Of a stretch of DNA of 64,000 nucleotides, positions 1 to 64,000 are shown piece by piece. Under the pieces are notes generated by a model that was not told where the DNA came from, made no database searches, and was given only the letters and a program-made list of their open reading frames with translations. The stretch comes from Bugula neritina (Eukaryota > Animalia > Bryozoa): the NCBI GenBank assembly GCA_964035545.1, contig OZ037773.1:7965751-8029750 (forward strand), written 5' to 3'. The number at the start of each line of letters is the position of its first letter. Position 1 is the first letter of the stretch. The position numbers and the translations under genes were made by a program.

Positions 1-543
1 ATTTCCCTATAGTACATGTATATCTCAGCTCTCTCTATGTTGTATATATATTAGCCTTTCTTTAGGTGTAGGCAGGGCAGAGTTATTGTGCTTTAATCTA
101 CTATTGTAGCTTATTTTTTTGATAATCATTTTCAGTTTTCCTTTGTTAATCAATATATTATTCAATATAAAAGTCATAATAGCACAGTAAATCAATTTTG
201 GAAACTATAATTCCCTGTATTTTATTTATTATTCCAGTAAAAGGTGCTTCAGTGTTGTAAGTGATGTGATGCCTTTAAGCAACAGTTTTCAATTATATAA
301 ACAACAAGTCATTCTGTTGGAATAGAAACAAATATTTTATAAACGCAAATTGCAAAAAACAGAAAAGTGTCAAATTTACAAACCAGATTCGTTGCCATTA
401 CAAAGTAGCTTGGTTTTTAACTCAAATCATTATATTTGTTCTGCATTGTATCCAGTGTATCTGAATGTTAATATTATTTCAATAATTTTGACACATTTAC
501 AGCTATTAGGAGTTATCTTACCAATATAATTGTTTGAATGTAG

Positions 544-3500
544 AAAAACTGTTTAGAGTGCTGCAAGAGTTAACGGAATCGGAGAGACTCTACTGCAAGA
601 ACCTTTGGCAGCTGACTCACAACTACTGCAGGCTATTATACTCTACTGGGGCTATCGCTAAGAAGGACAGCAGGTAATAAAGTTGCTCAGTTGACTCACA
701 ACTACTGTGACCTTTTATACTCTACTAGGACTATTAAGAAGAAAATCAGTTACTATTATATTATTTTCTCTGACATGATGTTTGTTTAAAAAGAATTCAG
801 TATATATATATTATCAAATAACACACTACAGTTTATTTATCATCAAAATCTGTATTTTGCAGCCGAGTTTTCCCTCCAAACCTTTTCACTCTGTACCAGA
901 TGCATTGCGGTATGCTTCGCTGTCTCAACAAAAAGATTGTAACATTCTCACAGCAGCCATTTGCAAACTTGTCGGACATTTTCACTAAACTGACTCAAAA
1001 GAAAAAGGTGAGTCATTCTGGTTTATTCAGAACATTAACATTAACATGGAGTTTTTCGATACTTCCGCAAAAAACCCGTTCAAGAGTAATAGTTCAGCTG
1101 TGTTGATTTTAGATATGGCACTGAAGTTGATTGTGCTGCAACATTGGTTTTATGTATAACATGAAAAATTCAAAAAGAAATTAAATCAAGTAGTTGTATT
1201 TTTTGTTGCTAATAAAAAAGATTGCCAAAGCAAAGTAAATTTAGTTCAATCAAAGTTTCTGGGGTGGCTCAAAATTGCTACCAAAAGTAAACTTGATGTT
1301 GTGTACAAAAAGATCTCAAAGCTAGCAGCTTTGTTTTGACGTGTCCCTTTTTTTCTGGAAGATCTAGGAGTCTAATGGAACTTGACAGCGTTACAATACA
1401 ATGTTGTAGGCTGACCCTCTATCTGTGTATAAAGACTATATTGAGAAGTTTCCACTCATAGTTAGAATAGTCAACAAATTGACCAACACCTCCCCTCTTT
1501 TCCGGAAAGTTCTCAAGAAGTCTCAATCAGAGGGCGGAGTTATAGGAAACAGCCAAGAACTGATTGCTATTCTCATGCAACCAGTGGGGAGAGTTTCTGT
1601 TTACATTTCGTTCATAAATGTGAGTCGATATATAATTGGTATAGCAAGCAAATTTTAATATGAGCAATGTCATTAGAATTATGTTTAAAATACTACTAAA
1701 TCATTAAACTCCAACCAAATTTCATTGTACTGAAGTACTAGAGGGTTAACATGGCATGCTTGTTAAAAAACAGCAGAAAGGTTTACTATAGTGATGTAAT
1801 AGATATGTAATGAATCACTATTTTTTCACTAGATGGTCAGAATAGACATATTATGAGTCATATTATGAGTCATGCAGGTAACTCTTTGTAGGAAATGACT
1901 CATCTTATGTCTCAGGGTCTCCCCAGCAGACACCCCCATGTTCTAGACTTGCAGACGTCAGCTGACATTCTGAATAAATTTGCTAAATCAATGACTAGAG
2001 CCGTAGAAACTTGCGTCCAATTAACCGGACTTTCACCTGAGCACCCCAGGCTACCTGCATCTAGCACTTCAAAATCACCTGCCAAACCTGTCAACTACCT
2101 AATGTCACCTGCCAAACTTTCCAATAGACAAATGTCACCTGCCAGACATGCTAGCAGTCAAGTGTCACCTGCCAGACATGTCAATAGTCAAATGTCACCT
2201 GCAAGACATGCCAACAGTCAAATGTCACCTGCAAGACATGCCAACAGTCAAATGTCACCTGCAAGACATGCCAACAGTCAAATGTCACCTGCAAGACATG
2301 CCAACAGTCAAATGTCACCTGCAAGACATGCCAACAGTCAACTGTTCCCTGAAAATGTTGCTGCTGTTCATAAAACACCCTCTGCTATTGAGAAGTCTAG
2401 CCAAATCAAGTAAGTTTACATAACCATAGCTGTGCTCATTTATTACATGTTTCTAAATCACAGATTTCATATCAAATGTTAGGTGTGGCAGGCTAACAGG
2501 ATGTGTGCAACACTTACTGATATAACCAGCTGGTATGTGTGATAATAAGAATGAAAGTTGGAAACTAGTTAATAGCTCTATGCTACACCTTCTCACTTGA
2601 TTTGTTGCTTCTGTGGTGTTTTTGACACCTCTTTACTGATGTGACACTTTCAACCTTATGTTGACACTATCATTGTTGTGTTGACACTTATATTTATGTC
2701 TGTTTGAACTAAGAAAGTTTTCAACATATTTTGTATAAAAGATAATTTTATAAAATTTTGTAGTTTAAACATAACTTTTTTTCTAACAAATCAAATGAAA
2801 TAGTCAACTACATGAAGTATTTATATACCTATAATACTTATTATATACGTTAATTATATTTTATGGTAAACATGGAATGTGTAATATGTTATGTAAGAAT
2901 CTATAACCAGCGTGATACGATTTTATCAAGTTTAGGCAGTATTGTATTGTATTGCAGAGTGGACACGCGATGCAGTACAGACAGACTGCTTTCTAACGAA
3001 GACAGTGGCATTGACTCTTTGGCTGATACGCTGCCCACACAACCGTACGCGAACAGTCACACCCCTTTATATGCCAACTATGAATATTCATCGCAAGGTG
3101 ATTGGCTCATAATATGTATTATACTTGTAGGTCTATATTCTCACCTTTCTCTGCCGTGTCCTGATCGTGTGTAGGTCTATATATTGCACACAATAGTCTA
3201 TTTGGTGGATCATCAAGCAATTAAAATTTATGAAAAAGGTTCTTCTGTATGCCGAGACTGTTTGTAACTGTTAGAGTTGTCTCCTTTCATTTATGTGTTC
3301 TTTTAGAAGATTATATGTTTTTGTGGCCCTATTGGGAAGTTATTCTTTTAGTAATTATGTAACATTTTCTTGTTATACATAAGTTATGTTGCTCTTTGAA
3401 CTCAGCACTCTACGGATACTGAAACTTAATATTGTGTGGGAGGTTTAAATCTTACCGTGATCAACGTATTTTGTTAGCAGTAATAAGATTACGGTTTATT

Positions 3501-5632
3501 TAAAGTAAAACTTTTAATAGCTATGATAACGCATGTAAAATTATATAAAAAGGGAACAGGGACAGATGATTTGTACTGTCATGGTGCAATGTCTTACTGG
3601 TGTTGCTTGTTACAGACTCTGTGATTGGCTCAGCTAAGATATTCCAGACCAAGCAGGAGCTGCGTAACACCAGGACAAGAGGGTTTTGCTCTGATGAGAG
3701 ATTACACAAGAATGGTGCACATGAAATCAACCCAATGGAAGCTAGTCACCGCCAAACAAAACTGAAAAGTTTTTCACCTGGTGAGCTTTTCTTTTATTCA
3801 GCGTTTTCTGGTTTTGCTTTCTTATGTGACCTAACTAGATAATAATAAATGAAGCTATGTTTTATATTCCAGTGTATTGCCAAAATAACTAGTAGTTTTG
3901 GATTCAGGGCATTTGATGTGCCAAGGATTGGACCTTTCAACTAGATTCTTGTCAATGGCTGGTAAAATCTGCAGTTGTCAATTCAAATAATTAGGTAGTT
4001 TGTTAATATTGAATGGGCAGGTCAACAGTAGGGTTTCTTCATGAGGGAGTTTTTTTTAAAGGTGGGGAAGGGGGGCAGGGATTTTAAGTTACTCATCATA
4101 TCCTAGCAAAAAGCACTCACATTATCAGCTATTTGTTAAAGAAACTTTTAATAGCAAGCAAGTTTATGTTTCCATATCTAAACAGTCAGTGAGGTGATGT
4201 GTAATCCCTCCCTATTTTAGTAAATCGTGACCAGGCAGACATGTTGAAACGGCTCAACCACTCTCTTCCTCAAGGATGTGACAGTCGAGCAAGTAGCTTA
4301 GACTACAGGTACAACAGATGTGAACCCCCTATTAGTCCGAGAACACGAGTGAGATTCAAGACCCCCCTCGCTGATACAGGACGCTCTCTGAAAGGAAATG
4401 GGTGTGTCTTTATTCCTTCCATATTGAGTCGAGTTATAGAACTTAAGTTTCTTTATGTAACTTTGAAATAATTAGCTAAAATGTGGATATTATTTGAGTG
4501 AAAAACACAACAATAATGCTAAGTTTTTTTGTCATTGAAATGCTGGTTGAGACATATTTTTTCTGGAGATTGCCTCTATTTTTTGTCTATTTGATGGAAA
4601 AATGCCAAATTTGGCAAATGTTTGTTAGAACCTTCATCGCTGCGGAGTTGTGGGTGCTGCTATATGCACACCCAAAGGCTGTTGAGATAAAATAATTCCT
4701 CGAAAGTGTTTATCACCATCATACAAGTAGTAATGTTTATATATTCACCCTTTATATTAATATTTTCAGGAAATAATGATACAAGCTGATGAAGAACAGG
4801 GATGTATGTGACCAATGTAATGTAAATCCAGGAGAACATCATATATATAATACATACATATATTTTTACTGTAATATAACATTTCCATAAATTTAAAACA
4901 TATTTTTTGCAGAAAATTATATTGCATAAATTCATATAATACAGGTATTTAAATTTATAAATATAAAAAATTCTCTTTATAAAAACCATTAGCATAGGTG
5001 ATTGGTAAATACTTTAGTGGCGAATTTTGGGTGCTTCAACAGTTCACTTTCCCTTTATTTACTGTGTAAAGTATTTTATCATGTAAGTATGTTCATACGA
5101 GATATATTCAGTACAGCTCAAACTTTCTAGTGATATACCAAAGTAATAGGTGGTGCAAGGTATTATCTTGCACTATTCTTCAACCAGAAACACGGGGGAA
5201 GTATTTCAGAAAGCTCCTCACATATACGCAGAATTGAAAGCACCCTTGGAAAAGTAGCTAAACTTTACAAAAGTTATTTCGGATATTTTAAGATATTCCC
5301 AATTATACAAAAGAATAATGAAGATAGAGGTGTGGCTTGGTGTTAAGTATATGGTGAAGTGATAGTAAACTGAATCCTGTGAATGTCCATAATCAACACT
5401 AAGCAGCAATAGAATGTTTTCAAGTTGGCAATTTTTAAAAAGTTATAAAATATAAAAAATATTGACTGTTAGAAGTGAGCCTGAGCACTGTGAGCATAGA
5501 CTGGGTTCATTGACAACACGGCAGAACGTATCAGACAGTACCCTGAAGGCAAGAACAATTCAGGCGGATGATGAAGGGAAAGTTAATATGACTAGCAGAT
5601 ACAACAGAGGAGATGCTGTCAGATGTTTTTGA
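544..5632 (+). CDS. Dbl-homology (DH) RhoGEF, 5'-incomplete; no PH domain after the DH; low-complexity regulatory tail
   Basis: GT-AG exons joined in frame: 544-673, 863-1007, 1410-1619, 1892-2409, 2958-3097, 3616-3780, 4221-4401, probable last exon 5473-5632. DH motifs: CR1 VLQELTESERLYCKNL, VFPPNLFTLYQMH...LSDIF, YKDY, CR3 ILMQPVGRVSVY, terminal HPHVLDLQTSADILNKFA. The terminal exon is less certain; an alternative acceptor at 4770 would give an immediate stop. Confidence 0.8.
2071..2341 (+). repeat. Coding 30-bp tandem repeat (AATGTCACCTGCAAGACATGCCAACAGTCA) encoding MSPARHANSQ, ~9 units
   Basis: Five identical units at 2191-2340, preceded by four degenerate units, all inside RhoGEF exon 1892-2409. 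Confidence 0.95.
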
Positions 5633-8600
5633 TAGCCAACACGATGCCGTACGACAGCCCTGATCCTGCTGCTAATCCTATCGTCATAAACATAGACATC
5701 ATTGAGCCAGCCAACTCTGCTTGTGTTTCGTCCACCAACCTGCGTGAGAGATACAGTTTCATTATATTATACAGTATATACAGTTTCATTACTCACAGTG
5801 CGTACTTACAGCATGTACTTACAGAGTACTTGCAGTGTATTTATAACATATTTACAGTTTACTTTAATTTGGTGTGTTTACAGCTTAAAAAACACACCAG
5901 TTTTGGTGGAATAGCCATCGTATGATACCTACACTGCCATATTGATTCTCAACTTTTTCTGTTATGACCACATTACAGCCAAATCTCCACTTATACTGTA
6001 CGTAAAGAAACACATTTATAGTTATATTTATATATAAACCAAACTCACGTAGGTGCTATCATCAAAGCCTGGGTAGAAAGATATCCATTGCTGACAGCAA
6101 AAATAATCATGATGACGATAGGGTAGGCGTCATTGTCGAACACAACTGGTATAGTGTTTCTAGGTTGTACATTGCACAGTGCAAATAGCGGAATGAATAC
6201 AAGTCGTAGTATACTGAGCAGTGGGATGGTCACATTAGGCCATTTCTACAACACGACACAGTTGATATGACAACTCCCAATTATGTATAAAACACAACAA
6301 GCTGCTACTTCAATGACTGGAAGTAAATTTTGAAGAAAAACTAAAAGGTGTATTAACAACATTGAATGCAAGTGCTAATGGGAAGATGATTTGATTCACA
6401 TACGAAGAACAGTTTTAAACATCCAATAAAATCACAAATTAGCCAGATTTTTTAGCTCCAATGAACAATCCACCGATAATAAGAGACATGTGGTTATTTA
6501 CTTACAATGTTGACTATTCCAGCTAGCACCCTGCCTATCAAGTCTCCCATATTGAATCCAAAGAAACAGTAGAGAGGCACAAAGTATCTGGCTGTAACAG
6601 ACCATACAAGTAGACATCAGTGGCCAGTTCTGCATGTTCAATATTACATACTAATAAACTCACGCAAAAGTTTATAGTAACTATTCCTGTGAGAAAACCC
6701 CTGATGAAAAGGGTATTTTGTTAAATCGAGCTAAGGACTTATTCAGATGAGGCACAGGAGCAATTATGACTGGATGCCCTTCCTAACCTAACCAATGGCC
6801 TTTGTCGTGGTTTGAACCCATGACCTCATGTTTACTAAAAAAATGCCCTAACCCCTAAACCACGGCTGCCTAATATTATATACTAATAGGCATCAGTAGT
6901 TAATTCTGCATGCTCACTACTACACACTAAATATATAGAGTAGGAGTTGTGTACGCATTAGACTGTAGCAATACCTGTCCAGATCAGCGTATCAGGGTTT
7001 GTGTTGGTTGAGCTAACACTGGAAGTTGCTGCAGGAAACATAGCCAGGGTGACAAAGAAGACGAGTATGACGGAGAAGGCTTGTCTCCATACCTTTCGAC
7101 CTATACTGAGATAGTCTGAGAGAAGAGACTTGCGCACGCCTACACTTTGACTATTCAGCATCACTCTTTCTATGAAGATAAAAGGAAGAGAGAGTTGAGT
7201 TACACAGGCTAAGATTTCTAGCTTACTGTACAGTATGACTCAGTACTCATGTGTTTTGCTGAGAAATACTCACCATTCTGTTTCCTATAATATCTTGCAA
7301 ACTCCTACAATACGACATAATTTTTATTCCACAATGCAAATTGGCAAGATGAAGTCACTTAAAGTCGTATGAAAAAATAAGCAAGCCTTCAGACATAAAC
7401 CACACTTAAACAAGTTAAAATTTAATTATGTTAAGAAAACCTGCTTGGCAGCAAGAAGGATCAAAGCCATCTTCTAATAAATTATTGCACTCAAGAAGCA
7501 AAAGTTTAGCAAACAGATCTAGATTAGACTTAGTACCACCAGCACTTACCAACTTATAAAGTAGAAGGTACATGACGAGAGCAAAGACTAAAACTAAAAT
7601 GGCTAACAGGAAGTACCAGAAAGCAGACGTAGTGATACTTGTCCCCAGTGAGATAACAATAATATTTACAACGGCTGAAAACACACCACCCAAACCCTGC
7701 AAAATAAGTGCCAGCAATACAGAGAAACTAATAGGTTTACAAATTATATCAAATATGTTGATTACATCAGTCTAGGTGATGTATAGGTGATATATTAAAT
7801 GATTGAAGGAATAACAAAAACAAAATATAATAAGAAATACAACACTGCGTTGGGTTGTCTGAATTATATTTGACCACAAACACATGTTACACAAATACTT
7901 GGCTATTGCAACTAATTACTACTTCACAGACTAATGGACAGAGTGGGGGGGGGGGGTTGCACTCAATGCAGTGTATATTATCTCATTGTTTTATACTACA
8001 ATATATTTTTATATAATATATTATGACAAAATATTATATTACTATATCATATTGTAGTGTGGAGAAATTAAACACTGACTCGATCACAATTGGAATAACT
8101 TTGTTTAAAGCAACACTAATGCAAGGGACACCTACCATCCCACCCATAATAGATTGAGTATAACTTTGAGGAAACTGGGCTGCTAATCCAAACAGACTGG
8201 ACCCGAATAATGCACTGGCAGCTGAAAAATACAAATTATAAAACTATTAGAGAACAGGACAATCAATCCACATACACTCTCCTTTCTAAAACTCTAACAG
8301 GAAGGTTTAGATCCCTCCCTACTTTAACACTCTACCTCAGAGCCTTAGGCAGTACCTTGCAAAGACATATTCAAGGTAAAATAATTTAAAGTTTGACCAT
8401 ATGCTTTAAAAGGAGGATTTAAGGCCAAACACTCATATATCCTTGCAAAATATGTACTTTAAAACAATAAAACTGCACTTTTTGATAATATTTCATACGG
8501 TTTTCTAAAAGAAGCTTCTAAACTATCTCCTATCATCTACTCATAATACAAAAAGAATTTATATGTTACTGCAACTAGAGGACTATACTTACCTGATGCT

Positions 8601-10268
8601 AGCACCACTATCGCCAGAGTCAGCACATAAAACGTAGTCTGCCCTGCAAAAGAATTAGAGCATACTGTAATAGCCGTAGAGAGAAACATGTAATAACAGA
8701 CAACAATGTAGGGAGATAATGTTATCTAATATAATTAGAATATATAATATAATAGAATTAAAATATAATGTTAGAGCAATGAAGAAAAACATTGAGTACT
8801 GTACAGTCTCTGATGTAGGGAGATAATGTTATATCACGTTTACACAAACTGAATAATTTCTCAACATGTAAATCAAACAACATCTTTGTTAAAATAAAAT
8901 AAAATATTATGCTAATCCAATATTCCATTATTAATTATTTACTATCTATAATAGGCCATGTCGTTAATAAAGATTTCATAATAATAGCAGATGATAACAC
9001 CAGTTAAGTGATAGAGTAGAGAGTAGTAGAGTAGAGAGTAGTAGAGTAGTAGAGTAGAGAGTAGTAGAGTAGAGAGTAGTATAGTAGTAGAGTAGAGAGT
9101 AGTAAAGTACAGAGTACAGAGTAGAAGAGTATATAGTAGTAGACTTACATTCAGCAACATTGAGTTTGGTAAAAACCAAAGTTATAATAAACATGCCAAT
9201 CATGGCAGCCATGGATCCTACTAACCGTGTCTTTACTGATACTCTACAGAATACAGGAAACAGTGTTACCCACAAGACCTTTTAGTATCAACTACATATG
9301 ATATAGTATACAAGTATGATATGAATATATTACACGTACCTCCCTGCCAGACCAGTGTTCAGTATCTGTATGACCAGGTTAGCCACCATATTAGAGATAG
9401 CAACAGCTGACTCATATGACAGCTGCAGGGGTGTGTCGTCAATGTCAGCGGTGTAGTTGGCAGCTGGTATAGAGACGTTCCTCAACTGATACATGAAGTA
9501 CTGTAAAACAAGTAAGGAAATGAGATCATATGTTTTATGGATCAGCCAATATACTTGTATTATATGTGCGGTGCTTTTCACATGTATAGCCCACCTGTAT
9601 AGCCCACCTGCATAACCCACCTGTATAGCCCACCTGCATAACCCACCTGCACATCTGCGAGTTACATAGGTGATTTGTGCAGGTTAATAGTAAAGAACTA
9701 CTATGAAGGTGAATGACGTTGATAAATTACTTTTTTCCAAACTTAACAGCATCTGCACCAATACATATATAACTAATACGTATTAGTAATATTATTTTAT
9801 ATGCATGCATTTATTTTTAATATATAGAAAGTATATATAAACTCACATCTTTGGCAGTTATGAACATATTCCATGGTAGTAGAGTTCCCACACCCAGCAG
9901 GTAGAATATCAAGTATACAAACTTGAATCTAAAACAGGAAACATAAACTCTGGTCAGGTAAATTAGGTTACCATGGATACTGTAACTATAGCTACTGTGG
10001 CTATTGCTACCATGGTTACTACTATAGTTGCGATTACCATGAAAACTGTTACCATGGCTACTGTTACCACAGAGACTGTTACCATGGCTACTGTAACCAT
10101 TTACATGTTGTGAATTGTCATCCACCGTCACAGTAGAAAGACAAACCTGTCAGGAGGGGCAACTTCAGGTCTGTCTATCAGGTAGGTTACTTCATCCAAC
10201 AGATTGCTGCCTTCATCGCTAGACAACTCCGAGTTTTGTATCTGAGACTTGTTAGGAAGATCCGCCAT
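5619..10268 (-). CDS. SLC29A3: Equilibrative nucleoside transporter (SLC29 family), ENT3-like, ~457 aa
   Basis: 12 exons: 10268-10147, 9928-9847, 9500-9340, 9243-9149, 8643-8593, 8221-8136, 7696-7550, 7304-7274, 7169-6975, 6591-6506, 6245-6049, 5739-5619 (1374 nt, in frame). Motifs: [89 protein letters not shown]. The extended N-terminus with EGSNLL and LIDRP resembles ENT3. Family assignment is secure; the subtype is less so. Confidence 0.93.
6657..6871 (-). mobile_element. tRNA-derived SINE in an ENT intron
   Basis: Minus strand reads GGCAGCCGTGGTTTAGGGGTTAGGGC (A-box like) ... GAGGTCATGGGTTCAAACC (B-box). Flanked by a 17-bp direct repeat with one mismatch: AATATTACATACTAATA (6640-6656) and AATATTATATACTAATA (6872-6888). 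Confidence 0.75.
9011..9142. repeat. AGTAGAG/AGT-type microsatellite next to an ENT splice donor
   Basis: Directly visible degenerate repeat starting a few bp from the donor at 9148. Confidence 0.9.
9586..9651. repeat. 13-bp minisatellite (ATAGCCCACCTGT/ATAACCCACCTGC), ~5 units
   Basis: Directly visible tandem array in an ENT intron. Confidence 0.85.
9968..10100. repeat. ~15-bp minisatellite (TTACCATGGCTACTG-like)
   Basis: Degenerate tandem array filling most of ENT intron 9929-10146. Confidence 0.8.
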
Positions 10269-11969
10269 TTTGTTGATATCTTGATCACCTCTGTACTTCC
10301 TGTGCGGCAGAAAACAAGTCAAATTAAAGTATAGAAAAGCCCTAAGCAGTTGGTAAAAATCACTTCTAGTCTCTTTCTATAAAAAAAAACTTTAAAAAGC
10401 AACTCAACTTATAACTTTAATTTTGTTTAAATGCAGTTTTATTGCTTTTATAGGAAGGAAAACTACTAAGCACATGAGGTTTGGGTACCAACTGTAGTAT
10501 ACTGTATAACTGCACTTTTCAAACTAAATAAACAATATAATGAATTGAATGCCGACATATAATACTTAAATACTGATCAGAATTATCAATGCAACTTTTT
10601 AACCAATACTAGTTAATCAAAGTGCTGCATAATTAACGATAACTGAGGTGGAAAAGGAAAACATACATTTATGCATGTGTTAAAGAACGCTGAAAACTCT
10701 AAAGCAAAATTATAAGAAATAGCAATAAACTGAAACATAAGGACATGTAACACTGAGGCAATGAAATAAAGCAAAGCTAAAAGAAAGCTAGCTTTAATTA
10801 CATTTCACGCTTCATTTCCATGACGGAATCCCTCTAAAAAAACATTCACCAAAATCAGAATGAGTCTTTATCCACTGAAACTGAGGAAAGGAAATCACAA
10901 CTTAGCTATTGGAGTGTTTCAGCACCTAGAAATGTCAAGGCTGAATTTACTATAAAACAACTATCATTATACTTTATATAGGAATGCAAGACACATCATA
11001 TGTGTTGAAATCTTTATAAAAGTCTACAAGACTGAGATAGACTAATACTGCATCATGTTGATAGTAAACACTGCAAATTAGGTTTCAGTATAACATATGT
11101 GCTTTTAAGAGTTTCAATATCCATTCATAACTGATGAGCTAATAAAGTCCACTGAAGAAAATACAATAAGATTTATGTTTTGAGCACAAAAGCAATTATC
11201 CTCTAGACTCTATTGGAATGCAGCAACACAAAACATACATACTTTTGTAAAGACAAATAGCTTGAATGATGCACTAAGTTCTGACCACGGCTTGTGATAC
11301 ATTCTATTTGAGATCTTAAGCTATTTGATAAACTTTATTCTACACCACATGATGATAAAGACACCCCTATCTCTAATTTTATCATGCATTGAACAGACAA
11401 CATTCTCCAGAGTAAGATAAAGAAGGTCATAACAAAGCATGTGATAAGTGAACTCTTGTGATCTTGTCAAAGGCCTTAGCGGGCCAGCACGTGACTGTAA
11501 GAAGGAGTGAGGAAGACACTGTGATACTAATGGGTCATAACAATATGCTTGCTATGCTGTAGCTGTCCCAGTAAACATTAATATGTGATAACTCCAGCTA
11601 AATAGGTTTTAACAAAAAGGACGAGAAAAATAGCCATTCTGAAATGTTGTTAGTTGCTAAGCAAAAACTATGCACAAAATAACATAAGGTTGCTAAACTT
11701 TATCCATGTGCTTAGTTCAAAGTTAAGAGAGTGAAAAAGCAGAACTGGCTGGAAACTCAAGCTATTAATAGATGCTGATTATCTGAAGATCTGCAGGTGT
11801 GATACCTTGCATTACATAACTAAATTACAGTTTAAAATTAAGATAGAGTTTTTAGTAGGTGATCATTGTTATTAGGGAGCAGAATTACACTGAGTGAAAT
11901 ACTTGAGAATAGGGGAATCAAGCAGCTTAGGTCCTTGGTATCAGATAGATATAGGAAGATTTAGGTAAG

Positions 11970-12062
11970 TGCAGGTAGTTTACAGGCAGATGCAGGTAGT
12001 TTACAGGCAGATGCAGGTAGTTTACAGGCAGATGCAGGTAGTTTACAGGCAGATGCAGGTAG
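11970..12062. repeat. 21-bp minisatellite (GCAGGTAGTTTACAGGCAGAT), ~4.4 units
   Basis: Perfect tandem copies visible. Confidence 0.9.
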
Positions 12063-12584
12063 CTTCAGACTACAAATACTTGATAAAAATCAATCAGTTA
12101 TAAAAGAAACCTAGTTGAAAAAAGGGAAGTTGATTTGAAATCGAAATTGAGGCTTTGATTTTATTCAAAGTTACTTGAATGCCAAGTGGTTGCCATGACA
12201 GGTTATGCCAAGTGGTTGTCATGACAGGTTATTTATGGTTTGGGTACTCAGCTAAGTGCTTACTAAACATATTATGAAACGTTTGGAGTAATAGATGAGG
12301 TAGATACCTCTAAATCATCAGATATTAAAGGCAGTCAACTAATCGTCTGAGCATTGAGGCAGCAACTCCACAGCATGATGTAGATATCACGACAGCAAAG
12401 ATAAGAGGTATTCAGAACTAAGTGGCTCATATTAGAGAAAAACACAACTAATTCTACTAAAGAATTTGAAAACACTAGATTTGGTTAGAAATAAACCTTC
12501 AAATCAAGGCCTTCAAATCTACCTTTGAATAAATAACTACATTTGAGGTTCGATTCAACAAATATTTTAAACTTCACATTCAAT

Positions 12585-15500
12585 AGACCATGTAAAACTC
12601 AGCCAATCAGCGAAGTGTACCAGGTCAATGTCTTACCATCGTAACTGATATAAAATTCTGCAAGTTCAATTGCAAAATGCATGCTTTTAAAAGCTAGTTG
12701 TGCAACTTTTTTTTCATGCATTATTTAATTTCATATCTTAAATTGATGACTCTTGAAATGATTTTTTAAAATGTCTAAATTAAGTGTTTATAAAATGCAA
12801 TTAAAAATTTCATGTCTAGAAAAATGACCTGGTACACTTTTGCAACTTAAGGCCAATTATTACATAACTGCCAGCTTAGTAGTTATTTGTTGTTGCAGCT
12901 TGAATGGGTTATTGCTTAGCATTGGAAGCTTGCAGTAAACATCTGTGAATTTGGTACATGACTTTGATTGGCTGGTTTTTAAATTGCCCTTTAGTATATG
13001 CATCTGGATGGCTTGACTAGTGTAGACTCCGCCTACATCTAGCTAATGTACAGTAGCCAATCCACAGTAGTATTACAAAATTTCTGTTTAACAAATGAAA
13101 TATTCTGGTCATTTGTCTTGTACTTTACAATAGTAAATATTCTATTCAACTAGAATTTTATTGTATGTGAGCCATGCATGGGAACTACTAAGAGGTTAAA
13201 TCAACCAACCACCCATGCTAGTAATATTGTAGCTCGCAGTAATAGCAAGTCCACACCATATAAATATACACATAAGCTATTATGTGCAGCTTATGAATGC
13301 TGAAATGACCCCATTTCTTACCTTCAATTTGAAAAAAAATTGTATTACATATTCTGCCACCTCTGCACCAGGAACTTGTTTTCCTTTTAAATTTTGAAAA
13401 TAGTGGTCAGTTTCTGCAGCAGTCAACATCCACAATAAACAACGTAAGCTTTCAAATAAACTATAAATATATGAAATATTAGTGTGGAAACAATGTAATT
13501 TATTCATTGCTATGATGAAAAAATTACAAGAATATTATATAAAAGCTAAATATAGATTTCTAGTAAAATGGCACAGGTAAAAATAACACATTTTTACTTC
13601 AAATTCTAAATTTCATCAGTCACCAATGGTGGCTGTAGATTACAGAGAGCACAGCAGACTATCATAATCATAATCATAAGGATGGTCAGCCCACTGAGCA
13701 AAATCCAACTCCAACCCTTCATTTGGGTTACCAATGCACTAAAGCATATAATGTAAGACGCACAAAAAAACAGTGGTTTTAATGAAACATGTGAAAGAAG
13801 CGAACAGAAAACGTCTTCAACAGAGTCAGCTGATATAGAGCAACAGAACTCATCTGACAGCCATCCTCATAGTCAGACTTCATCAGAAGTAACTGAGTTA
13901 CCAGAATCATCAACTACTCAGAAAAAAAGATCTGCACATTCTATTGATAGATGAAAATCAAAAGTTGGAAGAAAAGGCTCAAAAAGTTCTACGTTTAAAC
14001 AAAAAGCAACTATTGAAAAAGTAAAAGTTTTTAAAACTTTCACCACTACAGATGAGCGAACTAAATTCTATACTGGAATTCCTACACGTTCTCTATCCTA
14101 TTTTTTGGCAAGGTAAAAATTATGATTTTCTTATTGCAAAGATAGACTATGGTTTATTACAAATAAACAATGCAAGTCTCACTATGCTAAAATTTGTACA
14201 TTGATTAAATTTGATGTGTAGTAAAACTGTCATTTTACTTAAATCTGTTGCAGTATGAGTGTATCATTCATACATTTTTTATTAAAGATGTTGTTTTATG
14301 TAAGATATTCATAAATACCACAGTGGTCATCTGCATGCTTTGATTTATTTAGTTTAGGGTTTTATTTAAACAAGCAGCAGTCTTTTATTTGTGGACAAAT
14401 TGACTCACTTTCTCCAGGAAAAGTAAATTGTCTTGACTTAAATTTTCCTTGGCTATTTTAAAGCTTATCAAAAGTGGCCTCCTAATCTAATTTTTAGCTG
14501 AAACTAACTCAGTGTTTAAAACTAAAATGGTTTACACTTGTTACTAGTTTCACTTATTCACAAACATTATTAAATGCTATTCTAGAAATAATATGGGTTT
14601 GAATTAGTTATAGTATAATTATAAAATGAAGTAATAATTGTTTGTCCACAGTATTTGTTTAAACTCATGACTTCATTCAAAGGATGTATTCATACAACTA
14701 GCTTATTATGTACTGTTACAGTATTATGTAACACATGTTGACACACATTACATTCTGTTTGGATGGTGATATATTGGGTCAAGCCTTCAACTAGCAGTTC
14801 TTGAACTTCATAGTTCTTGCAAAAGATAACTGAAGCTACTTACCAAAGGGTAAAAACTGCTGAATGAATACAAACTAAGCACAAAATTTATTTAGCACAT
14901 ACATTATAATTTGAATCATAATTCAATTTTCATTCTTTGTTTACTATATCTAGATTTATATGTCCGAAGATGAAAGTTCTCACTTTCAGAAAAAAAGTTA
15001 ACAGGACAAGATAAACTTTTATTGGCTTTGATGAAGCTGCGTCAAGATTTACAGTTTCAAATGCTTGCTGGCCTTTTTTTATATCTCTAAATTGCTAGCA
15101 AGCAAAACCTTCAAAGACACATTAGATATTTTAGCAGATGAACTAAACAATCTAATAGTTTTTCCAACAAGAGAGAAGCTGAACATTTCTCTGAGCTTTC
15201 AAAGCCAATATGCTAACATTAGGTGCATTATAGACTGCACAGAAATATTCATTTGTAAGCCTCAGTCAAAGCTGGCTCAATCTTTAACATGGAGTGAGTA
15301 TAAAAAGACCAACACCATCAATTATTTGGTTGCAATTACACCCAAGGGCACTATTTGCTTTATTTCGCATGGAATGGGAGGTAGAGCCTAAGACAAGTGT
15401 GTAGTGAATGACTCTGGGTTCTTAGACTTCATAAACCCAGATGATGTGGTCATGGCAGATAGAGGCTTTCTTATTGAAAAAGAACTTATAGGCGCTGGAG

Positions 15501-16769
15501 CCAAGTTGGCCATACCACCTGGGAAAAGAGGCCATTTGCAAATGACTAAAATGCAGTTACTGCAAACAAAGTTGATTGCTAACCTTCGAATCCATGTCAA
15601 AAGAGCAATCAAAAGAATAAAGGAGTTCAATATTTTAAATGGTCCTGGAGGTGTGAACTTGGTGTTGGCACCTCTATTAGACAAGATTATGATAGTCTGC
15701 TGTGCTCTCTGTAATCTACAGCCACCATTGGTGACTGATGAAATTTAGAATTTGAAGTGAAAATGTGTTATTTTTACCTGTGCCATTTTACTAGAAATCT
15801 ATATTTAGCTTTTATATAATATTCTTGTAATTTTTTCATCATAGCAATGAATAAATTACATTGTTTCCACACTAATATTTCATATATTTATAGTTTATTT
15901 GAAAGCTTACGTTGTTTATTGTGGATGTTGACTGCTGCAGAAACTGACCACTATTTTCAAAATTTAAAAGGAAAACAAGTTCCTGGTGCAGAGGTGGCAG
16001 AATATGTAATACAATTTTTTTTCAAATTGAAGGTAAGAAATGGGGTCATTTCAGCATTCATAAGCTGCACATAATAGCTTATGTGTATATTTATATGGTG
16101 TGGACTTGCTATTACTGCGAGCTACAATATTACTAGCATGGGTGGTTGGTTGATTTAACCTCTTAGTAGTTCCCATGCATGGCTCACATACAATAAAATT
16201 CTAGTTGAATAGAATATTTACTATTGTAAAGTACAAGACAAATGACCAGAATATTTCATTTGTTAAACAGAAATTTTGTAATACTACTGTGGATTGGCTA
16301 CTGTACATTAGCTAGATGTAGGCGGAGTCTACACTAGTCAAGCCATCCAGATGCATATACTAAAGGGCAATTTAAAAACCAGCCAATCAAAGTCATGTAC
16401 CAAATTCACAGATGTTTACTGCAAGCTTCCAATGCTAAGCAATAACCCATTCAAGCTGCAACAACAAATAACTACTAAGCTGGCAGTTATGTAATAATTG
16501 GCCTTAAGTTGCAAAAGTGTACCAGGTCATTTTTCTAGACATGAAATTTTTAATTGCATTTTATAAACACTTAATTTAGACATTTTAAAAAATCATTTCA
16601 AGAGTCATCAATTTAAGATATGAAATTAAATAATGCATGAAAAAAAAGTTGCACAACTAGCTTTTAGAAGCATGCATTTTGCAATTGAACTTGCAGAATT
16701 TTATATCAGTTACGATGGTAAGACATTGACCTGGTACACTTCGCTGATTGGCTGAGTTTTACATGGTCT
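12585..16769 (+). mobile_element. Non-autonomous ISL2EU-type (PIF/Harbinger-related) DNA transposon with ~1085-bp inverted arms
   Basis: Ends AGACC...GGTCT flanked by an AT duplication (12583-84, 16770-71); the reconstructed empty site TTCAATTGAA is palindromic. Arms 12585-13669 and 15685-16769 are reverse complements with no net indel and two mismatches noticed. The interior holds a transposase remnant. Confidence 0.9.
13678..15748 (+). pseudogene. ISL2EU-type THAP-HTH-DDE (DDE_Tnp_4) transposase pseudogene
   Basis: THAP C-terminal remnant KDGQPTEQNPTPTLHLGY (13678), TDERTKFYTGIPT, probable intron ~14113-14953, HTH region LMKLRQ, catalytic core IIDCTEIFI, TWSEYKKTNT, GGRA*D (stop at 15389), VMADRGF, and RIHVKRAI where the family has RIHVERAI. 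Frameshifts are present upstream. Confidence 0.9.
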
Positions 16770-17465
16770 ATTGAAAAAGCAATTTTTAAGTACCTCAATA
16801 TCTCAAATATACCAGGAGAATTTCATTCGATTAACAACGAAACTTAGCAGCTGATAGTTGGCACACTATACATAACAGTTGGCAGATGAGTTCATATTCC
16901 AGCACACAGGAGTAACTGAAGTGATGACAAAGTAAAGACAGTTGCAGAAGGATATGGAGTATATTAAAACTGATATAATCAATTTTCAAAAAGCAAAGAA
17001 ATATTGTCCATTGACAGCCTGAATGTCAACTAACAATAATCTTAAAAGTCATCAATAAAAAGTCACCAAGCACAAAATAACTATGACTGATATGTCTTAG
17101 TACTTTTAACTTTATAGCAAGGCTTTTATATAAGCAAGTATTTTGAAGAACAATAAATTTATGTCAGTAAAGAATGAACCTGTTTCAATATTGACTGCAT
17201 AACAAAATATTTTTACATTTACAGGTCAAATTATCTAAAGACTGCAAAAACAATAATAAATTGAATTAAATCAACAAAAAGTTTAATAGTATATCATCAA
17301 TTACATTTCTTTGATTATGTACTACTTGCAAGCTAAATTATTGTAACTGTATAAACATCTTACAGTTGTTACACTTAGCCTCAGCCTGCAGTTAAACAAA
17401 TTTCACAATGTAAACCAATTCGGACACTTCTATGACCTTAAGCATCCCTTAGAGTTAGTGTCCCT

Positions 17466-17775
17466 AATAGTAATAGTATAGTATTAGTAGTACTAATACT
17501 AATAGTAATAGTAATACTTTTTTACTAATACACTATACAGTATCACTATCAGTATCAGTATCAGTATGATAGTGAGTATGAGTATTACTATTAGTATTAG
17601 TATAAGTATAAGTATTACTTAAAAGTAAAAGTAAACTAATAGTAATACTAATACTAATAGTAATAGTAATACTAATAGCTTTACTTTTAGTAACAATTAA
17701 TGATTATAGTTATACTAATTACTAATACTAATAGTAATACTAATAGTAATGTTACTACAGGCATACTCATAGTAT
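17466..17775. repeat. Period-3 TAN/hexamer low-complexity tract (TAGTAA, TACTAA, TATCAG, TATGAG)
   Basis: Directly visible; lies just inside the probable first intron of the ENT gene. Confidence 0.85.
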
Positions 17776-17915
17776 TATTAACAAACTCAAAGCTATGTGT
17801 CAAGTTCTAATTTTAATAAATTATTAAAAAAAGTATACTACATTTAATAAATCAGTGATTTAAATTAATAAATATAATAATAATTTTATGATCAAAATCA
17901 TTATTAATATTATAC

Positions 17916-18385
17916 CTAGGCTGATGATCCGGGAGTGATAGCCTATAGAGTATAGAGATAAACTTCGTCAAAAACACAAATATCGATATGACTATCAGTA
18001 TGTATATCTCAAAGAAATATCATTCATTCAACGTTCAACTTTATAACTTCCACTTAGCTACAAGCTTCAAGACTAACTCAAGTGGAAATGGATTTCACAG
18101 CTCACAACCAGTGGGCGAATCCCGTAACAAAATAACATAATTTCTACCAATGACTATCGCTAAGTAAGACTAGTTTTTTTACTTTTATTAAACAGCGAAC
18201 CAATTTATGTGAATTTACAGGTTAAGACAATTTCGCTTAACAAATCAAAATGATGCTCTCTACTTTATCTAACGAATCAGCGTGAAAGTGAAACTTATGT
18301 TTAGCTTGGTCAACAACGGAGCCCAAGTATTTAAGTATTCACTCCACTGTGACTTGTGAGTGTAAATGTGAGGCTGAGAAGAACT
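17916..18385. promoter_or_regulatory. Probable bidirectional promoter and non-coding first exons of the ENT gene (-) and the membrane-protein gene (+)
   Basis: CpG-containing patch with CCAAT (18147, 18200) and GTGGGCG. A minus-strand donor (CCTAG|GTATA at 17915) and a plus-strand donor (GAACT|GTAAGT at 18386) face away from each other. The first coding exon of each gene starts with an acceptor, so an upstream UTR exon is needed. Confidence 0.45.
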
Positions 18386-18404
18386 GTAAGTGTGATAGCA
18401 TAGT

Positions 18405-18800
18405 ATCGTAATATCATATCATTACAATGACAATGATAATAAATTTAACGGTTATATTATTACTAATCATAATGATAATGACAGTTGGTTTATTACATAA
18501 ATTTACATATGACGTTGACTAACTCACTATCACTCACTATGTTTAAATAAAGTTTGATTCTCTCACTTTGATTTTGTGCATACTGATAGTGATAATGATA
18601 CGCAGTGGTTACGTGGTAGGAGTACGGTAGGAGTAACACTAACAGTAACACTAACTCTAAGTCTAACAGTAACTATAAGCATAATGATAATGATGATTGC
18701 TGTTAGTTATTAATAATAATATTAATATTATAATTATATGTAAAAAATGCAAGTATAACTGATATGACATTATCACTATGATTATGATTATTAATATTAG
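18405..18800. repeat. Period-3 low-complexity tract (ATAATG, ACAGTA, ACTAAC-like)
   Basis: Directly visible; lies in the probable first intron of the membrane-protein gene. Confidence 0.7.
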
Positions 18801-18938
18801 TAAACATTTTAGTAGGTGTATACAGTATATCAACATGTAACTGACTAGTGTGTGTATGTGTAACTGACTACAGACTAGTGTATGTTGTACTAGACTAATA
18901 CTGTTAATTTTAGATTTATAAATATATTTTATTTACAG

Positions 18939-21155
18939 ATGTCTAGCATGAGTGCAACGGCAGGGGGCAGACAACTCACTGAGGTTGACAAGATAGCTGT
19001 GACACTGATTGTTGTGTTTGCAACTCTTATTTTTGCTGCTCTCATATCAGTTGTCTACTGGTATTACTCTGTGACTATCAGGTAATGGCTTCTACAGTTT
19101 GTAGCTTACTGCGATGGTGAAGGTCGCGACCTTTCACACTCTATCCTTACATTCATATGTGTCGCCAAGATGCCTCCCTAAACTAAAGCTTCACATTAGT
19201 TTAAAATAATTTATGTCAAAAAAGTCAATTATCATTGAAACTGGTGCAATGTTTGTACAAATAATTTAATTAGAGCCATAGTTATCTTCAAAATTAAATC
19301 AAATATTTAAGTTTATATTTTGTTTGCTATTATTAAACTGCATGCCTAAAGTCAATTTTCAATGTACTCAACCAGCAAAGGTTTTTAATTTCAATACTGT
19401 GTACTAGCCTATGTGTAGGTCATAGCAGCTTGTGTAACTGATTGCAATGGGCTGTTTTGAGTGGCTTGTTTCTATCAATTATTGCAAGGTTACGAATACT
19501 GATTTTTTACGCTACTAGTCATCGGTTTTCAACTTTAGCCTTACAAGGTGAGCACTGAGGTTTGTTTAGGGGCATTGCCCTTCTTGCCCTTCACTTATAA
19601 AAAAGCCTGAAATAACCTAAAGTGGCGCCAAAAGAGATTTATAAAGCATATATGTTATTCCCTTATTAAGCTGTACAGTGTATGCTGGGGCATTGTAGCG
19701 TTCAATCACAAATAATAGTAGCAATTAAAAGCTCTCTGTCAAATAGTAATCATTTTCCACCTCATCGATTTTATTTGAATACCAAAAAGTGATTTTAAAG
19801 AATTCATTGTACTCATCATTTACTCCTTTCAATAGAAACTCTACCCATTAGATAGAGAGAGACAATGTCATAGTTGCCACTAGTATTAGAGTTTACCTAC
19901 ATTCTTGCAGCCTTATGTCATCATCTGCTTCTGTCAGTCCACCACATTGAGGTTTTCGAACAATTTCTATATCGCTCTATCTGGCGTTGGCTGACAGCTC
20001 ATTGCAGAGAGTACGAACAGTATAAACTATAGACTATAGAAATTGGTCTTGTAGCTAAATGAAAAGACAACTCTTAATATTTGAAACAACTTACATCAAT
20101 TTCCTAATACATGTATACTGCATCAGCTAAGCTGTGCAAGATGTCAATAAATAGGCTGTGTTTCCAGCATTTAACTAAGAATATTCAAGACTTAGACAAA
20201 CTTCATTGACTACTGTGTCATCATTAAAAGTCAGAGAACTCAGTCTAGATGCAGTTTCTTGTGGTGCTACTTTAGTGTGTTATATTTTGTCTGCTTCTTA
20301 AAAATTATTAATTTATTCAACTGGCTCTTTTTTTAGGAAAAAGCGAAGTAAAGAAAGTACATATAAAGGGTCGCTAGACTTTCGTAGCCTTGAAGAAATG
20401 GAACAAGAATTCAGGTGGGGGTTGTGTAGCTGTTTTGAGTTAGAAAGTACTCTGCGTTAAGTAATGCCTATACTGCTAGCAGCTTAAATTAAAGGCTTTT
20501 CCTTCGCATCATCAAGCTAGTCTTTTGATTCTAACTGTTGAGCTTTAGTCTGAACTGCTTCCAAGTGCTGAAGTCTCTACAAGCCCTCATGCAAATCCTT
20601 CTGCAGAATTTTGTTACGTGCGCATTGACTGCTTTCATTACATGCAAACCAGTGATTCATTAATTTGATAAGATATTGTTAAATTGCAGAGAAATCGGCA
20701 AACCAGAGTTAACAAGGGATGCGCAATCGAAAGATCTGAAACCACCCGCTATTTCTTCACTTCCACAAGAGCATGGTGCCAAGGCTATTAGTGAGACTGA
20801 CACTGAGGCTAAGACTGTCACCAGCTCTGCTCTGCCTACGTCCAGTGACGACACTAGTCTGTCTTCTGCTGATCTGCAAGTTGTTCGACAACAGTCAAGG
20901 GGGGTTTCATCTTCCACCCGACACAAGAGCAGTCCGCTTATAGACACACACATTGGCTCCACGTCCAGTGACACGGGAAGACTAGAAGTATCAGCTGCTT
21001 ACCTCCCAGACACGAGAATATCAACTATTAGTATAGATAGTGACTCAGGTTATGATAGAGTATTGTGGCCGGATGTGATCGACCCCTACCATACAGCTAG
21101 GGAACTAGAGCTAAAGATCTCTAAGAAAGCTGTGACTGTCCATAACCAAAGCTAA
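18939..21155 (+). CDS. Uncharacterised single-pass (type III-like) membrane protein, ~228 aa, with a disordered Ser/Thr-rich cytoplasmic tail
   Basis: Exons 18939-19081, 20337-20414, 20690-21155 splice in frame (687 nt). Short N-terminus, TM IAVTLIVVFATLIFAALISVVYWYY, basic stop-transfer RKKRSK, tail containing SIDSDSGYDRV and DPYHTA. Confidence 0.8.
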
Positions 21156-23224
21156 GACATGTGATGCACATGGCATATAGTGGCATGTGCTTGCAGGTGT
21201 CCCTTTCGTTCTGCTGATACTGAAATATATGCATTTGCCCTCTGACTCAGTGTCCTTCACCTTTGTACTAACTGACAGCTCATATCCTGTGTGTGAAATG
21301 CTGTCCTACTCTACTACCCGTGTGTATTATTTTTTCCACTTTCTCTGAATCATTTTTTCCGGAGATACAAAAAATTATTTTGTATACGGAGAGCTTAGGA
21401 GTTGTGAGCACTCAGTGGTGTGTTCTGTTTGTATTCAGCTGCCTCTCCCCTCTTGTACATCCACCACTGGCCATTTGTATCTCTAGCTCTGCTTTAGGTA
21501 AATCTTCTTCTGGGCTTCCTTTCTTATTTATATTTATTTATTATATGTATATAATTGCTGTATTGTAATATCTGATTGTTATTTATATTAATTATATTTA
21601 TATCACTTTCGTTAGATGTTATTACTGTATTCTTATTACGAGTATATATGCAACTTTTTATACTACAGTGTTTCACTGGTTGATTTATCGTATTGGTTTA
21701 ATCTATTGCATACCTGCATAATATATTATACTGCATGTTTTCAGTCATAACTAACCTTTTTATTTCATATTTAAATTTTTCATTCCATTTTTTCTTGTTT
21801 TGTTTTTTATTTCAAATGTGATCTGAGTTTATTGCCATCTGTGTTTTATTTGAATTTTCATTCGTTTACTAGTTTTAAATAATGAATTTGTGTTAAATTA
21901 AAAATTGAGCCTCTAAAATATTAAATTACTAGCTTGATGTATAGGTTAAGTTATGATACTGAGTGTGTTCACATAGTATATAGACTGTCAGTTATGATGT
22001 TTTCACACATGTAGATTGTGATGTACAGTTATCAAATTCACTTGGCACTGCGTTCAATATTTCTATTGCCTTTCTTAGTGTACAACATTAGCAAACGCAT
22101 GCGTAGAAGGCTATTAGTGTAATTTTGAATATTTTTGTTGTATTTTAATGAAAATGCTGCAACAGTTTTTCTGCAATTATTGAGTTGGGCGCCTCCTCTG
22201 CAACTACCAAATATAAACATCCATTTTACAGTATGTACTTCTAATTCACTAATTTTATTTAGCAACAAAATATATATGAGTAAAATAACTGTACTAGGAT
22301 TTGTCTCCCCATAAGAACTAAAGACACCTTTGCAGTGTAATGTCTTATGTTGTTATAGAAACATATTATGTAGAAATTGAAGCCCAAGAATCTGTATTTC
22401 CTAGGAGGTTATACTAAGCTCTGATATAGACACGAAGTGTTGCTATAATCAGCTAATATTAGATGCAAGAGTAAACAACTGCTCAAAATGTTAACTAGAT
22501 AGAAGCATTAGCCAAAGTTGTAATTATTGTTAGCTCTTCCATATCATTATTTAAATGCATTATTTATTGTAACAAAGACACTATGTACTCAGTTAATTCC
22601 TATACCAGTAGGCAAATAATTTCCAAGAATTATATTTATAAAATGTATAATACAATCTTACATAATTGACTAAAAAAATTGTTGGCTGAAATTGGCTAAA
22701 GCCTTCCATTATTATTATTACTACTTTTATTATTATAGTATAAACTATAAAGTTTCAATTGTTAGTACTTAAAATATATTTTCAATTTAACTTGTCATAA
22801 TTGATGTGTGCATTGCAACAAAACAAGCAACTGTTATACTTTGCTATACCCTGTATAATTCACTCCTTTTCAAACTCTTAATCCACCAGCTGCATGTGTA
22901 ATGATTGATGTATGTATTGTATTTGTAGGAGAATGATAACTCCAATATAATCATAGACGGCAAAAGTTGCAGTTTAAATAAAAGAGGGTCGCAAAAATCA
23001 CCAGTATCATAATAACTAAAAAAAACAACTACAATTACCCTATATACATAGCATAAACACATAATAATAAGTCTAACCTAACGTATAATATGCAGGAGTA
23101 ATGCATGCTGCAACCATAAATGTACCCATACAGCACCAAAGACCAGTTATACAGATGATTTTTTACTGTCTCTGGTATCCCAAAAGTTGAATATCAATAT
23201 TTTTATTTTATTTCCAGCGCTGTA

Positions 23225-26200
23225 TTATCTTTTACTAACCATTATAAGAAAAGCTCTGATGAATTGAATTGCCCAGTCTTGTTGATTATTTGCAAACTGC
23301 CGGACCTGAAAATGAAACAAACCATGTTATAGTATTATATAGTATATTAGGATATGACACAACTATACCTTAGTAATATATTATGTGATCATATTATGAT
23401 ATAATATTAGTGTGACTAGAATACTAATTAGCTAAAAGTTGGAACTGTTATAAAAACAACAAATGGTCTGTGTCTGATACTTCATGCCTTCCAATTGTAA
23501 TATATAAATTCAGTTATTGCTTGTTATAGTTATGATACAAGTTTATAAGCTACATATTACATAATTGTGTATAAAATGCATACAAAATAGCAAATATTTT
23601 AACATGCAAGTTTGTTTACCACACACAGGAAGTGCGCAATACTTTTATCCAAAATTCATTTTATAAATTTGTACATATTTTTGGACTCACAAAGTTGACA
23701 TCATTTCCATTTTCTGGGCAGCGTTCTGAAATAGGGCCACATGATGGGCGAGAATTTACAGTAAACTCTCTCTGTAGGTGTAAGTCAGCATTTAGCATCA
23801 TACGTCCATCATTCGCTGACCATTGGGTGAACCTAAGAGAATCACAGGTGAGATCATTTTATACTGTGTATACAACATAGTAATACTATAACTATAGTGT
23901 TATATAACTGCAGTATTATAATACTATATTACAATACTACAATATAAAAATATCATAACATAATGCTACAATTTAATAATACTATAATTCATTACTAAAA
24001 TATTATAATAATATAATACAATAATACTATAGCATAATATCACTATAATACTAGCTTGGACACCTATTGTAAAATGACATTTATACCTTTGCGGTGTTAC
24101 TATCATATTATAATTTATTATATTTATGATATACTATTGTTAATTATATATAATTATAATATTGTTTACTCGTTGCCAGGTGCATCAGTAACTCTCCATG
24201 TTGTTCCTAGCATACTTCCGTAATAAGAGTTGTCTAGAGTGTGAGGGGTGTTATCCCACCGCCCCTCAAACCCACTGTTCTCAGTCCTACAGACCCCCAG
24301 TGAATGTGCGCCTGGAAAATAAGAGAACTTTTTAGGTCAAAGGTTATATTCTGCTAATATGGCAGAATATGAGAGTGATCAAAAAGCTGTACAATAGGCA
24401 ACCAATCTGTTTTACAAGCTAGTAGAGTCAGTTTATACAAATTAGTTGAGTTTTTGTGCAACATTAAGACTATATTAATAGACAATATTTCAATTTTCTT
24501 AGACCTTTTTCCTACTTATTGTAAAATAAATAGGAAATAAATTTTAAAAGTTTGGAGAAAATCTAGAACCAATAGCAATGCTCGTATGCTATTCATATCA
24601 CCAGCAAACTCACTTGTCGTCATGACAACCACTACATTGACTTGATAAATGCTACGTGGTTGCTGCGTGCTCACAACTCCAAAAAGTGTATGTCTGCTGA
24701 TGAAAGTTTAACAACTCTTTTAAAAAAAATTATACAAGTTAGCATTAGTTACTAAATATAAAGATTTAATGATCCTGTATTAAATCTATTTGTTTGCAGC
24801 AGTCATGCAGAGTCAACAAACTCTGTCTAAATAGCCTAAGCTTCAGAGTATTTACATATTTATTAAGGAAGGTATTTTAGAGCCTTCAACATTCACAAGT
24901 TTAAGTACTTGCAATGACTATGAGCAATGGCAGTGTATAATGATATGACAATACAACATGAGGTGTAAGCAAACGTTACTGCCAAACATTGTAATGCCAA
25001 CAAGTTATTTTATAAGCATTGTTATATAAACATAATATGACCTACATTTTATAACAAATAATCTGAACTCTTTAAAGTTTTCAATTGACTCCTATTATAG
25101 GCCTACAGTTTTTATATATTGACAAGAGCTTAACATATTTCAATTACAGGCATAACAGGATTAATGTCTCATTTTAAAAGATATATCCTGATTGCGGAGC
25201 TTTTGCAGTATATCCTGCAGTCTATAAAGTACTCATTTATCTGCCTCTACTTAGAGAATGACCATTAATCACTCTAATCCCTCTTCTGTCAGTACAACTA
25301 TTTCTATAATCAACTATCTATAGCAGTTGCAAGTTCCTCAAAACTAATTTCGTTTCTTAAAAAATGCCAAGACTTCCTGTGAGGTTATTATCTCAAACAC
25401 AATTTGGTTTATGTGTCCTGTATTTTTCTCACTCTCCTAGCTTTAATATATCATTGATTCATTGCTTTAATCACCTTAAAGTCATCAAGTCTTATATAGT
25501 AGCCAAGGCAACAAGCTGATATAGAGGTGATGTGTAGACACAAATTAGTTAAAATTATGTATTATGTTACATATTATATTATATTACATTATGCACTAGG
25601 GTAATATAGGATAAGAACGCGTCTTACCCATTAAAGCAACAGCTAAACCTCTGCTGGGGATCCCAAAGTGTGACATCAAGAACTCTATAGCATCTGTATT
25701 TTGTCCCTGCCAAGGTCAACAAAGGGTCATGGAAATGGTACATAGTCAACAAAAAAGTGCTACTCAATTCAATTTGAGATAAATGTTATATTGCTACAGA
25801 TCCTGAGTGACTAGTAATTCATATGCAACAATTACAATCCTAAGCCATATTTGAGGATCTTAGAAACAATTTAATAAATTTTACAACTGGATATTTAAGA
25901 GTTGTCTTATCTTTTTTGTTTTTAAACTTTTACATTCTAAATTTAATCTGCAAAAACATACAAACACAATTAAACTACTCCAATACCTTAATTAGTATAC
26001 AACACATACATACTTCCACATTTTTATTATGTTTTATATTATTCAACCACTAATTATACTATCTACTAGTATACAGGATAACTTTGGGAGGGGGGAGGGG
26101 GAGGGGATTAGATTATTCTCCATGAACAAAGAAAAAACCAGGGCAACAATTACTTTATACACCTGCTAGCCTTTTTTGTATAAAAATTTCTTTATAATTA

Positions 26201-29200
26201 CATGGAAACAAGTAATTAGTGAAGATTAGCCTCAGAGTTAAAAAACCGACTATAAGAATAAAAAATTTGGGTAAAGTTTAGTCTAGTCTTAAATAAACAT
26301 CACTGCACCTCAAGCTATTGTTATGTGTTTATTCACTACAATTCATTTACCTGTGGGAAGTTAAAAACTTTTAAATAGTTGGTTGGGTCACGGCAAGAAG
26401 TCCTTCCAGTTGTAAACTCTACTGTCCTGGGACCGGGCCCACCTAAAAGGAATATACAAACATGTGTCTTGTCAAGAGCTGACAACTACAATCAACTTTG
26501 CTGATAAACTACCACATTTCTGGTCTAATAGAATCTTTCTAAACACACTGGGCTTATTATTTATAAGTTCAAATTATAAAAACTTATAAAATTTATTTAT
26601 ACTAAAATACTTTGTAAGATCGTACAAGCAGCAATGAAGACGGCTAAGAAGCTGACAAGAAAATTAGTCAGTTTAGACTTGCAAATGTTAAAGCATGATC
26701 TTACATGACATTTTAATTACTTTTAATGCATATTTTAAACTTTCTAATGATTTTTTAATAAACAGCTATGTTAGCTGTATAGGTTGATATTCAGAAATAA
26801 AAAGGTTTTCTTCAACATTCACATGATTACATATATTATATTATATAAAATGCTATTTCTTCCAAAAACTAGATTCCTATGCCTAAAGCAATTATAACTC
26901 AAAGTAATAGAAATTTTACAGAAACCCACATTATATAGAAACTAGGTTATGAGTAGACTTTTTGCTAATTTATTTAAAATGTAGTCTGGGATCTTACCAT
27001 TTCTTCTCATGCCATGCTCTACTGCTTTTGTCCCTAACAAAACTACAAAGTCTGCCAAAGAGATACCTTGTTTTGCCTGGTTCCTCCACAGAGCCTGTAC
27101 TTCCCTGTAGGAGCCTATCAATCCTGCAATAACATTATAAGTGGTAGTTGTTTTCTTTTTTTCTGTCATTACTCCGCTTTTGCTAGATTTTCTGCTATTG
27201 AGCCTAAATTAGATTTGTTTTACTTTTGCTAATAGATTACATCTACAAGGTTTATATATAGAAACATTTCTTCTACCAAATCTACTATTGAACATCTCTA
27301 TGCCGTTTCCAAAAGCAGTAGCCTATGTACTCGTATAATGAAGTTGTTTAACTATGGAATTTTTAGCTAAATATAGAATATTTCAACCTATTATAGAATA
27401 TTTATTTGTTTAGTATAAAGTTAATAATTTATGAGGAAATGAAATAATAATATAGAATTTTTTTTCAATGAGTGAATGAGTCACGGTTATAGAACTTCTT
27501 GTTGCTATGAGTTATTTAGTTATTATAAATTGATTAAAATGTTGCTTCAATACAAAATAAGTAGTTATAAATAACACTAATAACACTATAATATGTATTT
27601 TTACTAACATATAATGACAATAATATAATATAATAATAGTTATATAATGTCATATTTATTACATAATATTACACGATGTAGCATTACAATATATATATCT
27701 ATTTTGAAATTATAATAGCAATATAATTCAATGTTAGCCAATAAAACCTTGAATCTAATAAAATAAAAGTTGACAGCTTAATATTTGTCATCCCATTTAT
27801 ACATCTATACAACCATAAACCCACACAATTCTATAGTCATTGTAAATTGCACAGCATGGTTTATGTGATCAGAAAAGATCAGAAATAATGCAAAAATACT
27901 GTGAAATATTTTTTCTCCTTTATACAGCTTTCTTTAAAATCATTTTACTAAAAAAATATAAAAGTTAAAACCTACAATCAATAAATATAAAAGCTAAAAT
28001 CTAAGGAGTATTATTGCTATTATTAGGTTCTTTTCAGGTTTTATTAGGTTCTATTGCTATAGAAATTGAAATCTGCAGCTTTGGGAGATCTATAGAATAC
28101 GTTCAGAGTAAATCATATTTGCATTAGAAGACTCTACATGAAGACTGGCACAACCTAATCTGATTATACTGTGTCATAATTCAAGATTAAGTATAAATAT
28201 AGGCACCACATATCTACAGCACGAACTCAATGCCATTAGAGAGATTATTACATTGACATACTAGTCCTGCATATCTTAGAATTAAATGACGTCTAAATCA
28301 TTATTTACACCCAGGCTATTATAGAGCCACTCGTGGCATATTACCATAACATAGATAATACACTTATAACTCAAGTTATAAATTATCACTTTACAGAAAT
28401 TAGAACTAATATTAGATTTGAAATAAATCTACTCAACACCTTACAGTGTTTAAATGTCTTTCACTGAGTAGGAAATTAATTTATTTTATTTTAAAGTAGT
28501 AATTTATATCAAAGTGTTGGAAAAATGCCATTAAGGTTAATGAAATGAAAACTACTTTCAGGTTAATCTGCAAAAAAAATGCATTTTCATAAAAAAAGCC
28601 ATTTGATAAACGAAGATATACTTTTATGCTACCAATGTTTTCATTAAAATATTGATATATCATCATTTGGGTTTGCTTGAACCATTACAAGTGTATTGAA
28701 TGTATTATTCGTGAACTTGTACAAAATCAGCTAAGACTGGGTATGAAGTAGTCAGTTTTAGCAAACAAAGCATCTATCGTAGCTAAACTACCTCAAATAA
28801 AAAGAGTAAATAAACCATCTTGAAGGTTGCTTGGCTACCAATAAAGACATTTTACAAACATGCCATAAATCACGTAGAAAAAGGAACTTCGGAGAAAGAC
28901 TTAATCTAATCCGATGATATATTATTGAGTGGTAATAATCTTAAGTGAGTATAGTATAAAATAGGTAGCTAAGAGTGACAGGTGGAGATGATCTCTTAAA
29001 CCTAGCCACACATGCAGCTCTTGGGTGTACCCAATATAACTTGGCAATCTTAGATGGTGAAAATTCTAATTATAAAAAAATTCTCTATAAATCAACTTAA
29101 AAGACAGACGCTAATGTAAGTTCATACATAAAGTAGAGTGACAAGTTAATTATTATAATGGTTAATGTTTAAGATTTGAGACCAGCTTTAAATTCTAGAC

Positions 29201-32200
29201 CCAAGATTATCATCAAGAAAGAGTACATCAAGTTACCTCCAAGTACCAAAATGCTGCTATGAGAAAGTGTTATAGAAGTAGGAACTGCAAGCCGATGCTA
29301 CTTTGCTACGCGTGCCGAGTGGTTAACTGCTAAAATGTCAATTAGATGACTAATAAGCTGCTGGGATAAAAATTATATTTTATTTAAAAGTTGACAAATT
29401 TTAAAAATTTCAATTTCAACTCATAAACGTCCATAAGCTCTAGTAATAATTGTTAACCTTGCTGCAGAAAGCTACAAACTTTTTACTTCACTAAGTAGAC
29501 TAATAACCATTTGTTAAATTATTTATTATGTAATACTAAATTACTATTTTAATACAGGTGAGCTATGGTTGCCAAACTTGTGTCTTTTAAGACAGAAAGC
29601 AATACATCTAAGCTACTGTTTCACAGTGTATTCTGATCACCACAAGCAAGTGATCATGAACTAACATGGGTGCTCATGTCACCAACCTTCACACTACTTA
29701 TAGCTAAGATGTCTTTGTTGGTATTAATATGGCTGCATGCATGGTGCACACATGTTGCAGTTTGTTGACACATTATTATTAAACTGTGTAGCTTTGGCAG
29801 TTTGAACAAGTGCCCTATCCTGACACTTACTCACAGTTTCTGAAATTGGTATTGCCAGCTCATGATCCAAAATGCATTAATTTACTATAAAAATAATACA
29901 ACATTAAGCTATCAGAATTGTAATAGCATAAAACTTACCTTTGTTTGAGGGGGTGTTTGTATTGATACATCCATCACACCCTCCAACGCAACTGTGAAAC
30001 ACTAACTGGACCATGTTAGGAATTCTTTCAGCCTGGAAAAAACAGTTTTGGCTTACTTTCACAGCTACAACAAGTTTTTCAATCAGCAAGAAAGCATAAG
30101 TTTACAATTGATGAAGAGAAAGATGGAAAAGCTAAATGTAAATTCTAAGTCTTTCAACAGGAAAGTTAAAATAGTCTTTTAAAGTCCGGCAATATTTGAA
30201 CTGAAATTCACGCAAAAGCAGTTAAAAGTAATAAAAACAAAAGTTCCAGCATTATTTGAATACGAATAAACACAAATTATACTGACAAGGTTTTCTTCCT
30301 GTGTAGTCTGTACAACTCAAAATTAGTTACGTACATTAAAGTCTTTTAATCTGATTAAATTATATTATTGATTGACATATTATGTGAACAACACTATTTA
30401 AACCATCTCTACCAGTTCTTTAAACCTATTTAAATTATATATAATATATATTTAATGTACGGCACCATCTGTTGCCAATCCACAGGTAAAACGTATTTAA
30501 ATAACGAGTGTCATGGAGTAATTTAGCTTTATGGAAAATATAAAGTGACAGGCTGTAAATGTAATAACTCACAAAGCTATTACCCCACACTATAGGTCAA
30601 GTATATAACCATTGTTATCTAATGTTATGCAACATGACATGGAGTCTGCAATCTTGGTAAACTTGCAGAGTGAGTTGTGTACAAAGATGGAAGAAAGAGA
30701 ATTTGTCACGTTTAACCTGTAAGCTGAGGTCAACATTAATCAGCCTGCCTTCTTCCATACTGAGAGTTGCTAAAGAACTGCTAAAAAGGTGGTAATCTGT
30801 TTGCTGAGAGGCCTAGAGGACATTGCTACTAAATGGAATCTGCTCTGGGTGAAATACACTCATTTAGCAGCCAGTAACAAAATTGGTTGTATAAAATTAC
30901 AGGGCAGAATCTGCAGTAAAGAATATCCGAATTGATAGAAAACTTGGCAATAGACATGCAAGCTGAGACGTACATTTTCATCCAGCCATCTGGTCACTAT
31001 GCTGGTAATTTCATTCAGGTTGGGGGCTCCAGGTGGAGGCCCGCTTGATACTCTGTTAGCTGGGACTCCTTTAGGATCCTGGCTCTTTGGCACACATCTA
31101 CCTACACAAAGGGAACATTTCCTATGTACTTTCAAACTGACTTTGTCTGCTAAATTTGCTTTAAAGTCAAGTTCAATTTCTGAGTACTGATGTTTAGTTA
31201 TTTTCTCAATTAATGACTATAATCAGTAAGAATCATTTATAATAAACAGTATTGTCACAGTATTATCACAGCACTGTCACAGTGCATAGTCACAGTGTAT
31301 AGCCACAGCACTGTCACAGTGTATAGTCACAGTGTATAGTCACAGCACTGTCACAGTGTATAGTCACAGTGTATAGTCACAGCATATAGTCATAACATGG
31401 TAGAAAATTACAACATCTATAATAAAAACTATTAAGGATATTATACACTATACCTCCTCTTTTTCTTCGCTGATTTGCTCCACATGATGAACTACGGCCT
31501 CTACCCCCTCTGCCTCCACCAGACCTAAGTCTAGTCTGAGATCTTGATCTACCAGTTCTACCAAACCTATTTCTTCTCCTCACACCTCTGGTTGACTGGC
31601 CACTGTATTGTACGTAAAATTGCAGGACAAAAAGTTGCATAAAATACACAGCATTGGTTAGCATATAAAATATGCCAGTAATGTAAAAGGTATAACTTTT
31701 AGAACACAGTCTATGATGCAAAATCTGCTTTGACTGTATGAGTAGCCCAAGTGAAGAGTCAGGTTGCAATGATCATCAGAACAATCTGTATGAACACCAT
31801 GCAAAGTCACCCATTACTATACACACTTAATATTTGGATACTAAGGCTACTGTTTGCACTGCCCAGTGTAGAAGATGCAATCACAGGTTATAAAGCTTAT
31901 AAAAGTACTAACGGAGACAGTTTTCATTTTTTCCTGAAAAACCCCATGCAATGATGAAAACCACATAGCTCTAAACTGGTATTCAAGTGAGAAAATATGA
32001 AACTGTTAACAGGGAGCTGTTATGAAGAAGAAAATGATAAGTATTAAATAATTTTTATCTATTAAAGAAATATTTCCTTTTATTGCAACAGGATTTGCCA
32101 AATGATTTCCTAATCCTAACAGGTTAAAGATTAGAGTATGTTTGAAATATTGAACCCATGAGGTGTTAAATCAACCTAGAAACTGTATCACAGCTCACTA

Positions 32201-33332
32201 AATATTGACTGTAGCCTGGATATGCAAGCTTCATTAAACAAGGGCGGTACATTCGGAAACTTTTTGACAAAATGCATAAAACATTATTTCTAATTTATGA
32301 TGATTATATACCAATTATCTTTGGCTAACATATTTAACCTAGAAACCTAAAACTTGCTGAAATATTTTGACCATTTTTGAAGCTTTTTTATAACAGTTAG
32401 TTGCTTTGGTTGATGTTATACAAACTGATCACTTTTCAAAAGGGCAGTTGAAAAATAAATAAGATAATAATTAAACTCTGTATGCACCCAAAAGGTTCAA
32501 GTTCAGGGCTACAAGTTTTGCTGTTACAGCATGAATCACTAGGTGAAAAGACAGCCTGTTTTACTCAGTATAATTAAAATGTAACCACCCTCTGCCCAAA
32601 CAGGACAGAGAAGTGTTAAGTGAGAGAGGAGGAGATTAATTTAAATATAACAAAACTTACTCTACGTCAGTTGAAAGGCCTATGAGTATAACTGCAAGCA
32701 CAGAGGCGGCTATGACAACCTAAAAACACACAGTACTTTTAATAAAATGAAATCAATAGTAAAAGCAAAGCAAAACTAAAACGGCATTCAATATGTTTAC
32801 AGGACGTATTGGATTAATAACTTATAGAAGTTGAAATTAAAATAAATCTGTAAATATTTTTCTAAAAATTAAAACAAAACAAAACAATCAGCTTTAAGCA
32901 CTTCTATGTAAGGTATTCAAAATAGCTGATCTTTTTGCTTCAATGCATTTCATTTTGAATTCAAAAAATGAATTGTTTTCTATACTAAAAATACACAACA
33001 GAGTTAATATACTGTATCCAATATGTTCACACCTAGAGTTTATACCATAAACTGAAAAGCTTTGTTAGTTTATATAATGCAATTCTGAAAAAAATGTTAC
33101 ATCATACATATAAAACAAGTATATTATATTTTCAAATAAACTATTAGCGTAAAACATACTATTTAATTTTAAAAATATAAATTTCATTTCTAAAGAAGAC
33201 TTATAAAAGTTACTTATATTTGTTAGAGCACACACTGTCCAGATTATTAGCAGTAGCACCTCCCTACTCCTCAAATCTATAGATCTAAACAGCTCATCAG
33301 ATTATATCCACAAACCCTACCTGAAGTCTCAT
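23225..33332 (-). CDS. Secreted non-animal-type heme peroxidase (peroxidase-catalase superfamily, ascorbate-peroxidase-like), ~367 aa
   Basis: 11 exons: 33332-33321, 32719-32661, 31602-31454, 31101-30974, 30032-29939, 27123-26998, 26442-26351, 25706-25628, 24311-24170, 23832-23691, 23305-23225 (1104 nt, in frame). Signal peptide MRLQVVIAASVLAVILIGLSTD. Distal MVQLVFHSCVGGCDGCIN, ISLADFVVL, FTTGRTSC, proximal VALMGAHSLG, SGFEGRWDNTPHTLDNSYY, MMLNADL, VRQFANNQQDWAIQFIRAF. Confidence 0.9.
31250..31395. repeat. GTCACAGTGTATA/GTCACAGCACT minisatellite
   Basis: Directly visible tandem array in a peroxidase intron. Confidence 0.85.
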
Positions 33333-34439
33333 ATTCCTGTCACAGACACTTTCAAGACCAGCTTAGCCCAGTATTAAGAACCAAATGCTAAATTTAAAGA
33401 TATAGGCTGATGATCCCATTAAAGTGTGGCACATACCACAAGTAATCTAGATTTATAATTGTGTCTTGCCTATAAATCAATTGGATTAAGCAACATAACT
33501 CAATAGCGAGCAGATTGCAAAGATAGACGAGCAGCTAAACGCTGATCAAAGAAAGCATAATAACCATTTTATAAATAACTTGCGGAGCTTCAAAAAAAGG
33601 AAATCTTCTTTAGTATCCGTACAAGGGTGTGACAATATTTCCATTTGAAATAATTTGCTAAAGAAGGTCTGCTGTTTGCTTTTCAGCATATAATATAGAA
33701 AAGTAGAACTTAGTAAGATACAGCACCATAATGCATAACACCATGTGACTTAGTATAGTAAAATTTGGGATAGGGGTCAGAGTTTGGGGCTTGAGAAAAT
33801 TTAACATCAACGTGCCAGTTTTACCTACTTTTCCATTTGTGCCATTATTACCTGTGCCTTTTTACCTAATATCCTAAGCTTTATAGCAGGCAAATTTCAA
33901 CAGCAGTGTAGTATAGCATAAAATTACATAATTTTGCTTAACATAACATTGAGTATAGACTGGTGTAGTTTTGTACCAGTTCTATAGTTTGGCATATTTG
34001 CCTCATGCAGTATATATACTTAGATAAGCACAAGAAACAACAGAGTTTTTATAAAAGTAATGAAAGTATCCACACCATACTTCTAAGATGAAGTTTTTAG
34101 CTTCTTCTATTCACAGAGAGGTAATACGAAACTCATACCGTCAAATTCCTTTATTAAAGTTGTCTCCTCTTTCTTGTTAGAATTATTGATAAGCATAAAC
34201 AGCTTCAAACTTGTATGAATTTTTATACACCAGTTTATTACAAAATTCAGATACACAACCAAAATTGAATCGGAAAACCGCAACAATATATTTGAATATT
34301 GTATGAAAATGATGAATTATTTGAATGACTATATCCAACAACCTGAGTAATATAACTTAATCACAGGGGCACAGCAGCAGTTAGAAAAGTACAGTTTTGG
34401 GTGCTAGCAATAAAGAATACTGCATTCTGATTATAAACA

Positions 34440-34530
34440 TACATTGATATAAACCTACACTGATTACAAACATAGACTGATTACAAACATAGACTGATTA
34501 CAAACATAGACTGATACAAACATAGACTGA
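34440..34530. repeat. 17-bp minisatellite (GATTACAAACATAGACT) just downstream of the ABCG-A stop
   Basis: About 4-5 tandem units visible. Confidence 0.8.
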
Positions 34531-34588
34531 TATAAATGACTAAGCCATGACTGGAAATACAACTGCACAAATCGACTGATTGAAAATA

Positions 34589-37500
34589 TCACGAGAGATG
34601 AGGTTTCCTGACAAATCGCAAGAGCAGGTAAGTAATAGTTTTGAGTATAACAGCATAGCCAATCAGAACGAGGATATGATAATATATTGTCCAGCCTTCT
34701 GCAGCCAGAGTGTTGGTAGCAAGAAGCTCTTCTGTGGAGATGTACTTGATCACCTCTGATTGGTTGGTAAAGGAGAGAGCTGATTGGTTGACAGAGTTCA
34801 AAGCAAAAGAGGTTCCTTGACAAGAGGAATAAGCACTGCGTTCAGAGTTGCACCTGAAACAGCATCATAGTGAGCTATATGGTGACTTGAGTAAAGCTAC
34901 TTAAAACCGAGTAGCCAAAAGATAAATAATCGTTGCTGTTATTCATTAACCCACAATTAGTACATGACGCTGTCGGTCTATAAGCAGTCAACTCTAGAAT
35001 CAAGTTACTTTCCTATAAACCAGGTGACTACAGCCATATAGGAGGTCATGGCACAGTATTGTAACGCAAAGCTTTGTAAAATAACACCCAAAGTCTGTAC
35101 TAAAATCGGAACAAAATTGCCATCAAATCTTTAACAAATATGTGGGGTACATCACGCCACTTACAGCATTTATTGTAGTTCCACAAACCTGATTCTTGTG
35201 CCAGAGTATTGCACGTTGAGGTTAGCGTAGAAGCCGTGAGAGATGAAGGACACGTATTTCATCCATCTGATCCAAAATGGCATGTAAGTAGTGAAGAAAC
35301 CCCCGGCGGTCATGAACACCAAGATTGTTGTACTGGAGCTGGCTAGAGATGGACTCAGGTCTATGAAGGTAGTGAATGCTAATCCTCCGACACCCTGTGG
35401 TGATATAGTAATGATATATACAGTGTAACACAGTAATATATACAGTATAACACAGTGATATAGTAGTAATATATACGGTATAACGCAGTAATATAGTAGT
35501 AATATACGGTATAACGCAGTAATATACACAGTGTAACACAGTAATATATACAGTATAATACAGTACTATAGTAATGTATACTATATATATAGTATAACAC
35601 AGTACTATAGTAATGTATACAGTATAACGAATACAAGAAAAGCATATGGTTTGATAATAGACCATAAAGTTTATATGGAATACGACTTAAATGCTAGTTG
35701 ATACTAACGGAGAAGATAACTCCAAACAGAGTAGCTTGTAGTGTTATTTTTATAGTCATTGACGACACAAACAATGCAGCTATTTATACCTGCTTCCACA
35801 CAGAGATCTAGAAATTAATAGAGAAAAATATATCTATGAAGACTAGAGAAATGGAAACAGAAAATACGTACGTGCGTGACGATGGCGCTGAGCAGAAGTA
35901 GCCCCAACATCTGGAGGTAGTCTACGAAGTAGGGACTGAGGCCAGACAGCCAGAATATGATAGTGAAGAAGATGCTAGCCAGCCCAAACAAAAGGGGTAT
36001 TTCGCTAAGATTCTTTGCTAAGTAGTAAGCAGACAGTCTGTAGTATCCGGCTAGACGCTCCTTATTCACTACGACTCGGTCATTGAAAGCTGTAAAATAT
36101 CATACTGGATGATAAAATATAATTGTATGATATTTACTGAGTAGCATTACGGAACAATGTAACGTAATATGGTATGATATATGAGTCATATAACATAATA
36201 CAACACAACACGAAGAAAAAATAATATGATATAATATTATCAGATATAATATATTTCAAGATAATATAGTGTCATATAGTAATAACAATACAACAGCAAG
36301 ATAACTAAGAATATACAGTGTAATACTTGATGCATGATGTACATATCAAATATATGATGGCATGGGTGAACAATTTCAAACTTCAATAGATTTAATGACC
36401 AAATTACAATATTCTATACTTAGGTTCATAACACCCAAGTTTCTAGTGAAGCTGTATTTAATGTGTTTAATAAACCACAACGGAAAGTATAATATAAGTC
36501 ATGTTACCTGATAACACTGAATCCAGCATAAATTCAAATGAGGTGAAGACAAGAAAGAAAAACGCCTACAGAAGAAGTTAGCCGCCATTATCAACAGACA
36601 CAATAAAATCGTCACCGAAAAAAAAATGCAAAATATTTTTATTGCATGAAATGAAACAGAAGTTTGACTAGTCACCAACTGTACGTGACGAATTACAACT
36701 GTAATACGTGGTAGGTTACCACAATACTTTAGAATAGTTTCTGCTCTTATTTTCTATACAAGAAATAAAAGCATATCTTCTGTATAAAACAACACGGAAA
36801 CAATAATTACCAAATACAAATTTAAAGAAAAACAGAGATTTCAAACAGCTGACCCATCGCTTGAGGAAACCTAAAATAAATTCCTGTATTTGAAACTCAC
36901 AACTCCCTGACGGTTAGAGATTTGCCTCTCAGTGGGTTCAATCTGAAACCACATCATCCCTATGAAGACAGAGAGACTGATGAACTGCATGATGTGCCAC
37001 TTGGAGTATATCCTGAAGAAGGAGTACTTCACAGACCTGAAAGAGTCGACCAACACAAACATTAACGTCAGGTGGGAGTGAGTTACAGCTAGAAACATTC
37101 CACAGTGTAAGTACAAGCATGTGTAGGATAAGTAGTCCACTTCTAACACATTGTCAATCTCAAAGTGACTTAAAAGTCACAGGACACCTCGGATATTGAA
37201 GTCTATCTAATACAAAATTCTAATCACAATGATTAGTCCTTAAAACTAAACTAAATTCAGTTTGAGACTCAATTAATAAAGTAGCCTTTCTGTATCCTTT
37301 GTTCATAAATTTCCAAGTACTTTAGTCAGCATAGTATCAATCACATAATATTTCGTCAAACTTTTGAAATCAGAACGATATAATCATAATTGACCATGTC
37401 ATACAAGAATGACTCACCTCTGGAACAACACAGAGAACTGGAGGAAAAACCCTGTAGGCCATGGGGCCTCGTACTCCTCTCTATACTTCGTGTAATCATC

Positions 37501-40500
37501 GTCAATCTCCATTTCATCAAACTCAGTCACATGACCTGAAAGATAGAGTTGTTGCATGGCAATCAGTTGTATATCAGTAATTAGTATCACCAGCTGTTTA
37601 GTTCTGTTAGTTGAGAGTTTGGAACAAGAATGGTTTACAAAAAGTGGTCAGTAGCTTCTTTCGTTTGTAGTTTCAACCAGCAACAGTCTTAACTTACAGA
37701 AGGAGCACATAGTAGCCAACCATATTGTTTTGATAGTCACTATGATAATGAACTTACATTACAACGTTATGAAAACTTATCAACAAAACTTATGATCACA
37801 CACTAGCTTTCATTATGCAGTGTTTAGCACATTTAAACTACTGAACAAAAGACATAAACAATGAAAGAGATCCTCCAAGTAAACATTGCACTCTCTAAGA
37901 TACGTACTTGATAACTTGGGAAGTACTTTTTTCTGCCCAGCCACGCCATTTGAAGCCTCAGTGTTGGGTCCTTCAGAATTGTATGGAATTTCACCATTCA
38001 TATTCACCCAATTATCTTTTCTGAAAATCAAATTAGATACAATAATATTTGTCAGTAGAGTGATTGAATGGAAGGAATTGGGTGATAAGGCAGCATAGAC
38101 AGAAAAAATGCAGGGCAAATGAAAAGCAAAGAAATGCTAAAATTTATGTAGCTGATTGGTGAAAGCTGATTGGTTTACTGGTGAAAGCTAATTGGCTGAT
38201 TGGTGAAAGGTAATTGCTGACTAATGATTGGTCGTTGTTCTGAATTTTAATGAATTTGATAAATCAGTTTAATAGCTTCTACGGTTTTAGAGCAGATTTA
38301 TATTAATTTGGTTATTTAATTAATTTGGTATTTAATTAGGCAATACAACTCACAGTCATTTTCTGAGTAGTTCTTTCAATAAATCTTTGATGGAAAATAT
38401 AATTTATTAGATAAAGCAACAGAATATACCTGGGAGCTAAAGTCAATGGCAAATCAGTTTCACTAACAGACTGATAACTGTATGTAACTATCAGTGGGTT
38501 AGCTTAGAGTACTTATGCCATAAATAGACTCATTAAACTATATAAGAATTAGATCAACTCTGTATATTTACATATTAAGACACCACACAGCTTGCTAACA
38601 GACAGTATTGCATATCTATATGTACAAGATTATGAGAGTTTGAGTAGTAGAGTTATCCCACCTTTGTTTTATAGCACCTTTAACTATAGTATCTCTCACA
38701 TCCTGAGCTCCCTTTACTTGGTCCACTACAATATATACATTGTGTAAACTATAAGAGACAGTGATCAGTAACTGATAAAAATTATACATTACTAACAATA
38801 ACAACACTTCATTCTACCTAGCTGATTATCTACTTGATGATACTTACGTATGTGATCAGCCAAGTTGTAGTTAGCAGGGCAGGGCAACTCCAGAGAAGCG
38901 AAATGTTGAGCACAATTTTTAACTTCACCAAAATACGCCATTTTACCGTCACAGAGTAGTAATAGCTTGTCAAACATGTTGAATATTTGACTTGAAGGTT
39001 GATGTATAGATGCAATCAATATCTTGCCTGAGTCTTTAGCAAACTTTTTTAATGTGGTACACAGACTAAAAGCATTTGAAGAGTCCAAACCAGATGTGGG
39101 TTCCTACAAAACACCATAAGTTCCGATATATAGTAAGGGTGGGTATACTTATGTCTAGTAACATGAGAGCAGGTTTCACAGGCTATATATAGTAAGGGTG
39201 GGCATACTTACATCAAGTAACATGAGAGCAGGGTTAGTTAATAGTTCACAGGCTATTGTTGTTCTCTTTTTCTCCCCTCCAGAAAGCCCTCTCACATCTG
39301 TGTTACCAATCTCTGCAGAATTAATGCATTTATAACTGAATGAAGCAGCTTCAACTTCATGTTTATTCAACTATGAAATAATAAACATAAAATTGACATT
39401 TAAATATATATAAATTATAGAAGCGCATGATGAACCACTTTTACAGCACCCTGCTTAAATAAGAACTAGCCAAACAAAAGGCATTGTGGGACAGGGTACA
39501 TACTTGTGTGGAGGCACTTCTCCATATCCAGTGCATCTACCAACTCCATGATTCTTTGCTTCTTTTCAGCTCTTGGCATGGATCCAGGAAGCCTTAGCAA
39601 AGCTGTGAACTGAAGGTATATACAGATATGACATGACACATGAAACATGTAATTGATAGCCATACAGCTATGACATAACACCCAAAGGTGAGGGTTTGTT
39701 AGTGTACAGCTATACAAATGACATGTTTCCATATGTGATAGTAAAGTATTGTCTCAAAGTACACACCCAGAGTGTTTCCCAACAGGTCAGATCTTCAAGG
39801 AATATATCTTGTTGAAGTACATAAGAAATCTTTCTCTTCAGTTGCTTAGTTATAGGTCTAGAGTTCAAGGTCAAAGTACCGGACTCAATGGGCCGTCTTC
39901 CAGCTAAACAGTTAAGTAGAGTTGTCTTCCCAGCTCCTACAACACACAGCTGTAGTATTGGTTTTACTAACTGACAATTTGGGAGACCATGGAACAAACA
40001 CAGTAAAACAATTGAGCCAATTTTCTCGTAGAGGTTTTGTGAGAGAAGTGAATAAATAATAGCCTAAATTGAAAATATGCACTAGAGTTGAACATTTTTC
40101 TTAGTAGCACTAAGGAATAGCTGAGTTTAATTGGACAGAAATGAGAACAAAACATACTCTGCACTTGATTACTTCGCAGTAAATTAACTGAAACATTCTA
40201 TTGGTCAGATAAAACATCAAGTCACAAATTATCATTTCACACAACTTTCATTTTATCTAATAGTAATTGATATATGCTCTAATAACAGTTTTTGCGAAAA
40301 ACAAATTTCTCATCTGAAGAGATGAAGTTTGATTATGTTAGATGAATAACTGATAATCCTCTGTTTTATTCAGACGACTGACCTAGCCTGCAGTTCCTTA
40401 CCATTTTTCATCTGATACCCCAGGCCTCTTAAGACCACCCCAGGTCCAGGAGCACTTGCTACAACTAGACATCTAAGGCTACCTGAGGTGTAGATTAACG

Positions 40501-41310
40501 CATAAACCATCACCAATCACCCTTCACCTTAGCATATACTAGTCACGACTAAATATAGAGACTTAAAGTAATATTTACCAGAAGGACCCATAATGGCTAC
40601 CATCTCCCCAGGTTTAGCCACACCATACACATCTTTTAATATCTCTCTCTTGTCTATTTTAACACACAGGTCTGTGAACTTCAGTTCATAGCTTGCAGAA
40701 AAGTAGTGTTTGGCAGGGGATTTCCTATACAACATAACATTGAATGAGACATGGTGATTCAATGTAAGTCACATACTATTTAGTGTAAGTCACTCATGAT
40801 TTAGGCTAGGTTACACATGATTTAATGTAAGTTACATAGAGGTAATTAGAATAAGACACCTAATCAGCAGGATGGAAAACTACACGATAAACTCATCTAT
40901 GTTCTCATACTGATCTTTTAATGTTTGAATAACAATATTTATTGAAAATAAAATTAAGAAAACTATATTTCAAGAAAGCAAAATATTTTAGACTCAAATA
41001 TAAACAAGTTAAAAGTTTAGAGTTTGCTTTTATAAAAAATTTAAACATGCTTCGAGAAATTATTTTCTCAATTTTTTAGCACAATTACATATTTTCATAC
41101 AAAAAATATTGTACTTTGTAAGAACTACGTGTGCATAGGTACAGCTAGAGTATGATGTAGAGAGCTAAGAGCATGCAGCTCTAAGTGAGCTCCAGTGAAG
41201 GCCACATGGTGATTGTTAGCTCAGACAGATAGAGGTTAAACCACTTACGGACACGACTCCAAATGGTCAGATGTTGGAATAAACACGTGAAGTTCAGGAT
41301 CCTGTTCCAT
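34589..41310 (-). CDS. ABCG: ABCG half-transporter (NBD-TMD), paralog A, ~672 aa
   Basis: 14 exons: 41310-41249, 40724-40579, 39936-39767, 39609-39504, 39312-39212, 39103-38848, 38725-38662, 38020-37908, 37535-37418, 37036-36901, 36565-36508, 36089-35872, 35394-35189, 34853-34589 (2019 nt). Walker A GPSGAGKTT, Q-loop YVLQQD, signature LSGGEKKR, Walker B LMLLDEPTSGLD, H-loop [22 protein letters not shown]. The first exon is the least certain. Confidence 0.93.
35397..35630. repeat. Intronic minisatellite (ATATACAGTATAACACAGTA-like) abutting an ABCG-A acceptor
   Basis: Tandem degenerate units; a homologous, longer array lies in the same intron of ABCG-B. Confidence 0.85.
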
Positions 41311-42889
41311 TCTCTCAATGGCCGATACAGAAATTCAAGTAGATAGTGTAGAATAGATTTGATAAGTGAACAGAAGTTGTTTCCACTTACATAAACATCA
41401 GCTAGAGCTATAAATATTACATTTAAAATTGATGGAACACAAGGAAGGTACAACTCCAAATAAATAATTAAAAGTTAACATATAAAATTTGCACAAACAA
41501 AATTAATGTTAAAAAACAAACAAAAACTCAGATAAAGACTGAAATGGTGCATACTAGAAAAACTGTGCGAATAGTGGTTGAATACCGAATAGCAGAATAG
41601 ACTGGATACTAGGGCAAAAACGTAGAGGTAAAGGTCACTAATTGTCTAAATAAACAATGAAATGTAAGCAGAAAGTAGACAGCCAAGTGACGAGTACTGC
41701 CTACTGTTATATAAACATTCAATACAGATCAGGTTGCTGCCAACAGGTCATGAAATTGTCTCAGAAAATATCTATTCAGAATACCTATGTTATTACAAAT
41801 AATTCTACTGAAAGTATTACTTTGATATTACAGTATGTTTGTTAAAAGCACTTTATAATTAGCTGGTGGTATAACCAGGTATTATCTGCCATGGCTGTCA
41901 TACCTATGAACTCTTTATATGGCTGCTGATAAACAAGTTGATATAAAAAGTTTCTAAAACACTAGTTTTTATGTAACTAATAATCCCAGGTTTCATCAGG
42001 TTTTTATTTAAAATGCTAGAAGCATTTCAGTTGGTACTTCTACTGTTATTTACTATTTTAATTTCGCTAGAGGAATATGTCATTCAGAACAACAAAATCA
42101 TACAAAAATTACATAATTATAACTGCAATCTTATGTGAAAGAAATACAAAGTTTGTTTAAAACAGCAATATGTGGTATGAAAGCCCAACAAAAATAATAA
42201 CAACGGCTTCAACACTTTAGGGCTTCCAAATCTTTGGAGGTGTGGCAGTTCCCATGCATGTTGATAGTTTTGTTACATTACTAAAAGCTATTGGTGCACA
42301 TTGATTGATCATATTTTAAGCTAATTAAGCAATTTAAGCATTTTCTTTGTTAATATTTTTCACCATTTTGATGTGATCTTATGACGAGACTATTATACAA
42401 TAATCATAGCGTGACTATAGTCACAAGTGTGAGCTCATTTCATGAGTTACACATACAAGTCAACTATCAATAGACACCCTACTAATTTAACTAACCACCT
42501 GAAGACTTAGAAATTTGAATGTGGAGCCAGAAAAGCATATATCTAGGTTGAAGTCAGTAAGCATAATTATAATTAAATTGATGAGTTATTATAACTTATT
42601 AGTAGTGATACTGGTCAAACTAAAAGTAGCGTCATTAGAATGGGTATTACACTAATACTTCATAATAATTTTACATACGCAGCGATGCTACTTTGAGTAT
42701 GGGTATGGTTCAAAATTGATTACATCAATGTACGCTATAGTCTACTAAGATAAAAAATTATAATATATTTAGAACAGTTTTTATAGCCCATTTAAACTAA
42801 GATTTATGATTTGGGTTAACGGATTTAATCCATACTTTTCAGTTTCACAAATGATCTTCATCATAAATATTAAATTTCATATTAACATC

Positions 42890-43385
42890 AATATTGATGA
42901 TAATCATTCATTTATGATAATAATAAATGTAATAACATAAATATCATTACACATTATTATGATTATTTTTATTAAAACTATTAAATATATATGGAATTGA
43001 TAATGAATATGAATATCAATGACACTTTTCAATATGAATATAACTATCAGAAAAGCAATATGAATATAAATATTCACTTTTATTTTTAATATGAATACCA
43101 TTAACCGTTTTAACCAATTGCAATTACTATTCTGTATTCACTTATTGCCATTGGTGTTACTGTTACATTTACTACTACTACTAGTACTACTACTAGTACT
43201 AGTAGTAAATGTAATCACAATTATAATAGCAATAATTATAATCATTATATTTATAACTATTCATAATGATAACTATGAATAATAACGATAATGACATTGG
43301 TTATCATTACCAGTATGAGTATGACTATGACTGTAACTGTAAGAGTATGACTATCACTATCAGTATGACTATCACTATGAGTAAG
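42890..43385. repeat. Period-3 low-complexity tract (ATAATA, CTACTA, ATGACT, ATCACT)
   Basis: Directly visible, between the divergent ABCG-A and ABCG-B genes. Confidence 0.8.
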
Positions 43386-43611
43386 GGTACCACCAACCGC
43401 AACTTTTCGTTGCACCATTCACCCACACTGCTAAAACCTTGTTACATAAATATTGCCGAAGATATTTAATTTTATAGTTGCAATTATGCTACAATTAAAA
43501 TATTTTATTATAATAAATATAATACAAAAAATAAATGAAGCATCAACATGCCAATAATGAAAATTATTCAACGGTGTTGTGTAACAGAACGCAATAATTT
43601 CATGAACCTGA

Positions 43612-43749
43612 TTTATGAGCAGCTCCGAGTTGGGAGTGACTGAGTGCAGTAGCTCAAAGTTGTCAGTTTTAGAGTTGGGACCCTCAGCTCCAAATCTAAG
43701 AACTTTAGGTAATGCACTCATTCACTCCCAACTGAAAGCTGCTTATAAA
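43612..43749. mobile_element. 138-bp imperfect palindrome (probable old MITE/foldback element)
   Basis: TTTATGAGCAGCTCCGAGTTGGGAGTGACTGAGTGCA... pairs with ...TGCACTCATTCACTCCCAACTGAAAGCTGCTTATAAA, and pairing continues to a ~3-nt loop near 43680. Confidence 0.6.
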
Positions 43750-45829
43750 GCTATTTAATATACTCAGCGAGATCGCTACATAACCTGTGCTCCAATGGAT
43801 TACAAACTAATAGCTTGGACGATTGTTGAATAATAGTCTTTGTCTCCACACTTTCCGAAAGTAAGGGTGACAGAGTCTAGCGCGTCACCTTGGTTTTTCC
43901 AACTTGTACGTTTTCATAAATTGCTGAGAGTTGTCTGCCTACTTGACAGAGGCAAGAAACAGGTGCATCGAAGACAAGGAGTGATAAAAGTGATAAAACT
44001 AAAATTATTGAAAGTCTGTACGTATATGTCTGGCTAACTGATATCACTACTCGAGGATTACTGTTGGTATTCAAAGGCAGAAGGACACAACAGATATGTC
44101 ACCATCCAGATTTATTCAAGTATTATTTTGGTTAAAGAATACTTCATGTTGGAGCTAAAAGCTATATGATGGTGTAGGATGCAGAATTGCAGTTTTCTGA
44201 ATATGGCGTTAGTTTCAATAATTGACATTGGTCTGCGCTCACAAAATTACTTTTCTCATTTATAAACACCAAATCTAAAATTCTGGATATAAACTATGCC
44301 AAACTTGCATCTCATATACTTGAAATGACACAGAAGATAGATATCATAGATATAATTGTTTTTACTAGGGTAGAAGCAAAGTGCTGAATGAACCAGACTG
44401 TTTCTTCTGCCTTGCACTAAAAAAGTAAGTTCAACTGTAGGCAGTGACTGAGCATTTGCTTACATAGATCTAGGACACTTGGTAGTTGGCGCATGCAGCA
44501 ATGTCCTTGTCAGCCTTATGCAAAATAGCCTGCATCTTTACAGACACTTCAAAATACCATCAGAGACATATGAACAGCTCGTCATCTGTCTGGTAAATAA
44601 ATGGAAAGCTTGTGTGAGTTAATGGCTATGAGCTTGATTTATGATTCAAATCTCATTTATATTCAGTATTCATAAGTCATTTATCAATTTAGTTATATAT
44701 TTATTTGCCAACCAATTCTAAACTAGAGGGAGTAATGTATATAACAAATTCACATCTATTTTAGACATAATATTCAGTTTTCTTGTGGAGAATTAAAATT
44801 GGTGAGCTTTTTGCTTTTGCATACCAAATCGTGCCTGAGGTAAGTTGGTTACTTTCAGTCTGAATGTAATTAGTTATATTTTATAGAGAAACTATTTTTT
44901 CTATGAGGCAATATTATATTTTTAGTTAGAATTTGAATTAAAAACACATGCAAAATGATTTAACATCCTAAAAGTGAGTTAAAAACTAGCATAAACTTTA
45001 AATATGTTTCTTGTGATTTTATAATACGGCTTTTAACCCAGCAGCATTCTTTTGAATTATTGCAGCACTTTGTATTTGTACATGTCTTTCACTGCGATTT
45101 CAATTTTCTTAGGCTCTATATATTTGCAAACAACTTTATCGTGGATTTATACATCTTTTTCTGCTTCCGCAAGGAAATTTCTACACTGAAGTTTGGTGTG
45201 CATTGAATGCCACCCTTCTCTATACATATGCAGCTTGCTGAGCACTAAACAAGTACCTGCTTTCTATCTGCAAGAGCTGCATGACTGTGACAGTTTGCAA
45301 TGGACAACTTGACTGCCACATGCCAAATAAGTTGCTAATCAGCTCAAATCAAGTCAAGTCATAGTTCAAATTAACTTACTTTAATATTGATTAAATAATA
45401 TATTTTAAGTTGATTAAATATATTTTAATTTAAGTTCATTAAATAAATATGAAAAATAACGCTTCTAAAACTTTGCTATTGGTTTGACAGAATAAATTAA
45501 AATTAGAATTTTGAATTGCTAAAAATTCAAAGACCTCCAAGAGTCAACTAATATGTTCAAGTCAATTTTTCAGTAAATCTCATAAAGCTAATAACTCTAA
45601 CAGATAACCTTATAAGTCAAGAAATCGCAAGTCCTTGAGTCAGCATGACTTGGACTTAGCTTTGAATGACACCCTATAAAAGCTATCAGCTGCTATTTCA
45701 TTGTGATCATGTTGTATAATAACTAGCTTCAATGAGTAGCAACATGTTTTGATAAGCAGCATAATTAACATGTACCTGCTGGTATTTTGCCTACTACATT
45801 TTTTTAGTAACTTCTAGCTGTTTGGTAAC

Positions 45830-48800
45830 ATGGAGTCTCAAATGTCTGGTACAGATAATGAAGGTTTTGCGGAGACTAAGCTGTAAGTATTACTTACACA
45901 CACTGTAGATACATCTGCTATAGTATGCATGTAAGTATAGTATTTACACATACTGTATAGTTCATTCTGTTTACACAATACAATGTCTGAGGTGTGCATT
46001 GGTAATTTCATTACGTGATTTGCTACTACTATTAAGATAAAGGAACATTCTTTGTGTGATTTTTTCAGAATTTAAAACCAATGATAAATAAAGAAATAGA
46101 AATACATATAGAATATTTTTTGTTTCAATTGTAATTTCAATTACTTCAGTGGTTCTTTTAAGTCTTGAAACTTGAGTTTTGTTTCAACATCAGCTTAACT
46201 CCAAAATTTTCTTTGACATCTATATTCAAGTGCCACCATTTTTCACTATATGCACCACCTTAGGAGTATATTATCAGTCTTGTCGCCTAAACTTCTTAAT
46301 CCACAGTATTTTTATGTTATTTTAACTAACGAATATAATTTGCCTTTCTAAAGTAGCTGGAAAGATGCTTAACAAGCCCATAGACCCAGGTTATCTGTAT
46401 ATTTACATTAGTTACTGTGTGTAATACTCTTTTGAATAGCATAATATTGTCCTATACATATATAGCCTGCTGCTGTTTTAAAATGCTGTGTCATGTACTG
46501 CATGTATTACTTCTTTATACTATAAAATAATCAATACTATACATAATAGTATTTTATATTGTTATATGATACCCATTACTAATTTAGAAGAGTAGCTTTA
46601 TACCATATACTGCAGTGATTTTGTAACAAAGGTGCTAATGCCAGAACTTTAAGTATACTTGTATAGAGGTTATAATGTAAATTACTCTTCACAATTTCAA
46701 AGACTATAAATCATAGCTGGTTGCTAACCAAGGTTATTGCCGCGTAATGTTTCTCAGTAGTTACTGGTTAATATCTGGGGTCAAATTTTTTGATCTCAGC
46801 TATTTAAAATGTTTGTCATCTTTGCCTGTGATATACTTATCATAGTTGTTGTGACTTTATATCAGCTGGCAACGCTTTTCCCTAATTCATGATAGCTTTT
46901 CACATATCACCTCAGCTATGCCAGCTATATTATGCTTTTTCCACACTCACTATGGCTACTACACAATAGCTAACCTTTTTGACTGGTATAAAAATCCAGC
47001 ATTTTCACTTAGTAAAAGACAAGTCCTTATTCTGTTTTTAAAAAGTGGAAAAGAGGCTCATACGTATCGGGGCGGTGACTAAAAGCCCATAAGTTTTAAA
47101 TTTTTTTAGAAGACAAATGATTTATTTAGATACTTGTTTATCTGAGCCATTAGTCAGTTTTACCAAGGCATTGTACTAAAATTCAGCTGTACATATTCAC
47201 AACAATATTGCAACACCACACTTCTTTGTAGCTCTAGATAAATTGAACAAGGTAATAAATCTTGTAAGCATAACTTGTTTGGTTTATCTCAACTTGCTAC
47301 TGAGTTTGCCTACAGTAACTTTTTCTGCAGTTGTTACCCACATACTACCTATTAATATTTTGTGAAACATTAGCCAGATATCTTTTAGCCTATGATTGCA
47401 GGGGGGAGGTGCGGACACAGATTGACCGTGCCCACTATCACTCAAACTATAAACTGGAGTTTAAAGGCTTATCCGTTAAGATAAACAAAAAATTTATTTT
47501 GAAAAATATATATGGTGTGGCTAAACCTGGAGAGATGGTAGCTATTATGGGCCCATCTGGTAATTATTTAATTATATTCATATATTCAGTTACAACTAGT
47601 GTACAATAAGATTAATGGTAACCTAGATTGATGCAGAATAATGCAGCTCAAGTTCATAACGATGCGCCTCAGGTAGCTTGAGGTATTTAGCTGGAGATAA
47701 TGAAAATCCTGCAACTTCCAGCTACTGCTTTTTACACTGCTAAACCTAAATAACCTGGGATACTTAATAACAGTACTGTAATATGTAAGTGGCCTGGAGT
47801 GTTTAGTTATAGTGTGTAAAATACATACGCCTGAGGTAGCCTGGGGTGTCTACTTGCAGTATATAATATACTTACACCTGAGGTAGCCTGCGGGATAGTA
47901 AGTATAGTATAAAGTCTACAGCCAGTATAACATCAGATTCCGTAGATGTTTCTTGTTGTGACATTATGTTGAATATGAAAAGTTTCTGTACTTGTTTTCT
48001 CATTCAGTCACTTTGTGTATCATTTGATAAAACCAGCCGTTTAGATTGCAAAGCTTAAACTTCCTTTTTAAGCTAACTAGAAGCTAACTTAATTAAAGTC
48101 ACATTTTGCATATTGTTAAACTTATATAGCTGCAAAAACAGAAACAAATATCCTTTAAATCATGAATGCCAATAGCATTCCACAAAAATGGAATTGCTAG
48201 CAGTGAACTGTTCACCGTTCTATAAAAGCGATGAGTTATTTCAATTACATGGCAAATCTTTTTAATATCTAACGGAGATATTTCTTTTTATATTTTAAAA
48301 AGCAGTCTTAAGAATATTGCGTCCATAAAAGTTGAAACCAGTAAATGAGAAAGAAACAGTTCTGTGCCTATAAAGTGTAGACTCTCTGAGTAGAACTAAA
48401 CTGTAATTGCCAATCTTTGTTCCAGAAAAGAGTTTGAATCTAGTCTAGCAAAACTATAAATAAATAGTGGCTGAGTAGCTTTTCAGTTGATGGGAATGTT
48501 ATGCTTTATGATTTGTTACTATAGTTTGTAATTGAACTAGTCCATGAATACAATGAACTTTGTATGTAGGTACTGGGAAGACAACACTACTCAACTGTTT
48601 AGCTGGAAGACAAGCAATGGAGTCTGGCACTTTAACCTTGAACTCTCAAAGTCTTACTAAACAGCTGAAGAGAAAGATTTCTTATGTACTTCAGAATGAT
48701 ATATTTCTTGGAAATCTGACTTGTTGGGAAACACTCTGGGTATGTTGCTTGTGACAATGCTTTACTATCATATTATATGGAAACATGTCACTTGTATAGC

Positions 48801-51800
48801 TGTACACTAATAAACTACATGCTTTATGTGTCATGTAATATCTGTATGACTATCAACCACATGCTTTATGTGTCACATAATTTCTACATGGCTATCAACC
48901 ACATGCTTTTTGTGTCATGTAATATCTGTATGGCTATCAACCACATGCTTTATGTGTCATTTTATATATGTATGGCTATCAACCACATGCTTTAGGTGTC
49001 ATATCATATCTGTATGGCTATCAACCACATGCTTTATGTGCCATTTTACATATGTATGGCTAAAAACCACATGCTTTATGTGTCATGTCATATCTGTATA
49101 CCTTCAGTTTACGGCTTTGCTAAGGCTTCCTGGTTCCATGCCAACAGGAGAAAAGAAAGAGAGGGTAATGGAGTTGGTAGATGCACTGGATATGAATAAG
49201 TTCCTCCACACAAGTATGTACAATTCTTTCCAATTTATTCTCAGCAAATATGGCTTGATTCTTTTCAAAGTTTTTCTCACTGCTATAAAATTAATTCCAA
49301 AGTTTACAGGCAACTGCTGTAAAGGTTCAAAAAACTTTAACTGAATTACCAAAGGGAAACTAAAAATATAATCGTTGGTAGGTTGATCTATTTAATTTCT
49401 TTATTGTAACTACATTTTACTGTAAAAGTAACTGTAGTACCACTATTTTAATTTTATAATGTTCCATAATACTTGTTTCATTCATACAAATTGTCAACTT
49501 TATTTTTAAGCCACAATTGAGTCAGATGTCTACAGCCAATTGTGTTAATTACTTATGGTAACTACATGTTGGGTCTTGAACCGCAAGAAATGTTGAAACC
49601 AACAGACATTACTTAAATACTTTTGCAGCTTCTAAAGATTAATATTTGCAAGAAAGGCTCTTATCCGTTCAGAACTTTCTGATTCAGAGGATGCAAAGTT
49701 TCTAATTTGAAAGCTCTACACTAATTTTTGTCTTCAAACTGAATAAAATCAACTCTCTCTTAACTTAGAACGCACATTTTTTTAATAGACTGTATAAACT
49801 CTGTTGCTTAGAAGACGTTTGTATAAAGTCTGAAAACTTAGTGATGTGTGTTGGAGTTAAAGCTGTTGCAATAAATGATGCATGCTCTAACTGTGCAGGG
49901 ATTGGTGATGCCAATGTGAGAGGTCTTTCTGGAGGGGAGAAGAAGAAGACAACTATAGCCTGTGAACTATTAACTAACCCTGCTCTCATGTTACTAGACG
50001 TAAGTATACCTGCCCTTACTATATGTAGCCTGGGAACTAGCCGTTTCTACTCGCTAATCATACTGATTATAATATATATGTGTTCATTTATACATATGTG
50101 TATCAGAGAGGGTGGTGCTTTATAGGAACCCACATCTGGTTTAGACTCCTCAAATGCTTTTAGTCTGTGTACCACATTGAAAAAGTTTGCTAAGGACTCA
50201 GGCAAGATATTGATTGCATCTATACATCAACCTTCAAGTCAAATATTCAACATGTTTGACAAGCTATTACTACTCTGTGATGGTAAAATGGCATATTTTG
50301 GTAAAGTTGAAAACTGTGCAGAACATTTTGCGTCTCTGGAGTTGCCCTGCCCTGCTAATTACAACCTGGCTGATCACATACGTAAGTATCATAAAGTGCA
50401 TTATCAGCTCGGATATAGTGAAGTGTTGCTTTATTTAAAAGTGAATAAATTTCAGTTTTATATCCTCAAATTTTATGAAGTTGTCTGTTCTTGAATGATG
50501 CTAATACATAGCTGCTAATACCTATGACACAGATAATGAATAATGTTTACATTGAAAGATTAAATCATACTAAAATTATGAACACTTTTTTAATGGAATT
50601 GTTGATGGCATTTTTGATTGTAATTGTTTGTTACATAATTGTAGTGGATCAGGTAAAAGGAGCCCAGCATGTAAAAGAAATTATCTATGCCGGTGCTGTA
50701 GAAGAAAGGTGAGATAGCTCTAATACTCAACCTTACATAATGTGGCTCCTAGAAGCAGTCAAACACGGCCCTGCAGTACTCCTAAGGCTACCTGTTGGGA
50801 TTCAAGGATTTATCTTGTAGCATATTGATTTATTTGCTACTTTTCACCAAGCTTCGTGGTGTATTGGTGTATAGCTAATGCCGATCCAATTATTTTCCAG
50901 TGGCTTTATAAAAGGCCTTTAACATTGAGAGTTACTTAATAATTTAAGATACAATATTTTGCTGTCAAATCCAAACATCAAATAACAATTTACCAGAAAA
51001 ACCAGAATCCTATATTGATTACACTTACTTATAACATTACCAATTCTTCAAATTTCTTTTCTGTTATTTCTTTGGCCATTATTTTTCTAACAATAACCCC
51101 ATAAACAATTAGTAATGCATCTGTTTTGCTTTCTAGAAAAGATTATTGGCTGATTATAAAAAGCAAGATCTTTTTGAATTCTAAAGGACTAAAAGCCAAA
51201 GGGGCTCAAAAAACTGAGACTGAGCAGAAGAAAGTGATTTCCAAGTTAACAAGTATGTATCTTAGAGAGTTCAATGTGTACTCGGAGGATCTCTTTTCTT
51301 GTTTGTGTGTTCTGTTCAGCAGTATAAATGTGCTAAACACTGCAATACTGAAAGCTATAGTGTGTGAAATTGTGTTTGTAACTTTGTGATGTAAGCTTGT
51401 TACCATAGTGATAAAAAATACAAGATAGTTTCTGAGTATAGCTGCTCATTCTATCGAAGACGGTAAATTGAATTTAAGTAGTGTTTATCATTGATCATAT
51501 TTATTTTTAATACAGAAGTTAAAGCTGTGCATGCATCATGTCTGTAAATTATATTAAACACTAGCTAAATTAATTTTTCTTACTGAACATTGTCAACGAA
51601 GTATAATATAAAGGAAGACAAATCATGCAAGGGTAAATTTGACATGCAGCTTATATAGCTTCGTTACAGCTGCATTCAAGTTAACATTTATTCACTAATA
51701 GATTTAAAACTGATACTATTTAAAACTTCAAAAATAAAAGCTACTAACCACTGACTACTACTAACAGAACTAAACAGCTCCTTACTCTGATAGTTTTATA

Positions 51801-54800
51801 TACAACTGATAACTAAACAACACCTCTTTCTTTCAGGTCCTGTGACTAAGCCTGATGAACAAGAGGCTGACGATGATTACACGAAGTATAGAGAGGAATA
51901 CGAGGCACAGTGGCCTACAGGGTTTCTTCATCAGTTCACTGTGTTGTTCCAGAGGTGAGTCATTTTTTTTAGCACCAAGAAGTTTATCAGTTTGAATTTA
52001 AGGAAATAAAACAGTAATTGTGCATTATTCGTATAGTGTAAATTTATTAATAAAAAGTTGTTCTAGTAAATGAGTCTTCTTTCAATTGTACTTACATTTA
52101 TGTACTAAAATCTTTAGTAAAGTTTTGTATTAGAGCTACTAGATGGTAAGGTGTAAGTCTGCTAGCTGGCAATGCGAAAGTCTATTAGGTGGTAAGGTAG
52201 ACTATATTGAATGCCAATACTTGAGCGTACATATTTTCAGATCCGTGAGGTACTCCTTCTTTAGGATTTACTCCAAATGGCAAGTTTTGAAAATTCTGAG
52301 TCTCTCGTTTCTCCTGGGGATGATGTGGTTTCAGATTGAACCCACTGAGAGACAAATTTCTAACCGCCAGGGAGTTGTGAGTTTCAATTCTTCATTTAAT
52401 TAAGGAGTTTATATTATAAATATTTACAAGAGATATGGCTCAGCTAATCATAATGCCTCTTTGTTGTATATATATTTGTAATTAATGTTTCCATGTTATT
52501 TTCATTATTTGTATAGAAAATAAAACCAGAAACAGATATATAATGCTATATGATCTGCCACACACTACAATTATCTTCCGGCACATACTATTTTCTCGTT
52601 TCCATGGTGACTGGTAACATATAGCAAAACTAAGTTTAGTTGGATTTAACATAAGAATTTCTCTGCATTGTCTTTAGTGACATCTGTTGTTTATTACTTT
52701 TGTAGGCATTTTTCTTTTTGGTGGTTAGCTCGTTTGAATCCTTGCTGGATTCGGTACTATCAGGTAACACAGCTTATACATACTCACCTGGTACAATAGT
52801 CTATAACTCAATTAGCATTAGTAACCTACCAGTAACTATTCATAAACCTACACATAATACAGTATATTCAATGTTATGATTTCAATCAGACACCCACAGC
52901 TTCTTTTTGCATTTTGCATTATTAACTCTGAATGGCATTGACATTTTTTTATGTAACTTTATAAATATGGAAACGTCAACATTGTCCAGTGGCCAACTGC
53001 TTACAAGGCAGTCACTTCAAAAAACTCTGAAAGTGTTAACCTAAGTTATTGCCATGCTAGGCAAATATAATACAGTTAGTTGGTTAATTGTTTGAGCCAA
53101 TTGTCTTTTTAGGCATTCATAATAATATATATTTAGTAACTCTATATTGCTTGAAGACATCATATTTAACTGTAATATGAATTGTATTTTAATAGTAGTA
53201 TTTGGTAATGGTATGCTTGAATTTTATATTATGATATTTTACAGCTTTCCATGACAGACTTGTAGTGAATAAGGAGCGTCTAGCCGGATACTACAGACTG
53301 TCTGCTTACTTTTTAGCAAAGAATCTTAGCGAAATACCCCTTTTGTTTGGGCTGTTCGGTCTCCTCTTCACCATCATATTCTTGTTATCCAGCATCAGTC
53401 TCTACTTTACAGACTACATCAAAATGTTGCTCATATTTCTACTGAGTGCCATCAATGCACATGTATGTGTTTCCTGTTTCCATTTCTTCAGTGTTCATAG
53501 ATTAAACCCTGTTGGCATGTTTAATGCTGTTAGTATAGAAGCACATTGTGCAGCTTGTAGGAGTTTAATACAACAGCAGCTAAACACTACTTTGCTGTAT
53601 TTCACTGATGTAACATTTCATCAATCAACTTCATAGCTGAACCCTCAGAGTTTCTGCTAGAGTTAAAGTTATATTGTATATAATACTCTATTCTTGTGTT
53701 GTACTGCGTACATCACTTTAGTATGCTGTGGTATACTGTATATATTACTATAGCACTGCGTTATACTGTATATATTACTATAATACTGTGTTATACTGTA
53801 TACATATATAGAACTAAAGTACTGTGGTATACTGTGTATATTACAGTATTATACACTATATATGATTATATTACTGGGTTATACTGTATATATTATTATA
53901 GTACTGTGGTATACTGTATATATTACTATAGTACTGTGTTATACTGTATATATCACTACTATAGTACTGCGTTATACTGTATATATTACTGTGTTATACT
54001 GTGTATATTACTATAGTACTGCGTTATACGATATATATTACTATATAATACTGTATTATCCTTTGTATATTACTATATTATTGCGTTATACTGTATATAT
54101 TACTGTGTTACACTGTATATATCATTACTATATTACCACAGGGTGTCGGAGGGTTAGCATTCACTGCCTTCATAGACCTGAGTCCATCTCTAGCTAGCTC
54201 CAGTACCGTAATCTTAGTCTTTACGGCAGCTGGTAGCTTTTACACCAATCACCTGCCTTTCTGGATGGAGTGGATAAAATATGTATCCTTTATGTCACAC
54301 GCCTTCTACTCTGTCCTTATTGTGCAATACTCTGGCACAAGACTCAGGTTGGTCAATGTGCTAGGAAATTTCTAAAAGGGAGTTGTTATGCAATGTGACG
54401 TACCTTACTTACTGGGTGGCAACTTACTAGCAAGATAATTTTTTTGTTTCTGGCCCAGTACACAATACCTGAACACTCTATTTACTGCTAAACTTGACTA
54501 GTTATTTTTTCACTTTAGAAATGTAGTGATAGAGCCGAGTGGAAGACACATCTTTTCTTGATGAAAATTTATAACTGTTTAAATTTTTAGTACTGCACGT
54601 ATTTGTTTTAAAACAGTTGAATATTTTACACTTTGATTATGTATTAGTTTCAAGAAGCTACATATATATTGAAGTCACTGTGTAACTCATTTTGATGTTG
54701 TTTCAGATGCAACTCTGAACGTAGCGCTTATTCCTCGTGTCAAGGAAGCTCTTCTGCTGTGTACTCCGTCAACCAATCAGTTTTCTCTCTCACTAACCAA

Positions 54801-54971
54801 TCAGAGGTAATCAAGTACATCTCCACAGAAGACCTTCTTGTTTCCCACACTCTGGCTGCAGAAGGCTGGACAATATACTATCATATTCTCGTTCTGATCA
54901 CCTCTGCTGTGATACTCAAAGCAATTACTTACTTACTCCTACGATTTGCCAGAAATCCTCAAGTATCGTAA
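45830..54971 (+). CDS. ABCG: ABCG half-transporter, paralog B, ~674 aa
   Basis: 14 exons: 45830-45882, 47402-47559, 48570-48739, 49108-49213, 49899-49999, 50126-50381, 50645-50708, 51137-51252, 51837-51954, 52241-52376, 52706-52763, 53245-53462, 54142-54347, 54707-54971 (2025 nt). Walker [35 protein letters not shown]. Intron positions match paralog A. Confidence 0.93.
48810..49100. repeat. 42-bp minisatellite (GCTATCAACCACATGCTTTATGTGTCAT...), ~7 units
   Basis: Fills ABCG-B intron 3 up to the acceptor; only ~2 units in the homologous ABCG-A intron (39612-39710). Confidence 0.9.
53720..54135. repeat. Intronic minisatellite (GTTATACTGTATATATTACTATAGTACT-like) abutting an ABCG-B acceptor
   Basis: Directly visible; reverse-complement homolog at 35397-35630. 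Confidence 0.9.
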
Positions 54972-57311
54972 TTCGTAACTCTATACAGATAGTCATAATA
55001 ATTTCTATCCTGCATCTTTATAAAAATTTTACTTATCTTAAATGTTCAACTTTTATAATGATAGATAGCTAAATAGCTCTCTACATGGTTCAGCAAGAAG
55101 TAACACTGAGATTTAATAGTCTCCAGGCACAGGATGGTTTATATTTACCACAGATAGCATCAAATACTTATAGAATTGTGTATCAATTTTATACTTGTTT
55201 TATTGTTCAGATGTAATTAAAATTTATTTCAAAAATTTATTAACATGCGCCTAGAAATATGAACAGCTGCATAAATAGTGTTAGTATTGCTGGTGTCAGA
55301 TTGAATATGAAATTTTTCCATCAACATTTTTAGCTTTTAACATCTTAACTTTATTTGTCCTCTTTTGTTTCTGGTGAAGCAAACAGCTTCAATCTTATCA
55401 CTTCTGTTCTACTATTCTTCTGTGTTTTACAAAAGACATCTGAAATTCATATAATATATTTTTTTCTGCTGTCTCAAGAAATTTTATCATATGTAAAAAA
55501 ACTTCAAACAGCTATCAAGCTGTAAATTCAAAGCAAACAAGCATTCCATTTAATAATGGAGTGCGGTGGTCATATTGCTTTTATATAAGATTAACCAAAG
55601 CTACCATTGAGCTATGTATCTTTGTTAGCTTTTCATTGCATCCTGTTACTGTCGGCCTGCTTTTATGACATTTCATGATATGAACTTTAATAAACTTTGG
55701 GTAATATGAGTACTTTGCAAAAAAGTATTTTCTCATCTTAGAAGTTTTCTTATCCTGTATACTGCAAGGGCTGAGTTTAATTTTATTTCTATGTATGCTT
55801 TATTATTATAATATAATTTATAAATTCTAAAATTTAAATTAGCAAATAAGAAAACTTTATTTAATGTCGAATTTCTGCTAGGTTTTGCTCACTGTTGAGC
55901 GTATAATGCGTATAATACAAGCTCTACTTTTATTAAGCTTCAGAAACATATTTGTAAGTTCAATGTGTTCAAATGCACAAGCATGAACGTCCAAGCATAA
56001 CTTCAGCATTCTTCAAGTGTGATGGCACCATCACAAATGGAAATTGGCACTATTAACTTTTCTTGTTATATAACTACTTTATCAGATAATAATGTAAGAA
56101 CAAATATCATATTATTCTTTGCTTGGCAGTTGTCAGAGTGATTTAAAAGTTTTAAAAATATATCATTGCTAATGTTATGTGTTGAATATCAAGAGTGCAG
56201 TGGCTTTACTCATTTTGCTAAACTTCTGCATGCTGCTGTCAGGTGTCAACCTCTACTTGAGCCGTGTCTGATAATAACAAAAGGTAATATCATTGTGTGT
56301 ACTTGCCTTTAAGATTGTAGCTTTCAGATTTCACGTATTAACTATTTATAGTGTTTGCTTGTGAAAGAGGTAAAAGCTAGCTAAAAAGTTAAAAAATGAA
56401 TAGTTATTAAGACTTTAATTAAAAGCTAGCAAATATTACTCCCATTATAGTTGTTATGCTGTTTCCTTGGCATGAGTCAGCTAAGTGGAGTATGCTACCA
56501 GCTTTAAATGTAAGGGGGAAGTTTAGAACACATATTTTTTATGAGGATAGAACTATTGTTAATGCTGTCTTGTTTGTCATGAGTAACCAGTCAGCTATGA
56601 GTCACAACAGAAAGGTGTTTGTGAGTGCTGATTTCACTGGCTTATGTGTTGGTGACTAAGAAGTTTGAGTGTAAAGGAAGAAAAAGGCAGCAATGAGGTG
56701 AACCTCACCATAAAAGAAGATGAGAAAGCCTTTAGATATGTCTAAAATTTTTCTCATCTTATCTTAGACTTGGCTACAAAAGAAGAGAAAGCACTAGTCA
56801 GCTGTTTATAGAGAGATGAACAACAGACAGTGGCAAAGTCAGTGCTTTTTTCAGCTTCTTGATAAACTGTTTGTTATATATCTTTAAGAAGTGTCTAAAA
56901 TACAGTTACTTGGTGCTATTTATAGAAGCAAGAGGTCATTGCTCGTCATCCTGATACTTTTAGATTTGCATAGAAAACAAATTACACGTGAAGAATTAAT
57001 TTACTGCATGAGTTACTTGGCTCTGAATGTACTAAACATGTTTGAAATACTGCCATATGATTCGTATAGCTTATTGGGTTAACTATGCACAAAATAGTTA
57101 TAAAATATTCATGAATAGCTAGTTTGTTGTCGTCGGCCAATCCTAACACTGGAGGAGTGATTTATATAAACAGTTGAGCTTTTTCTTTCTTTAATCAGAT
57201 ATATAGGTGGAGCCAGTAAAGAGTGTAATGTTTGTTGATAGCTCAAAGTCTTGTTTTTGGCAAGTTGGGTTGTTTTTAGTCTAAATAAAACTGCTTCTAA
57301 ATGTTATATAA

Positions 57312-57312
<1 letters not shown>

Positions 57313-57363
<51 letters not shown>

Positions 57364-57482
57364 TTATTTATATATATTTATTTATATATATTTATTTATA
57401 TACATATATATATATTATATTTATTTATATATATATTATATTTATTTATATACATGTATATATTATATTTATTTATATATTA
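57313..57482. repeat. (TA)n microsatellite followed by a TATT-rich tract
   Basis: About 22 perfect TA units, then degenerate; ends ~50 bp upstream of the ABCG-C ATG. Confidence 0.95.
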
Positions 57483-57529
57483 GCAGCTAGTACTGTAGTG
57501 TACACGGTATTCATTAGTTTATAGATAAC

Positions 57530-60500
57530 ATGGAGCCTGAAATGTCTGGTACAGAAAATAAAGGTTATACGGAGACTCAACCGTAAGCTCTATACTTACA
57601 CATATTGTGAGTACACATGTACTATATTATAGTATATGTGTAAATATTATACATACACATACTATAGTATGTGTAAGTATTATTTATACACATGCTATAA
57701 GTACATCATGTTTACACAGAGAGAAATATTAGTGCAGCGCTTGCACTAAAGTTGTTCAAAGAGCCTTTTATTGTCGGTATAGCCTGCACCACACCTCTAA
57801 TAGTTGTTAGACCTGCACTTATTTTGATGAAATTGAAAATTAATCCGATTAGTGTAAGCTGAAAAATATTTTGTAGTAGCTCTGAAACCACTTAGTTGTT
57901 AAGTCAAAGCTACTTTTCACAAGTATTACGTAATCATCATCCCTAGGTCTGAATGAAGCTAAACAGTAGTTGATAGGAGCAGAAAGTGAGATCAATGCTA
58001 CAACTACATATGTTCAAGCAAAATTTTATTTACATAAGAATTATGGAACAATTGGCAGTTGTTCACCTAACAACATTATTCGTTCACATGTGCACTAATG
58101 ATGATCACAAACCTTTATAGGAAGCTAAGATAGAGTTGAACCCTACATTTGGGTCATTTCAATTGGTGCTTCCCAGTTAGATGCTATTTATACATTTTAC
58201 ATGCAATTTATTTGAACACTATTGAAATATATGTGTATTTAAATAAATTTGAGTCAATTGCTTTTTATAATTGGCACAGAAATAAATTTCTTTGCTCTGA
58301 ATAAACTTATCAATTTTGCATTTTCTATATTTTTTGTTTTTTGGAAAAAAATGTTTTTATTAATGCATTTAATGCTTTTTTTCAACACAAATTTGGGAAA
58401 ATTTAAATATTATTGCAAATATATCATATTAATGGTTATAATTTATGTTTAGCAATCAATATGAAAGTTATATAAGGGTATATAGGTATATAATACTTAG
58501 TACCAAAACAAAAAATACAACCTAACTGGGGAGCATATAAGTGAAATGAAACTCCTTCAACCTACTAGCTGTTTATGATTTGTAAATTTTTTTGAACCCA
58601 AGACATTTTCAAATAGCTTGTTACCAGACTACTATTAAACATCGCCCCACTCCGTTTATCAAAGACTTAAGTTGAATTTATCAACAAAAAACTTCAACTG
58701 CACATATCTCTTGCATGGGTAGTTTAGGCTTCACTAGTCAATTTCATTCATGGAAAGGAAAGCCAACTAATTTAAAATGTGTGTAAAAGAGAGATCGGGG
58801 AGATGCACCATTAAACTTCAATGTACTCAGTTATCAGCAAATGTGTTTCAAACAAGAAGCTTAAAATTAACAATGAAGCAAGCTACTGAATAGTCAATTG
58901 TGGATCAGGTGAACCACTTCAAAAGCCTAAGTAACTTGTGTAAACTACCTGGTGGAACAAAAGGAGATGTTGCATAACAGAGCTATAGTAAAGAAATATT
59001 TAAATTGTAATTCAAAGGCAAGAAACTGGCTTACCAAGCATCGAAAGAGCAAAACAAAGGTTATTACATAACAGCACATCGTTTTCATTCACGGCTATTG
59101 ACAGAAGAAATATTTTGCCAGCATAGTGAACACCAGAGGCTCAGACTAAGAGGTTGTGCTTTGAGATTCAGTGAATTTGTGCTTCCAAACAACTTCACAA
59201 CATGGAAAACATTGAATCATTTCATCAAATGGGTAAAGATTGCAGCTACCTCTCAGAGATAGAAGATGATCACTTTCTTTCAGAGTTAGGAACTGAAGTT
59301 GTCATTGCAGCAAAAGGTAAGCTCAATCATTTGCTTAACGTTGTCATTTTATATCACAATGACGGTATGACTATTGCTGTAGACAGATAATTGAATTAAT
59401 TGTGCAACTATAACTTTTAAGAGACCACATTGACTGATATTTCCCAAACTACTCTATTCCTATATCAATTTGATACGAGTTTTCCTGTAACAATCTATTT
59501 TCAAAAAATTTAGCGTTTTATTTCCACTTCACCTTCTAGCAATTTGTGCTAAATTCATTAATTTGAATTCCCCCCCCCCATTGTAGAAGTATTGTTAATA
59601 ATGCAGTTTAGCAGCCTACAAGTAGTTATTAGCCTTAAGCAGCTGCCAAGCTAGCTTCTTGTTTTATAGCTAAGTACCAAAATGCCAATATTAGTGGTGA
59701 GTTGGCAAAGTTGGCAAAATCTTTTATTAACTTCCGTGCTACCAGTTTATTCTTTTATTTGTCTTTGCACAGCACAATTAAATATAAAAACATGTTTAAG
59801 TAGCAATATCTGTCTTGGTAGTACTTTATTTGTTTTTCAATTTATAGACATACTGAAACTTATCAATATCTGTTATCTCGATATGAGGGGTCCATATAAA
59901 ATGCTGAATCTAGCTTAAATTGTGGTTCACTGACATTTTGAGATAATTTTAATGCAGAGAAGCTTCTATTAACTAAACTAATTATGCCCAACAGCTCTTG
60001 CATTTGTAATTAAGAAAGAAGTAAAATAAAATGATGGCCAAAATTGTTACTAAATTTTGATAAGCTCAAACCAACCCAAACACTACGCAACATAATGATC
60101 ATAAGTTTGCCAAAGCCTGTGTGGTTATTCAGAGTCAAACGATTGGTACGATGGTGCTGAAAATATGCTGAAAGATTCATAGCTAACATCATTGATACTA
60201 TTAGTTTTGGCCTTAGACTTCAGCTTCTTCAAAGTTGAACTTAATTTATTTACGCTGCTTGTGATTGTATATCTTAACTAAATGTTTACTGTTCATACTA
60301 ATACAGTTTAAATATTACCCAACTTTTATCTTTTGTTGTAGATCCCATAACATTTTTTGAGAACATGCACTCAAAGATGCTGCATAGGAGCACAAAAAAG
60401 AATTTGACCGCTACAAAACTTTGAATCATGCTGAGACCTTCAGCCTGCAAGCAGGCGCACTCACCACTACATTACAAGCGTCACTGGGTGCTCTCGACAC

Positions 60501-63500
60501 TACACCTTACCCACTTATCAAGAACTCAGCTGCCTTTTTTAATATACTACTCCTTCAAGTTTCCCTGACCACTCAACTCCTCTCGGAGTACTACCACACT
60601 TCACTAACCGCTGGAATTAGTTATAAAACTTCCCCCTCCCCCTCTCGTACTTGGGTTACTATCACAGACCTCGGACTTGCACACAGGTGCGCTAACCATT
60701 ACACACCACAACTGCTTGGTTATCGCTACACTACAGAGCAAGAATGTAATGGCACACACTATGGTCTTAGCAGGTTCTGCTAATATTGAGAAAAGTTAAC
60801 TGAATTTACAGTCGTAGAAAAATTCTGCAAATGTATATTTCCATGTTTTTTTTCTTATCTTAATCTTTAAAAGTTATTTTTTGTTGCATTTCTTATATTC
60901 AACTATCATATGCAATAAAATCCACATTAATATACTCTCATACTGGTTAGAAGTTATGACAAGTTAGTTCAGAGTGATCAGTAATAATTTTTGCAGAAGC
61001 TTATTTCCAACAAAAATTAGAGCAGCATGGAACATTTATAAGTTCAGCTTTGAATATAACTTAGTTCAGCATTGAGCATATCTAAGATCATCATTGAACA
61101 GAATTAAGATCATCATTAAACATATATAATATCACTATTGAGCATAAATAAGATCACCATTGAATATATATATAAGCTCACCATTGAACAGATATAATAT
61201 CACGATTAAACATAAATAAGATCACTATTAAACATATATAATATCACTATTGAGCATAAATAAGTTCACCATTGAAAATATATAAGCTCACCATTGAACA
61301 TAAATAAGATCACCATTGAACATAACTTGGCTCATTGTGATAAATACAAAGAATCAACTTCACAACTCTTTATATCAACATTGATCTAACATACTATTCA
61401 CTGTGAACAGTACCTGACACTAATTTCTATTCACTGCTGGTCAATTTAGGAGCCAAAAAACGAGCTGTTTTAGTTGTCAGCTAATGTTCACTCTAACACT
61501 AATATTTCTCTCTGTGTATACACAGCATAATTTCCCAAAAGTGGGCCACGCTAATTTTGTTATACATGTTCTGTTATGCTACATACCTAATATAAGATCA
61601 GGTAACAAAAATGTGTCAGAATATCTGAAGCTTGAAGCTTTAAGTTTGTATTTTACAACCATTAACTGAAACTATGCTCAATTTAGGTCATCTTTTAAAG
61701 TCAAACATTTTTTTCTCATTGCAAACTCTCCTATAGCAGCTGTCACCTTTCTTTATATTTTAGTTCTTATACATGTGTTAAACCATCCCTCAGTTGTGTG
61801 TTCAATTGTTATGATTTTTGTGCTAATTCTACCTTATAACTTTACTGTTACTTAATAATTTATTTCTGGAGTAATGTAATGAAAAAGAGCTTTATTTACA
61901 AATTACATCCAAATATACTAAGAAACCACCAGTGTTACAATTTAAAAAGTTTACAGTTTGAAAGAGTTCACAGTTTGGAAGAGCTCCGCCCAACACTGTA
62001 TGAGATGAGAAGACAATTTTAAGTTTATCCTGACTTGTTTACAGGCACACAATTATTTGGTAATATCTTTAGTACCTAGCTTTGAAGGTTGAGAGTTCAA
62101 GTTTTTATTTTCTAAATATAAATTTTAATGATAAACTGATGCCATTCCCTACTTAAATGATTTTGCAATGCCAAACCTATTTTTTAATTTTAAACTCTCT
62201 AAATAGCTTTCACCTTTTTTCATATTAAAGTTCTGATGTTATAAGCCTTTCCCATTGTGTGTTAAAGTTATAGCCTAATTTTTGTGCCGATTCTTTCATA
62301 ACCTTACAGATTTTTAATGACTTCTTTTTGGGGTAATAAACTGAAAAATAATTTTACTCAACAATCGCATCCAAATGCATTAGGAAGCCGCCAGTTTTAC
62401 AATTTAAAATGTTCACAGTTCAAAAGAATTCTGCCCAACACTGTATGAGATGAGAAAACAATTGCAAATTTATTTTGACTTGTTTACAGGCTAACATATA
62501 CTTTTGTAATTACTTTGGTATGCTATATAGTCAAAACAGAGATAAAATATTATGATTTCACTTTTTTAATCGCCATTTGTCACGACAAGTATAGTAATCT
62601 ATGTTGAAAATAAAAACAAATTTTAGCAGTTGGCTAAGAGCATAAATTATACGCTCAATTGAAAAGGAAACACTTGCTTATTATACCACTTTATACGCAT
62701 GCATTCCTTGCCTAGCAACGGGTATCAATGTTTTTTTCTAACCATTGAGTAATACTCCGTGGCGAAACTAAAAAGTAACATTAATTATTCATTAGCCAGC
62801 TTTGACAGACTATAAATCACATCTGGCTATTGACCTTTACTTGCATAATAGTGACGTGTCATGATTATAGCTACATATGAATATTGGTGCATGGGCACTT
62901 TACTTTTGACCAGGCCTTTTTATTGGTTAAAAGAACATCTAAAGATAATATTTCTTTTTATATTACTGCCAATATATTGGTACCAGTATTTTTGTTGCTT
63001 GAAGGTGGATTGCGTTAGTTTGCTTTTTCTATGCAAGAATAGAACTCATTTACCAAAAACACTAAACTCCAAAGTACTGGTAACTGGTAGTCTAAACTTA
63101 GTGTAACATTTTACCAGAATTTCTACCAAAACTACTATCAGAGCTTTTATTTTCTATTTGCAAAATATATAAAGATGTTAGGCTCTACTGTAAAAGTGTG
63201 TTTGACTTCCAATTTTCCTCATATACAACATTAACTCACTTCAGCTCTTGGTTAAATAGTGATAATCAATAGATTAGAAATGACAGTAAATGATTGCATA
63301 TAAAAGGATAGCAGAAGTTACTTTTATGTTTTGCTTCTGTAGTTGTCTCAAATGCCAATTGTGACATCTTAGCCATATATGAACTCTTTCTAATTACTCT
63401 ATACTTGTAGAGGAGACGTACACATAGAGATGGATACAGTTGTTCAGTACCCAGGCTATGAGTTGAAGTTCACAGACCTGTGTGTTAAGATAGACAAGAG

Positions 63501-63568
63501 TGAGATATTAAAAGATGTGTATGGTGTGGCTAACCCTGGGGAGATGGTAGCTATTATGGGTCCTTCTG
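57530..63568 (+). CDS. ABCG: ABCG half-transporter, paralog C, first two coding exons (continues beyond the window)
   Basis: Exon 57530-57582 (MEPEMSGTENKGYTETQP, homologous to B exon 1 [18 protein letters not shown]) and exon 63411-63568 ([52 protein letters not shown]); phases are compatible. Confidence 0.85.
60420..60712 (-). mobile_element. Degenerate tRNA-derived SINE-like sequence with two tRNA-like heads
   Basis: Minus strand reads GTGTGTAATGGTTAGCGCACCTGTGTGCAAGTCCGAGGTC (~60705-60666) and TGTAATGTAGTGGTGAGTGCGCCTGCTTGCAGGCTGAAGGTC (~60476-60435). A-box-like motifs are present, B-boxes are decayed, and the patch is GC-rich within an AT-rich intron. Confidence 0.45.
61060..61325. repeat. 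~21-22-bp minisatellite (AAGATCACCATTGAACATAAAT-like), ~12 units
   Basis: Directly visible in ABCG-C intron 1. Confidence 0.9.
61790..62495. repeat. Diverged ~250-bp direct duplication (~61790-62046 and ~62255-62491)
   Basis: Shared blocks include GCCCAACACTGTATGAGATGAGAA and TGACTTGTTTACAGGC about 445-465 bp apart. Confidence 0.75.
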
Positions 63569-64000
63569 GTAACCTTCTACTTCAAGTTTATATTTAGTTG
63601 TGGCTATAGTACCCCAGTGACCTGGGTTGATCTGCAACCTTCATATAGTGAAGCATTTGGGTGTAGTTATACTTTTGTGACATCCAAATTAGCCTAGAAT
63701 ATGTGTACTTTAAGTTGTTGCTGTTAGACCTGTCCTGATCTAAGTATTCTAACTTTTTACCAAGCTTATTCAGCTATTGTTAGTACTGCTACGCCTCAGG
63801 TAGCTTGGGGTATCTAGTTGTAGTATTTGTTATACATACACCTGATGTAGCCTGAACTGGTTAAATCTAACTCGGAATCTGCAGTTATATATATGACATT
63901 TGAAGTGAAGAGCCAAGTTGACCTTCATGTATGCTGCTTTAGCATTGATTGTACTCCGGTTCAGCCATTTTATTTTATAGTTGACAAATTTGCAAAATGT

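Follow-up and report, generated by a model that had tools for sequence, protein, structure and literature searches.

A bryozoan gene of the plant-type haem peroxidase superfamily with glutamine in place of the distal arginine

Results

An intact nine-exon gene on the minus strand

The window analysed here is a 64,000-nucleotide stretch of the genome of the bryozoan Bugula neritina (contig OZ037773.1, positions 7,965,751 to 8,029,750). From 31664 to 23225, on the minus strand, it carries an intact gene that was modelled from splice sites and open frames as nine coding exons (1095 nt, 364 codons). All nine exons are open and all eight introns are of the GT..AG form. A preliminary description of the locus had proposed an intact reading frame of eleven exons; the frame is indeed intact, but nine coding exons were found, in the same layout as in genes of the bryozoan Watersipora. 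The exons are as follows.

31454..31664, minus strand: exon 1, an open frame with a GT donor; the start ATG at 31664 is tentative
30974..31101, minus strand: exon 2, ...RCVPKSQDP...PNLNEITSIVTRWLDEN, helix A region, for which splice sites and phase fit
29939..30032, minus strand: exon 3, AERIPNMVQLVFHSCVGGCDGCINTNTPSNK, distal helix and Cys loop
26998..27123, minus strand: exon 4, (G)LIGSYREVQALWRNQAKQGISLADFVVLLGTKAVEHGMRRN, from tblastn with bryozoan homologues and splice sites
26351..26442, minus strand: exon 5, GGPGPRTVEFTTGRTSCRDPTNYLKVFNFPQ, a conserved GR..C block, from bryozoan-homologue tblastn and splice sites
25628..25706, minus strand: exon 6, GQNTDAIEFLMSHFGIPSRGLAVALM, from bryozoan-homologue tblastn and splice sites
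24170..24311, minus strand: exon 7, (G)AHSLGVCRTENSGFEGRWDNTPHTLDNSYYGSMLGTTWRVTDAPGN, with the proximal His, the Trp of GRW and the Asp of LDNSYY
23691..23832, minus strand: exon 8, (E)FTQWSANDGRMMLNADLHLQREFTVNSRPSCGPISERCPENGNDVNF, containing MMLNAD
23225..23305, minus strand: exon 9, VRQFANNQQDWAIQFIRAFLIMVSKR, followed by a TAA stop

The N-terminus encoded by exon 1 is hydrophobic and signal-like (MLTNAVYFMQLFVLQFYVQYSGQ) and gives way to a stretch rich in Arg and Gly, a composition similar to that of the N-termini of Watersipora proteins P0013 and P0016; from this N-terminus, the product is predicted to be probably secreted. Exon 2 begins and ends at the same points as its counterpart in P0013 (residues 60-92), and the end point of exon 9 matches the ends of the homologues (...AFLKMVEH, ...AFLQMVSK...). 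Exon 3 is bordered by ...ttttccag on one side and gtaagt on the other. A similarity just upstream of it, 'IEKLVVAVKV', was rejected as coding because neither an AG nor an in-frame ATG occurs between the TAA at 30104-30102 and this stretch; relatives have a 1-nt deletion there, at 30037, and the actual upstream exon is that at 31101-30974. The gene lies on chromosome 9.

Glutamine at the position of the distal arginine

The distal Arg is regarded as essential and invariant in class I-III haem peroxidases. Translation of exon 3 on the minus strand places a CAG codon (Gln) at 30008-30006, four residues ahead of the distal His, at the place of the superfamily's distal Arg. The exon otherwise carries Gln-x-x-Phe-His, with an aromatic residue preceding the distal His (Phe-His in QLVFHSC), a Cys-x3-Cys-Asp-Gly-Cys loop and the Asn to which the distal His is normally bonded. 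In every alignment that we made the Gln falls on the distal Arg. This was the case for exon 3 against the class III peroxidases 4usc and 1fhf, where the E-values are weak (about 1), and for the paralogue P0008 against Leishmania peroxidase 3riv (E 3e-16), where the other catalytic residues all match. The CAG codon that had been proposed at this position is confirmed as real.

CAG and CGG are one transition apart, and an assembly or sequencing error masking a true Arg codon (CGG or CGA) would produce the same observation. A search for public sequencing runs returned DNA-like contig runs only. Contigs covering exon 3 were available from an independent public run of the same species (X1) and from relatives of about 91% identity (X6 and X2), and none of the differences listed for these contigs falls on 30006-30008; the comparison was made at contig level, with 226 differences outside those listed, and is supportive rather than complete. 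The four differences listed among the relatives in exon 3 are all synonymous. Moreover, CAG or CAA occurs at the same position in ten other loci of the genome, and a Gln codon is found there in Watersipora genes and in an intronless, cDNA-like environmental contig. We consider the chance of an error to be vanishingly small. Since about ten sister genes and a second bryozoan have the same Gln, it is an inherited and probably selected variant.

A family of Gln-type and Arg-type copies

The peroxidase family of B. neritina comprises 78 exon matches at about 24 loci (at least 24), partly in tandem. The distal position is Gln at 11 of these loci (nine CAG, two CAA) and Arg at 13, so that the window gene is one of 11 Gln-type genes and not a lone oddity. 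Across the 11 Gln-type copies, only four of the 13 residues around the site never vary: the Gln, Phe, His and Cys. The residue that follows the distal His, which serves as a Ca2+ ligand in class III peroxidases, is Asp in only 4 of the 11 Gln-type copies as opposed to 12 of the 13 Arg-type copies (Fisher p=0.008), and this loss could indicate a pocket that is degenerating rather than retuned. At positions aligned to the distal pocket, we found no conserved Arg or Lys in the Gln-type copies that might compensate for the missing charge. The Arg of GRW was considered as such a compensation and rejected, as it is restricted to a subgroup consisting of the window gene, C4:19.50M and C9:8.157M, the other Gln-type copies having GQW, GAW or GPW.

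All 11 Gln codons, being CAG or CAA, are a single edit away from an Arg codon, and Q/R-site A-to-I editing (CAG/CAA to CIG/CIA) could in principle restore Arg in the mRNA. In the minimum-energy fold, AUGGUCCA is paired with intron sequence lying about 130 nt further downstream. However, the stem is only 9 bp long and the fold is no better than that of shuffled sequence (z = -1.0). In addition, the cDNA-like contig shows an unchanged CAG, and such structures would need to be kept at 11 diverged loci. Editing is a very improbable explanation for the Gln codons.

Selection on the window copy

Redundant members of a large and partly tandem family can lose catalytic residues on the way to becoming pseudogenes, and the window gene might be such a copy, decaying or drifting neutrally after the loss of its Arg. 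The three differences listed for exon 7 are all non-synonymous (Ser>Thr, His>Leu, Asn>His), and the relative X2 shows 18 differences over 191 positions there, about the level seen in introns. Set against this are the open exons and regular introns, the retention of all other catalytic residues, the synonymous differences listed in exon 3 and the result from a further relative, X5, in which 25257-25832 has 21 listed differences with none in exon 6. The invariance of the Gln in 11 diverged paralogues, and in two bryozoan families, is a pattern that drift would not give. Decay is in our judgement improbable, with rather more to be said for it than for editing. Of the seven exonic changes listed, four are synonymous (p=0.07 against neutrality), so that selection on the window copy itself is only weakly shown.

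The proximal half and superfamily membership

The window gene's profile searches and tree placements were carried out exon by exon. In searches with exons one at a time, exon 3 matched the Pfam PF00141 profile with 15.7 bits (E 0.013), below the 27-bit cut-off; the other exons gave no match, and no single exon reaches the cut-off. The closest relatives, P0008, P0016, P0011 and P0013, score 61-83 bits. With exon 7, phmmer against the PDB retrieved cytochrome c peroxidase (CcP; 1krj, E 1.3e-7) and ascorbate peroxidase (APX; 8djr, E 6.5e-7), and a representative search returned 145 matches. An AlphaFold model of the paralogue P0008 (residues 75-346; not the window protein) has a pLDDT of 93; in the PDB it is matched best by Leishmania peroxidase and CcP (TM 0.73-0.80). 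The suggestion that an animal genome encodes a peroxidase of this superfamily holds: this is a real, intact PF00141-type gene in a bryozoan.

The GAHSLG, GRW and LDNSYY motifs all lie within one exon (24311-24170). The preliminary description had taken these as the intact proximal His, Trp and Asp. The residues are all present, but LDNSYY does not hold the partner of the proximal His; its Asp corresponds in alignment to the cation-site residue on the proximal side (FDNSF/Y of APX and CcP). The Asp expected to bond the proximal His lies in exon 8, in MMLNADLHL, which is homologous to MMLNSD of P0008 and thereby aligned to MMLPSD of 3riv. As read from these alignments, the predicted window protein contains both the proximal His ligand (GAHSLG) and its bonded Asp (MMLNAD).

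The proposed mixture of classes is borne out by the alignments, which pair a class III-like distal Cys motif with a class I-like proximal half. At the positions of APX Arg38 and Trp41 the window gene has Gln and Phe, and at that of Arg172 (+9 from the proximal His, AHSLGVCRTEN) it has Asn. With Asn in place of the ascorbate-binding Arg172 and Phe in place of Trp41, the predicted protein is judged not to be an ascorbate peroxidase. Nor does it match the class III signature (FHDC..GCD(A/G)S with Arg38 and Asp43, and no proximal Trp): the Cys loop is present, but Arg is changed to Gln and Asp43 to Ser, and there is a proximal Trp (GRW).

Relatives in bryozoans and beyond

Among database relatives that cover the distal site, 41 of 44 have Arg. 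Outside the B. neritina genome, Gln-type members are P0016 and P0158 (both Watersipora subatra) and P0011, which is encoded on the environmental contig (L043, 1406 nt). These three Gln-type proteins form a clade with 95% SH-aLRT support, nested within a bryozoan clade with 99% support, and all seven window-gene exons that were tested in the tree fall inside the bryozoan clade. Single-exon rows placed the window gene with neither the Gln-type nor the Arg-type bryozoan clade in particular, and its summed identities to the two are nearly equal. Three features define the bryozoan Gln-type group as used here, and the window gene has them all: Gln at the fourth residue ahead of the distal His, a phase-0 intron 7-8 codons farther upstream, and a place in the bryozoan clade. 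The nearest named proteins are from B. neritina and W. subatra, and the nearest relatives that we found outside Bryozoa come from an annelid, Owenia, and marine protists. When P0013 and P0008 were used in word searches, the only returns were Watersipora and Owenia proteins and a few of environmental origin; the protein of the window gene itself was absent from the collection. A word search with the open frame around exon 3 gave no candidates, an outcome that carries no weight given the length limits of the method.

Three Gln-type proteins, KAF6032613.1 (P0008, B. neritina), XP_067939208.1 (P0016) and XP_067933049.1 (P0158), are annotated as 'hypothetical protein' or 'putative ascorbate peroxidase'. 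They have in common with the window gene the motifs PN(L/M)xQLVFH(S/T)C(V/I)GGCDGC and GRWDNT, the exon layout and the overall length. Since their identity to it is only 46-49% over exons 3-9, they are old paralogues of the window gene rather than orthologues. The B. neritina counterpart of P0016 lies about 165 kb from the window gene on the same chromosome.

Summed identity to the window gene was highest (49-53%) for an Arg-type tandem cluster of Watersipora, comprising XP_067938850.1 (P0013), P0152-P0155 and P0063. The HSC and GGPG/GQNTD/FTQW blocks of the window gene are also closer in look to this cluster than to P0008, P0016 and P0158. The cluster has the same nine-exon layout, with an intron directly ahead of the (I/L)P in the distal exon, and is located on the chromosome of the P0016 gene, as the window gene is in Bugula. 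Unlike the window gene, its members have Arg (CGA or AGG) at the distal site and carry two extra residues (NT or ST) within the Cys loop. An ABCG neighbour was sought in the 10-kb flanks of three Watersipora genes and none was found, and no finer synteny was seen.

Discussion

Comparison with known peroxidases

The class I peroxidases (Leishmania major peroxidase 3riv, yeast cytochrome c peroxidase and ascorbate peroxidase) are the best sequence and fold matches for the window gene's family, with which they have in common a His...SGFEGxW...DNSY block that includes the proximal Trp and an MMLxxD motif that includes the His-bonded Asp. They have Arg-x-x-Trp-His and neither a Cys loop nor a signal peptide, unlike the window gene with its Gln, its Cys loop and its signal-like N-terminus, and APX additionally needs Arg172. 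The class III enzymes (HRP, palm 4usc and soybean 1fhf) have a distal Phe-His-x-Cys...Gly-Cys-Asp-Gly pattern like that of the window gene, with an exon-level match that is weak (E about 1). They have Arg38 and Asp43 and lack the proximal Trp, whereas the window gene's proximal half is class I-like.

A metazoan-only clade of secreted putative APx proteins has been described, with Hydra viridis HvAPX1, sponge AqAPx and sea-louse CaroAPx1 among its members (Zamocky et al. 2014, PMC4232752). These are animal-encoded PF00141 proteins, mostly predicted to be secreted, and we liken the window gene to them by description. The text of that paper holds no Arg-to-Gln variant, 'glutamine' and 'distal arginine' each occurring 0 times. 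The APx signature has been given as Arg38, Trp41, His42, His163 and Arg172, and that of APx-R as Arg38, Phe41, His42, His163 and a residue other than Arg at 172 (bioRxiv 10.1101/2020.08.18.255851). By signature alone the window gene resembles APx-R, sharing Phe41, His42, His163 and the non-Arg at 172; APx-R, unlike the window gene, retains Arg38 and is a family of plant and algal plastids. Our literature search returned nothing relevant on a natural distal Arg-to-Gln variant or on bryozoan plant-type peroxidases.

The residue replaced in the window gene is the one changed in engineered R48 replacements of CcP (PDB 6ccp, 7ccp and 1dj1). Those are laboratory changes in Arg-optimised enzymes, whereas the Gln described here is the inherited and conserved state of a gene group. 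Distal-Arg mutants also exist for HRP (R38) and Coprinus peroxidase (R51), and engineered mutants of this kind are the best available guide to the chemistry to be expected of Gln-type proteins.

Predicted function

Because the Gln is genuine and conserved, a changed catalytic role for the window protein is a fair inference from its sequence. We favour, with somewhat better than even confidence, an intact nine-exon PF00141-superfamily gene whose predicted product is probably secreted, binds haem and activates H2O2 in a slowed or altered manner. Since the other haem-site residues are retained (His, Phe and Asn on the distal side; His, Trp and Asp on the proximal side), haem b would most likely still be bound and the His would most likely still serve as acid-base catalyst for H2O2. 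By analogy with enzymes in which this Arg has been mutated (CcP, HRP and Coprinus peroxidase), a pocket that has lost the positive 'pull' of Arg should be slower, or differently tuned, in forming Compound I and in stabilising the ferryl state. A likely setting would be extracellular oxidative chemistry, for example cross-linking of cuticle or adhesive, or defence.

The same changes might instead mark a haem protein that is no longer a peroxidase and that binds or senses O2, NO or sulfide, acts as an oxidase, or keeps only the fold in a structural or extracellular-matrix role. The charged 'pull' residue is gone, constraint on the residue that follows the distal His is relaxed among Gln-type copies and the ascorbate site is missing, with Asn at the Arg172 position. 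However, the window gene retains the distal His with the Asn that partners it and, on the 'push' side, the proximal triad of His, Asp and Trp, none of which a simple binder needs, and engineered distal-Arg mutants remain active, though slower. We regard the loss of peroxidase function as rather unlikely, while giving it more weight than decay of the gene.

A bolder form of the slowed or altered peroxidase would have the Arg-to-Gln change as an adaptive switch, creating a natural class of extracellular haem enzymes that activate peroxide without the Poulos-Kraut 'pull' Arg. Such enzymes might be tuned to the alkalinity of seawater, or to organic hydroperoxides or other substrates. Arg and Gln may also have replaced each other at this site more than once, given that exon layout and chromosomal linkage are shared by the Gln-bearing window gene and the Arg-bearing Watersipora cluster that it most resembles. 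We put this forward tentatively, as a possibility that falls clearly short of an even chance.

Knowledge of the role of the distal Arg rests on laboratory mutants of enzymes that were built around it. Here, eleven intact Gln genes occur in one animal and more in a second bryozoan, the Gln having been kept while its surroundings diverged. Gln-type and Arg-type paralogues in one genome provide matched natural pairs for assessing the real contribution of the Arg, and such pairs could show which other changes allow a peroxidase to work without it. For Gln-type bryozoan proteins, 'putative ascorbate peroxidase' is the wrong label. Bryozoans, including the major fouling species B. neritina, have a large and unstudied set of haem enzymes predicted to be secreted.

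Structure of the gene

We traced nine coding exons on the minus strand from their reading frames and splice sites and from tblastn searches with bryozoan homologues; each exon was searched individually.

Coding exons of the peroxidase gene
31664-31454, minus strand, exon 1 (start codon tentative)
31101-30974, minus strand, exon 2
30032-29939, minus strand, exon 3 (distal Gln)
27123-26998, minus strand, exon 4
26442-26351, minus strand, exon 5
25706-25628, minus strand, exon 6
24311-24170, minus strand, exon 7
23832-23691, minus strand, exon 8
23305-23225, minus strand, exon 9

The gene is intact: its 1095 coding nt (364 codons) hold no internal stop in any exon, all eight introns run from GT to AG, and the exon layout is that of the Watersipora subatra genes for the family members P0013, P0016 and P0063. 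The eleven exons of the preliminary description were not reproduced; untranslated exons are invisible without RNA. Tentatively, the N-terminus is signal-like (MLTNAVYFMQLFVLQFYVQYSGQ) and leads into an Arg/Gly-rich stretch of the kind that the homologues also have.

A conserved glutamine at the distal site

The distal Gln is real and inherited; old paralogues and two bryozoan families have conserved it just as they have the catalytic His. In the peroxidase-catalase superfamily, an Arg stands four residues ahead of the distal His. Exon 3, lying between the acceptor ttttccag and the donor gtaagt, translates as AERIPNMVQLVFHSCVGGCDGCINTNTPSNK, with CAG (Gln) at 30008-30006 in that position. Exon 3 alone aligned weakly with the class III peroxidases 4usc and 1fhf (PGLIRMHFHDCFVRGCDGS), Gln opposite Arg, while the full-length B. 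neritina paralogue P0008 matched the Leishmania peroxidase 3riv with an E-value of 3e-16, placing ...IQLVFHT... opposite ...IRLAWHE.... These readings confirm the replacement of Arg by Gln that had been claimed from the sequence.

Searched with a profile built from bryozoan and annelid homologues, the genome gave 78 exon matches spread over about 24 loci, several in tandem clusters. Read locus by locus, the distal exon was Gln-type at 11 and Arg-type at 13.

Gln-type loci in the B. neritina assembly (contig:position)
C5:0.57M
C7:11.18M
C3:10.93M
C3:10.94M
C3:30.28M
C3:31.30M
C1:0.05M
C1:12.13M
C4:19.50M
C9:8.16M
C9, the present gene

The Gln codon is CAG in nine of these copies and CAA in two, and the 13-residue stretch surrounding the site is invariant at just Gln, Phe, His and Cys. 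All 11 have a splice acceptor 7-8 codons ahead of the Gln; in the Arg-type exons of B. neritina the frame stays open beyond that point. Asp directly follows the distal His in 12 of 13 Arg-type copies, while in the Gln-type set it does so in only 4 of 11 (p=0.008). The tandem clusters at C7:3805000-3826000, C7:13778000-13794000 and C3:14921000-14948000 are all Arg-type; the tandem pair at C3:10927000-10943000 (10.93-10.94M) is Gln-type. An intronless Arg-type copy (...RAAFHDCVGGCDGRINL...) was found on the unplaced contig C139 (25497-28846; match 26997-27764, minus strand). Since its six in-frame stops are all TAA, resembling a ciliate-type genetic code, this contig probably comes from an epibiont or contaminant and not from the bryozoan.

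The nearest named proteins are P0008 (KAF6032613.1) and several W. subatra 'putative ascorbate peroxidases'. Among 44 database relatives covering the site, 41 read Arg-His and three Gln-His (P0008 from Bugula, P0016 from Watersipora, and P0011). The source of P0011 is an intronless 1406-nt environmental contig, most likely cDNA given the lack of introns, whose distal codon is CAG. Q/R-site RNA editing would restore Arg in the transcript, but this is very improbable, because the candidate stem is just 9 bp (z = -1.0) and the cDNA-like contig retains its Gln codon.

In a quick maximum-likelihood tree, with SH-aLRT values only, the bryozoan proteins form a single clade (99) containing a Gln-type clade (95) and a tandem cluster of Watersipora Arg-type proteins (98). 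In Watersipora the orthologue of P0008 is P0158, which was outside the 44; it groups with the Gln-type proteins. Neighbours of the bryozoan clade are the annelid Owenia and marine protists (Tetraselmis, an acantharian and a cryptophyte), and together they are separate from the RLAWH-type class I sequences. The exons of our gene, entered as separate rows, could all be placed within the bryozoan clade, though no more finely than that; over exons 3-9 the gene has a summed identity of 49-53% with the Watersipora Arg-type cluster, against 46-49% with Gln-type proteins. Since a P0016-type gene lies about 165 kb from our gene in B. neritina, and the Watersipora Arg-type array (57.89-58.10 Mb) shares a chromosome with P0016 (57.34 Mb), the distal site may have switched between Arg and Gln at least twice. 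Two relatives, P0005 (Owenia fusiformis CAH1780591.1) and P0001 (Prymnesium parvum KAL1499200.1, 2731 aa), have at least two peroxidase domains per predicted protein, which may reflect either tandem fusion or the merging of separate gene models.

Variation among related sequences

The public runs covering the stretch are DNA contig sets: the same-species X1 (86% of words) and three of about 91% identity, X5, X6 and the 'symbiont metagenome' X2. B. neritina is a known sibling-species complex, with which these relatives are consistent. No listed difference in the DNA contigs touches the Gln codon, and an assembly error behind it is very unlikely. Exon 3 has four listed differences (30003, 29997, 29982, 29949), each a synonymous third-position change, and the three listed for exon 7 alter the protein (Ser>Thr, His>Leu, Asn>His). 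In all, 4 of the 7 changes listed within exons are synonymous (p=0.07 against neutrality). In X5, none of 21 listed differences within 25257-25832 falls in exon 6. These counts hint weakly at constraint on this copy, since they cover a listed subset of many more differences; that the copy is merely drifting appears unlikely. X1 contains two haplotypes at 29864-29949 and 30037, about 70 of 145 depth carrying variant letters common to X6 and X2, and at 30037 the relatives have one T fewer in the polypyrimidine tract that immediately precedes exon 3.

Haem site and proposed chemistry

The remaining haem-site residues are kept. The protein retains the distal Phe-His and the Asn of SNKGL, the residue that normally bonds the distal His. 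On the proximal side, the His (GAHSLG) and Trp (GRW, opposite EGPW of CcP and APX) are present as previously claimed. The Asp of LDNSYY, described as the proximal Asp, instead matches that of FDNSF/Y, which belongs to the proximal cation site; the Asp expected to bond the proximal His is that of MMLNADLHL in exon 8, homologous to MMLNSD of P0008, itself opposite MMLPSD of 3riv. The ascorbate site is absent: nine residues past the proximal His, at the position of the Arg172 that binds ascorbate in APX, stands Asn. Since published signatures specify Arg38, Trp41, His42, His163 and Arg172 for APx, and Arg38, Phe41, His42, His163 and non-Arg172 for APx-R (bioRxiv 10.1101/2020.08.18.255851), the protein is neither.

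An AlphaFold model of the paralogue P0008 (residues 75-346, from a 29-sequence alignment; not the product of our gene) had a pLDDT of 93 and a pTM of 0.91, and its closest solved structures were Leishmania peroxidase and yeast CcP (TM 0.73-0.80). Sequence alignment revealed no substitute basic residue conserved at the aligned distal-pocket positions. The GRW Arg was rejected as a general companion of Gln, as GRW is confined to a subgroup.

We infer that the protein most likely binds haem and reacts with peroxide via the distal His. Engineered CcP R48, HRP R38 and Coprinus R51 mutants show slower or altered Compound I formation, and the CcP R48 replacements PDB 6ccp, 7ccp and 1dj1 are among the structural matches of the P0008 model. 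By likeness to such mutants, loss of the cationic 'pull' of Arg would slow Compound I formation or shift the pH or substrate profile. A haem protein devoid of peroxidase function is a less probable reading, though one to which we give some weight. The N-terminus and conserved cysteines allow a guess at secretion, with an extracellular cross-linking or defence role. Secreted animal-encoded proteins of PF00141, the peroxidase family, have already been described (Zamocky et al. 2014, PMC4232752). Our literature search for a natural distal Arg-to-Gln variant, or for bryozoan family members, found nothing.

Neighbouring gene and repeats

The peroxidase gene has as its direct upstream neighbour a multi-exon ABCG-type half-transporter gene (about 35000-41000, minus strand), whose exons match ABC_tran, ABC2_membrane and ABC2_membrane_7. 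Intron 1 of the peroxidase gene contains a tandem repeat at 31249-31392, in which a 37-nt unit (x3.7, 92% matches) overlaps one of 13 nt, GTCACAGTGTATA (x9.3). A second, short array (34427-34531, 17-nt unit x6.3) lies between the two genes, and a third, also short (35414-35628, 22/33/39-nt units), within the 3' portion of the ABCG gene yields Tyr/Ile/Thr-rich long open frames that are probably non-coding.
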